From Heterodontus francisci (lineage: Eukaryota): DNA of 64,000 bases. The notes under the pieces were generated by a model. That model was not told where the DNA came from, did no database searches, and saw nothing but the letters and a program-made list of their open reading frames with translations. Below, one piece after another: positions 1 through 64,000 of this stretch; within the stretch, counting starts at the first letter, position 1, and every line of letters begins with the position of its first letter. The translations under genes and the position numbers were made by a program. The stretch spans positions 68,110,741-68,174,740 of the forward strand of contig NC_090394.1 of NCBI RefSeq assembly GCF_036365525.1. The letters run 5' to 3'.

Positions 1-396
1 CACAATACAACTTCAGGATGACGTTCAGCCTTTGAGAGTCATATCACGTAGAACTTATTGTCTTTGCTGGACTCAGGCTCACACAAAACTAACGGAGCAA
101 CAGAAGAGGGATGGCAACGAGTGCAAAGGAACTGGAAAAAAAAATCCCCGCAGTGTGTTGCAAAGATCCCATTTAAGTACCACATAACAGAATCTTCAAC
201 TACTTCCAGACTAAATTCTAAACACGTATATACAACAGTGACTTCAATAGTAACTGGTAAAAATGATGCAAGCCAACAACTGCAGAAGTATTTTGCTTTC
301 CACCTCTCCCACTCTTGACCCAACCTTTTTGATTTTAATTTGAACGTCCTATTTACTTTTTTTTTACGTAACGAGTTGTTGCTCTGTGCAATGCTC

Positions 397-596
397 GAAA
401 GGGCGATGGAAGCAGATTCAATAGTAACTTTCAAAAGGGAATTGGATAAATACTTGAAGGGAAAAGATTTGCAGGGCTATGACGATAGAGCAGGGGAGTG
501 AAACTAATTGGATAGCTCAACCAAAGAGCTGCTACAGGCATGATGGGCTGAATGGCTTCCTTCTGTGCTGTGTCATTCTTTGATTCTATGATTCTC
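397..596 (+). mobile_element. CR1 (HER1-like) LINE 3' end
   Basis: End of ORF2 (..EADSIVTFKRELDKYLK..), then the CR1 3'UTR GGGCTGAATGGC-TTCTGTGCTG and a (GATTCTAT)-type tail. Confidence 0.85.
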
Positions 597-759
597 TGCA
601 TTTGGGAGGAGCCATAATACCACCTTCCTCAGGATAACTACGGTGTGTACTCAGAGTTAGCTCTCTGGATGTAAGTGAGGAATGGTGTGTGAGGATGCTC
701 TGAATTAATATGCAGGCTGTAACTGATATCTGCAACCTTATAACAGAAGAATTTCTCTT

Positions 760-943
760 CCTCGCTCATGTCCTTGTTGTTCAAGGCTTGCTAATCACGG
801 CTAATGCTACAATATCACTATGGGGCAAGGCAAGGAGGCAGACCCCAAGAGCTACCTCAACGAGTACAAAGATTGAATTTGCACCGTTGGCATTATTCTA
901 CACAATACTCTAACCATCTAGCCAACAGATCTAACTGACCCCA
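760..943 (-). mobile_element. Degraded tRNA-derived SINE remnant
   Basis: Minus strand reads GGGTCAGTTAGATCTGTTGGCTAGATGG...AATTCAATC, resembling a decayed A/B-box head. Confidence 0.35.
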
Positions 944-949
944 AAAAAA

Positions 950-1173
950 GAATTTACAGCACAGAAACAGAACATTTGGCCCAACAGTTTGTGCTGGTGT
1001 TCATGCTCCACATGAGCCACCTCCCACCCTTCTTAGTCTTATCCTATCACTATATCCTTCTATTCCTTTCTCCCTCATGCACTTATGTAGCTCTCCTTAA
1101 AGGAATTTATACTGTTCCTCAACTACTCCATGTGATAGTAAGTTCCTCATTCTAATCACTCTCTGGGTAAAGA
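950..1173 (-). mobile_element. CR1 LINE 3' end
   Basis: Reverse complement of the CR1 3' terminus (CTTTACCCAGAGAGTG..GGGCCAAATG..TTCTGTGCTGTAAATTCT). Confidence 0.8.
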
Positions 1174-2211
1174 ATACTTGAAATGCCTTCTTCATAAGCA
1201 TGGCTTAAAACATACAACAGCATTTGATTTTGACGTAATGCCCATATGGAGAATTTCTAGAGTCAGATAATAAGCAGTCAAGGCTGAGTTCTTTAGGTAG
1301 CGAAAGACCAATTTTGACACGTACATCAATTTCAGCATTGACCCAAACCACCAAGCAGAGGAAGGGAACTATTTCCAAATTGTTGCCTTCTCAGGAGTAC
1401 AAATCATCATAGTCTGTGCTCTTTTGCCATTTGTGTGCTCATTGTTATTTCAATAGGCCATTGATGTTACAGCAGAGACAGCCCATTCTGCCCATCAAGT
1501 CTGTACCAGTGTTTTTCTCCACATAAGCCATCTAGCCTAATCTCACTCTCTTGTTGACTTCCCATACTCTTGAATCTACAACCTTCTGACTCAAAGGCGA
1601 GAGTGGTATCACGTAGCCGTGGCTGACGTTTACAGAGGAGCAGGTTAAAATTCGGTACAGGGCGAAGTAGGCGGGCTGTCAGCAAATCCCATTGCAGTCA
1701 ACGGAAATAAAATATCACCTGTTTTAGACTATCACCCAATTATTATCCCAGTATGGTTGTCAAAGTACTACTGTCAACCAATCCGTATTGTAGCCACATC
1801 CTAGTTTTATTATTGTTTAAATGAAAAAAGGAGATTGGAATTGACATTAAATAAGAGTTTCAACATAATTTTTCCTTCATCATGCAAAAAATGAACATAT
1901 GTAATGTCCAATTAAATGACACAGTGACTAATGAAGTGCCTTCTGCTTTTTTCAGCACATAAAGCACTCCATTATTATACAATAATATCTATTTATAGAT
2001 GTTGTCGCATTTGCAATTCAAAACTAATGTGTGTCAAAATGAATTTAATACTTTTTTTTTACCTAGTTTCCGTATAATTTCAGTCTTAACTCTATGGAAG
2101 TAGAGTTAATTGATGTATTATGTTAGTTATAAGTTTTTAGAAATATAAATATGCTTTTATCATGAATGTAAATTGCAGTACACCAATCATAAATTGGTAG
2201 CTACCATTACC

Positions 2212-3623
2212 AGTGAGGGGTGACCTAATAGAGGTCTTTAAAATTATGAGGGAAAAATATCCCTTTTCCTTACTTTAGTTTGGACAAGACAACCAGTTTG
2301 GTGAGACAGGGATAACAGCCAAAGTATAGTTAATAAACTAGAATTTATTAAGATATACTTAACAATGGGCAATGAGCAACGACTGTCCACGGGTCCTTGC
2401 TTTCCCGAAACTGTTGGACTCTCGAGGATGTTCTCCCCTTTGTAGTAGTAGTAGAGTACCTCGGACAGGCTCCGGGGATTTTTATACAGTTCTAATCACT
2501 TATTCTGGTGATTCAGCCTCTGGTCTAATACATCTATTTTTGGCCTTAGGTTCATTAGTTGCGTTCCCATTGATTGCTTATTACTCATTTTCTTGTTAAT
2601 GACGAAGCCCCTTCCCCAATTGACATTTTCAGTCGGGCCCAGCAGTCTGGTTAATCACATTATTCATTACATTATTTGTACACAGGGAACATATTCCACT
2701 CTTCATATTATACCTCTGTCATCTGACTTCTCTGATTATTCACACTGTCTGATCGCGTAACACTGTTGACCCTTACTTTAAGCAAGCTGTAATTTCCCAA
2801 TGGTTGCATATGTCTAAAGCTAACTCTATAGTTACTGAAGGTTCATACACATTTAATCATACAAAAGCATAAGGTTTACCCACAGTATCAGAATGACAGC
2901 ATACTGTCTTATAGAGAGGTAGTATAAGGTGGACAAGGATTACAATAGGTGCTTCAGCTTAAACACGACCCACTAGATTCATGATTTCTCCTACCAGATT
3001 TTGTAAAATTAACCAACTCCTTCCATTCATACGATTAATATAATCAATCGCCTATCTACAGTTACGTCAGCAGACCGTTACACATAATCATGGCCATCTC
3101 CTGGATTACAATCGACAAAGTTAGTATATGCGGCCAGTGTAACCATTCAACTGTCTTCTTCCTGTGTCTTATTGTTAAACTATACATTCCGCAGACAGCC
3201 TCAATGATTTTAAACAGTTCTAATTTCCATCTAATCATTCTGAATTGTTCTAACTTCTTACCTTTTGTCTCTTTATAAATGTCTAGTTTCCTAAACATGC
3301 TATCCTTAATCATTGCATGACATCCTTTATTTGCGCCTAACTTAATCAATACAAACAGCTCTTCACATATCAGCAGTTAACTCTTTACTTACCAAAAAGC
3401 CACACAAACATTTATAAAGTACATTACCTAAAATTCAAGGAAAAATCTATAAAAACCCTTATTTCTTACAAGGGGTTTGATCGCATAGATGCAGAGAAGA
3501 TGTTCCTACTTGTAGGGCAGTCCAAAAGTAGAGATGATATATATAAGATAAATAATCCAATAAGGAATTCAAGAGACACCTTGTTACCCAGAGAGTGAAT
3601 AGGATGTGGAACTTGTTACCAGA
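2212..3623 (+). mobile_element. CR1 ORF2 3' fragment split by an LTR insertion (pieces 2212-2248 and 3470-3623)
   Basis: RGDLIEVFKIM at 2216-2248 continues as KGFDRIDAEKMF at 3470; the uninterrupted homologue is at ~60490-60550. Confidence 0.85.
2247..3470 (-). mobile_element. ~1.2 kb solo LTR (ERV/LTR retroelement)
   Basis: Cleanly interrupts a CR1; TG...CA termini with short imperfect inverted repeat (TGTAAGAAATA / TGAGGGAAAAATA); minus-strand TATAAAAA at ~2479-2486 and AATAAA at 2344-2349 in U3-R-U5 order. Confidence 0.7.
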
Positions 3624-6600
3624 AGAAGGCACCTCCCGTTCCAAATAACATGTCAAATCTGGTCCATGACTCTTGTTTAATCATATAGGAGAAGATACTG
3701 TAATTATTTTCCTACTTCCTTAAAAATGGGTAAGCAGAACACCACAATATTTCCACTTGCATCACAGTTATTCAGCTTAAGTTGGTGGACTTCCATGAAG
3801 GACATTTCTATGGTCCGAGCAACAATTGACCCACCATACATCTTGCAACTTAGATAACATAAGGGAAACCAAGCTTATTGTCGACCTGCGGGTTGTTAAG
3901 AAAAAAACATAATCATTCCAGTCTTGGTCCTGTGTGAAACCATATGAGAATTAAGCTGGAGAAAGCAGTCCTAATTTTCTGCCTCCTAAGCAGCTGATCA
4001 ATGAAACATGGATTGTTGCTGAGCCACTCCATCTTACAAGAGAAGGAAGACGGTCATACCTGACAGGAAACTGCAGATGGTAAATACAAAACTCATGAAA
4101 CTATTTTATATCACAAGGATTCCACTGAAGCAAAAAGAGAAAGTGAGGTTCTGCTGTTCAAGGACTATACTTGGACCACAAAACAGATATGAAGAGAACA
4201 ACACCTAGTATATTGAAGTACATTCTATCATGTGTATGTTAAAACTTTGGGTTAAGATAGACGATACAAGAAAACCAAGTAAACTCCAGTATTAACATAT
4301 AAAGTTGCATTGGAGAAATGCTTAGAGGAAAGCCTGGATCCAACTGGCATGAGCATTGAGCTTCATTTGACAAAAATATGTAACACAAATATCTACCTGC
4401 CTGATTGCCTTTTAGTGTAAGCACAAGTTGTACCCCTCAAGGTTACAAAATACATAACATAAAGGTTTTTGACCCATTGGGCAATATTCTATCCCTCTCT
4501 TGGGAGAAGCAACTCTGCGCTGCCCAGTGACTCCTTCTGTTACTTCAGTTCCAAGGGAGTTGTTGGAGAGCCTTACTCTATCACTGTGTGGCACTTATGG
4601 ACTGGGACATTGTGCTATTCGAATTGATTAACGATGGTTCTGAAATGCAACTTACCTCTACTAACAAATGGAAATCACATATCTTGCCTATTGAATTAAT
4701 CAATTTGGAAAAGACCGAATTTTCCACACAAGCAATTCCCATCTTATCATTAGATTTTGAACATAGGTGTGCCTTTTTTACCTCAGAAAATCTGTTTGGA
4801 TTTTTCGTTACATAGTCTTCCTTGATGAAAAAAATGGGTTCACTGAGTAGAGCTGCAGTTGTATTGGAAGCTGCGGGTTCAAATCCTGTGAGGTGCTGTG
4901 ATGAATCATATAACCTAAGGTATGAAAAAATACACTCATTACAAATAAACATTTTCTATTTTCAGCTAGCTCTGGAATCATTTGGAATCATGTGAAGCTC
5001 TCCATCTTGTGAACCTTTAGTTCCAGCACTGATTGTATTGAGTCGGGAAAAAACACTTTCATGAGCAATTTTGCTTGATTATGCACTTTATAAACTAAGC
5101 TACAGGGATCCCCTCAGGTAACTCAATGCATGAAGTAGGCCAACCTTTGCTTTTTAGCTCTTATTTAATTAGTACCTTACTCCTTGTTCAGTAGTAGGCT
5201 TGGAATTCATCGTCACTGAGGAGCTAATAAGTGCATGCATAGAATAATGGTCTTTACTTAATGAAGGATCAGTCAAGAGGATAAAGCTGACATATGTTCA
5301 GCTGAGTTTTCCTCGGAGCACCAAAATCTATAAAAATATGAACACTGTGTTTCAAAATAAATGATGTTCTGCAGTATCCAAAATATTAAACAATTGAGGT
5401 AATTATGGCAGGAATAAAGTGTTAATTTGTACATTCTGGCGTTCAGATGTGGAAGATTTAGATTTAAACAGTGTGATCAATACTAATGCTGGGATTGTAA
5501 ACTGCTAGTGTAATGAGCTGATTACTCTGAGCCTGGTGAGTATTTAGGCCACAAACATATTTGTATGGATTTGGTCCTATAATTCTCATCTAGGTATTCA
5601 GATACTATCTTCGAGAAGATGAATGTAATTATGAGGAGGTTACGTTGGGAACAAGAGCATGAAGTGCCAAGAACAGTAGTCGGCAATTGTTTCCCCTGGT
5701 GAACAATAGTAAGTGAAAGGTTGAGGTTTAAATCAGGGCCATATCTCTGGAGGCAGAGAGAAGAAAACAAAGAAATAAGGAGGAATCAATGTGGATATTG
5801 ATCTCCCGCAACACAAGAACCCCATTTGATAAAGCAGAGCTTGACAGAGTGCAAAGCAACGCTGTGCATTTCAGTCATCAAGAAAAGCAACCTTAACACC
5901 ATGCTGGCATTCCAAGTGATACCATCTACAATAGTACAAAATCAGAAACAATAATGTTGGTAAGAATATAAATTTCCTAAAAATAAATTTTGTCTGTACC
6001 AATAAATTTTTAACTTCTGTAAGCAGAAAAGAAGTGGAGAGTAAATCAACAGTGGGCAAGTTTCCCAAATACAATATATATTCAAAGAACTGCAAGAGAT
6101 AAGATAGGATCATGCACCCTTTAACAATTCAAGGAACCATCCATCTCTCATATTTCTAATGTGTGACTGCTGTGATCTCTCAGTGAAGTTCACACAATTA
6201 TATAGATAAATGAATCACCACATATCATATCCAATCGCTTCATCTTCCTCTGCTTTGTCCCATGAAAAAGCATAACTTTGATTAATCACTGCTTGAACTA
6301 CTTTCCAAGAACACAAATGTCAGACTAAAATTTCTGAGAAAGGCTTTGGGATGATCAGGGCTGTTCTAGCAGATTGTCCAATATTTAAGGAGTATCTTTG
6401 TAAGCAGAATTCAGAGTGTTTCTCACAAGCTGTTGAATCTCGTTGATTAGGATTGAGACCAATTGATTGTGGTTTTAAAGTTTGTTTCATACTTGGGGCG
6501 CTCGTATCTTAACATAAATATAACTCCCATGGAGTAGTTTTGCAACTTGTTGTTTGGGTGTACAATTGGCATTGCAGTTTTAGAAACCAACTGATTTTCA

Positions 6601-9600
6601 TTTCCAATAAAATAGGAAATAGAGAATGGACAGTTTCTATAATGGTGATGAGGTGGGGGGAGAATGACGTAGGGGACTAATCATCTGTTTTATACTTGGG
6701 CAGCATTGAATATCTGTCCCCTTTCTGATCATAATCATAATGCCTAGCATTTGCTGCATGTTGATGGCTCTTTAATGAGGCTGCGTGGTATGTCTAGGCA
6801 GACCTGTCCTCCTTCAGTACAGAGCCACGCACCTATTCAGTCGCAAACATTTCCTGGCTTGTGGTTTTGATGAATGAGATGAATGTCCTGAATAAGTAAG
6901 TCTATATCAGTGAATCGCAAGACAGTGGAAAAATCACTTTCCCGGTAGGGTTTGGTTTTCGAGCACTTCTAGAAAATGCCACTAAACCATAGAAAATAAT
7001 GACTAAAATTATGTAATGGTACTGAGCTATGATGGCACCAGTGCACAGATTTTAATGCCAAAGTTTTTGGATTTGTTGCTGATGATTGAGTAACACATAA
7101 TATATTCTTGAGTATGTTATAATGCTGCTCCTACCTGGCTATATCTCTGATATAATTATCTATAAGTCATTTCAAGTATGGAGAGATGGAGTAGGAGTCA
7201 CATCTGTTTTTAATCACTGGATGTGATGTATCCAGTGTCAGTGATCTCATGAGGTGGACAATGATGTAAAGTGTTTCATTACACAGATCCATTTTGAAAC
7301 ATTATTATTTATGTGTAACAAGGAGTAAAGGCATATAACTAAAACATGAAAAAGCAGGACATCCATCCACAGTACTTCAAGATAAACCCTATCTTGCATA
7401 TCTTTGAAATATTTGGGCTCTTTGTCCGAAAAGTACCTTTGTGTGAAACTACTGTAGAAAAGCATGAAGTTGCTGAAATGTAACGCATCACCAAATGCAA
7501 TCCTTAGGCACCTATTAGTAACAAATGAAAACTGTTGCATCAGATTAAAATTGCAACAATATTATGGAATTGTCTATCGTTGAGGTCCTTCGTTCTGTTT
7601 TCACGAAAGATTACAGTACATCTAACATGAAAAGATTTAAAGTGAATGCATCTCTCAAGATTGAAAAACATAGCTCTGGGCTCAGCGTTTGATGTCAATT
7701 TAGCATGTGGCACAATATTGCTGATTTCTGTTGACATGTGTAAATTGATTTTTCAATTCAGCTGTAATATCCTGACCATAAACCTGTTTTTCATGTGCAA
7801 CTTAACAAAGATAAAGCAGATAATTATGTCAGCATTCAGATCTATTAGATGCTGTAACAATATTTGAAGGAAATCTTTTTAATTTCTGACTTTCCTTTAA
7901 ATGGTTGATTCTGAATTAATAAGTAGCAAATAAAATGGATTGTTTTCATTATAAATTCCAGAAAATCATTTGTATCTTTATTTAATAATTGAAAACATAA
8001 CCTAATAAAGAATGGTGAATAATGGCATTTTCTAAAGGAATGATTATATATTCTGTTTTAGTGATAATGGTTTAATAATTTGCTTTGTTTATATTATAAC
8101 TTCCAATTCACTAAGACCGTATCATTCCATTAATATGAATTATCTCATTTCTGTAAGCCTAGAATCCAATCAGGCTTGAATTGTTGGCTACTTTGCTATA
8201 AGCAATTTTATCCAGTCTGATTAACATATATTCATAGGAAATAATATACAATACTTTGCTACTTCCACTTTGCTGGTCCAAAGCAAGCCACCTTAGATCA
8301 CTGCATATCTTCCATGTGGTCTTTCTTTGTTCAGCATCTGTAGGAAATTCTAAACATCACTAAAACAATTTGATCCTATAAACAAAAACTTTTGGTCGAT
8401 GTACCAACCCCATATGTGGTTGAGAAATTCCTATCAGCTGATCCCTTGCCATACCAACCATTAAGCGTTGCTCAGAAAAGCTGATGATGTCAACATGTTT
8501 AGAAATATTCTGTGATTTATCATCAGTAAATGGCTCCAACTTTCAGTGAGGAATACAATATGGTGTTAAACTTTCTTTAGTGGAAGGATTAATCCTCTGT
8601 TCTGTCCTGCCTGCGCTAGTTTACTCCTGAACTGGAGTAGGCACAGCCTAACATGTGGGAAATTTCAGATCAACAACTAGAAAGAGCCAACAACTGTCCA
8701 AACATGTAAAACTATTTGTCCCTGTGTTGGCAGATTATGTATCCAAATAGAGACATATAAATTAGAGGGTTAGTCACCTAGATCATGGTTTAACCACCTC
8801 TAATAGTGGTGGTTGTGAGGTACTGGGTCCAAGTTCAACTTGTTCTGTTGACTGTGAAGAACCAAATAAAATAACTGACACAAAAGCCCTCCAAAATATT
8901 GTGAGCTCCCATGTTACTGCAGGAATTAGTCCAATTCATTACTGAGAACCTTTGTTCTTTGAATACAAGTTTTATCTGTGTGGAAAGAAGGCCGACTATG
9001 CTTGAATTTTACCTGCTGCCATCTTGAGCCATTAGTCTGACCTGCTGCTTCCCAGTAAAGCCATTCCTCTGAGCTGTGACGGTAGCTTCTTGATGCTGGA
9101 AGGCAAATGTGCTGTAATTTACTTCTCGCCACAGCATCAACTTAAGTTGCACATTTTGGAGAGAACACCCATAGGGTTTCAGGCACCTCCCCTAGTTCCC
9201 CATAGCCTAACTCAGCCAAATGCTCTCCTGCTTCAAAGATATTTTCTAGTCTCGTTTGCCTTACATTGATCATTCTAAACCTCACCAAACTTTATGACAT
9301 TAAAAGACACTGATGCATAGTATGAATGTTAATCTTCAAACCTCATGACAGCTGAATGAGTCATAAGTTCAGTTACCTCATACAGTCAGCCATTCAATTT
9401 TGTTATGTCCTAAGGTAAACATACATGGTTTAAAGGCACCAGAGAGCTATTACCAAGATTTCCACAGGCATTCACCCACACAAGGCAACATTAGCTATAC
9501 TGAGATGGATTTACATGAGATTACTTTGTAAACCCCATGGCAAGATGTACACCCAACACTCAATACATAATATAAATAGAATAAATATAAATTGTTTTCC

Positions 9601-10233
9601 TTTCCCCATTGCTATGCCAATTCATCTGACAATGTAATACTCTATTCAGCTCAGTAAATTTGTTTTAAATAAATAAACTGTTTTGCAACATAATTATATT
9701 CAGCCCATAGTACTATTGTTTAATAAAGATTCTCATTAAAATTCTGATAGATATGTAAGGCAGTGAAATTTCTGGTAAGCCTCCAACTACAAAGAAAATA
9801 TTTAAATAACAGTATTATTCTGCTTTATAATTTATGTTTTGGAATAGTTCTGTAGGGCACATTGGCATGCAATTGGCAATGTTATTTAGGCAAAATGTTC
9901 ACTTAACATTCTAAAGCTTAATAATGATACAGTTTGTGCTTTCCAATATGCACTTAAATACTGTACTCTGAAATCAGGAATAAATGTCATCATCTGACAT
10001 TGGCATTTATCAAAGTATCTAGAAAAGCGTAACTAATTTTAATAACAGTACATGTTTGAATTTTGGCAGTACAGTATTATTTAAAGTGCATCCCTGCTCT
10101 GTGAAGTTAGAGCAGAAGAAGCACTATCAGGCCTGTTTCCATCAACCTAGTGCTCTAGGTAATTAGTGTGTACTCATCCAGTTGGTTATCCACTGCCAGT
10201 TCCAGCCAGAGAGTCAATGTCTGACTATACACA

Positions 10234-10525
10234 GCAACAAATGCTTGCATTTATATAAGCACCTTTAATCTAGTTAAATATCCAAAGGCACTTCACATGA
10301 GTGTAACCAGACTAACTTTGACACTGAGCCAAAAATAATGGCTTTGGTCTTCCTAAAATTTAATTGGAGGGAAGTTCAGTTCATCCAATACTGGATATTG
10401 GACAAGCAACATGTCAAATCAAAGGTAGTGGAGGGGTCGAGAGAGGTGGTGGTGAGAGGTAGGTATCGTCAGCGTGAATATTGTGTTTTCGGATAATGTT
10501 GCCGTGGGTCAGCAGGTAGATGAGC
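10234..10525 (-). mobile_element. L2 LINE fragments (3' tail joined to an internal piece)
   Basis: Tail matches the other L2 tails here (AAAGGTGCT-ATATAAATGCAAG), followed by RT-region-like sequence. Confidence 0.6.
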
Positions 10526-11289
10526 TTGGGAAAATCTCTGTCCAGGTGTGTATATCAGAACTCACTCCTGGACATGGCTGGTTATGATTCCAGCATGGCA
10601 GGAGCCAGCCATTCTGAACAAAGATGTGTCTGACTGGAACCAAAAGTACAAAAACTAATAGCTGCACTACGAATTTCCCCACTACTGCTGATGCTGGGTG
10701 TCAGAAATGCTCTGCTAGGCACAAAAATTTTCCTAACATTGTAAATTATAGAAATTTAAATTGAAGGACAGCAAGATGAATGGGAATAATGTCAAAGCAA
10801 TTGTTTTCACTTTGGGTTGGTTCTGTTGTTGATATTGTCATCGGAATATCCAGTTACTGCCAAGTATTCGTTGTCCGCTATGTACTTCTCCCATTTCCTT
10901 ACTTTTAATTTCCTCTGTCATGCATAACTGTTCACTTCCACTTTGACTTTCACCAACTGTGAGGATGATCATAAGTGTTACGGACTTCTTCAGGACTTTG
11001 GCTGCTCATGTCATACGGGAGAGTGGAATGGGTGAAGTGTTAGCTTTTCCCCACAGTGTAATCCCCAGTAGCCTATCAGTTGTTGAGATTCATCATAAAT
11101 CTGACTGACAGCTTCAAATGTCAGTCACCAATGGGAATTCAGTGAAGCAATGAAAGTAAGCTCCATTGCAGCTCAAGAAGTCACAGGAGTAGGTTTAATA
11201 GAACAAAGTTCTGTATTTTCCTTCTAAAATCTTCTTACCTCTTCTCCTGACGACTTGTGGCAATGTTGGCTTTGGGTGCATATTTTTGC

Positions 11290-11435
11290 ATAGTATTACA
11301 TAGAATGTACAACACAGAAACAGGCCATCTGACCCGACTGGCACATGCAGGTGTATACACTCCACATGAGCTTCTCTGCACCCTAGTTCATCTAATCCTG
11401 TCAGCATACCCTTCTGTTCCTTTCTCCTTACTGTC
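11290..11435 (-). mobile_element. CR1 3'UTR fragment
   Basis: Same terminus as the 950-1173 element. Confidence 0.7.
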
Positions 11436-12167
11436 CATGTCCAGTAGGATCCCAATGAGCATATTAAAGTAAGGTGCCAACCATTTCGGGTGGAAGCACT
11501 GGTCACCTGTTTTCGGGCCTGCTCTAAACTCATGATATTGGCTGCACTATCACCCGACTCCCACCCAAAATGCAATATTCATCATGGACGCTGACAATCG
11601 CTTGAGCGCTTTTTGCAATAATGGGCAAATGCTATACATAAAAAGGCATCTCTGATGGCACTTAAGATTATTTCTTGGATCAGTCCAAATATACACAATG
11701 ATGATAGGTTGCAAAATTTTTAAGTTAAAACAGGGGCCGATGAGTGCCGAGTTTAGATTGTGGTCCTGGATGATTGTTCTGGCTGCATGAGTAATTGACA
11801 TTTGGCATCATAAAACAATGTTGCATGTACTTCTGTCACAACTCAAACACCAAGTGAGTGGAAAATTATCATTTAAACTGGCGTAAGGGCGCAAATCATG
11901 CAGTCTTTCATCACTGCCATAATACAAACCAGTTTAAAGACTAACCCATCTGTCATCTGGAGCTGGTAACATGTGACGTATAATGGATTGATTCCTTCCA
12001 ACAGTGAAATTTTTCATTTTCCAGTCTATCATGTCAGGCAGCGTTTGACTTAAAGACATGTTTGCTTTTAAAACACTAACCCCCTCAGTTACAGGGTTTA
12101 CAAGATAACAATATCCTAATATGCTTGCCAGGATGGATTTTACAGGTTTGATGATCAGGTAAAAAGG

Positions 12168-12580
12168 AAGACTTGCATTTATATAGTGCCTTTCACAACC
12201 TCAGGAGATCTGAAACACTGTGCAGTTTTGAAGTATAGTCACTGACATGTAGGAAATGTGGCAGCCAATTTGCACACAGTAAGATCCCACAAACAGCAAT
12301 GTGATAATGACCAGATTATCTGTTTTTAATAATGCTGATTGAGAGATAAATATTGTCCAGGAATTCCTTTCCTGCCCTTCTTTGAAATATTGCTGTGGGA
12401 CCCTTTACATCCACCTGACAGTGCAGATGGGTCCTCAGTTTAACGTTTCAACATTGCTGCACTCCCTCAATACTGCACTGGAGTGTCAGCCTAGTTTTTT
12501 TGCTTAAATCTCTGGAGTGGAATTTGACCCCACAACCTTCTGGCTCACGGGCGAGCAACCCAGAACTGAGCCACAGCTGA
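12168..12580 (-). mobile_element. DeuSINE (SacSINE1-like) SINE
   Basis: tRNA-like head (GTGGCTCAGT..GGGTCAAATTCC), Deu-like body (GTTAAACTGAG..CAGGTGGATGTAAAGG..), L2-type tail AAAGGCACTATATAAATGCAAGTC. Confidence 0.75.
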
Positions 12581-12803
12581 TGCTACTAAAGGTAAGCTCC
12601 AGGACAGTATAAATACAGTGTATACCAGATTTGATTGAAACACTTAGATCTATTTGCTACAATGCATTCCAAGGTGGCTAGTTGCACCGTGCAATCATGT
12701 GGCCTAAATAGGATCTCAAGAGCTCTGAGAGGATCACAGGGAGAATCAAAATCGGTTTAATGTTCTTAATTGTGTCATCAGTGAACCTATTTTAAAGGGG
12801 TAC

Positions 12804-13980
12804 TGTTATGATCCTGTTATGGACCTTTATTGTTTAAATTGAGAAAGTCGAATTCTCAGCTATTACAGAATTATGCCACAAGATTTCAAGTTTTAAACAA
12901 AAAGCTTACAAGAGTTAAACAATGCAAAACACTACTAACTTAACACTGCAACTTGAAACATTTATATTTAAACTTAAAATCTTAACAGAACATTCTTGTT
13001 TGACTTTACTTCCACCCTAAGAGTTTCCCTCTTCTTTACAGGATCTTGGTGGTTTGTTCACTTCTCCTGGGATCAATCCAAAGTTTACCACAGCTCTTAG
13101 GAATTCACTAAAATAAAAGCAAAATACTGCGGATGCTGGAAATCTGAAATAAAAACAAGAAATGCTGGAATCACTCAGCAGGTCTGGCAGCATCTGTGGA
13201 AAGAGAAGCAGAGTTAACGTTTCGGGTCAGTGACCCTTCTTCGGAACCCGAAGAACTTCGGTTCCGAAGAAAGGTCACTGACCCGAAACGTTAACTCTGC
13301 TTCTCTTTCCACAGATGCTGCCAGACCTGCTGAGTGATTCCAGCATTTCTTGTTTTTATTATCTTAGGAATTCACATTGGTTCCTTAGTTTCTCAGCTGT
13401 CTTTTGAGGTATGAGATCACCTCCCAAATCTGGACTTTCCAGCTTGAGCATAGGCCTGCCTCAAAATAGAAACACCCCTGTTTCCCGATGGCCTCTTTGC
13501 TCCTGAATCCAACTGACTTCCAAAAGCCAAGTGTTTTCCAAAAACCAACTGCTTTCTCTGTTAGCGAGCACACAGATCAAAACACCAACCAGCACGCCCT
13601 ACATCATCTATCTCCATAGAAATGTGGTACATATGGAATGTCCCAGATAGCAATTTAAACTAATTATTTTTGACTCCAAATCAACTCTTTGTTCTGGGAA
13701 ATCATATAAATAATTTAAACACCTGATCGAGTTAGCTGCAAACACACTGTCTCCATGAAGATGCTCAGGAAGGTTCCCATTGTTTAGAATCTTCACACTT
13801 ACCATTATGACCTTACTAAATAAACATGGACTACCCTTTGATTTGTAACCACCTTGGGTTTGTTTGCCAGCTTCTCAAACCAGGTATTTTCATTTGTCTT
13901 ACATTAAAAAAAATTCAATTCCCAAATTAAAAGTTACGTCTAAAATATTAATCTAAGCCATGAACCAGGTGATTGTAACA
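12804..13980. mobile_element. Solo LTR (~0.9 kb excluding the nested PLE)
   Basis: Termini TGTTATGATC...GATTGTAACA (TG..CA with inverted repeat); TSD not clean (GGTAC/GGATC). Confidence 0.55.
13109..13361. mobile_element. Palindromic Penelope-like element remnant with a hammerhead motif on each strand
   Basis: ~100 bp arms (13148-13248 / 13260-13360) with 1 mismatch; 14-bp TSD TCTTAGGAATTCAC at 13095-13108 and 13362-13375. Confidence 0.85.
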
Positions 13981-16900
13981 GGATCACCTTCATGAAGAAA
14001 TGGCAAATTTTTAAAAAAATCATTGATAAAAGATTCATTTATAGATTCGATGATGTTGTGCATCCAATATGGCGCGCAGTCATTATGCGATAGATCGAGC
14101 TGCTCTGTAGGTATCCAGGATGCAAGCCAGAACTATTTAAGCTGTTTTCAGGTGCAATTGAATTTCCAGGTTGAAAGGAATCCTGATGCGGGAAAAGAAA
14201 ATGCCACATTGATTCTGTGGAGGCTTTCATTTAAGATTGAAGTCAAGGCTCATTTTTGATCACCATAGGATGGACTGTTTTCAGAATCTAATCTACTGCC
14301 ATACATGATCTGGCAAGGCTTGATTTTGACACTAGATAAAAGTGGAAAAGTGTTTCTTCTCCCGACCTTGATCATCACATACCAGTCCACAGCAGCAAGC
14401 TCCAGTCTCAACATTATTTATTTAATTATTCTGGTTATTACTGCAGCTTTTGAAAAAATAATTTCACAGCAGTAATGCATGTGACAATGTCCCTGAGTCA
14501 CAGTTTTTCACATTAACATTTAACTGATGTAAAGAGACTGACATAAACCTGCTTTTGCATTTATTATTACCTAATTTACTTGGCTTGAACTAATCAGTCA
14601 TCTCTGGGATTCATTTATTTGCTTTATATGATCAACTGCATTCTGAATGACAGCAGTAAAAACTCAAACACTTGTAATGTGGTTTCCTAATTCACCCAAG
14701 AGCAGAAGTGTGCATATTAAAGAAACCATACAACTAAGTCCTGTGTCATTCACCGACACAGGACATTTTCGACATTTTTGAGTCCTGTATGTATTTCAAA
14801 CTGAATATGTTTGTCAAAAAACTCACAAATGTATTTTTAATTGGTCAATTGTCATTAACTTAGAAAACAATCAAACGTTCAAACTGTGCTTCTCTAATAT
14901 TTCATAGTTCTTCCTTTAGGCCAATAATTAAGAAGTGTCCGTGTTTTAATGCTACAGATATAAATGAGTTAATTCGAACAGCTCCAGTACTTGGTTCACA
15001 TGCAGTCCATGTAGCTCCACATTGTGATTTTTAAAAAAATATTCATTCACAGAATGTGGGCGTCGCCCAGCCCTAATTGCTCTTGAGAAGGTGGTGGTGA
15101 GCCGCCTTCTCGAACTGCTGCAGTCCATGTGGTGACAGTCCACACACAGTGCTGTTCAGAAGGGAGTACCAGGATTTTGACCCAGCGACAATGAAGGAAC
15201 AGAATATAGTTCCAAGTCAGGATGGCGTGCGACTTGGAGAGAAACTTACAGGTGGTGGTATTCCCATGTGCCTGCTGCTCTTGTTCTTCTAGGTGGTGGA
15301 AGTTACGGATTTGGAAAGTGCCTTGGCGAATTGCTGCAGTGCATCTTGTATATGGTACACACTACTGCCAATGGGCGCCGATGGTGGAGGGAGTGAATGT
15401 TTAAGGTGGTGGATGGGGTGCCGATCAAGTGAGCTGCTTTGTCCTTAATGATGTAGAGCTTCTTGAGTATTGTTGGAGTTGCACCCATCCAGGCAAGTGG
15501 AGAAATTTGGATCACACTCATGACTTGTGCTTTGTAAATGCTTTGGGGAGTCAGGAGGTGAGTTATTTGCTGTAGAATTCACAATTCTGACCTACTGTTG
15601 TAGCCACAGTGATTATGTGGCTGGTCCAGTTAAGTTTCTCGTCAATGGTGACCAGAATGTTGATAGTGGCGTTGTAGGTCAAGGGGAGAATGGCTAGATT
15701 CTATCTTGTTTGAGATGGTCCTTGCCTGGCACTTGTGTGGCACAAGCGTTACTTCCCACTTATCAGCCTACACCTGAATATTGTTCAGGTCTTGCTGAAA
15801 GCAGGCATGGGCTGTTTCAGTGTCTGAGGAGTTGCAAAAGGTACTGAACGCTGCACAATCATCAGCAAACATCCCCACTTCTGACCTTATGTTGGAGGGA
15901 AGATCATTGATGAAGCAGCTAAAGATGTTTGTGCCTAGGACCCTACCCTGAGGAACTCCTGCAGTGATGTCCTGGGGCTGAGATGATTGGCCTCCAACAA
16001 CCACAACCATCTTCCTTTGTGCTTGGTATGGCTCCAACCAGTGGATTCCCATTGACTACAATTTTGCTAGGTTGCTTTGATGCCACCCTCAGTCAAATGC
16101 TGCTTTGATGTCAAGGCATTCACTCTCAACTCACCTCTTGACTTCAGATTTTTTTGTCCATGTTTGGTCCAGGCTGTAATGAGGTTGGAGCTTGTCGGAA
16201 TCCTGGCGGAATCCAAACTGAGCAGCAGTGAGCAAGTTGTTGCTGAGTAAATGTTGCTTGACAGCACTGTTGACGACACCTTCCATCACTTTGCTGATGA
16301 TTGAGAGTAGATGGATGAGGCGGTAATTGGCCATATTGGATTTGTCCTGCTTTTTGTGGACAGGACATACCTGTGCAATATTCCACATTGTCATGTAGAT
16401 GCCAGTGTTGTAGCTGTACTGGAGCAACTTGGCTGGGGGCATGGTTAGTTCTGGAGAAAAAGTCTTCAGTGCTACAGCTGGGATGTTGCCAGGGCCCTAG
16501 CCTTTGCTGTACCCAGTGCCTTCAGCCATTTGTTGATATCATGTGGAATGAATTGAATTGGCTAGAGACTGTGATGGTAGGGACCTCAGGAAGAGGCCGA
16601 GTTGATTGAAGATGTTTGCAAATGCTTCAGCCTCATCATTTGCATTGACGTGCTGGGATCGGTCATCATTGATGATAGAGATATTTGTGGTGCCTCCTCC
16701 TCCGGTTAGTTGTTTAATAGTACACCACCATTCATGACTGGATGTGGCAGAACTACAGAACTTTGATCTGATCCATTGGTTGTGATATCGCTTAGCTCTA
16801 TCTATAGCATGCTGTTTCCGTTGTTTAGCATGCATGTAGTCCTGTGTTCTATCTTCACCAGGTTGGCACCTCATTTTTAGTTATGCCTGGTGCTGCTCCT

Positions 16901-17577
16901 GGAATGCTGTCCTACACTCCTCATTGAACCTGGGCTGGTTCCCTGGCTTGATGGTAATGGTAGAGTGTGGGATATGTGAGGCCATGAAGTTACAGATTGT
17001 GGTTGAATGGTTGAATACAATTCTGCTGCTGCTGATGGTCCACAGCACTTCATGGATGTCCAGTTTTAAGCTGCTAGATCTGTTCTGAATCTACCCCATT
17101 TAGGATGGTTGTAGTGCCATACAACATGACGGATAATGCCCTTAATGTGAAGAAGGCACATCATTTCCACAAGGACTGTGCGGTAGTCGGTCTTACCAAT
17201 ACTGTCATGGTCATGTAGGATTTTTCCACATGTTGGTTCCTCACCAATTACTGCAGGCCCAATCTGGCAGATTTGGCCAGCTCAGTCAGTAGTGGTGCTG
17301 CTGTGACACTCTTGATGATGGACATTGAAGTCCCCCAACTAGAGGACATTCTGTGCCCTTGCTATCCCCAGTGACTCTAACAAGTGGTGTTCAACATGGT
17401 TCATTAGTTGAGGAAGGGAAGTTGGTAGTAATCAGCAGGAGGTTTCCTTGCCCATGTTTGACCTGATACCGTGAGATATCATGGGGTCCAGAGTCAATGT
17501 TCAGGACTCCCAGGGGCACTCCCTCCTGACTGTATACCACAGTGCCATGACCTCTGATAGGTCTGTCCTGATGGTGG

Positions 17578-17884
17578 TATTATGTATTCATCGGTTTGCT
17601 GGATATTTAATATACCTGATTTATCTCAGATCAATGCAGAGATGACACTAGTTATAAATCAACAACTAATTTATTTACAGTATGTTTAAATATCTTAGCA
17701 CTTTCAGTATTTCATTACAATGTCTCTATCAGAGCACGGTCTCTGTTTTTACTAGAACCTTCCCGCCTGTCTCTTTAGTTTCAGTTTCAAAACACTAGGC
17801 TTAAGCAATCAAGCACAGTGAACACTGATCAGTGAACAGATTAATACAATCAAATCCAGATCAATTAACCCATTGCACACTACA
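17578..17884 (-). mobile_element. 307-bp solo LTR (Gypsy-like) inserted in the LINE endonuclease domain
   Basis: 5-bp TSD GGTGG/GGTGA (17573-17577, 17885-17889); minus strand starts TGTAGTGT; AATAAA on minus at ~17670. Confidence 0.75.
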
Positions 17885-18372
17885 GGTGAGACAGGACATA
17901 ATCAGGTATGGTGATGGAGGAGTCTGGGACATCTGCTGTAAGGTATGATTCAGTGAGTATGTCAGGCTGTTTCTTGACCAGACTGTGGGACAGTTCTATC
18001 AATTTTGGCACAAGTCCCCAGACGTAAGTGAGGAGGACTTTACAGGGTATACCTTTGTCATTTCCAGTGCCTTGGTCAGTGCTGGCTGTTCCAGCCGGTT
18101 TTATTCTTATTTGACTTTTCTGTAGCAGTTTGATATAACTGGGTGGCTTGCTAAGCCATTTCAGAAGGCAGTTAAGAGTCAACAACATTGCTATGGGCCT
18201 GGAGTCACATGTAGGTCAAACTGGGTAAGGACAGCAGATTTCCTTCCCTGAAGAACATTAGTGATCCAGATGGGTTTTTAACATTAAGCCAGTAATTTCA
18301 TGGTCATTATTGAGAATAGCTATTTATTCCAGATATATTAATTGAATTTAAATTCCCCAGCTGCCATGGTGG

Positions 18373-18446
18373 GATTTGAACTCCCATCTCTGGTGCATTA
18401 GTCCGGGCCTCTGGATTACTAACCCAGTAACATTACTACTATGCTA
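18373..18446 (-). promoter_or_regulatory. Internal RNA polymerase III promoter (A box and B box)
   Basis: A box TAGCATAGTAG (18446-18436; consensus TRGCNNARYGG) and B box GTTCAAATC (18381-18373; consensus GTTCRANNC). Confidence 0.75.
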
Positions 18447-20614
18447 CCATTAAATGCTCCTCAATTACATGCCACCAGAAAAATGCTCCCTAACTGGTAC
18501 TTTGGTGCCATACTAATACCAAAGGTAGCTAACATTGAGACACCAATGAAAAGAACTCTACATATATTTGTCAGTACCTATGAAAGCTCATGGTGACAGA
18601 CATTATCAAACAGGTACTCTACCTTGGATCTGACAGATATACTGTAAGTAGGTACCAATAGGTAACTGAAGTTTAGATATTGCATTTGATGCCAATTGAT
18701 CTACATAATTCATTGGTTTTGAAAAGACTCTGGGACAAATTCAACTCTGAAATGATCTTCCATCAATACTTGAAGGGAGCAGAGCTCACAAACAGTGGTT
18801 CTGGGTATGCTCTTGAATGGCCAGTTTTGCTGTCAATTGTAAAGATGTCAAAGCACAAATGCATACGTGGAGCTGTAGCTTGAGGAGATTCATTCTCTTC
18901 AGTTAGTTGTGATGAGTCACAAACCTGCAGGCCTTACACTCCTCACAGAGCCAGAGGCAAGTTTACAGCCACAAGACAGCAGCTGAAAGGATTTTTTTTT
19001 TTTAATTGCTACAATTTTATTGCATCATCATCAATTTTGTATTTGCTGCTGACTGCCTATTCATAGCTTTATAAAGTTCACATTTGAAGATTGTCTTTTC
19101 TGCACACTATTTGTTTCTTGGTATATTTCTGACCTATTCAGTTTTTATTGCTGTTTGACTTAAATTTTATATTTATAAATCAGGTGTAAGTGTAGTGTAG
19201 AAATTTAACAAGAATGTGTCCTAGACACATGTTTTTATGTGTTTAAAATTCTCATCTTTGTTTTCAAATCCTTCCAGGGCCTTGACTTTCTCTCCCATCC
19301 CCCTATCTCTGTAAACACCTCTAACTCTACAAACCTCGGAGATCTCTCCGATTCTGGCCTCTTGCGCATCCCCGATTTTATTCACTACACCATTGGCAGC
19401 TATGCCTTCAGCTGCCTAGGCTCTAAGCTCTGGAATTCCCTCCCTAAACTTCTCCATCTCTCTACCACTTGCTCATCCTTTAAAATACTCCTTAAAAACT
19501 ACCTCTTTGAACAAGCATTTAGTCACCTATCCTAATATTTCACCACCACCACCAACAACAACTTGCATTTATATTCATATCTGTAATGCCGTAAAATGTC
19601 TCCAAGGCACTTCACAGGAGTTTTATCAAACAAAATTTGACACCGAGCCACATAAGCAGATATTAGGTCAGATGACTAAAAGTTTCATAGAAACCATAGA
19701 AATTTACAGCTTGGAAGGAAGCCATTCAGCCCAGCGTGTCCCTCCAGCCGACAAGGAGCGATCCAGATTAATCACACCTTGCTGCGCTTGATCTGCAGCC
19801 TTGCAGGTTTAAGTGCATATCCAAGTAATTTTTAAATGTGATGAGAGTTTCTGCCTCGACCACCCTTTCAGGCAGTGAGTTCCAGTCCCCTCGAATCCCC
19901 TCTTGCCCTAAATCTACGCCTCCTGGTTATGGACCCTTCAACCAAGGGGAATAGGGTCGTCCTATCCACTCTACCTAGACCCTTCATAATTTTATACACT
20001 TCTATTAGGTCTCCCCTCAGCCTCCTTTGTTCCAAAGAAAACAGCCCTCACCTATCCAATCTATCCTCATAACAAAAATTCTCCAGTCCAGGCAACATCT
20101 TCGGAAATCTCCTCTATACCTTTTCTAGTGCAATCAGATCATGCCCATTGTGCAGTGATTAGAACTGCACGCAGTACTACAGCTGTGGCCTGACCAGTGA
20201 TTTATACAGTTCCAATATAACTTTCCTGCTCCTGTATTCTGTGCCACTGCTAATAACCCATACACCTTCTTGACCACCTTATCTACCTGTCCAGCTATCT
20301 TCATGGATCTGTGAACATGCACTCCAAGGTCCCTCTGTTCCGCTATACTTCTCAGTATCCTTTCAATCATTGTGTGTTCCATTGCCTGGTTAGCTTTCTC
20401 TAAATGCATTACCTCACACTGAATAGGCCTTACTCTTTCATTAGTTATCCTCTTGCTCTATGTATTTATAAAACATCTTTAGGCTTTCCTTGATTTTACT
20501 TGCCATTATGTTTTCATACCTTCTCTTTGTTTTTCTTATTTCCTTTTTAATGTTGCGTGTACACCTTTTATACACGTCTAGGTTTTCTGCAGTATTGAGC
20601 TCTCAGTATCTGTC

Positions 20615-20930
20615 CCGAGTCTCGAACTAGGGGACACAGTTTAAAAATTAGCAGTCTCCCATTTAAGACTGAGATGAGGAGAAATGTTTTCTCTCAAAGG
20701 GTCATTAGTCAGTGGAATTCTCTACCCCAGAGAGCAGTGGAGGCTGGGTCATTGAATTTATTCAAGGCTCTGTTAGATAGACTTTTGATCGACAAAGAAG
20801 TCAAGGGTTATGGGGAGCAGACAGGAAAGTGGAGTTGAGGTCACAATCAGATCAGCCATGATCTTACTGAATGGCAGAGCAGGCTTGAGGGGCTGAAAGG
20901 CCTACTCCTGCTCCTACTTTTTGTGTTCTT
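20615..20930 (+). mobile_element. CR1 LINE 3' end
   Basis: TRGHSLK..WNSLP..FK..LDR motifs followed by a CR1 3'UTR. Confidence 0.8.
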
Positions 20931-21070
20931 AAGCTTCCCTTTTTTTCTTTGTCCTCTCCTTTAAGGCCGTTGACATCTGGGGACTCTGGATTTGCTAGTC
21001 ACACCCTTTTTCTTTAAGGAAACATACTTGCTCTGAATCTTCACTATCTCTTCCTTGAATGCCTCCCACT

Positions 21071-22595
21071 AAGGCGTTTGATAAGGTTCCCCATGGTAGG
21101 CCCATTCAGAAAGTAAGGAGGCATGGGATACAGGGAAAGTTGGCTGTCTTGATACAAAATTGGCTGGCCCATAGAAGACAGAGGGTGGTAGTAGATGGAA
21201 AGTATTCAGCCTGGAGCTCGGTGACCAGTGGTGTTCCATAGGGATCTGTTCTGGGACCTCTGCTCTTTGTGATTTTTATAAATGACTTGGATGAGGAAGT
21301 GGAAGGCTGGGTTAGCAAGTTTGCCGATGACACGAAGGTTGCTGGAGTTGTGGATAGTGTGGAAGGCTGTTGTAGGTTGCAACGGGACATTGACAGGATG
21401 CAGAGCTGGGCTGAGAAGTGGCAGATGGTGTTCAACCTGGAAAAGTGTGAAGTGATTCATTTTGGAAGGTCGAATTTGAATGCAGAATACAGGCTTAAAG
21501 ACAGGATACTTGGTAGTGTGGAGGAACAGAGGGATCTTGGGGTCCATGTCCATAGATCGCTCAAAGTTGCCACCCAAGTTGATAGGGTTGTTAAGAAGGC
21601 GTATGGTGTGTTGGCTTTCATTAACAGGGGGATTGAGTTTAAGAGCCGCGAGGTTATGCTGCAGCTCTATAAAGCCCTGGTTAGATCACACTTGGAATAC
21701 TGTGTTCAGTTCTGGTCGCGTCATTATAGGAAGGATGTGGAAGCTTTAGAGAGGGTGCAGAGGAGATTTACCAGGATGCTGCCTGGACTGGAGGGCATGT
21801 CTTATGAAGAAAGGTTGAGGGAGCTAGGGCTTTTCTCATTGGAGCGAAGAAGGATGAGAGGTGACTTAATAGAGGGGTACAAGATGATGAGAGGCATAGA
21901 TAGAGTGGATAGCCAGAGACTTTTTCCCAGAGCGGAAAGGGCTATCACCAGGGGGCATAATTTTAAGGTGATTGGAGGAAGGTCAGAGGTAGGTTCTTTA
22001 CACAGAGAGTGGTGGGTGCATGGAATGCAACGCGACATGAAATCGTGTGACATTGATCACAAGTCGTGGGAGTCAGTTGCCAGCATTCGCCAGAGCTGGC
22101 GGGCAGCCATAAAGACAGGGCTAAATTGTGGCGAGTCGAAGAGACTTAGTAGTTGGCAGGAAAAAAGACAGAGGCGCAAGGGGAGAGCCAACTGTGCAAC
22201 AGCCCCAACAAACAAATTTCTCTGCAGCACCTGTGGAAGAGCCTGTCACTCCAGAATTGGCCTTTATAGCCACTCCAGGCGCTGCTTCACAAACCACTGA
22301 CCACCTCCAGGCGCGTATCCATTGTCTCTCGAGATAAGGAGGCCCAAAAGAGGAGGAAGGTCAGAGGTAGGTTCTTTACACAGAGAGTGGTGGGTGCATG
22401 GAATGCACTGCCAGCGGTGGTAGTAGAAGCAGATACATTAGGGACATTTAAGCAACTCTTGGATAGGTACATGGATGATAGTAGAATGAAGGGTATGTAG
22501 GTAGTTTGATCTTAGAGTAGGTTAAAGGTTCGGCGCAACATCGTGGGCCGAAGGGCCTGTACTGTGCTGTACTGTTCTATGTTCTATGTTCTATG
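21071..22595 (+). mobile_element. Young 5'-truncated CR1 LINE (RT to 3' end) containing an RTE insertion
   Basis: KAFDKVPH, SGVP*GS, FINDL, KFADD, HLEYCVQFW; (GTTCTAT)n tail. Confidence 0.92.
22030..22351 (+). mobile_element. RTE LINE 3' end flanked by 56-bp direct repeats
   Basis: C-terminal CSTCGRAC..LYSHSRRC zinc finger, same family as the copies at 29011-30206 and 33482-34477; repeats at 21974-22029 and 22352-22407. Confidence 0.92.
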
Positions 22596-24594
22596 ATCTG
22601 GCATTGATTTACCTTCAAGTAGCTGTTTCCAGTCCACTTTAGCTAAATCACAGCTCAGCTTAGTAAAATTAGCTTTTCCTCAATTGAGAATTTTTATTCC
22701 TGGTCTAGCTTTGTCTGTTTCCATAACTACCCTAAATCTAACTGAATTATGATCACTTGCACCAAAGTGCTCCCCAACTAAGACCCTTCCACTTGCCCAG
22801 CTTTATTCCCTAAAACTAAGTCCAGAACCGCCCCTCTTTTGTTGGGCTTGCTCTGTACTGGTTAAAAAATTTCTCCTGAATGCATTTGAAGATTTCAGTC
22901 CCTCTGTGCCATTCACACTATTTCTATCCCGGCTAATATTAGGGTAGTTGAAATCCCCCACTATTACTGCCCTATTGTTTTTGAACTTGTCAGAGATTTG
23001 CCGACATATTTGCTCTTCTATCTCCCTATAACTGTTTGGGGGTCTACAGTACACTCCCAGTAGTGTGATTGCCCCTTTTTTGTTCTTCAGTTCAACCCAT
23101 ATGACCTCATTTGATGATCCTTCTACCATATCATCTCTCCTCGTAATTATAATTGTTTTTTTATCCCTCCTCTATCTTGTCTGAAAACCCTGTAGCCAGG
23201 AAAGTTGAGGTGCTATTCTTGCCCTTCTTTCAGCCATGTCTCAGGAATAACTATAATATCATACTCCCACATGTCAATCTGTGCTCTCAGTTCATCTGCC
23301 TTATTCCCTAGACTTCTTATATAGTATATGCCATTAAGCACTGCCAAACTCCCTTGTTATCTATTTTCTAGTCTTTGTTTCCTCTGCCTTCCAAATACGC
23401 TTACTAATTTTCTGCCTTCCATTTCCAACTTTTCTTTTCTCTCTTCTGAATCCACTCTTAGGTTCCCCTTCCCCTGCCAAGGTAGCTTACTCAAAGAGGT
23501 AAGTTTTAAGGATCACTTTAAAGGACGAGAGAGGGTAGAAAGGGAATTCCAGAGCATAGGGCCTTAGCAGCTGAAGGCATGGCCACCAGTGGTGGAGTGA
23601 TTAAAATTGGGGATGTGCAAGAGGCCTGAACTGAAGGAGGACGGATATCTCACAAGGCTGTAAGGCTGGAGGAGGCTACAGCGATAAGGCGAGGCAAGAT
23701 GATGGACAAATTTGAAAATAAGAATGAGAATTTTAAAATTGAGGAGTTGCTTAACCGGGAGTCAATTTTGTTCAGTTGTAGCTCGATGTTAAATTTTGTT
23801 TAATAAAGCTCCTGTGAAGCGCTTTGGGACATTATACTACATTAAAAGGTGCTATATAGATACAAGTTGTTGTTTTTGTAGCAGTTGATCTCCCTTGGCG
23901 TTACTCCCCGGGAGTGAAGACTAGATGCAGTCAGGGTTAGGGGGTGGAAAAGAATGTGGCTGTGAAATGCAGATATAATTCTGTCACCATTTTAAAGCCA
24001 TCCATTTGGTCCTTATTTTTATATAATACTATGATTTATATTATTACTTCTAGTCAAATAGCAATTTCAAAGCAGAAAATTAGACTTGGTTGGAGCTTAG
24101 GAATTTCTTTACAGTATAGACTGAGGAGCTGGGTGACACAAACTGAGGTGCTACAGTGCCACTACTGACAGGAGGGTGCAATTACAGCATGACAAGTTTA
24201 CTGTAGGCAGTTCATTATAAATGTGGATATAGAGATTTAAAATAGGAAACCTTGACAACAAAAAATAAGGTTTTATAGAAATAAGATTTGAAACATTATA
24301 ATTATATATATATATATATCTTAAAATAAAATGCACTTATCCATGTTATGCAAAAGAGTATCAGGAATTTTAATAATAAGCTGGTAGTAAAATCACATGA
24401 ACCAAGAGATGTCATGACATTATTCTGCAGACGTTAACTGGTGTAGTGACTTAAGTTGTTGCCATGCTTACCAACTCTTCATTACAAAACATTGTGTAAC
24501 AATTTCAAATACAGATTTCTTTTTAATGTTGCAATGATATTTGCAATACTTTCAAACTAAATCTGTTGCAGGTGTGGCATATGGAAATCTTGAA

Positions 24595-25985
24595 ACCATA
24601 GAACCATTGAAAAGTTACAGGACAGAAGGAGGCCATTCAGCCCATCGTGTCTGCGCCAGCTGAAAATACTAGCCGCCCAATCTAATCCCATCTTCCAGCT
24701 CCTGGTCTGTAGCCTTGCAGGTTACAGCACATCAGGTGCATGTCCAGGTACCTTTTAAAGAGTTGAGGGTTTCTGCCTCCACCTCCATTCCTGGCAGTGA
24801 ATTCCAGACACCCACCACCCTCTGGGTGAAAAGTTTTTCCTCATGTCCCCTCTAATCCTTCTACCAATCACCTTAAATCTGTGCCCCCTGGTAATTGACC
24901 TCTCTGCTAGGGGAAACAGGTCCTTCCTGTCTACTCTATCCAGGCCCCTCATAATTTTGTTCACCTCAATTATGTCTCCCCTCAGCCTCCTCTGTTCTAA
25001 GGAAAACAACCCTAGCCGATCCAATCTTTCCTCATAGCTGCAACTTTCAAGCCCTGGCAACATTCTTGTAAATCTCCTCTGTGTTCCCTCCAGAACAATT
25101 ATGTCCTTCCTGTAATGTGGTGACCAGAACTGTACGCAATTCTCCAGGTGTGGCCTAACCAGCATTTTATACAGTCCCAGCATTACATCCCTGCTTTTGT
25201 ATTCTATACCTCGGCCTTCTCCACCACTCTATCTAACTGTCCTGCCACCTTCAAGAACCTATGGACATGCATTCCAAGGTCTCTCACTTCCTCTACCTCT
25301 CTCAATATCCTCCCATTTATTGTGTATTCCCTTACTTTGTTTTCTGTCCCCGAATGCATTACCTCATACTTCTCCGGATTTAATTCCTTTTGCCACTTTT
25401 CCACCCACTCAACCAAACCATTGATATCTTTCTGGAGTCTGCAGCTATCCTCTTCACTATCAACCACACGGACAATTTTTGTGTCATCTGCAAATTTTCC
25501 AATCATGCCTCCCACATTTAAGTCCAAATCATTAATATATACCACAAACAGCAAAGGACCCAACACTGAGCCCAGTGGAACGCCACTGGAAACCGCTTTC
25601 CATTCGCAAAAACATCCGTCAACCACTGCCCATTGTTTCCTGTCACTGAGCCAATTTTAGATCCAACTTGCCACATTCCCCTGTATCCTATGGGCTTTCA
25701 TTTTTCTGACCAGTCTGCCATGTGGGACTTTGTCAAATGCCTTATTAAAATCCATGTAGACCACATCCACTGCACTACCCTCATCAATCCTTCTTGTTAC
25801 TTCCTCAAAAAATTCAATTAAGTTAGTAAGACACGACCTTCCGTTAACAAGTCCATGCTGACTATCCCTGATTAATCTGTGCCTTTCTAAATGGCTCTCA
25901 GAATTGATTCTAATAATTTACTCACCATTGAGGTTAGACTGACCGGCCTATAATTATTTGGCCTATCCCTTGAACTCTTTTTAAA
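24595..25985 (-). mobile_element. 5'-truncated CR1 LINE
   Basis: ORFs 25204-25626 (SGVPLGSVLGP, YINDL, KFADD) and 24755-25183; CR1 tail at ~24595. Confidence 0.9.
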
Positions 25986-26306
25986 GAATGAGGATTATTG
26001 AAGTTGTTTTCTAAATACCAATGTAAATCCTTTGTTTTTCCAGGTGGATGCAGGTTCTATTTTTAGCATCAAAAACCATAGGAAAATCAGGAGAAACGGG
26101 TTGAACCTCTAGAACCCAGGAACATTTGGAGATGGTAAATAAAAATCAGTTCTTTATTTGGAACATCAAAGATATATGTACTTAAATGAGTTGCAGCAAT
26201 CCAACAGAGCTTCAGGGATGTCACATAACACACAAACACAGTAAAAGATCAACCTATCACACATGACAGTTGCATGCACCAAGATAGGCAGAGGTACTGC
26301 AACACA

Positions 26307-26730
26307 TTTTGACACTGGGACACATAAGGAGATGTTAGGACAAGTGACCAAAAGCTTGATCAAAAGGGTGTGTTTTAAGGAATGTCTAAAAGCAGGAGAG
26401 AGAGGTAGAGAGGTGGAGATTTTTAGGGAGAGAATTCCAGAGTTTAGGGTCTAGGCAGCTGAAGGCATGGCCACCTATGATGTAACGATGTAAATCGGTG
26501 ATGCACAGGAAGGCAGAACTGGAGGAGCGCAGAGATCTCAGAAGGTCGCAGGGCTGGAGCAGGTTACAGAGATAGGAAAGGATCTTACCAGACCGGGAGA
26601 CAATATAGGTCAGTGAGGACAGGGGGTTATGAGTGAATGGGATGGTGCAAATAAGGATATCGGCAGCAGAGTTTTGGATGAGCTCAAGGTTATATAGGGT
26701 GCAAGGTGGAAACCTGGCAGGAACGCATAA
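26307..26730 (-). mobile_element. L2 LINE 3' fragment
   Basis: Matches the L2 C-terminus/3'UTR of the other copies (WNSLP..F..KTH.FDQAF). Confidence 0.75.
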
Positions 26731-28097
26731 GGTAGAAAATACTTTTTATTGGAATTTCCATGACTTTAAACATCTTTTCTTATCCCCATAGGTCCTCATG
26801 TCGTCTTCTGGAAATGTTGTAAATATCTAATTGTGAGGAGGGATTATTAATGTCAGACAATTTACAGTCCTGCAGGTGTTAGGAAAACAGCTCCTCTGTG
26901 GTCCTGTGAATTCTTGTCTAGTAAACTGCTGAATGTAAACTACTGTGAGGAAAAAAAATGTCGATACGCAAAGACCTAAGAATTTCAAGGCTAAAAATAC
27001 TTTTTATTATTGTTTTAAAATGTGTCGCGGGTGATAAATCATAATTTAATGTGAAAAGCAAACACATTCCAAGTTAGATTGCTTATAAAACTGCAATACA
27101 GGAATCATCCGGCACACCTTCTGCCTGCCATCTATGCAGAGGAAGAAGTCCGTATTTATCTCCTCATAATCCATTCATCGCAGGATTGTAACATGCCAAA
27201 TGACTTTCTGTTCATAAGCATATATTTTCAGCCCATTTTCACTTGCAATCAAACCTCTTGATATTATGATGTTTCTTGATTGCAGCACTTCAAGGAACCA
27301 GAAATGCAATTCTTTCTCAATCAACAAGAGACCAATAAATTCCCATTGCAAATTCCTACTGTGTGTTTGTGGGTAGGTGGAAATAAATTCTGCTGTTACT
27401 GGCCAAGTTCTTTTCATCAGTCCTCTGGATATACACAAATGTAGGTGCTATTCACTTTTCATTTTTTAGCTTCTGCTTCATTATGTCATTTGCATTTGTT
27501 TCTGGAATTTTATTTTGTTTTACATCAAAAACTTCCTGAGAATTTTTGTTTCTGTATTGTTAAATGGATGTATAATCTGCCCAACATCAAAAATGTAGTT
27601 AGCTAATTCAGTATGAAAAATAAGATATCTTGATCAGATTACAGCTGAATAATTTAAATTGTCAATCTAAAGAATATTCAAATGGTTCAACTTGTTACAT
27701 AAAACTAAAGATGCTAAATAAAGATGCTGGAGCCATTCGCTGGTTTCTGGCAGTGTGAGTGAGGATAACTATTTGCTTCAATATCATGCAGAGAAATAAA
27801 GGGTGGCTGTTCTGCATGAAATTTGAATCTTATAATTCTTCTCAAATTTCTTTCCATGATGAATGCAGTTACGTACAAATGTATTTCTAATGAGTTATGC
27901 TAAGATTACTGGTGAGTCAGCTGTGCTATCTAAGATGAAATTACATTTTATGGTCATTGACAGAAAGAGATAGAACATTTTAAAAATCAACATTGCAAAG
28001 AAATTCAACTAATAACTTATTGATCTGCTAAACTTTTTCTGCTACATTCACAAAAAGGGTGTGAAAGTAGTTTTAATATTAGATTGCACCAGCCATT

Positions 28098-30206
28098 TCC
28101 TATCCGCACTGTGGAAGCTGTGTGTGATTTGGACACTGTTTATAAAGGCTCGCCTTGTGATGATGAGGTCCAGCTGGTGCCAATGACGTGAAACTTGGTG
28201 ACAGGGTTTAGCACAAAAGAACGAGTTGGTGATGCAGAGGTTGTGATAGGCACACAACTCCAGCAGTCTCTGTCCATTCTCATTCACGCTTCCAATGCCA
28301 TAGCGTCCAAGGCAGGAGGGCCATGAGTCATGGTCGGCTCCAACCCTGGCGTTAAAGTCACCCAGCAGGAACAAAGGACAAATGTTTGGTATTGGGAATG
28401 CTAATAATGATATTATGGAGTTTCTCGTAGAACTGGTCTTTAACTTCAGGTGGGGAGCAGAGTGTTGGAGCATAGATGCTGAGTAGGTGTACTGGACCAG
28501 AGGCGGTGAGCAGTCGGATGGACAGTATGCGTTCTGAGCCATTTGAAGGTGGCTCTATCATGCTGAGCAATGAGTTTCTGATGGCGAAGCCCACTCCATG
28601 TTGTCTTGGTTCTTCAGAATCCCTACCCTGCCAGAAGAAGATGTAGTCTTGCTCTCTTAGAGATCTGCTCGCAGGGAGGAGTGTCTCCTGAAGTGCAGCA
28701 ATGTCCACATTGAGTCTACTGAACTCGTTGTTAATGATGCTGGTCTTCCGAGAACCGTTGGTTTGTGTAAGGTCTTCCGACAGGCCAGGGCACATAGTTC
28801 TGACGTTCCAGCTTGCAAAACGAAGGGCTGGTACCTTCTTTCCTTTTTTGTCATGCTGTTTGGTCTGGTGTTACAGTCCACTTGTCGGGCAATGAACCTG
28901 AAATCCAAGCACGCATTGAAGCAGGTGGGACAGAACCTTACTGACCGGGTGCTGCCCGGTTTGAGGCGGGCGGTAGCTGTCCAGTGAGATGTGATGACCT
29001 CTCCCACCGATAAAGGCCCTTTCCTATCCTGAGTGGCGTGAAACAGGGCTGTGTTCTCGCACCTACACTGTTTGGGATCTTCTTCTCACTGCTGCTCTCA
29101 CATGCGTTCAAGTCTTCAGAAGAAGGAATTTTCCTCCACACAAGATCAGATGGCAGGTTGTTCAACCTTGCCCCTCTTAGAGCGAAGACAAAAGTACGAA
29201 AGGTCCTCATCAGGGAACTCCTCTTTGCTGATGATGCTGCATTAACATCCCACACAGAAGAGTGTCTGCAGAGACTCATTGACAGGATTGCGGCTGCCTG
29301 CAACAAATTTGGCCTAACCATCAGCTTCAAGAAAACGAACATCATGGGACAGGACGTCAGAAATGCTCCATCCATCAATATCGGTGACCATGCTCTGGAA
29401 GTGGTTCAAGAGTTCACCTACCTAGGCTCAACTATCACCAGTAACCTGTCTCTCGATGCAGAAATCAACGAGCGCATGGGAAAGGCATCCGCTGCTATGT
29501 CCAGACTGGCCAAGAGAATGTTGCAAAATGGCACACTGACACGAAACAGTGTATCAAGTGTATCAAGCCTGTGTCCTCAGTACCTTGCTCTATGGCAGCG
29601 AGGCCTGGACAACGTATGTCACTCAAGAGCAACGTCTCAATTCATTCCATCTTCGCTGCCTCTGGAGAATCCTTGTTGTCAGGTTGCAGGACCGTATCTC
29701 CAACGCAGAAGTCCTCGAGGTGGCCAACATCACCAGCATATACACCCTACTGAGCCAGCGGCACTTGAGGTGGCTTGATTACGTGAGCTGCATGGAAGAT
29801 GGCAGGATCCCCAAGGACACATTGTACAGTCACTGGTATCAGACCCACCGGCCGTCCATGCCTCCGCTTTAAAGACGTCTGCAAACACGACATGAAGTCC
29901 TGTGACATTGACCATAAGTCGTGGGAGTCAGTTGCCAGTGATCGCCAGAGCTGGCGGACAGCCATAAAGGCGGGTCTAAAGAGTGGCGAGTCGAAGAGAC
30001 TTAGCAGTTGGCAGGAAAAAAGACAGAAGCGCAAGGGGAGAGCCAACTGTGTAACAGCCCCGACAGCCAATTTTATCTGCAGTGCCTGTGGAAGAGTCTG
30101 TCACTCTAGAATTGGCCTTTTCAGCCACTCCAGGTGCTGCTTCACAAACCACTGACCACCTCCAGGCACTTACCCATTGTCTCTCGAGACAAGGAGGCCA
30201 AAGAGA
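28098..30206 (+). mobile_element. RTE LINE with inverted 5' segment (28103-29015 minus: 5'UTR+APE; ~29016-30206 plus: RT+zinc finger)
   Basis: APE (DIAALQET, GVGF, SIYAPT, LGDFNA) on minus; GVKQG, FADD, FTYLGS on plus; 13-bp TSD TG(C/T)ACCAGCCATT at 28085-28097 and 30207-30219. Confidence 0.92.
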
Positions 30207-30574
30207 TGTACCAGCCATTGGGTTATTAGCCCTGCGCTAAATTTTTTAGGTCTCCCATGACCTATCGATGGTGGGGGTGGGAGGCATGGGGGGTGGTGTC
30301 ATTGTGGAGTGGAGGCATCCACAACCACCAGATGCGACTATTCTGCTGGATGTCAATCAGATGTCAGAGCCAGAACTCCTTTTTCCACTTGCTAGGACTG
30401 TCTGGAAAGGGATTCAAAACTTGCACTTCTCTAACTCAGAGGCAGGAATGCTACTGCTAAGCCAAAGGCTCACTCCTGTATCACTTATGGTCTTTCCTTT
30501 TTACCCTCTTTACCCAAACCAACCCAGCACCCCTGAATTTGAGGGAAATATAGATGGATACAAGAGGGGGGAAA

Positions 30575-30710
30575 ATAAATAGAAGGATACACTTGATAAG
30601 TTCAGATGTAGTAGGGTGGAAATAGGCTGGTATAGAGCATAAACATTGGCATGGACCAGTTGGACCAAATGGCCTGTTTCTGTGCTGTAAATTCTGTGTA
30701 ATGTGATTTG
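30575..30710 (+). mobile_element. CR1 3'UTR fragment
   Basis: GGACCAAATGGCCTGTTTCTGTGCTGTAAATTCT terminus. Confidence 0.7.
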
Positions 30711-31249
30711 TATTTGCAACCAACATAATTTGTGTTGTTAGAACATTGTGTGTTTAATTTAGCAAAGGAAAGCTCAGATTGCTGTGCTATGGGATAGCAA
30801 CAAATTTATTACATGACTACCAGTTCAGCCTCAATCACGTGTGGGGTTGAGTCTTCCTCAACATTATATGCAGGAACTCTGGTATAATCACCTGCTGTTA
30901 CAGTCACACTTAGAAAATCCTTCACAAAGTTTCCAATTGTTTATGTGGAATATGAGAATAGAAGACTATAATTAGCAAAAATATTCAGTAACTATGGGAG
31001 AATAGAGAAGCAAGCCTTTAGCCTCGTGGTACCATTCCTGCCACTGAGCCAAAAGGTGAAGGGATGGAACCCCACTCTCAAATTTGAAAGAAAAGAAAGT
31101 CTTACATTTCATCACCTCAGGATGTCTTAAAGCACTTTACAGCCAGGTAAGTACTTCTGAAGTGTAGGTTAAAATGCAGCAATCAATTTGCACACAGCAA
31201 AGTCTGACAAACGTCAATATATTAATGACCAAATAATCTGTTATAGTGA

Positions 31250-31479
31250 AATAAAAACATAAAGTGCTGGAAATACTCAGCAGGTCAGGCAGCATCTGTG
31301 GAGAGAGAAGCAGAGTTAAAGTTTCAGATCTATGACCTGGAACTGCAGTTCTGATGAAAGGTCACAGACCTGAAACGTTAACTCTGCTGCTCTCTCCACA
31401 GATGCTGCCTGACCTGCTGAGTATTTCCAGCACTTTATGTTTTTATTTCAGATTTCCAGCATCTGCAGTATTTTGCTTT
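31250..31479. mobile_element. Palindromic Penelope-like element remnant
   Basis: ~90 bp inverted arms; 16-bp TSD TAATCTGTT(A/C)TAGTGA at 31234-31249 and 31480-31495. Confidence 0.85.
31347..31383 (+). ncRNA. Minimal type I hammerhead ribozyme motif
   Basis: Stem I AGUU/AACU, core CUGAUGA(+A), stem II AGGUC/GACCU, GAAA, palindromic ACGU stem III, GUU triplet. Confidence 0.75.
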
Positions 31480-32774
31480 TAATCTGTTCTAGTGATATTG
31501 TTTGAGAGCTAAATATTGGCCAGGACACTGGGGAAAACTCCCCAGCTCTTCTTCAGAACTGTGGATCTTTTACATCTACTGTAGCGGTCAGACAGGGCCT
31601 TGAATTAATGTTTCACCTGAAAGACAGCACCTCCAACATTGCGCTCTGTACTTTGTGATCAAGTCTGTGAGTAGGACCTGAACCCACATCCTTCTGACTC
31701 AGAGGCAAGAATGCTTCCAGTTGCAACAGGACAAATACTGGGTAGACATCTAGCAGGGTACTGGTGTCCGGGCGAAGTGACCCCTACTTCTGTGGTCGTA
31801 TTATCAAATTTTGATGGATGATGCTCCTGTCTTGGGACGCCATGTAAATGCAAGTTGTTGTTGTTGTTGTTAATAACATATGAGCAAAGTTTAAGAGTTT
31901 GCACACATGTTGCAACTCAGAATGGTTAGTGCATTGGTAATAAAATGCTTCTAAACTTCTTGTGTGATACTAACCACCTCAAAATCCTTCCACTTCCAGT
32001 GTTTGTCCGGTAACCAGCCATATTTCATGCCATCGTTATACCTCTATTAGTGTCCTTCTGGGACACAATCTAAAGCCCTCTCCACCACCACCACCACCCC
32101 TCCCAACCCACAGCCAACAGGAATGGTGCCATCAAGATTTGATAGGTCATCACCTCCACCCTTCCCATTCCACACATACTTTACCAAGAATATTTTATTT
32201 AGTTCCCTGGTCTCCAGCAGTGTAATTTCCTGCTCTCCTCCCCTCCCTCCCAACTCTCCAGACTTCACAACATACACAGTTCATCACAGCAAATTATGCC
32301 ACTATAATTTTCTTCTGCAACATAGCCTATCTCAAGCTACTTGAAAATGAACAAATGGTTCATAAAACTGTGAATCTGAACGGGATTAAGCCAGAATGTA
32401 ATAAAGAGCTTATGTCAGACACTAAATAAGTTGTGCTAGGGTAGGGATATCTCAGGAAATATAAAATCTGTAAGAATATCCTATCACAGTAAAGCTCAAT
32501 GAATTGATATACTAGCAAGCTAGGCCGCTTACGTGTTATAAATCTCTATGTGCCCTTTCAATAAAAGATTGGACCTGTGTGTGATTCAGATAGAATGTTA
32601 CATGAATTCCTCTGTGTATCATTGCAATACACATCACAAAATGTCACATTGCATCTCTGGTGTCAACTGTAAGTCTCTGTAGAGAGAAGAAAAAAACACT
32701 TGAAAGCAACCTATTTGATAGATTACTTAACTTGAGATGTGACACAAAGCAAAATGCAAGTTGAGTGAAAGAAA

Positions 32775-33262
32775 GAATTGCATTTATATAGCACCTTTCA
32801 TGACTTCAGGATGCCACAAAGCACTTTGCAGCCAAGGAAGTACTTTTGAAGTGTAGTCAATATTGTTTTAGTTTAGTTTAGTTATTCAGCACTGAAACAG
32901 GCCCTTCGGCCCACCAAGTCTGTGCCGACCATCAACCACCCATTTTTATACTAATCCTACACTAATTCCACATTACTACCACATCCCCACCTGTCCCTCT
33001 ATTTCCCTACCACCTACCTATACTAGGGGCAATTTATAAAGGCCAATTAACCTATCAACCAGCAAGTCTTTGGCATGTGGGAGGAAACTGGAGCACCCGG
33101 CGAAAACCCACGCAGTCACAGGGAGAACTTGCAAACTCCGCACAGGCAGTACCCAGAATCGAACCCGGGTCCCTGGAGCTGTGAGGCTGCAGTGCTAATC
33201 ACTGGAGTGGGATGTGAACTTACAACCTTCTGACTGCGAGGTAAGTGAGCCACAGATGACAG
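32775..33262 (-). mobile_element. DeuSINE remnant (tail 32775-32860, head 33205-33262) with its middle replaced by an HE1-like SINE
   Basis: Both flanks match the 12168-12580 family. Confidence 0.6.
32867..33204 (-). mobile_element. HE1-like V-SINE
   Basis: tRNA head (GGGTTCGATTC), V domain (CTGTGCGGAGTTTGCA..TTCTCCCTGTG..GGGTGCTCCAGTTTCCTCCCACA), CR1-type tail GGGCCGAAGGGCCTGTTTC. Confidence 0.85.
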
Positions 33263-33481
33263 CACTGACTTGGACCAATATGTCATACTGTGGCCATGTC
33301 CCTCTATCTTGTTCCTCTGAATGTGCTGAATAAATGCCCAATTCTCTAGTCCTGTTAACAGCACAGTTGTAATTGTACTTTTTGTAGCAGTTAAAGTCAT
33401 GAGCAAGTTAAAAGATTCCCTTCCGCTGTTCAGTTTTAATTATTTCAAGAACTCTCCATTTCCAGAAGAGGCATGACAGCT

Positions 33482-35225
33482 TCTTCTTCTTCTTCTTTGG
33501 CCTCCTTGTCTCGGGAGACAATGGGTAAGCGCCTGGAGGTGGTCAGTGGTTTGTGGAGCAGCGCCTGGAGTGGCTATAAAGGCCAATACTAGAGTGACAG
33601 ACTCTTCTACAGGTGCTGCAGAAAAAATTGGTTGTTGGGACTGTTACACAGTTGGCTCTCCCCTTGCGCTTCTGTCTTTTTTCCTGCCAACTGCTAAGTC
33701 TCTTCGACTCGCCACACTTTAGCCCCGCCTTTATGGCTGCCCCCCAGCTGTGGCGACCGCTAGCAACTGACTCCCACGACTTGTGACCAATGTCACAGGA
33801 CTTCATGTCGCGTTTGCAGACGTCTTTAAAGCGGAGACATGGACGGCCGGTAGGTCTGATACCAGTGGCGAGCTCGCTGTACAATGTGTCCTTGAGGATC
33901 CTGCCATCTTCCATGCGGCTCAGAGGGCCAAGCCATCTCAAGCGCTGCTGACTCAGTAGTGTGTATAAGCTGGGGATGTTGGCCGCCTCGAGGACTACTG
34001 TGTTGGAGATGCGGTCCTGCCACCTGATGACAAGGATTCTCCGGAGGCAGCGAAGGTGGAATGAATTGAGACGTCGCTCTTGGCTGACATACGTTGTCCA
34101 GGCCTCGCTGCTGTAGAGCAAGGTACTGAGGACACAGGCTTGATACACTCGGACTTTTGTGTTCCGTGTCAGTGTGCCATTTTCCCACACTCTCTTGGCC
34201 AGTCTGGACATAGCAGTGGAAGCCTTTCCCATGCGCTCGTTGATTTCTGCATCGAGAGACAGGTTACTGGTGATAGTTGAGCCTAGGTAGGTGAACTCTT
34301 GAACCACTTCCAGAGCGTGGTTGCTGATATTGATGGATGGAGCATTTCTGACGTCCTGTCCCATGATGTTCGTTTTCTTGAGGCTGATGGTTAGGCCAAA
34401 TTTGTTGCAGGCAGCCGCAAACCTGTCGATGAGACTCTGCAGACACTCTTCAGTGTGAGATGTTAATGCAGCATCAATGCCCCCCTCAAATCTAAATCAG
34501 GGGACACAATCACTGATCAATGCAAGCAAATGGATCGCTGGGTTGAGCACTACCTAGAACTGTACTCCAGGGAGAATGTTGTCACTGAGACTGCCCTCAA
34601 TGCTGCCCAGTCTCTGCCAGTCATGGATGAGCTGGACGTACAGCCAACAAAATCGGAACTCAGTGATGCCATTGATTCTCTAGCCAGCGGAAAAGCCCCT
34701 GGGAAGGACGGCATTACCCCTGAAATAATCAAGAGTGCTAAGCCTGCCATACTCTCAGCACTCTACGAACTGCTTTGCCTGTGCTGGGACGAGGGAGCAG
34801 TACCACAGGAGATGCACGATGCCAATATCATCACCCTCTATAAAAACAAAGGTGACCGCGGTGACTGCAACAACTACTGTGGAATCTCCCTGCTCAGCAT
34901 AGTGTGGAAAGTCTTCGCTCAAGTCGCTTTAAACAGGCTCCAGAAGCTGGTCGAGCGTATCTACCCTGAGGCACAGTGCGGCTTTCGAGCAGAGATATCG
35001 ACCATTGACATGCTGTTCTCCCTTCGTCAGCTACAGGAGAAATGCCATGAACAACAGATGCTCCTCTACGTTGCTTTCATTGATCTCACCAAAGCCTTTG
35101 ACCTCGTCAGCAGACGTGGTCTCTTCAGACTACTAGAAAAGATTGGATGTCCATTAAGCTACTAAGTATCATCACCTCATTCCATGACAATATGAAAGGC
35201 ACAATTCTGCATAGCGGTGCCTCAT
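33482..35225 (-). mobile_element. RTE LINE with inverted 5' segment (33482-34477 minus; 34478-35225 plus)
   Basis: (GAA)n tail; ORFs 33543-34364 and 34530-35165 (KAPGKDG, QCGFR, DLTKAFD); 10-bp TSD CATGACAGCT at 33472-33481 and 35226-35235. Confidence 0.92.
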
Positions 35226-36499
35226 CATGACAGCTAGTTGGATGATAAAGGACCAAAGCCATTTTTGTTAGATGGTTATTTACATTTCTCTTGCACACAA
35301 TGGAATAATAGCTTTCCCCTGATATGTTGCTAAAATGCCATGAATGTCAATAAAGCAACTGTTTCACTATTGCACATAAACAGCCCTTTTAATCCCAGGG
35401 GAAGAAGGTATAGTGCAGTGATTCGTGCCTGTGGTATTCCTGGATGGTCATCACCTTAATTGTAGCTATTATAGTTCAACTAGTTACTCAATCCCACCGT
35501 AGACAATGACACATCTCAATGACAAACTATTGAATGCAAGGCCAGGAGAATTGTGAGTGTTTTTTGTTTTCTTGAATCTTCAGCTTCAATATTAGAGGAA
35601 AAAGATAGAGGGACATGACCACAGTAGAAGACTTAACAGCTTGGTCTTCATGAAATATCTAACCTTCTAAATGTTGCCAGCCAACCTCTCATCCATCCTC
35701 ATACATCATATTTTCTGATGACAGTGCACCCTTCATTCACTATACCTTATGTAGGATGGGCTTTGATTCTAAAATAAAAACAGAAAATGTTGGAAATACT
35801 CAGGCAGCATCTGTGGCGAGAAAAACAGAGTTAACGGCTGAATTTTCTGGCCCCACCAAAGGCGGGAACGGAGGCAGGCAGGGCCCGAAAATACTGGTGC
35901 CAGCTGACGAGCTGGTTTTGTGACCCCATTCCCAGTGCCGGTCATATTCACCAGGGCGGGGGGGAAGGCAGGATCATGATCCCGCCCCCTCTCCAATTAA
36001 GGCCAAATAATGCACTTGGAGAGCTCATTAACTGCTTGTTAACAGCGGGAGTTGAGAGTTTGAAAGGGCCACATGGGCTACACGTGCTGTCTGGGGCAGA
36101 CCAGATGAAGGGAGATGGGTACCGAGTGCGATGCCAGTCATGTCCACTCCAGGAAATTACTCCAGGGCCATAAAAATTTCAATGGCACAGTGGGGTACTC
36201 GACCATTGGGAGACAGATGCCCAGGGCACAGCGTAGGTGGCAGTGGGTGGCAGTCAGCGCTCAGGCAGCACAGAGGGTCGTCACCCTCTTAGCATCGCAA
36301 GGGCAGCCAAGTAGGGGGCAGGTCAGCCCCAAGGACACCTGGGCAACCAGCTGAGCACAAGGAAGGCAGCAGCTGGCAATGGCATGTCTCTTAGATTTTG
36401 GGCCCAACGATGCTGAGAAGCAACACCCTTCACAGGAAGACAGGAGTTCCGGGCATCAGGAGGGCAGATGAGAGAGACAAGGGGCAGGAAGGCAACGGA

Positions 36500-37490
36500 G
36501 GTCATACCTTCAGCATAGGATCTACTGCCGAAGAAGGAGCTACCTGGAGATGACAGAGACTCAGTGCCGTAGGAGACTACAACTCTCCAGGCCTGTGGTC
36601 ACAGGCATCTGTGCCCTCGTTGTTGAGGATCTTGAAATTTGCAGCACTGGTCACCATTCCTTGCCAGTAGTCATCAAAGTGGCCTTGAACTTCTTCACCT
36701 CTGGCTCTTTCCACAGATCTGCTGTGGACCTTGGTGGCACTTCGCAAATGGCTGCAAACCACTGCATCTCACAGGCCTTTGATGCCCTTTATGCCAGAGC
36801 TGGATAATACATTCATTTCACGACAGATGAGGCCTTGCAGGGACAGAGGGCAGTGGGTTTTACCTCCATCGCTGGATTCCCAGGTGCAGGGTATCATCGA
36901 TTGCACCCATGTGCCTATCAAGGCATCCAGTGACAGGCCAGTGAGATTCATCAGCAGGGTAGGCTTCCATTCGCTCAACATTTAGCTAGTCTGCAACCAC
37001 AATAAGAGCTTCCTCCTCGTGTGCGCTCACTTTCCTGGCAGCTGCCATAATTCCTTCATTCTCCACCAGTCCAGGCTGCCACAAACCTTCACTCCAACCC
37101 CCAAAGTGCATGGATGAATTCTAGGGGACAAAGATCACAAGGACCACGACTGAGCAAGCCATCGGCCTGGACTGGTCGGGTGGTGCCCTGCAATACAGTC
37201 TTGCGAGGGTCTCACTCATTGTGCTGGTCTGCAGCACTCTCCATAACATGGCACTGCAGAGAAGTGTGGGCCTTGAGGAAGGTGAGACCCTGGAATGAGA
37301 TAGCTCATCAGAGAAAGAGGAGAAGCAGGAGGTGGGAGAGGAGAAGGAAATGGAGGCGGAGGGGGGAGGATGCACAACACCAAGGTGCCCTGGCTGCACA
37401 GGGAGGTGGCCGGGCACGGCACAGGGCGAGAACGTCCCTTCAGTATTCCATGAATTCCAGGGATCATTTGATTCAGGAACGTTTCAGTTG
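36500..37490 (+). pseudogene. Harbinger DDE transposase (DDE_Tnp_4/HARBI1-like), frameshifted
   Basis: CRRRLQLSR..ALNFFTSGSF..GTSQ, QGIIDCTHVPI, GFHSLNI, C.ALHN, RDHLIQERF motifs across frames. Confidence 0.88.
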
Positions 37491-38424
37491 AGTCCCTCTG
37501 ATCCATGATGAAGTGCACGGGATGCAGTGGACTCTGAGGTGACCATGCTAAAACATCCATTGAGGGTGAAGACTGGAACATTTCAATTCTACTGCCAGGA
37601 AGCACATCTGCCTAGAGCTTTTGCCCTCTCCTTGATCACACCCTTGATCTCCTGCCTCTTCCTACTTTTTATGTCACGCCACCAATAGAAGGAGTTTCAG
37701 ATGTGTGCGTTGAAGTGTGATTATTTATAAAATGATAACAAATTGAAATAGTGCATAGAGACAGTAAGAAGACACCACAGTGACCCACTCAGTGCTCCAT
37801 GCGATGCAATGGCCTCTGCACTCGGCCACTCCTATTCGGTTCTCCCCTTGTGGCCTCGGAGGAGGTGGAGGGTATCTGCTCACGGGTCTCTGCCTGCAGC
37901 TGAGATGCATGTGACAATCTTCCTTGGAGGTGCCCGAGGAAGCATACCCAGAGGCTGCTGTAGCTGCATCATTGCAGGAGTAGCCTCCGTCATTTGTCCC
38001 TGCTGCACAGAGGTTCCCACAGTCAGAGGAGCCAAGAGGTCGAGGATAATGAAGGCGCCCCATGAGGGGTGGCACACTCACCCTCTTCTGTGACATCTTC
38101 AGCCCTTGTCTAGCGCTCCGGATGGCTGGAGGGGGCACCAGCTGGGGTGCAACAGGCATCCACGCCAGACATCTCTTCACCAACAGAGCCACTGACTGCT
38201 ACAGGCTACACAGTGCAACATGCATCCTGTGCATGTCAGCGCGCTGTTCCTGCATCCACTCAATGATGCCGCATATGGCTCTCAACATGATTGGCCACAC
38301 TGTCTATGGAAGATCTCATGCACTCATAGTCCTGAGGTATGGATGGACTTCTCCATACTCTGTCCACGACCCTGCACTGCTTCAGGGAACTCAGACATGT
38401 GGGAACACCTCACCTGCTGTTGTT

Positions 38425-39590
38425 CTAGGTAGAGCCTTCTTTCCTGTGACTCCTGAGGCACTGCAGCTGTGCTAAGCCAAGCAGGCTGTGTCTGTCCTCC
38501 CTCCTCTGAGGGGGATTGCCCACATCTATCTCTGTCTCTGGCACCTCCTCCTGCATACTTGCGCCATGCTCATCACCCAGTGCCACCTTATCTAAACGCT
38601 CACCAGGACCCACCGAGCTGAGAGTACCTGCACTGGTGGACAGTGCGCTTGTCAGATGTGATGGTGCTTCCTTGGTCTCCTGAGGTTCCTCTGAAGCAGC
38701 AGGGGGAGGGGAAGAGGGTATCCTCAGGTGGGAGACACAAGAGGAAATCATGAGAACCAGCCTAGGAGAGTGAAAGCCACTGCAGTGCTGAGGCTACCCA
38801 ATGCAACTCAGTGCTCGGCATGCCTCCACATGGGGTGGCTTTCACTGCATCTCACTATTGAACACTTTCCTCTCTGTAATCACCATCTGAACCCATAGGT
38901 TCTCATCTTGCCATCTTGCTCATCTCCTCCATTGGCATCATCCTTTGGTAGTCGGGAACTTCACCACTCGTTGTCACCCTTTCCCGAGCATTATGAGCCA
39001 ATTTTCCCTGCAAGGACAAAAGAGACAGAGATAAGGCACTGGTCTCCTCTGTTGCCAATGTTATCTGCCCCTATCCATTAGAAGCTGCATGTATCAGTGT
39101 GGCAGGTCCTCAGCAGCATTCTGGCTCTGAGCCATTCTGAGGGGTTATTAAAAGCAAAACTGCGGATGCTGAGGGGTTAGTAAGTGCCCTGGGCACACAC
39201 TGCTCTCATGTTCAGGAGCAGCATGTGCTCTGAGGGTCCTCAATTCTGCTAGAGAGTGCATGTGTTGAGACCTGTAATGAGGACTGGGGGGTAGCACTCA
39301 CCTTGCTGCTGCGTATAAGGTCATTGAACCTCTTATGGCATTGGATCCACATTCTTACACTAATGCTTCTGCCGCTGACATTGGCAGCTACCTCAACCCT
39401 GGCGTTTTTAACTTGGTTGGGTGGACTCCTCCTGCCACCCTCCGGGAAGAGGACCTCCCTCCTCTCCCTCACAGCCTCAAGCATCACCTCCAGATGGCTA
39501 TCTGGGAACTGGGGAGTTGCCCTGCTCGGCTGCCAGCCCTCTGGCTTTTCAGTGCCATCTTTGAACACTTCAGTCACTCCAATCCTCACA
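38425..39590 (-). pseudogene. Harbinger Myb/SANT-like DNA-binding protein gene (spliced, degenerate)
   Basis: PQF..LEVMLEAVRERREVLF..VA..V..R.WIQC.KRFNDL; donor AG|GTGAGT at ~39301 and acceptor TTGCAG at ~39008. Confidence 0.8.
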
Positions 39591-41132
39591 GAAGGTCTCC
39601 TGCTTACTTCCTTCAGATTTAAACAGCAGCCACGATAATGGCTGCCATGGCGCCCACCAATTGGCCACCAAACCCAACTCCAATCCAATTAAGGTGTTGT
39701 CCCAGTGAAAATTGTGACTTTAATCTACTCCCCCCCACCGCCCCCCCCCCCTCCCCACAGAGGTGGGTTCAGGACCCAGAAGCTCTGACTTCAGTTTCCC
39801 CCCTCCATTGTGAAATTCACAGTTGAGCCCAATGTTTCAGGTCGATGACCTTTCATCAGAACAGGAAAAAGTTAGAAAAATGTAATAGGTTTTAAACAAG
39901 TGGAAAGGGGCAGGTGGGAAAAAGAACAAAAGAAAAGATGTGTGATAGGGTGGAAGAAAGGAGAAATTAAATGACAAAAGTGTCAATGGCCAAGGCCAAA
40001 GGATAATGGGGACAAGTAAAGAAATAAAAGATGTGCCGAGAGGAGGTGTGAATGGCAGAATGGTGAACAGATGCTGCCTGAAATAAGAAAAAAAGAAAAA
40101 CGAGAGAGAAAATCTAAAACCAGACAAGAAAAAGGAAAGCAGTATCCGCAGTGTTTTGCTTTTGTATTGGAGTTTGATCCTGTTAGTAGCACTTTCTGCA
40201 AATCACTGGAAAACTGGTGGACCTTACTTTAAGTCCTCCCGGTTCAACAGTTGGAACCAGTTTTGATCATTAATTATTCCCAACTTTGCTACAGCTAATG
40301 GTCATCCTACATGATCGGTATTCTTCCATTCCAGCCAATCGATGCCACCTACACTGCTGGATGGATCCAATCACAGATTGTCTTACTTCATCTCGCACCT
40401 TTCTGTAAGCCATCTGGACCTTCCCCATTTGCAATAATTTTGTCAGCATTTGGACACCAAAAGATAGACAGACGCTTTTCGAATGGTGAAAGGGCAAAAC
40501 ACATCCTAATTGCAGATTCCTCGACACACAGTGGAAACAAAACAGTCCCTGGAAATTGCCAGTAATCCGTGCCATCAAAGTTGTGAAGTAACCACCTGTT
40601 CAGTACAAATCAGCACACAGCTTTTGGGGATCGATTTTAGCTCCATCACTTTGGCGATGGTTAAGTATGCCCTTGGGAATGTGGTAAACGCATGCTGTGA
40701 TTTATTTTGTAATTGACAAGCCATAAACAGCTTGAAATCTGTGGTATCATCTTTTCTTGGTAATTCAAAGTACATTAGTCTGATGTATACAGTTCAAAGT
40801 GACAGTGCTATGTATTTTACCGCAATTCAAAACACAAGCAGCAGTCACTTCATTGTTCTTTAAGTAGCTTATCTCATTTTTTCCTCAGGCTATAGTTAGT
40901 GATGGAACAATATGTCTAAGGTTGAGCATCATAGATCTACAACTTTCCTGTAAAAACAAAATCTCATTTAGACATAAATGAATTAAATTGATTATTCTAC
41001 TGGTTTGGTGATCAGAGTAAGGCATGATTAATAGTCTTTTATGATTTTTAATAGCATTTCTGACCATATCTGGGTAAATAGATGAAGTGATGAAGTGCTA
41101 TAATGGCATTAATTTTGCCTACTGTCCTTCAT

Positions 41133-41439
41133 TCAAATTCCTTCCAAACCCGTGACCTCTACCAACTAGAAGGACAAGGGCAGCAAATGTATGGGAACAC
41201 CACCACCTGCAAGTTCCCCTCCAAGTCACACACCATCCTGACTTGGAACTATATCGCCGTTCCTTCACTGTCACTGGATCAAAATCCTGGAACTCCCTTC
41301 CTCACAGCACTGTGGGTGTACCTACCCCAAATGGACTGCAGCGGTTCAAGAAGGCAGCTCACCACCACCTTCTCAAGGGCAATTAGGGATGGGCAATAAA
41401 TGCCAGCGACGCCCACATCCCATGAATGAATAAAAAAAA
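41133..41439 (+). mobile_element. 3' end of the tRNA-headed CR1-group LINE family
   Basis: Homologous to 15040-15320; ends CAAGGGCAATTAGGGATGGGCAATAAATG..CCCATGAATGAATA(A)n. Confidence 0.85.
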
Positions 41440-42074
41440 GTACATGGCAGGAAAGAATCTGAAAAAAAAATGATAATCTTGCAACTTTATGTGAATCATT
41501 GTGGATCCAGACTCATTTCAGGGCCAATACTTGGTTAATGTGCTAAACAGTTACAAATGTAGGAGCTACATAGAAATTCTAATAGCTGGCTCATGTTGAA
41601 TGATTTAATAGACCGAACCATAGATTAATCCCACAATGACGTTCTGTCTGTGACCATGGTGTTCTTAAGTAACCAGAAAATCTCCAGCAATGGTCTCTCC
41701 TTTCATGCCCACATTGTGTGCTCCAGAGTGCCTCAGGTTCCATTCTTTGCACTCTCCTCTTATTTACATTTTGGAGATGTAGGGCCCAAAAATCCTGGGC
41801 CTGTGAGGGCACCATGGGCACATACACTACAGAGGATGAGAGGGATGGAATTTGTGGCAGGGTCCATTCCAACTGGGTCACTGCCCATTTTCTGACCAAT
41901 GATAAAATCCAACAGGAGGTGAGTGGATGCTTCTCCCATCCGTATCTCGTTTGTGCTGACATCAGAGCAGGAGGTGAGACTGGTAGGATGACATCACTGG
42001 CCAAAAATGGCACCATTTCTTCCTCCTTTGCCCAGAATGCAAAGTATGCTTTCATAATGAATATGTATTGCATA

Positions 42075-42432
42075 TGTCTGTTGATTCTGCTTTTCCGATT
42101 TACACCCCCACAAGACCCATCTTTGGTTTCTTTACTTGTCCCATTACCATTCCCTTTTGCCTTGCACCATCATTCCTTTAGTCATTTAATCTCTCCTGCC
42201 TTTCACCCTCTCACAAACCTTCTCTTTTTGTTCTTTCCCCTCAATCCCATTTCCCTGGCTCTGTACTTGCTTAAAATCTGTTACACCTCCTACTTTTTCC
42301 AGTTCTGACGAAAGGCCATAGACCTGAAATATGAATTCTGTTTCTCTCTTCAGAGATGCTCCCTGACCTGCTGAATATTTCCAGCATTTTGTGTTTTTAT
42401 CTCAGATTCCCAGCATTTGCAGTATTGCTTGT
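42075..42432 (+). mobile_element. Penelope-like pLTR remnant with degenerate hammerhead (42301-42337)
   Basis: AGTT-CTGACGA-A-AGGCC..GACCT-GAAA followed by the shared PLE tail. Confidence 0.75.
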
Positions 42433-43135
42433 GCATTGCATTCTGCTGCTGGAAGAGGGGCCCACAATGCCTGTTTTCCAGCAGCAACTGATTGCAGGGA
42501 GATCAATTCTTGTTAGGAAAAAACTGCTGTGGAATGAATTCAATTTCTTTCAATTCCCCAATCTTTAGCCCCTTGAGGCAACAGCAAGGCTGTGCTCTAA
42601 AATTGCTGGCACCCACAGGCAGATGCCCATGGAGCCCTAAATTACATGGGTGCCTGCCAACGTTTTGCAAATTACCCCATTCCTAGGACTTGGATGGAGT
42701 CAAGACTTGTTAAAAGGAAGATAGGTATCGAATGTCTTGCTCTACCGTGCTTTCAATGGGTTCAAATTCTGATGGGTCACTAAACAGGTATGTGATCTGC
42801 TCTACTAGATTACTACCTGGGTAGATTATGGGGACAATTACTTCCTAAGCGTGCCAGGTGACTGCAGGATTTCACTGACAGCTAACTGAGATTCTGGGGC
42901 CTCGGATCTCCTTGCGCTCTGCATTGTTAAGGGCCCTGCATGTGCATTAGAAAGATCTAGAAAAGTGGTGGCTGACTAGGGCTGCCTATTGTCAGCCACC
43001 TCTTCCCATTCCTGATCCACCGAGGAGGGAACTTCAGTCTAGTAAATTGTGTGCCTCCTCTCTGTAGTAGAGCTTGTGGCCTCCTTGTTTGTCATATTGG
43101 TTTCCCTCACTCTGTAATGCCAAATTATACAGCAA

Positions 43136-43256
43136 GTTCTGATGAAAGGTCATCAACCCGAAATGTTAACTCTGTTTCTCTCTCCACAGATGAGTAAATT
43201 CAGCATTCTCTGCTTTTATTTCAGAGTTCTAGCATCCACAGTATTTTGCTTTTGTC
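43136..43256 (+). mobile_element. Minimal PLE insertion: hammerhead motif plus tail
   Basis: GTT-CTGATGA-A-AGGTC..CCC-GAAA-TGTT-AACT; 8-bp TSD TACAGCAA at 43128-43135 and 43257-43264. Confidence 0.8.
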
Positions 43257-44212
43257 TACAGCAATTTTGTTGAAATCACAGATGGCTTTGCCTCACAGTG
43301 ATATTTCAGAGGCTGAACTGCCTCCTAATTGCAGTTGATTGCTGATTTACAGGATTACTTGTCCTCCTTTTTCATTGCTGACCCATTGGAGATATTTCCC
43401 ACACTTAGACCATAACTGAAATAGCAATACTGGGAATAAACCAGCAGAACTCAATCATTCCAGATGTTTTTAGTAACCCAGAGTTTATTTCTGAATAGTT
43501 CATCAACAGTAATTAGTAGGCAATTGGTTTGAATAGCACAGGACTGGAGATTACAACATAAAATATTATATAAATTCTAAAATAAACCCATTAATGGATC
43601 TATTACAAATAGCAGAATGAGAAATTTGACACAACTTCTGATAATATCGCAGTGCATAATATCCAGTTTTAACATTTCTTACAATACCTCAGTTTTAAGC
43701 CTTCCTTTTCTTACTTTTAAGTGTCTTTTTATTTATATCATTCTTGTCCATGGTCTACCTTGTTCACCATTCACAGTCATGAAAAGAATTTGAAGAAAAT
43801 CAGGTCAGTATGTTAAATCCCAATGCTTTGGAATATAATTATTTCTAACCTTTTCCAATAAACCCCCAATTATCTGAGCCCAGAATGCATAACTCAAATC
43901 ATCTCATTCTCTATAAACCTTTTGGTGATTCTTTCTTTATTGAATTCACCACACGTTTCATTTTTGTAATGGTTTCTTTTGATGACAAGATTAATGCCCA
44001 TATTATTACATTCCTATCTGCTGTAATTGAACTATTACTTCTAGTTAGCAAACTGGAGATACTTTCTCTATTAGTAGTTGCCCAACACTCTTAGATCTGT
44101 AATGGTGCCACATTTCAATTGTATATGTGCTGTTGTTTTTATAAATCAATACCTTCAATTGTTGCAATAAATCAATACTTCCTATAAACTGCTATTCATA
44201 GATTTGGTTTGA

Positions 44213-44424
44213 TAAAAACCCATCTGGTTCACTAATGTCCTTTAAGGAAGGAAATCAGCCATCCTTACCTGGTCTGGCCTACATATGACTCCAGACCCAC
44301 AGCAATGTGGTTGACTCTTAAAATGCCCTCTGAAATGGGACAGCAAGCCACTCATTTCAAGGGCAATGAGGGATGGGCAATAAATGCTGGTCTAGCTAGA
44401 GATGCCCACATCCCACAAAAAAAA
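44213..44424 (+). mobile_element. 5'-truncated SINE sharing body and tail with the LINE at 15028-18450
   Basis: Body matches 18135-18280 (minus) and is joined directly to the tail CAAGGGCAAT..GCCCACATCCCA. Confidence 0.85.
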
Positions 44425-44514
44425 CTTATTTACCTTTTTTCTCCTATTCCTTGCTTTCTCCCTGTTTTCCCTGCACTATACATCATTTCCTAGTCAAGAG
44501 GGTGAAATGTCTTC

Positions 44515-44855
44515 TTTATTTTTATTTAGAGATACAGCACTGAAACAGGCCCTTCGGCCCACCGAGTCTGTGCTGACCAACAACCACCCATTTATACTAA
44601 TCCTACATTAATCCCATATTCTCTACCACATCCCCACCATTCTCCTACCACTTACCTACACTAGGGGCAATTTACAATGGCCAAAATACCTATCAACCTG
44701 CAAGTCTTTTGGAGGTGGGAGGAAACCAGAGCACCCGGCGGAAACCCACGCAGACACAGGGATAACTTGCAAACTCCACACAGGCAGTACCCAGAACTGA
44801 ACCCGGAGCTGTGAGGCTGCGGTGCTAACCACTGCGCCGTCCTGGGCTCTGCCCC
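44515..44855 (-). mobile_element. HE1-like V-SINE
   Basis: GGCGCAGTGGTTAGCAC A box, V domain and CR1-type tail; same family as 32867-33204. Confidence 0.85.
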
Positions 44856-44859
44856 TGCA

Positions 44860-45595
44860 AATGACATCCTGTGTCACTACTACCATGCTATCCTTCTTGA
44901 ACGTTAGTGCTCCACAGCTTTTGTTACATTTGAGCACCCCATCCTTTCCACCTCTCAGCAGTCAGCACATCTCCTCCAATTTCTTCTCCTCCTGTCTGCA
45001 GTTGGTTGCCACCAAGCTGAGTTTTAAACCCTACATCATCACCGAGGCTACTTATCTCCACCTCCACAACATAATCAGTTAAGGTCCCTGCGGCACCCTT
45101 GTTGCTGCTGAAATCCAGTTGCATGTGTTTTTCACCTCAAGGCTTGATTTCTCCAATGCTCTCTTCATTAGTCCCCCAAGCTCCACGCTCAATAACTTAC
45201 AACTGCTCCAGAATTCAATGGCCCATATCCGACCCAACCACTCAAAGCGCCACAGATCATGTCCTCAAAGATACGATTAGCTCCCTACATCCCAATGCAT
45301 TAACTGCAAAACCATCATCCTTCTCTTCAGATCCGTCCATGATGTCACTACATCCCACCTGAATCTTCTCCAACTAAGCATGATCCCTCCACTCTTACGA
45401 CTCTGGTCTTCTGTCTCTGGCCCTCTTTCTCCATTCTATCAGGAACACGGGCTTCATACGCATACGCTTCAGCTTTATCAAATTCTCTTCCTAAATCACT
45501 TTACCTGGCTACCTCTTTCCCCACCTTAAATGCCATCCTCAGAAATTAGCCCTTTATTCTGATCTTTGGCCATCTTGCTCAGCTTCTATTCTACC
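44860..45595 (+). mobile_element. Old L2 LINE fragment
   Basis: Degenerate C-terminal motifs (LSFKPYI..YLHLHNI; F.SRLD.SNALL; LQLLQN). Confidence 0.55.
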
Positions 45596-45825
45596 TCCTT
45601 GTAGGTATCCATCATGCCCCCTCCAAAAAAAGCACCTTTGGGCATATTTTGTTATATGGAAAGTATGATATAAAAATAAATTGTTGTTTCAAAGGTGATG
45701 ATATAACCTGAGGTCTGGGAAAAATTTTGTTCCACCTTAAGAAATACATAATAAAAATAACTGGAAGAGAAAATAATAAATAACACACATACACTAGTTT
45801 TGCATAACATGGTCTGAGTGTAGCT

Positions 45826-46350
45826 CAACAACAACAACTGGCATTTATACTATACCTTTAATGTAGAAAAACATCCTAACATGCTTCACAGAACTGTAGT
45901 CAGACAAAAATTTAGGCCGAGCCAAAGAGGGAGATATTTGGAGGAGGTGTCCAAAAGTTTGGTCAAAGCAGTGGGTTTTAATGAGGGTCTTACAGGACGA
46001 GAAGGTGGAGAGGTGGAAAGGTTTAGGAGGGAATTCCAAAGCATAGGGCTTAGGTGGCTGATGACACGGCTGCCAATGGTAGCACAAGGTGAGAGAGCGG
46101 ATGCACAAGGGTGAGAGAATGCAGAGTTTTGGAGGAATTGTAGGGCTGCAGGAGTTTACAGAGATGGGAGGAGTGATGCTTTGAATGGAGTTAAACACGA
46201 GGATGAAAATTTTAAATTGGAGAAGCTGGGGGGACTGGGAGTCAATGTCGGTCAGCAAGGACAGAGGCGATAAGTAAGTGGGACTTGATGCGGGGTAATA
46301 TACAAGCACCAGAGTTTTGGATGATCAAAAGTTTACAGAGATTAGGTTGA
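45826..46350 (-). mobile_element. L2 LINE 3' end
   Basis: FKIFILVF..KTHCFDQTF and tail AAAGGTATAGTATAAATGCCAGTTGTTGTTG. Confidence 0.8.
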
Positions 46351-47174
46351 ACAATCGTTGCTATAAATTGAGATATGTTATAAATTGCTTCATGGCTAGT
46401 ATCAAGAGAATGCTCAACTACTTTAGGCTGGTCTTTAGTGCACATCTATCATCAAAAATGATTAAAACTGGCTTTTGCAAGATTTAGCACGTTACATGGT
46501 GCCCATGGTGACATAAAAATGTAGCTAATGGCCAGTGTGGGTGATTTATCTGACAAAAATTTGTTTTGCAAATTTTCATGTAAAATCCTTAGGCAACTTT
46601 AAGTTGTTACAACTGGTGTTTGGAGGATGTTGCCAAGAAACATCTACAATATGCAGTATAATTACTTTGTTTGTTTAAGCTGCTTCAGACAATGCCATAT
46701 GTTCATCTTGTTTCAATGTTTCACCAGACATACTGAAAATCCCCCTACTCTGGATCATCTGTAAAAGTGCAGAAAGTGCCATGTTTATCTTGAAATCATA
46801 TTTGCCACAATCCACAGAAATGTTTAGTCCGAACTAAATAAAATATTTACTGAAATTGCTAATGAATAATTGATGTGCCAAGTCTGTTGCATTTTTCAGA
46901 CCCCTTGGGGTCAGGAGAAAGGAATGACTTGATATTATACTTGAGTGTTCAGTCAGATAACTGAATGTATTCTTCTACCTTGGTGCTCAACGGCCATTGT
47001 CTAGAACCCCCAACATGCTGCACTTTGAACATGTCATCACTGTCTTCAGCTGCCCATGTTTAAATAACCCAATTAGAGATTTGTGTGGCACAATGTTATA
47101 GCTGTGCACATCTTTTTAAAGTATGGCTCGAATACAGAGTTGGATGAAAAGTACCATCAGCATTTAGAGACAGA

Positions 47175-47929
47175 GGGGGGATTTTACGTGGGTGACAGGG
47201 GTCTTGGCCGTTGACTGATGTGCCGGCGAGATCCCCATATCACCTCCTCTGGGGAAGACCCAGCACATTATGTGCCAATTAGGCACTTAAGTGGACAGCG
47301 ATGGACCTTCCCTGGGATTAAGGACTCCGGCGATGGAAGTCCCGCTTACTGAGAGCAGCCAGCCATTCAGAAGCCACAGCTCTTTTACTGAGCAGTGCCA
47401 CTGCAGAGGCAGTGGCTGCTGCCAGCAGAACACCCACCGGATGGGAGGGACCCAAGCCACAGTTGAGTCAGGGCAGGAGGGGTTCCGCAGGGTGGGAGTC
47501 ATGGGGGAGGAGCTTGTAGGGGAGTCGGCAGCAAGGGCAAGCTCTCAGTGGGCTCCCCCTCCCTTCCCGATGCTAGGTCCCTCAATCAGGCACTGTGAAT
47601 TTTAACGAGAAACCCCCCCCCCCCCACCCGCCGGAGCTGGCAAGCAACCCGCATGTGTTTTCTTGGCATGCACCCTGTATGGTGACAGACCGGCCCGCTG
47701 CTTGGCTAATACCAGCGGCGGCAGGAGGAGACCCTTAATTGGACATTAATTGTCCACCTAAAGGCCTCAATTGTCAGCGGGGCGGAAAGTCCATCCACAG
47801 ATCTTCCTGTCACAGACTTAATTGGGGTGGAGGCGGGAAGGTGGCAGGGTCCACCCCCACCACCATCCAACCCAATTAAATGCTCTCCCTGCCTCCAAAC
47901 TAGCCACGGGGAGAGCATAAAATTATCCC
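47175..47929. mobile_element. Non-autonomous Harbinger-type MITE
   Basis: TIRs GGGGGGATTTTA / TAAAATTATCCC, GC-rich interior with the CCAATTA-type subterminal motifs seen in the 4-kb Harbinger. Confidence 0.7.
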
Positions 47930-48233
47930 TAGAGTTCCCACTCTCAACTTTGTTTTTGTTTTTCTTTCAAAAGAAATGTAAGGCTATATCCTTCTGACTT
48001 GAAAGGTATGTATCATCTATTATATGAAGGATGGCACCATTTGGTACCATAGGGAATGATGAAAATTCATGTCCTTATTTGCATTGCAGCAAACATTATG
48101 GTAACTTAGAGCATGGTAACATTTATGCAAGTTTCTGTGTTTATCAAGAGTCTTTACATTTAGGAACCAAGTTTAAGAAAATTGAAGACTGAATACCAAT
48201 TTTAAGGAAGGAAAGCAATCTTAACATAATACT

Positions 48234-49443
48234 TATTGCTGAAAATAGAGACATTTTCTCAAAGCTTTTCATCTTGCACTCATCAGGACAAATCACAAGA
48301 ATACCAATGTAAAGGAAAGCAACATTTATATTGTATGAGTGCTGATTGGTTGTCAAGTGGACTCTGATTGGTAGAAGTGTTGCTATGGAGAATGCACCAG
48401 TTTATGGTGACTGACAGTTAACTGCCAAGCTTTGTTTGAAATTTAAACCAGGTAGCTTGACTCTGATTGGTCAAGGCCTGAGGAATGAACCAGCAAATGG
48501 CTGTCACTTATTTTTTTTTTTGCTGAAACAGGCACAATGTGTGTACATGCTCTTTCTGTCTGCAAAGAACAGGGTGCTGTGTATTAATGTATGTAGCTTC
48601 CAGTACACGCAAATGCATCATAAAGTGAGCCCAACTGACAATCCTAAATTGGTTGTCAGCATAATTTTTTAGCACATTGAGGATTATTTAGCAAATGTTG
48701 TCCAATCGTGGAATCATATCTAATGTTGGACACTGTTTTTTGAATTTTGCAAGCATGGGCTGGTTGGGTACGGCTTGCACCTTGCCTGTTGCGAACAGCG
48801 GAAGGGACATGTTGTTTGATACGATCCGCCAGTCTTTGCGACCTACGGCCTATATAGCTAGCATCACCCTGGCATTGAAATTCATATATCACATTACTTA
48901 TTTGTGTGATAGGCAGGACGTCTTTTTAGCTTGACGGCAGCATCCTGTTAGTGGCGAACACCATACGTGTTGCTACTGCATAGTAGCAGCGTGAAACAAC
49001 TAGCTTCACCTGTTGCTCAAATTTTTGGGTATATTACCCTTCCAGGGTAATCTGAGGTAGACTGGGCACTTTTCAGGGTCGAAAATGACGGCCTTTGGCC
49101 CGTTCATAAGTTTGCACGATATACAGCAAGAAATGAACTGATCAGGGTAGCCGTCGTCATGCAGGATGCCTTTGATTCGTCCTATTTCAGCATCAAGCTT
49201 GCTTCGTGAGCAAATGACTTGGGCCCTATTGACGAGGTTGCTGATAAGGCCAATCATATAGCACGTGGAACTGTAAGAATCCAACGTGTGTATTGACCAA
49301 TGAAGGTAGAGAACCCCTTAGCAGATTTCTCAACTAGCACGTCAAGGAAAGGCAGCTCATTTGACTGCTCCATTTCAAAGGTCAATTTGAGCGCGGGATG
49401 GAGCCCATTAAGACGTGTAAGGAAATTATTACATGCAGCTGCA
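48234..49443 (-). mobile_element. Penelope retroelement 3' part (RT C-terminus, GIY-YIG endonuclease, pLTR with hammerhead)
   Basis: HPALKLTFEME..LPFLDVLV; LISNLVNRA..ICS; IYEFQC..DASYIGR..RL..RIKQH. Confidence 0.9.
48253..48292 (-). ncRNA. Degenerate minimal hammerhead ribozyme in Penelope pLTR
   Basis: TTTGTC-CTGATGA-GTGCAAGAT-GAAA-AGCTTT-GAGAAA with palindromic AAGCTT stem III; stems partly broken, possibly by CpG decay. Confidence 0.6.
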
Positions 49444-49546
49444 TTTTTATTAAATTTATAAAAATATGATAGACATTACACATTCATTCAAAAGAAAAAT
49501 GACTAACAAATATTATGCAACCCAAACACTTCTAATAGCCTGGATT

Positions 49547-49910
49547 TTTTAAAATTCTTTCATGGGATGTGGGCATCACTGACAAGGCCAGCATTTGTTG
49601 CCCATCCCTAATTACCCTTGATAACTGAGTGGCTTACGAGGCCATTTCAACCACATGTAGGCCAGACCAGGTAAGGATGGCAGATTTCCTTCCTGAAAGG
49701 ACATTAGTGAACTGGATGGGTTTTTACAACAATTGATAATATTTTCATGGCACTATTACTGAGACTAGCTTTCAATTCCAGATTTTTTATTAATTGAATT
49801 TATTAGTTAATTAAATCCCACCAGCTGCCATGTTGGGATTTGAACCTATGTCCCCAGAGCATTAGCCTGGGCCTTTAGCTTACTAGTTCAGTGACATTAC
49901 CAAAACACCC
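49547..49910 (-). mobile_element. Near full-length tRNA-derived SINE made of the head/body and tail of the LINE at 15028-18450
   Basis: B box GGTTCAAATCCC; head matches 18200-18440; direct junction to the LINE 3' tail at ~49620. Confidence 0.85.
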
Positions 49911-50636
49911 CCGCTTCTCCCAGCAATGTTGCTCACTGCTGATCTTGAAGGAAGCTACCCACAAAAATCTAGTGATCTCCGTGGCACAGACATTCCCTTT
50001 CCCAATAGCAGTTTAAATCTGGCGCCAAGTCCAGGGGATCTCCAGGCATCCAGTAGCAGTGATGTCATCAAGCAGGGTAAGCAGCCAATCACATTGAAGT
50101 ATTCCCACAAGCAGCAAACCAGGAGATAAAAGCCACTGAATCCCTTTCATTTTTAATTTTCAAATTTTACAGAGAGCAAAATAAATGATTGAGACATACA
50201 TATGGGGTTAGGTTAGAAGCTAAAATATCATAACTTTAAAAATAAATTCAAAATATATGGATTTTTTTATCATAATGGAGAAATTTGACATTCCACAAAT
50301 ATAAAATTATTCTTTCAGGGCTAGTGAGGCTGTTTAGCAGTAATTATGAAGTTAGTACGCTGTTAAAAACCCAGTTACACATCATTCAACAAGGTGTAAC
50401 TTTTTCAAGGGTTTTTATAGCGTGACTAAGAGAATAAAAGTGGAAGTTCTCATCAGTTCAGTGTTTTTTAATTGATTGCAGACTAGGGGGGATCTCGACA
50501 TATGCACTCTCTGGAGCAGCATAGAATCACTTACAGCAGCTTCTGGATTTCTGCATTTAAATGCGTATGTTTCAGAGGAGTAATGATTGTCAATGCTGAC
50601 AGTTTGACCATTACTTCTACTGCAAAATCTGGGCTA
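49911..50636. mobile_element. Probable Harbinger-type non-autonomous DNA element, one end visible
   Basis: Ends in GCAAAATCTGGGC|TA, resembling the GGGC..ATTTT TIR class; left TIR not found. Confidence 0.35.
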
Positions 50637-50776
50637 GTAGTTTTCTTTTCTTAAAATTAAAAGTTTAGTGTAAAGCATGCCACACATTAATGGGGCAGTT
50701 TTCCTGGCCTTTGCCTTCAGGCAATGCTTACTTGCCAGGGACCAAGCTCAGGAAAAAGGGGGTAGAGGACCCATTA

Positions 50777-50951
50777 GGGTCAATTTTGACCTAACCCACA
50801 AGTCAGGAAACTGACGGGATCAGGTGCAACACTGGTCTGAGTTTACTGTCCAACTAAGAAAATAGTGAATAATAATGGCCGCAGGTGTAAATCTAGTGCT
50901 TCACCCATCCTGTCAGTCTCCCGCTAGGTGAGTTAGGTTAAAATTGCACCC
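50777..50951. mobile_element. Hairpin MITE with long imperfect TIRs
   Basis: GGGTCAATTTTGACCTAAC..GAAACTGACGGGAT pairs with ATCCTGTCAGTCTC..GTTAGGTTAAAATTGCACCC. Confidence 0.7.
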
Positions 50952-53900
50952 AATATTAAGTTGGCTCTATGAGGAAGTAGAGATTTTTTTACATTGCCCC
51001 AGGATTTCCCGGGGTTGCTGAAGAGCAGGCCTGCTGTTCCAATGCTAATGAGGTAGGAAAGCGTGTTCTCCATCTCTCGCCGAAATTTCCTGTGCCAAGG
51101 CTTAGGGTGGTTGCAAGAGTGCTCCAAAAAGCCGACAATAGGCATTGCCTCAGATCAGAGGGTCTTCGAGGTCCAGCAGCTAGATGAAAAATATCCAGAA
51201 AGATAGGTCAGATATTTTATTTTAGAGATCTATCGGATCTACAAACCTTGAGGCTTCTGGCCACTGTTGGAGACCAAAACTGCCACAGTACTTTGACTTA
51301 CTAAGGATTTATATCAACTCCCCTCTACATCCCAACTTTTATATTCCACTTTCACTCCCATTCGTTACCTTTTTTAATGGCCTTAACAACTTGAGGTGCT
51401 GCTTTTAATGTCTTATGAACTCAAACCCTTAAATGTCACCCAATGCCTGCTCTTTCACATTATCCAGCCTTTCTTCCTTCAAAGTATTATTACTTTCTTT
51501 AAGCAAAATGTACCACTTCATAGTTACTGACATTGAATTCCGTATGCCATTTTTTCCCATTCTACCATCTTATCAATATCCCCTTGCACTAGTTATAGGT
51601 CCTTGGAATTAATTACTATCTTTTCAATCCCAGTAGTAATTTAAACAATTTAAATTTTGCCCGAGCTTCGTCTTTCTTCCTGGTTCTATAACCTATAACA
51701 CAGAATCATCTTTGTTGTACTATGAATCATAGCACTGCCTTGGGTTGTTTTGTGAGTGCAGTGATTAAAGCATAAGATAATTCTTTTACTTCCATTTGCT
51801 TCTCGATTTGACCATAGATTGAATGCTGTACATATATTATGAATATAGGAACAGGGTAGGCCATTCAGATTTTTGAGTCTGTTCTGCCACTCTGTTTGAT
51901 TATGGCTGATCTGATCCTAACTACATCTACCCACCTTGGCTCCTAGCCCTTCATCCCCTTGGCTAGCAAAATTATTGTCTATGCATGCTGCAATGTCATT
52001 GTGATGGTTGTAGAGGAAGGAAGTAATATATTTGTTGGGATTTCCCACTCCTACTCCACCAACCAGGAGTGGAAAATGGGATGGAGACCAACTCCATGGC
52101 ATCCTTGTCCAGTTCCATGTTCACTGAATTTCCCACCAGAAATGAGAGGTGCCATGCAATTCAGCCACTCCCATATTAACATGACACAATGCCATTATCT
52201 GACATATTTATTTACAGCTGACTCACAGCACAGCAATAGAAGGATATTTCAATTTTTAAAATTCAGAATGCCTGAGAAATGAGACTCAGCATAGGCTGAA
52301 GGGCCAAATTCCAAAACTTTCTTTTCAAGTTTCAAAAGTTTTACGAGCAGTTTGGAGATGGAAAGCTACAAATGTATGACCCCACTCCTTCTAGAGCTCT
52401 GACAGAGGTCAGTCAGCCCATTAAATTACAGTGACTTGCTCAATCAGGCATTTTTTTGTTGTTGTAGTAGACAGAATGGCAATACATTTGGGAGCAAGAT
52501 TCAGATCTTCAGTTATATTGCACGTTACTTTAGCTCATTCAGCCTTAGATTCAATATATTACCCAGCAAACATATCTGAAAGATTGATTTCGGTTTTCCC
52601 CAATGTCCATTATGACTTCTTTGTCCAATATTCTTATTCCCACACAGATAACCCTGTTAGCATCACATTTTTTAATCTTCAGCATACTTCTCTAAAGTAT
52701 CTTTCCTCTTCCTTTGTTAAACCTCACTACCAGATACTGATGGCCATTTTTAGGCTTTAACCAAGCTTCTACTTGGCTTATTATATCCACCATCTATACT
52801 CCAAATCACAACCTTCAAGCGTCATTAAGGTTCCTGATGCCCCTTATTTTAGTATGAAGCACTACTTTGCAGATTTATAATGATCCTTGCTGGCAATATT
52901 TATTGATTTTTACATTGTACTTTCTTTATGGTTCATCTTTTGCAGCATAACTACATAGTCTGCCTCCTATATTTATCACTCCATTTAATTCTTCTTGTTT
53001 CTCAATCTAGTTTAACCATCAGTTTTAGAATAGCTTTCAACATATTAGTTACTCTAGTCATTTAAGCATACTAAATAATTAACTAACGGTGGAAACATGC
53101 ACATCTGTGCCATACCCAAATTAACCAATACACTCTGCCTACTATTGATTCTTTTACTTATATTATGCACTATGTTCTTTAACAAAAAATGTCAGTAAGA
53201 CTTTAAATACTAGAACATTAGTGATTAGAGATTTTATGTGCCAGGGTAACGAACGCTACCCACTGTTAGTCAGACTTGCCCTAGCCCCTTTAATGTTGAC
53301 AATATTTTGCGTTGCAAGTTGCTGGAAATGGCACTGTGCCCTCTAAAGGGCATCTGGAAAACTGCATCTGCCCAAAGACCAACATTGATATTCATGCCAA
53401 CTAACATTGCATGGTCACCAGCAAAATGCACACTAAATGTTCATAAAGATTTCAAAAAGGATCATTTTACAGCTTACTACAAATGCCGAGCATTAATCAC
53501 CCTGGTGTGAGCCCCTAGCACCAGCATTCTGGACACCCATTGCCCACCAGTTTGTTACACATGAAAATAAACCCCATTGTGTGTGGACAGGATTTGTTTT
53601 TTGGGTTGAAGGACTATACCAACTAACTGACAAGTGTACGTAAAATCCTTTGATAATGAATACCAAAGTAGTTCCTCTCATCTTCCACCTTCCATAAGGT
53701 ATCTTTGGTTCCTTAGTATGAACAACATGTACATTGATAAATTGTTCATCTGCTCACACGGACTGCTGGATGAAACTTCCAGAAGGAAAGGAATCCTGAG
53801 TGTTTTCCAATGCAAACAAACACTAGGCTAGGACTACATTTCTTAATGTGTGAGAAAGGATAGTTACAAGTACAGGAGGGCCAAAAACCTGTGCTTTTTA

Positions 53901-54169
53901 ATGTAATGACATTTTAGGTCCAGTTAAAAGTATTTGAGATTACCACATTCATGCTGACCAATTATCTTTGGGAATGATGAAACTGCGGGTAGAAAGTGCA
54001 ATACCATATATGGAAGAAAATAGGAAATAAAATTAGAAATGCTGAAAATACACAGCAGCTTGGTCAAACTCTATACAGAGAAAAGGTAAATTAATGTTTT
54101 AGGTATATACCCTTCTGAGAATTATGTAAACTTAATGTTTGTTGAAGGCACCAACAAGGAATAGTTGAA

Positions 54170-54325
54170 ACAAATAGTATTTAAGAGGACGCTTGAAAAA
54201 CACATGAGGGAGAAAGGAATAGAAGGTTATGCTGATTGGGAGTGTTGAAAAGGGATGGGAGGAGGCTGGTGTGGAGCATAAACACCAACTGAATGGGCTG
54301 TTTCTATACTGTACATTCCATGTAA
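54170..54325 (+). mobile_element. CR1 3' end
   Basis: FKRTLEKHMREK followed by the CR1 3'UTR. Confidence 0.7.
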
Positions 54326-54354
54326 TACAGTAAACTGGACTAAAGAAAAAAAAA

Positions 54355-54457
54355 GACTTGCATTTCTATAGAACCTTTCATGACCTCAGGATATCCCAAA
54401 ACGCTTAACAGCTAATGAAATACTTTTGAAATGTAGTCACTGTTATAATGTAGGAAC
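54355..54457 (-). mobile_element. DeuSINE 3' tail fragment
   Basis: Matches 12168-12257. Confidence 0.65.
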
Positions 54458-55562
54458 TACTAAAATGAGTGGATTAGTACTCTACTTGAATTATCTCAGA
54501 AAGTTTGTAGTCACTGCAATTTTCACTCCAGTGCAGGCACAAAGGGCTGAATGGCTTCCTTCTGTGTTATGATTCAACAATCATATGTGATTGAATTTGA
54601 TTGAATTTAGTAAGTTTCAGACAGTGGATTACTTCAGTGATATATGCATTCACTTTCCATCCTCTCCCTCTGGATGTTTCTGCACATCAGAGAGGTTGTT
54701 TCATCTACCTGTGAACTTCCAATCAGTCTGCACCATCATCAAAAACCTAAAGCTGGATGAATTTTAAAATCATATTATATTCATTAGCTATGTATGCGCG
54801 AATTTCTTTGATCACTGACGATTTTCCATTATTCAGTGTTTTCCTTTCTTCTTCAAGGTTGTACTAGCTTCATTACATTAGAGCAAGTTGGAGCAATACC
54901 TTGGATTTTTTTCAGTTATTGCAAATTTAAAATCCATTTAATATCATAGAGAAAAGAACTTGTAAAAGATGCTAACATAGGCATCAGAAAACACTTGTTT
55001 GAAGATTTTCCCGGCAAATCAACAAGGAGGAAATGACATTGGACTTCATACTATGTAATAACCAACAAGGCTGGAGCAGATTACTGCAACAGAACACCCT
55101 TGTAAACAGCTTCCACAATATGGTGTTTCATGCCAGACTTGTGCTGGAGAAGGAAAGCATTGCTGTACAAACTCAATTTTCAAAAAGCAGCTTTGGAGCA
55201 ATGAGGTGTAATCTGAAGGTGATAGATTGGAGCAGATATTTAGAAGGGAGTGGTGTAAAGGAGAAGTTACAATAAAAAAATAACCATACACCACTCAGAA
55301 AGAAGTGCAGTAGAGTAAAAAGGAGACTGTTGAAAAGGGAAGTACTTCAGGGGGTTAAGACAAAACACTTTCCTTAAGTATAAAACCACATGTCAACCAG
55401 AGAACAGAAATTAGTACAATAAAATTAGGAAAGTGATGAAACTGACATGAAAATCAAAACACACAAGATCAGGATTAATATAACGGCTTTTAGACATATA
55501 TTTGTAACAAGCAGACAGTTAGGGAAACAGTGCTGCACAAATTGGGAATATTATATCAAAAG

Positions 55563-56320
55563 AGGCAGTTTTAACCCTAACTGCCCTTTAATCCAAAACC
55601 CTAAAACCAGGCAGGCAGGGTGTTAAAAATCAGGTAGAAGACTTACTCTCTGTAACGTCCCTCTCTGTTCTCACTGCCATCTATTTTAACCTGCTTTTCT
55701 GAGCAGGTGGCAATGACACCCACCTGAAACCAATGGGGTCTTCTTTAAATACGCAGACAGAGGTGTGATGTAGCCTGACGCTATTTTAACAGCAGGGAAG
55801 GGGTTGTGATTTCCCTTTACTTGCCTGGTGGGATCAGGTTGGCATCAGAAGACACTTGTTTGAAGATTATCCCAGCAAATCTACAAGGAGGAAATGACAT
55901 TGGACTTCATACTATGCAATAACCAACAAAGCTAGAGCAGATTACTGCAACAGAACACCCTTGTAAACAGTTTCTACAATATGGTGTTTCATGCCAGGAA
56001 CAAGAGTGCTTCTCCAAGTCCCAAAAGGAAAGTTCAGGCTTCCTCTGCCAAAGGCTCCAACCTTCCCAATTGTGAGACTCTCCCGAAGCCCTCGCCCCAT
56101 CACTTACATGAGTGACAGCGACCATTTGTTCAGTCCCAGCTAGTGGTCTCCTGCTGCCTAAAATTACGCTTCTGCCCACTGACCAGCTGCCAATTCCTGC
56201 TGGTTTCAGGTGGGAAACAAATGAGGCCCAGTAGTTAAAATTGCCTGTGCCCTGTGCTACTGAGGTCACAGAGTTCAGTATTTATCTGCCCAATTGCTGC
56301 TCCAACTTGAAATTGGGGTT
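55563..56320. mobile_element. Harbinger-type MITE containing a copy of flanking DNA
   Basis: AGGCAGTTTTAAC (55563) is inverted relative to GTTAAAATTGCCT (56234-56246); interrupts the old CR1; right boundary uncertain. Confidence 0.55.
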
Positions 56321-56737
56321 CAAATGATCAGGGAATGGAAATTACTCTAAATTAACTCTTTTTTGTATCCGTCTTCATGAAGAAGGTCACATACAGCCTT
56401 CCTACTGTTGGGGATGAATATCTAGGACAAGATGTTAAGATTCTAAGAAAATAGACGTAACCAATAAAGAGGTGGTGGGCAGATGTAAGACATTAAATAA
56501 TGTCAGAACAATGGGTCCTAGGGTATCAAAGAAATAGCTAATTCAACAAGTAATAGTGAGTATCATTGCTAATCATTGGATCCTCTGTCTGAGGATTGGA
56601 GAAAAGAAAACATGATCCTTTCCTGTAATGAGTTAACAGAGGAACCATAGGCCAATCAGCCATCCATTTATTGGGGAAATGTTGGATGGAACAAATGATG
56701 AGCCATTGGAAGACTACGGGCTTATTAAAAAGAAGAC

Positions 56738-57895
56738 TTCAGTAAAGCCTTTGACAAGGTCCCTCATGGCAGACTGATACAAAAGGTGAAGTCACATGGG
56801 ATCAGAGGGGAGCTGGCAAGATGGATACAGAACTGGCTCGGTCATAGAAGACAGAGGGTAGCAGTGGAAGGGTGCTTTTCTGAATGGAGGGATGTGACTA
56901 GTGGTGTTCCGCAGGGATCAGTGCTGGGACCTTTGCTGTTTGTAGTATATATAAATGATTTGGAGGAAAATGTAGCTGGTCTGATTCGTAAGTTTGCGGA
57001 CGACACAAAGGTTGGTAGAGTTGCGGACAGTGATGAGGATTGTCAGAGGATACAGCAGGATATAGATCGGTTGGAGACTTGGACGGAGAAATGGCAGATG
57101 GAGTTTAATCCGGACAAATGTGAGGTAATGCATTTTGGAAGGTCTAATGCAGGTGGGAAGTATACAGTAAATGCAGAACCCTTAGGAGTATTGACAGGCA
57201 GAGAGATCTGGGCGTACAGGTCCACAGGTCACTGAAAGCGGCAACGCAGGTGAATAAGGTAGTCAAGAAGGCATACGGCATGCTTGCCTTCATCGGTCGG
57301 GTCATAGAGTATAAAAATAGGCAAGTCATGCTGCAGCTGTACAGAACTTTAGTTAGGCCACACTTAGAATATTGCATGCAATTCTGGTCGCCACACTACC
57401 AGAAGGATGTGGAGGCTTTGGAGAGGGTACAGAAGAGGTTTACCAGGATGTTGCCTGGTCTGGAGGGCATTAGTTATGAGGAGAGGTTGGATAAACTCTG
57501 ATTGTTTTCACTGGAACGACGGAGGTGGAAGGGCGACATGATAGAGGTTTACAAAGTTATAAGCGGCATGGACAGAGTGGATAGTCAGAAGCTTTTTCCC
57601 AGGGTGGAAGAGTCAGTTACTAGGGGACATAGGTTTAAGGTGAGAGGGGCAAAGTTTAGAGGGGATGTGCGAGGGAAGTTCTTTACACAGAGGGTGGTGA
57701 GTGCCTGGAACTTGGTGCCGGGGGAGGTGGTGGAAGCAGGTACCATAGAGACGTTTAAGAGGTATCTTGACAAATACATGAATAGGATGGGAATAGAGGG
57801 ATAGTGCAGAAGGTTTTAGTTTAGGCAGGCATCAAGATCGGCGCAGGCTTGGAGGGCCGAATGGCCTGTTCCTGTGCTGTACTGTTCTTTGTTCT
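56738..57895 (+). mobile_element. Young 5'-truncated CR1 LINE
   Basis: DFSKAFDKV, SGVPQGS, YINDL, KFADD; GTTCTTTGTTCT tail; 5-bp TSD AAGAC (56733-56737, 57896-57900). Confidence 0.92.
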
Positions 57896-59974
57896 AAGAC
57901 CAGCATGGTTTTATAGGAATAAGATCATGCTGACGCACCTCTTGGTGTCCTTTAAGGAGATAACAAATCCTGTTGACAACCGGAACTCAGTAAATGTTTG
58001 TTTAGATTTCATGGGTGAAGTACTTCAAAAATGGATTGAAATTTGGTTGAAGCTGAGAAGCACTGAGTAGTTGTATGTAGAATTGGATCGCAAGGAAGAG
58101 GATAACTAATGCAATGCCTCAGAGATTGGGGCCATTGATATTTTCAATGTATAATGATGACTTAAAGTGGAGACAGAAATAAACCTGTCTAGGTTTGCAA
58201 ATGATACCAAACTGGGAGAGACGACAAAAAAAGAGGGAACAGGTTAATCAAATACAAAAAGGCCAGGATAGATTGGGGATCTGGGGTGATAAGCGGTCGA
58301 TGTAATTTAATGTGGTTAGATGAAAATGTGTGAGATTAGGAAAGGATAATAAGCAGTGGAAATATAAACTAAATGGCATTATTCTGCAAGACATGACACA
58401 GAAAAGCAATTTGTGGATAGCAGTGAACGGACCACTGAAGCCAACAGCATAAGTGTATGGCAACACTGAAAACAGTATATAGGATTTTGGGGATTCATAG
58501 CCAGAAGAATAGAGCACAAATCTCAAAAAATAATTCTGAACTTATAGAGAGCACTGGTCCAGCTCTGCCTTGAGCCCACTGTTAACTTTTGCTCATTGTA
58601 TTACGACAAAGGCTTCCACGTATTGGACAGGTTGCAGTGAAGGCGAACAAAATTAATAGCTGGGATTAGGTGTCTGAGTTATGAGGAGAGGCTAAGAATG
58701 TTTACACTGAAGAGAAGTGTCCCGGCGATCTGACTGAAGTATTCAACATCCTGTAAGGTATAAACAAGATAGATGTCAATATTTTTAACATTGTCCAAAA
58801 TTCACTAACAATAGTTTCAAAATTTAAAAGGAACAGAGCGAAAAGACAATTTAGACTGAAGCATTTTCCACAGAAGGTGGCAAATGTATGGAATGGACTG
58901 TCAAATGAGGCACTGAGGGACTTATTTTATCAGGAAATTAAAGAGCGTTGAATACATTTCTGGAGAAAGATTTAACAGATATGAGGGTTGCTGAACATTA
59001 GGAGAACCTAGATGGACTGCAATGGTCTTTCCTGGATCTGTAAGTTCCTTTTGTAAATTAACAGAATACACCCTTGGATACAAATCAAACATAATATTGG
59101 AGGCATTTGGGCATTTTTTTTCTCTGGGGCTTGCTTTCAGACAATGTAAGAGCACAGTTCAGACTGTAGTATGAAGAAACTCAAAGAACCCAGAAAATGT
59201 CATTTCAATACCTCAGGAGTAAGAGGCTTGTGAAATGTTTCTCCACAGACCTATTGAAGAACAAACTTGGAGTATAAAGAACTCCACAGCAACAAATGAT
59301 AATAGAAAACTTGAAGACTGAGAAAAGAGAACAGAAAGATATGTTGAAAGGTTGAGATGGAGTGGGAGAAGACTGATGTACAGATTAAATACCAACCAGC
59401 ACAGACTGCTTGGGTTGAATGGCCTTTTTCTAGGCTTTATGTTCTATGCAATTTTGTAATATTCTACATAAACGTACACCCTCAAGCTTACTATTTAAAC
59501 TAATGTACTGAAACTCTAATGAGGGAGCTCTGGTAGCAACCTTTCTCCAATACAGTGCTAGATTCAGCGCAGAAATCCCTAGAATGACTGAAGAATGCAC
59601 AATCGAGATGTGCAAATACAGTCCTTAAAATGCAGTCAATCTTACTTCCTGCATCCATTTGGAAGAAGACCCCCTCTCTCCTCTCGCCCCCACACCCCTA
59701 ACTTGGATGTAATTCTAGTCACTATTGGTAAATTTGTCTTAAATTTAGCACTTCATTGCATCAAAAATGCATTCCAAGGTATCACAAAAGATGCACACCA
59801 ACTAGCAAAAACATTTCCGTCCATATGATAAAGAAAGGTATATTTATACAGCATAATTGTGAAGATCTTTTAAAGCAATTTTAGGTTTTCCTAAGGCATT
59901 TTAGATTGGGCAAATATCATAAGCGATAAAATTATCCTGAGTCATCTCTGTGGAGGGGGGAGGGGGTGTGGTTG

Positions 59975-60875
59975 GGGGGATAATCAATACTGAGGACTGC
60001 AACAAATTACATGAGGACATTAGTAAACTTGCAGATTGACAAATAATTGGCAAATGAAGTTCAACACAGATAAATGTGAGGTAATACATTTTGGTAGCAA
60101 GTATAGGGAAGTCACTTATTACTTGGAAGGTGCGAGTCTAGGTGGGGTAGAGGAATAAAAGGAGGAGTAAAAGGATCTCAGAGTACAAATGCACCAAACA
60201 CTAGAAGTTCAGTCTTAGGTTAACAATGCCATTAAAAGAAGCAAACCAAGCACTAGAGGGATAGAATTGAAAAGTAGAGAAGTAGAGCTAAACCTGTATA
60301 GTACTTTGGATAGACCACACTAGGGTACTGCACGTAGTTCTGGTTTCCATATTATAAAAAGTGTACAGAGGCCCTGGAGAGGGTGCAGAGAAAATTTACA
60401 AGGATGATACCAGAAATGTATGAGTATACATATCAGGAAAGGATTAACAGGTTGAGTCGCTTTTCTCTTGAAAAGAGAAGGCTGAGGGATGACCTAATAG
60501 AGGTCTTTAAAATTATGAAAGGTTTTGATAGAGTGGATACCAAGAGAATGTTTCCACTTGCGAAGAAGAGCATAACTAGAGGCCTTCGGTACAAGATAGC
60601 CACCAAGAAATCCAATAGGGAATTCAGAAGAAACTTCTTTACCCAAAGAGTGGTGAGAATGTGGAACTCACTACTACAGGGAGTGGTTGAAGCAAATAGT
60701 ACAGATGTATTTAAGGGAAGCTAGACAAGCATATAAGGAAGAGGAGAATAGAGGATTATGATGATAGATTTAGATGAGGAGGGATGGGAGGAGGCTCCAG
60801 TGGAATATAAGAGCCAGTCTCCATTGATTGGGCCAAGTGGCTTGTTTCTGTGTGGTATATCCTATGTATGTAATT
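59975..60875 (+). mobile_element. CR1 LINE 3' fragment
   Basis: ORF 60383-60724 (FSLEKRRLRDDLIEVFKIM..WNSL) plus 3'UTR. Confidence 0.85.
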
Positions 60876-61948
60876 CAGTGCTATCCAACCACCTCATTGT
60901 AAGTACCAATTCTGAGAAGTATAATGTTGATGGGGTTAAATTAACGTAGCACATCAGTTGTAAACATGTGTTTTCCTCAGTGCAGCATCACGTTACATAT
61001 CCCACAAAGGGGAGTCACATTGTGCCAAACAGGTAATAACAAGTAAATGCAATATCACGGTGAGCAATGTGACTCCGGTAATTGATTTTCGTTTCCATTC
61101 CACACCCCAACTTGGGTTAATAAATTAGACCGACGCCATTGGTGCGTTTTGAGAGCGTTCGTGTTTATTGATAGAACGAGCTCATTAGAGAGTGCCAGCG
61201 TTTCCAATCCTCAACTGTTTTCGATAGAACCGGTGAGAAATGTAAACACCCGAGGAATACCAACCTTAAATAACAGAATATTTATCCCTCTAAAAATGCG
61301 ATTGGTGGCGAGTTTTAAAAGGGTTCTGCTTTATCTCATTTCAAGGAGGCGAGTTAAAAGAGTCATGTTTTATTATAATGACTTTATATCAGGGAGTTGA
61401 TAAAAACTGAAATAAAATTTTGAATGAAATGGGCATAAAGTTTATTTCAATGCAAATACATACAGACGTCATGAATTAATTCTCCCAAGAAATCTCTGCA
61501 AGTCTAAAGGTTCAAAGCTGACAGCATTAAAACATTCAATTTCAGTTGTGGAATAATACACCTTCGAAACTTTCATTTTCCATAAAAGTGTCCGCGAATA
61601 CGCTATGAATTGCTGTACCAAGGCTATTTATATGAAATCCTTCCTTAACAGCAGTTCGGTGGTTGCGATGTTGCATACCTTGGTGTACAAAATGTTATTT
61701 ATACAGGACTCGTGTCATAACCTGTAGGGCAAATTCTGCTTAAAAGTCGGCTAATCCCGCTGGCATTGAAAACGTTTCTGAGGCAGTAACACGTGAACAT
61801 TTTTCACTTGAGCGTTAAATTATTTACAGTTTTATCTCAAAGATAGGAATGCTGAAAATCTCCACTTTCTCTGAATCCTGAACGTTTTCACAGAATTCGC
61901 ACTGCCAATTTATATAATGTTAAATACTAGGAAGTATCATTATGATTC

Positions 61949-62865
61949 TGTGCATTTGTTATACTAATGGTCTTTAATACTTTATATTTTTAGGTTAATT
62001 ACAAAATGGACAAAGTACTATGTAATATACTGCTGCTATTACGCAAAGTCAAATAAATGCTAAATGTGTCTTCCTTCTCTGTGGTTTTAAGCTGAGATAT
62101 GTATATTTCTGATGTGTTGGATCTGTATTATCTTAGTTGTAAAATGTACCACTTCTTATAGGGCACTATTTCATGTTTATCTTTATGGTTTATTGAGATT
62201 ACCGACATAGTATTTTACTACACTGACAACATAGTCAAAATATCAAAGTTTTTTTATCCATTGAATAAAATCTGTTTTGTATGTTTCCTTATAACCAGCT
62301 AAATAAGGGGAAATCTAATCTAAGTATGGCCTTAAGAGTGTGGCAGTCTGATGAATACTGATTCTGGATCCAACGAGTCAGGAAACAGCAGCATTAATAT
62401 TCCTAGATATATTCCTTACATATTGATGGTTATTTTCCAATGTTAATCTAAAATTAACATCCTGATTACTTTCTCAGGAGAATGTAAGACAGATGATTGT
62501 GAGTTGCATGAGACAATCCACAAATCCCGAATTCGTATACTGCAAGCCAGGAATTCAAACATTTAGGCCATCAACATGCTAATGAACGAAGAACTTGTAT
62601 TCACATAGTGCCTATCACGATCTCAAGACGTGCAACTAAGTACCTGTAAAGTGTGCATTTGTTGTACTAATGGTCTTTAATACTTTCTATTTTGTGGTAT
62701 TAAACCACCTAGGTTAATTACAAAATGGACTGAAAGTACTATACTGCTGCTATTAGGCAAAGTCAAATAAATGCTAAACTGTCTTCATTCTCTGTGGTCT
62801 TATGCTGAGATATACATATCTCTGATGTGTTGTATCGATTATTGTAGTTGTAAAATGTACCACTT
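61949..62865 (+). repeat. Dispersed direct repeat of ~205-215 bp (61949-62154 and 62652-62865)
   Basis: The two copies align end to end with substitutions and small indels. Confidence 0.9.
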
Positions 62866-63495
62866 ACAATGTAGGAAACTCTCAGCCAGTTGGTACAGAG
62901 CAAGCTCCCACAAACAGCAATGAGATAATGACCAGATAATCTGCTTTAGTGATGCCAGTAGAGGTCCATTCCAAGGTCAAATACTACATGCTGAGGGATG
63001 CAGTAAGGCTTGGGGCAGACGCTGCAAAGGCTCAGTGGGGAAAGGTCACTGTGTAAGGCCCTCCTGCCATCGTATATGGACGGGCTGGAACCTGTGTAAA
63101 ACCCCTTGGGCTGTATGCACCAAAATATGGTTTTGCTGTGAATTGCAAATGTAAAATTGAATGGAAGGGTTGTGAGGAAACTCACGTTCTGTATCTAAGA
63201 AAATTGATTTCTGTTGCACTTTCTAGAATGTCAAATTGGAACTGTTTTGTAATGTATTTTTTTTTTAGATATTTTATGAATAAAGTATTTTTTTTTGCGG
63301 GGGGGGGGGGGGTGGTAAGGATATCGATTGAGAGAGAAATATTGGCCAGGACACTAGAGAGATCTCCGGTATCCTTCCAGAAATAGTGACTTGGGATCGT
63401 TTACATTCACCTGAGAGATTGAATGCGTCACCAAGGGCTCTGGTTCCTAGATTGGGATTTAAACCCAGGACATGAGAATTCAGAGGCGAGAGGAA
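62590..63495 (-). mobile_element. DeuSINE interrupted twice (templated copy and Tx1 fragment)
   Basis: Pieces 62590-62652, 62866-62957 and ~63325-63495 are collinear with 12168-12580. Confidence 0.7.
62960..63296 (+). mobile_element. Tx1/L1-clade LINE 3' end
   Basis: HSKVKYYMLRDAVRLGADAAKAQWGKVTV* C-terminus, then T-rich UTR with AATAAA. Confidence 0.65.
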
Positions 63496-63904
63496 CAAGG
63501 CTGTTTACTTCAAGCTATTTACAAGCATTTGTTGTTGATTGCATATAGAGTTTTAAATTCATCAAAACAACTTTTAACTACAGCATTACTCTGCGTGATG
63601 TACATCGATGGGAACAAAAGTTAACCGCCACGAAGCCAGAAGAGGAGGAAAGGTGACAAAGGGTCTGCTGGTATAGTCAACTTGTCTGGTATTAGAGTGA
63701 GAGAATTTTGTTCCTGGCCGGAGATTATCAGATTGCACAATAAACTATTCCCTCAGGGCATAGTGTAAAAAGCCTACTCGAAGTAAACCTCAGAAAAATT
63801 ATAGTAAGGATATTCCGCTCGTACGCCACCTAGCCCGCGGAGTCTTACAGCGCACCAGTCTCTAAATGCATCTGAAATGAGGGAATCCTGCAATATATAC
63901 ACAA

Positions 63905-64000
63905 CGGAAAATACTGCGGATGCTGGAAATCAGGAACAAAAACAGAAAATGCCGGAAATACTCAGCAGGTCAGGCAGTTTTTGTGGAAAGAGAGACGGAG
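63905..64000 (-). mobile_element. Penelope-like element terminus (runs off the window)
   Basis: AAAATACTGCGGATGCTGGAAATC..CTCAGCAGGTCAGGCAG matches 13121-13200. Confidence 0.85.

Follow-up and report, generated by a model that had tools for sequence, protein, structure and literature searches.

A tRNA-headed Zenon LINE of sharks and rays as a candidate Pol III-transcribed coding retrotransposon

Retrotransposon transcription follows a working rule: LINEs are made by Pol II and SINEs by Pol III, whose weak processivity limits them to 100–700 bp (PMC10886601). The element described here belongs to the elasmobranch Zenon LINEs published in 2026 (CarCar, RhiTyp, ScyCan, HypSab and SquAca_Zenon; PMC13343379). 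As described in the available part of that report, these have one APE-RT ORF, no ORF1 and a poly-A tail, and their full-size consensus sequences measure 3.24–3.31 kb. Lepidopteran Zenon shares with them a single ORF, a poly-A tail and a short derivative built from the LINE 5′ and 3′ ends; this derivative, Persaeus, has neither tRNA homology nor a Pol III promoter (PMC6740152).

More distant systems each resemble the shark element in part. tRNA-derived SINEs, among them bipartite ones such as Bov-tA (PMC5786205) and the Zenon-tailed bivalve SINEs (PMC11481361), likewise consist of a tRNA head with A and B boxes, a body and a LINE-type tail, but they are short and non-coding and the head occurs on the SINE only, whereas in sharks the coding LINE also has it. 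Cassandra, Helenus and Ajax (TRIMp3) are retroelements with a Pol III promoter captured from a small-RNA gene; however, they are non-coding LTR elements of 311–1,263 bp (PMC10886601). R2, likewise autonomous and with a single ORF, has an RNA that does not arise as a capped Pol II transcript and for which cap-independent translation has been proposed, but R2 is co-transcribed with rRNA, released by an HDV-like ribozyme and site-specific (PMC12203849). By contrast, the shark LINE carries a promoter-like head of its own, encodes an APE endonuclease and inserts at scattered sites, and no Rfam ribozyme family matches the window leader or two young copies, a comparison that a divergent ribozyme could escape.

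The window, a 64-kb stretch of the Heterodontus francisci genome, contains a full-length but decayed copy of this elasmobranch Zenon LINE, 15.8% divergent from the young-copy majority (Table 1). The family is ~3.3 kb long and abundant in this genome. Its first 400 nt are near-identical by eye to the published consensus sequences in the available part of PMC13343379, and two motifs from Heterodontus copies match the CarCar, RhiTyp and ScyCan consensus. The original prediction for this locus described APE followed by RT without an ORF1, and both the window copy and the family frame bear this out. Its premise that CR1-group LINEs have an ORF1 fails for the Zenon clade, every element of which lacks one; the single ORF is already a known Zenon trait. 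In a 37-row RT tree containing no named Zenon reference, the family falls outside the clade that contains the canonical CR1 of the Heterodontus genome (99/98), among unnamed single-ORF relatives. It thus has neither the esterase ORF1 of canonical CR1 nor a place among such elements. In L123, a CR1 copy used as control, a frame with a GDS motif lies upstream; we take it to be the esterase.

Table 1. Features of the Zenon LINE copy and related elements in the window. The 5′ end (+1) at 18456 is extrapolated from the alignment start, 18448 being family position 9.
Feature	Position	Strand	Remarks
Whole element	15028..18456	-	by alignment to the family majority
tRNA-like head	18362..18456	-	5′ end of element 10 nt ahead of A box
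A box	18436..18446	-	
B box	18372..18382	-	
Leader ('body')	18137..18361	-	common to partner SINE as far as family position 321
ATG of the original prediction	18186..18188	-	family position 270; out of frame in intact family
Place of out-of-frame AUG	18102..18104	-	family position 354; ATA in window copy
14-nt deletion point	18048..18049	-	between 7-nt direct repeats; brings ATG 18188 in frame
Broken APE-RT frame	15073..18035	-	many stops, frameshifts and deletions in window copy
First APE motif	18035	-	
Nested solo-LTR-like repeat	17577..17884	.	308 bp; later insertion; CACC 4-nt duplication at both sides
GDFN motif	17335	-	
SDH motif	17191	-	
RT, start	16496	-	
FADD motif	15869	-	
Stop	15075	-	
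3′ tail common to SINE, with A-tail remnant	15028..15086	-	tail partly deleted in window copy
5′-truncated LINE copy	41142..41435	+	3′ end only
Partner SINE, 5′-truncated	44213..44415	+	leader directly joined to tail
Second SINE-form copy	49554..49914	-	head, leader, tail

The predicted tRNA-like head with its A and B boxes is present. Its match to the Rfam tRNA model is poor in the window copy (16 bits, E 3.1), and ARAGORN finds no tRNA anywhere in the 64 kb; of 19 full-length young copies, however, 11 have a head that the same program identifies as a tRNA. Might a SINE have landed by chance next to a 5′-truncated LINE at this locus? The abundance of SINE copies that share the head would favour such an event, but the idea is already refuted. 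The head is joined to APE in 39/39 scored non-self matches, and the young LINE head junction has 2,991 exact genome matches. Copies chosen without regard to the head agree: when picked by their RT, 20 of 40 begin exactly at +1 and none reaches further 5′; when taken in order of position, 17 of 40 begin no more than 12 nt from +1, with 5 more carrying a split head. The flanks of 40 copies are unrelated, with just two similar pairs, both away from the junction. The published Zenon consensus sequences of five elasmobranch species, sharks and a ray, have the same head. No such head is seen in the published hagfish and coelacanth Zenon consensus (first 400 nt, compared by eye) or at the lepidopteran Zenon 5′ end. 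The fusion of head and LINE at one junction is real and family-wide. Among copies, the A box varies at 3.3% (non-CpG sites) and the B box at 2.3%, whereas the stretch of head that separates them varies at 5.6%. An apparent second tRNA-headed LINE, in a metagenome (locus L158), proved to be a chance arrangement: a broken LINE, with a tRNA-like piece 1.3 kb away that ends in T6.

The LINE has a partner SINE. This 390-nt element consists of the first 321 nt of the LINE (head and leader) joined to the LINE tail; it spreads, its junction having 2,824 exact genome matches, and its 5′ end is that of the LINE. Seven of 15 full-head SINE copies carry 26–28 of the 32–33 diagnostic bases of the young LINE. 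Both elements have the tRNA-derived head with A and B boxes that marks SINE2; the SINE is also short and non-coding, as SINE2 elements are, whereas the 3.3-kb LINE with its conserved ORF is not. Known shark SINEs (SacSINE1, HE1) have a Deu or V domain and an L2- or CR1-type tail. That of SacSINE1 is of the L2 type, unlike the Zenon tail of the partner SINE. Two MetaSINE supplementary files gave no motif match.

The sense strand is almost free of T runs. Two T4+ runs had been counted on this strand of the window copy, against 11 on the antisense strand (LTR and A-tail left out) and 5 in the ordinary CR1 at 21071-22595; these counts stand, except that a T7 in the decayed tail (15033-15039) had been overlooked. 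The two sense runs (15836-15839 and 16457-16461) are mutations of the window copy, the family having no T run at either place. Indeed, both subfamily majorities have zero sense T4+ in 3.3 kb versus 14 A4+, 8 G4+ and 11–13 C4+, and no built-in terminator is found in the family majority sequence. A few TTT are still present (8 and 6). One shared variant creates a T4 (position 1145, 18%) and sits at a CpG.

The absence of T4 is by itself a weak signal. The codon-shuffled comparison proposed with the original prediction expects 2.1 runs, from which zero does not differ significantly (P=0.085; a second null gives P=0.025). The same comparison shows avoidance of shorter runs beyond controls: the ORF has 4 T3+ against 13.0 ± 2.5 in shuffles, with 0 of 2,000 shuffles as low, and windows with four T in five number 1 against 8.9 expected. 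Where a synonymous T would create TTT it is used at 0/39 sites (p=3e-6; 0/40 in another count), compared with 26/64 in the CR1 control, and the test repeated with A in place of T is null. Dinucleotide-keeping shuffles absorb much of the signal (T4, P=0.16; T3, P=0.07 in the young subfamily and 0.02 in the old) because TT itself is scarce. At 1.8%, Phe is scarcer in the ORF than in any of 104 homologues, for which the minimum is 2.3% and the median 4.3%. Canonical CR1 of the same genome has 7–11 T4+ per ORF in 20/20 copies, and T4 runs number 10–24 in five Zenon-like relatives that have long ORFs but no head. Four of six head-less relatives nevertheless show a milder TTT avoidance (p 8e-5 to 0.024), and part of the bias therefore predates the head.

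The family encodes one 975-codon APE-RT frame, in which the APE motif lies 437 nt into the element. This frame is under purifying selection, as 93 synonymous versus 37 replacement codon differences separate the subfamilies. However, no in-frame AUG occurs before residue 285. In the closest relatives (L140-L143) an AUG precedes APE, the first Met falling at residue 4–20, and insect-like relatives have both an AUG ahead of APE and T4 runs, of which the Heterodontus LINE majority has neither. The ATG at 18188 that had been proposed to open the APE frame is an artefact, in frame because the window copy has sporadically lost 14 nt near 18049; out of frame in the intact family, it is ruled out as the start codon. 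Among 40 copies chosen for their similarity to the window copy, 12 have the deletion; among 25 chosen by RT, none does. With 11 exact genome matches, against 5,849 for the intact form, it does not represent a hidden master subfamily. The out-of-frame AUG at position 354 is kept in the young subfamily and in 6/7 published elasmobranch consensus sequences, and is ATA in most of the older subfamily. As a -1 slippery site, C-GGA-AAC came closest, but we rejected it because it is imperfect and differs in one published consensus. A 1,073-codon frame (L080) is likewise no intact element; it is a 5′-truncated copy inserted in frame within a canonical CR1. Rfam and the leader consensus fold yielded no IRES, ribozyme or supported leader fold. 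The fold is weak (-13.7 kcal/mol, covariation -0.58; 18 rows, 1 from the wrong region), and we therefore make no claim for an IRES or ribozyme.

The 66 3′ ends examined carry the poly-A tail typical of Zenon. T4+ occurs in 15 of these 66 ends, T plus A stays near 10, and age has no effect (rho -0.10, p 0.5). The TTTTTAAAAA tails are therefore less likely to be a built-in terminator than the product of later A-to-T conversion. Target-site duplications, which had been expected outside the head, do not exceed chance: the best match averages 7.4 nt over 17 copies and 7.1 nt over mismatched controls. Long ones are no more frequent than in controls. A few copies show 3–4 nt flank matches by eye. The nested insert recurs elsewhere as same-strand pairs and is LTR-like, as first supposed; a phage search using it found no match.

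What transcribes this LINE? A tRNA-like start combined with a near-total lack of T runs in young copies makes a Pol III-made coding element likely. Our preferred reading, to which we give a probability of about 0.58 from the sequence evidence, is an autonomous single-ORF Zenon LINE that Pol III would transcribe over its whole length and whose translation would use neither a cap nor a standard in-frame AUG. Several observations count against it: a 3.3-kb transcript lies far beyond the 100–700 bp SINE range (PMC10886601), the T4 statistics are weak, head-less relatives avoid TTT too, and neither a leader structure nor a terminator was found. The observation behind the original prediction is confirmed in part, and its interpretation is partly supported. 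It withstood two of the three refuting conditions set for it, a head confined to this copy and T4+ runs at the expected rate.

The principal competing explanation, which we regard as less likely, is that Pol II initiates at an internal leader promoter, the head being a relic kept for RNA structure and the T scarcity a Zenon-wide bias against U-rich sequence combined with low T. The milder avoidance in head-less relatives and the weak T4 statistics fit this explanation, but avoidance is complete in the shark LINE (0/39) and partial in relatives with 10–24 T4 runs. That the leader varies no more than the ORF (3.8% vs 3.4%) also speaks for it; the boxes, however, which are visible in sharks and a ray, are conserved more strongly than the remainder of the head. 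Lepidopteran Zenon yields short internally deleted elements without a Pol III promoter, and the shark SINE could therefore be one. An AATAAA ~45 nt upstream of the A-tail favours Pol II, yet two to four such signals lie in the first 360 nt, an arrangement that would suit a Pol II unit poorly. Nor has a capped mRNA any reason to lack the in-frame AUG that its closest relatives have before APE. A division of labour, in which Pol III makes the 3.3-kb template and the protein comes from capped Pol II read-through RNAs of copies in host units, would account jointly for the head, the T-run loss and the absence of a visible IRES. Many copies are intronic (39% of Zenon-like repeats in whale shark), and the family is abundant in contigs guessed to be RNA, which show no start, strand or level. 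We nonetheless hold this improbable: purifying selection on the ORF would be kept most easily if the protein acted on its own RNA, and the missing AUG would still lack an explanation.

If Pol III does transcribe the LINE, template switching in an ancestor of sharks and rays may have replaced the Zenon 5′ end with a SINE-type head. TFIIIC would bind the boxes, and Pol III would read the 3.3 kb through to a T run in flanking DNA; selection would afterwards have removed terminators from master copies. Ribosomes would enter on the leader and would probably initiate at a codon other than AUG, within the A-rich spacer or downstream of it. Less probably, they would initiate at one of the out-of-frame AUGs (position 354 or 270) and shift by -1 before the first APE motif; other routes seem less likely still. 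The protein would then copy its RNA, with target-primed reverse transcription beginning at the A-tail, and mobilise the SINE too.

The tRNA-like nature of the head, the T-run loss, the missing AUG and the partner SINE are not among the features described in the available part of PMC13343379, whose text contains no tRNA, promoter or polymerase and whose supplement contains no tRNA. We see an even chance that this is the first autonomous protein-coding Pol III retrotransposon, with an uncapped 3.3-kb mRNA, purged of terminators since before the shark/ray split, and a new AUG-free entry on its leader. Even if Pol II is responsible, a LINE and a SINE with a common head, leader and tail make an unusual pair. 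If the Pol III reading is true, SINE parts would be shown to have flowed back into a LINE, a natural Pol III mRNA several kilobases long could be studied together with a new start independent of cap and AUG, and a very abundant vertebrate LINE, coding from a Pol III promoter, would break the rule that assigns LINEs to Pol II and SINEs to Pol III.

The element on the minus strand of the window is built as the original prediction described, with a tRNA-like head carrying A and B boxes and APE and RT coding sequence downstream. All of the predicted T-run counts were upheld, although a T7 in the decayed tail had been overlooked. Elsewhere in the genome the repeat nested in the element forms same-strand copy pairs 3–5 kb apart, a pattern as in LTRs; this solo-LTR-like repeat has 2,291 genome candidates, with paired copies on two contigs (C9 and C6). 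Separately, the RT frame of a CR1 in the window continues without a frame change into a C-terminal piece of unrelated sequence that closes with a Cys/His motif. We take this piece to resemble the end of an RTE-type LINE, and it is probably a nested insertion.

Features of the element and of a nearby CR1 (window positions)
Feature	Position	Strand	Remarks
Whole element	~18456 to 15028	-	head, leader, broken APE + RT coding sequence, short tail, A-tail remnant
A box of tRNA-like head	18446-18436	-	
B box of tRNA-like head	18382-18372	-	
14-nt deletion	18048-18049		between direct repeats
Nested 308-bp repeat	17884-17577		interrupts element; 4-nt duplication at its sides
A-tail	15028-15039		
CR1 with foreign C-terminal piece	21242-22300	+	

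The tRNA-like head belongs to the whole family. A head-plus-APE query of the 6.0-Gb genome returned 12,337 candidates, of which 40 were scored; head and APE were joined at all 39 non-self places, with upstream flanks unrelated to one another. Because this sample is biased towards the head, we drew two more. One came from a protein search for RT (374,133 candidates, 150 listed) and comprises those 40 listed matches whose open frames are longest; of these, 20 share the same first base, 2 begin in the head, 3 in the leader between head and ORF and 15 in the ORF, and no copy extends upstream of the family first base. An exact 28-mer just before APE gave 5,849 matches. For the first 40 of these in positional order, the main alignment begins no more than 12 nt from +1 (the LINE's 5′ end, 10 nt before the A box) in 17, inside the head in 3 and in the leader in 20, with no alternative shared 5′ end; 5 of these 20 retain the head upstream, across an indel. 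In this positional sample, non-CpG variation is 2.3% in the B box, 3.3% in the A box and 5.6% in the head between them. Among 19 full-length young copies, ARAGORN classes the head as a tRNA in 11. A search for target-site duplications turned up no long one.

The family itself is known. Motifs from this genome's copies match Zenon consensus rows of PMC13343379 (2026) within the rows' first 400 letters. The available part of that paper describes Zenon LINEs in five elasmobranchs as well as coelacanth and hagfish. All of these LINEs lack ORF1 and have a poly-A tail, and the paper gives the elasmobranch ones as absent as yet from repeat repositories; it yields no match for the words tRNA, promoter or polymerase. 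The single ORF is an already known Zenon trait. By eye, over the first 400 letters, the same head opens all seven elasmobranch rows, complete or gapped, whereas the rows of hagfish (two) and coelacanth (one) have unrelated T-rich 5′ starts. According to the available part of PMC6740152, the short element that shares its 5′ end with lepidopteran Zenon shows no homology to tRNA. The head therefore looks like an elasmobranch addition, with a ray included (species taken from row names).

In an RT tree the family falls outside canonical CR1, among single-ORF relatives. A tRNA-like piece is present in 1 of 25 related metagenome loci (L158:8-81). We rejected this locus as a second tRNA-headed LINE: the piece is followed by T6, the LINE is broken and 1.3 kb away, and the piece is a chance neighbour, probably a short SINE of that contig's host. 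Protein matches to the LINE bear the names of two sharks, at 88% and 75% identity across a portion of the query, which suggests a shark-like host. One shark protein annotated as aldo-keto reductase (P0001) contains ~210 residues of this LINE at 88% identity, either an artefact of gene modelling or LINE sequence that has been exonised. At another genome copy (L080:1176-4397, minus strand), a 5′-truncated copy of this LINE lies in frame within a canonical CR1 endonuclease region; this insertion created, by chance, an open frame of 1,073 codons that spans two APE domains, and we rejected it as an intact element.

T4+ runs end Pol III transcription, and interrupted T-runs can do so too. The column majority built from 40 young copies (3.5% divergence) is free of T4+ runs on the sense strand over its 3.3 kb, against 14 A4+ (tail excluded), 8 G4+ and 13 C4+ runs. 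The older-group majority (10.9% divergence; 5.6% from the young majority) also has none, and individual young copies carry 0.16 per kb. Against codon-shuffled controls, T3+ runs are scarce (4 in the ORF versus 13.0 ± 2.5 expected; 0 of 2,000 shuffles as low); the predicted scarcity of T4+ alone is not significant by this test (2.1 expected, P=0.085), with P=0.025 under a null built from positional frequencies. Runs of A, G and C match codon-shuffle expectation. Usage of synonymous T falls from 155 of 469 sites at which the T is isolated, through 46 of 230 at which it creates TT, to 0 of 39 at which it would create TTT (p=3e-6); with A, this test is null. Phe makes up 1.8% of the family protein, below all 104 homologues of similar length. 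A dinucleotide-keeping shuffle gives weaker values (T4 P=0.16; T3 P=0.07 young, 0.02 old) because TT itself is scarce. Unlike the headed family, canonical CR1 of the same genome contains 7–11 T4+ runs in the ORF of every one of 20 copies, and it does not avoid TTT. Head-less Zenon-like relatives show mild TTT avoidance in four of six cases (p 8e-5 to 0.024), and five with long ORFs retain 10–24 T4 runs. The avoidance is strand-specific and strongest in the headed family, yet in part older than the headed lineage.

Purifying selection acts on the family ORF (93 synonymous and 37 replacement codon differences between subfamilies), except in the 43 codons preceding APE (4 and 11). Its frame runs 975 codons from stop to stop, and the first Met is residue 285, beyond the entire APE domain; in each of four close head-less relatives, a Met lies no more than 20 codons from the start of that relative's frame. 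The ATG at 18188, proposed as the start, shares the ORF's frame only because 14 nt have been lost between direct repeats. The deleted form has 11 exact genome matches versus 5,849 for the intact form, and occurs in 12 of 40 copies chosen by likeness to the window copy versus 0 of 25 chosen by RT. Older copies (L031-L069) carry many short deletions, this being the commonest; some others likewise recur across independent copies. An out-of-frame AUG at family position 354 is retained in the young subfamily and in six of seven published elasmobranch rows, as far as these are available, and is missing from 35 of the 40 sequences aligned for the older group; the majority of that alignment carries an AUG at position 270 open in the same frame. 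In the available parts of those rows, the A-rich spacer ahead of position 354 differs in length among species (counted by eye). Since no in-frame AUG precedes residue 285 and the upstream AUGs are out of frame, translation start appears to be non-standard, either at a codon other than AUG or at an upstream AUG followed by a -1 shift. Neither an IRES nor a ribozyme turned up, nor any good slippery site.

The LINE has a partner. A 390-nt SINE, with two copies in the window, fuses family positions 1–321 directly to the last 75 nt. Its junction has 2,824 exact genome matches versus 2,991 for the young LINE, and also occurs in contigs, guessed to be RNA, from four studies. Of 20 fetched copies 15 start at the head, and 7 of these bear 26–28 of 32–33 young-LINE diagnostic bases. 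The 5′ ends of LINE and SINE thus form a single module, exchanged or re-derived. At 66 3′ ends, A-tails often read TTTTTAAAAA (T plus A near 10); among the sequences compared, tails included, this word was counted 37 times and its mirror 2 times. The A-tail looks as if converted to a palindrome after insertion.

How is the headed LINE transcribed? That head and LINE are chance neighbours is scarcely credible: the junction predicted to be constant family-wide was borne out in the RT and 28-mer samples, picked without the head. An internal Pol II promoter, the tRNA head being a relic, is a tentative second choice. Pol III might instead make only the template, with protein coming from Pol II read-through RNA; we consider this improbable. 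Full-length Pol III transcription with uncapped translation is the reading we favour (probability about 0.58).

The architecture is apparently undescribed so far. No tRNA-headed or Pol III-made autonomous LINE appeared in the literature searched; Repbase, Dfam, SINEBase and most subscription papers lay outside this scope, so a prior description is possible. The papers compared, as available in part, include PMC5786205, PMC10886601, PMC12203849, PMC5499810, PMC4824008, PMC11481361, PMC1845163, PMC6740152 and bioRxiv 10.1101/443036, and none of four motifs taken from the leader and tail matched any main text searched.

We infer from sequence the following mechanism for the headed LINE. Pol III would start at +1, driven by the internal A and B boxes, and would read 3.3 kb until stopped by a T-run in the flanking DNA. 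This RNA, having no cap, would be translated from the leader, and the encoded protein would copy its own RNA plus that of the SINE.
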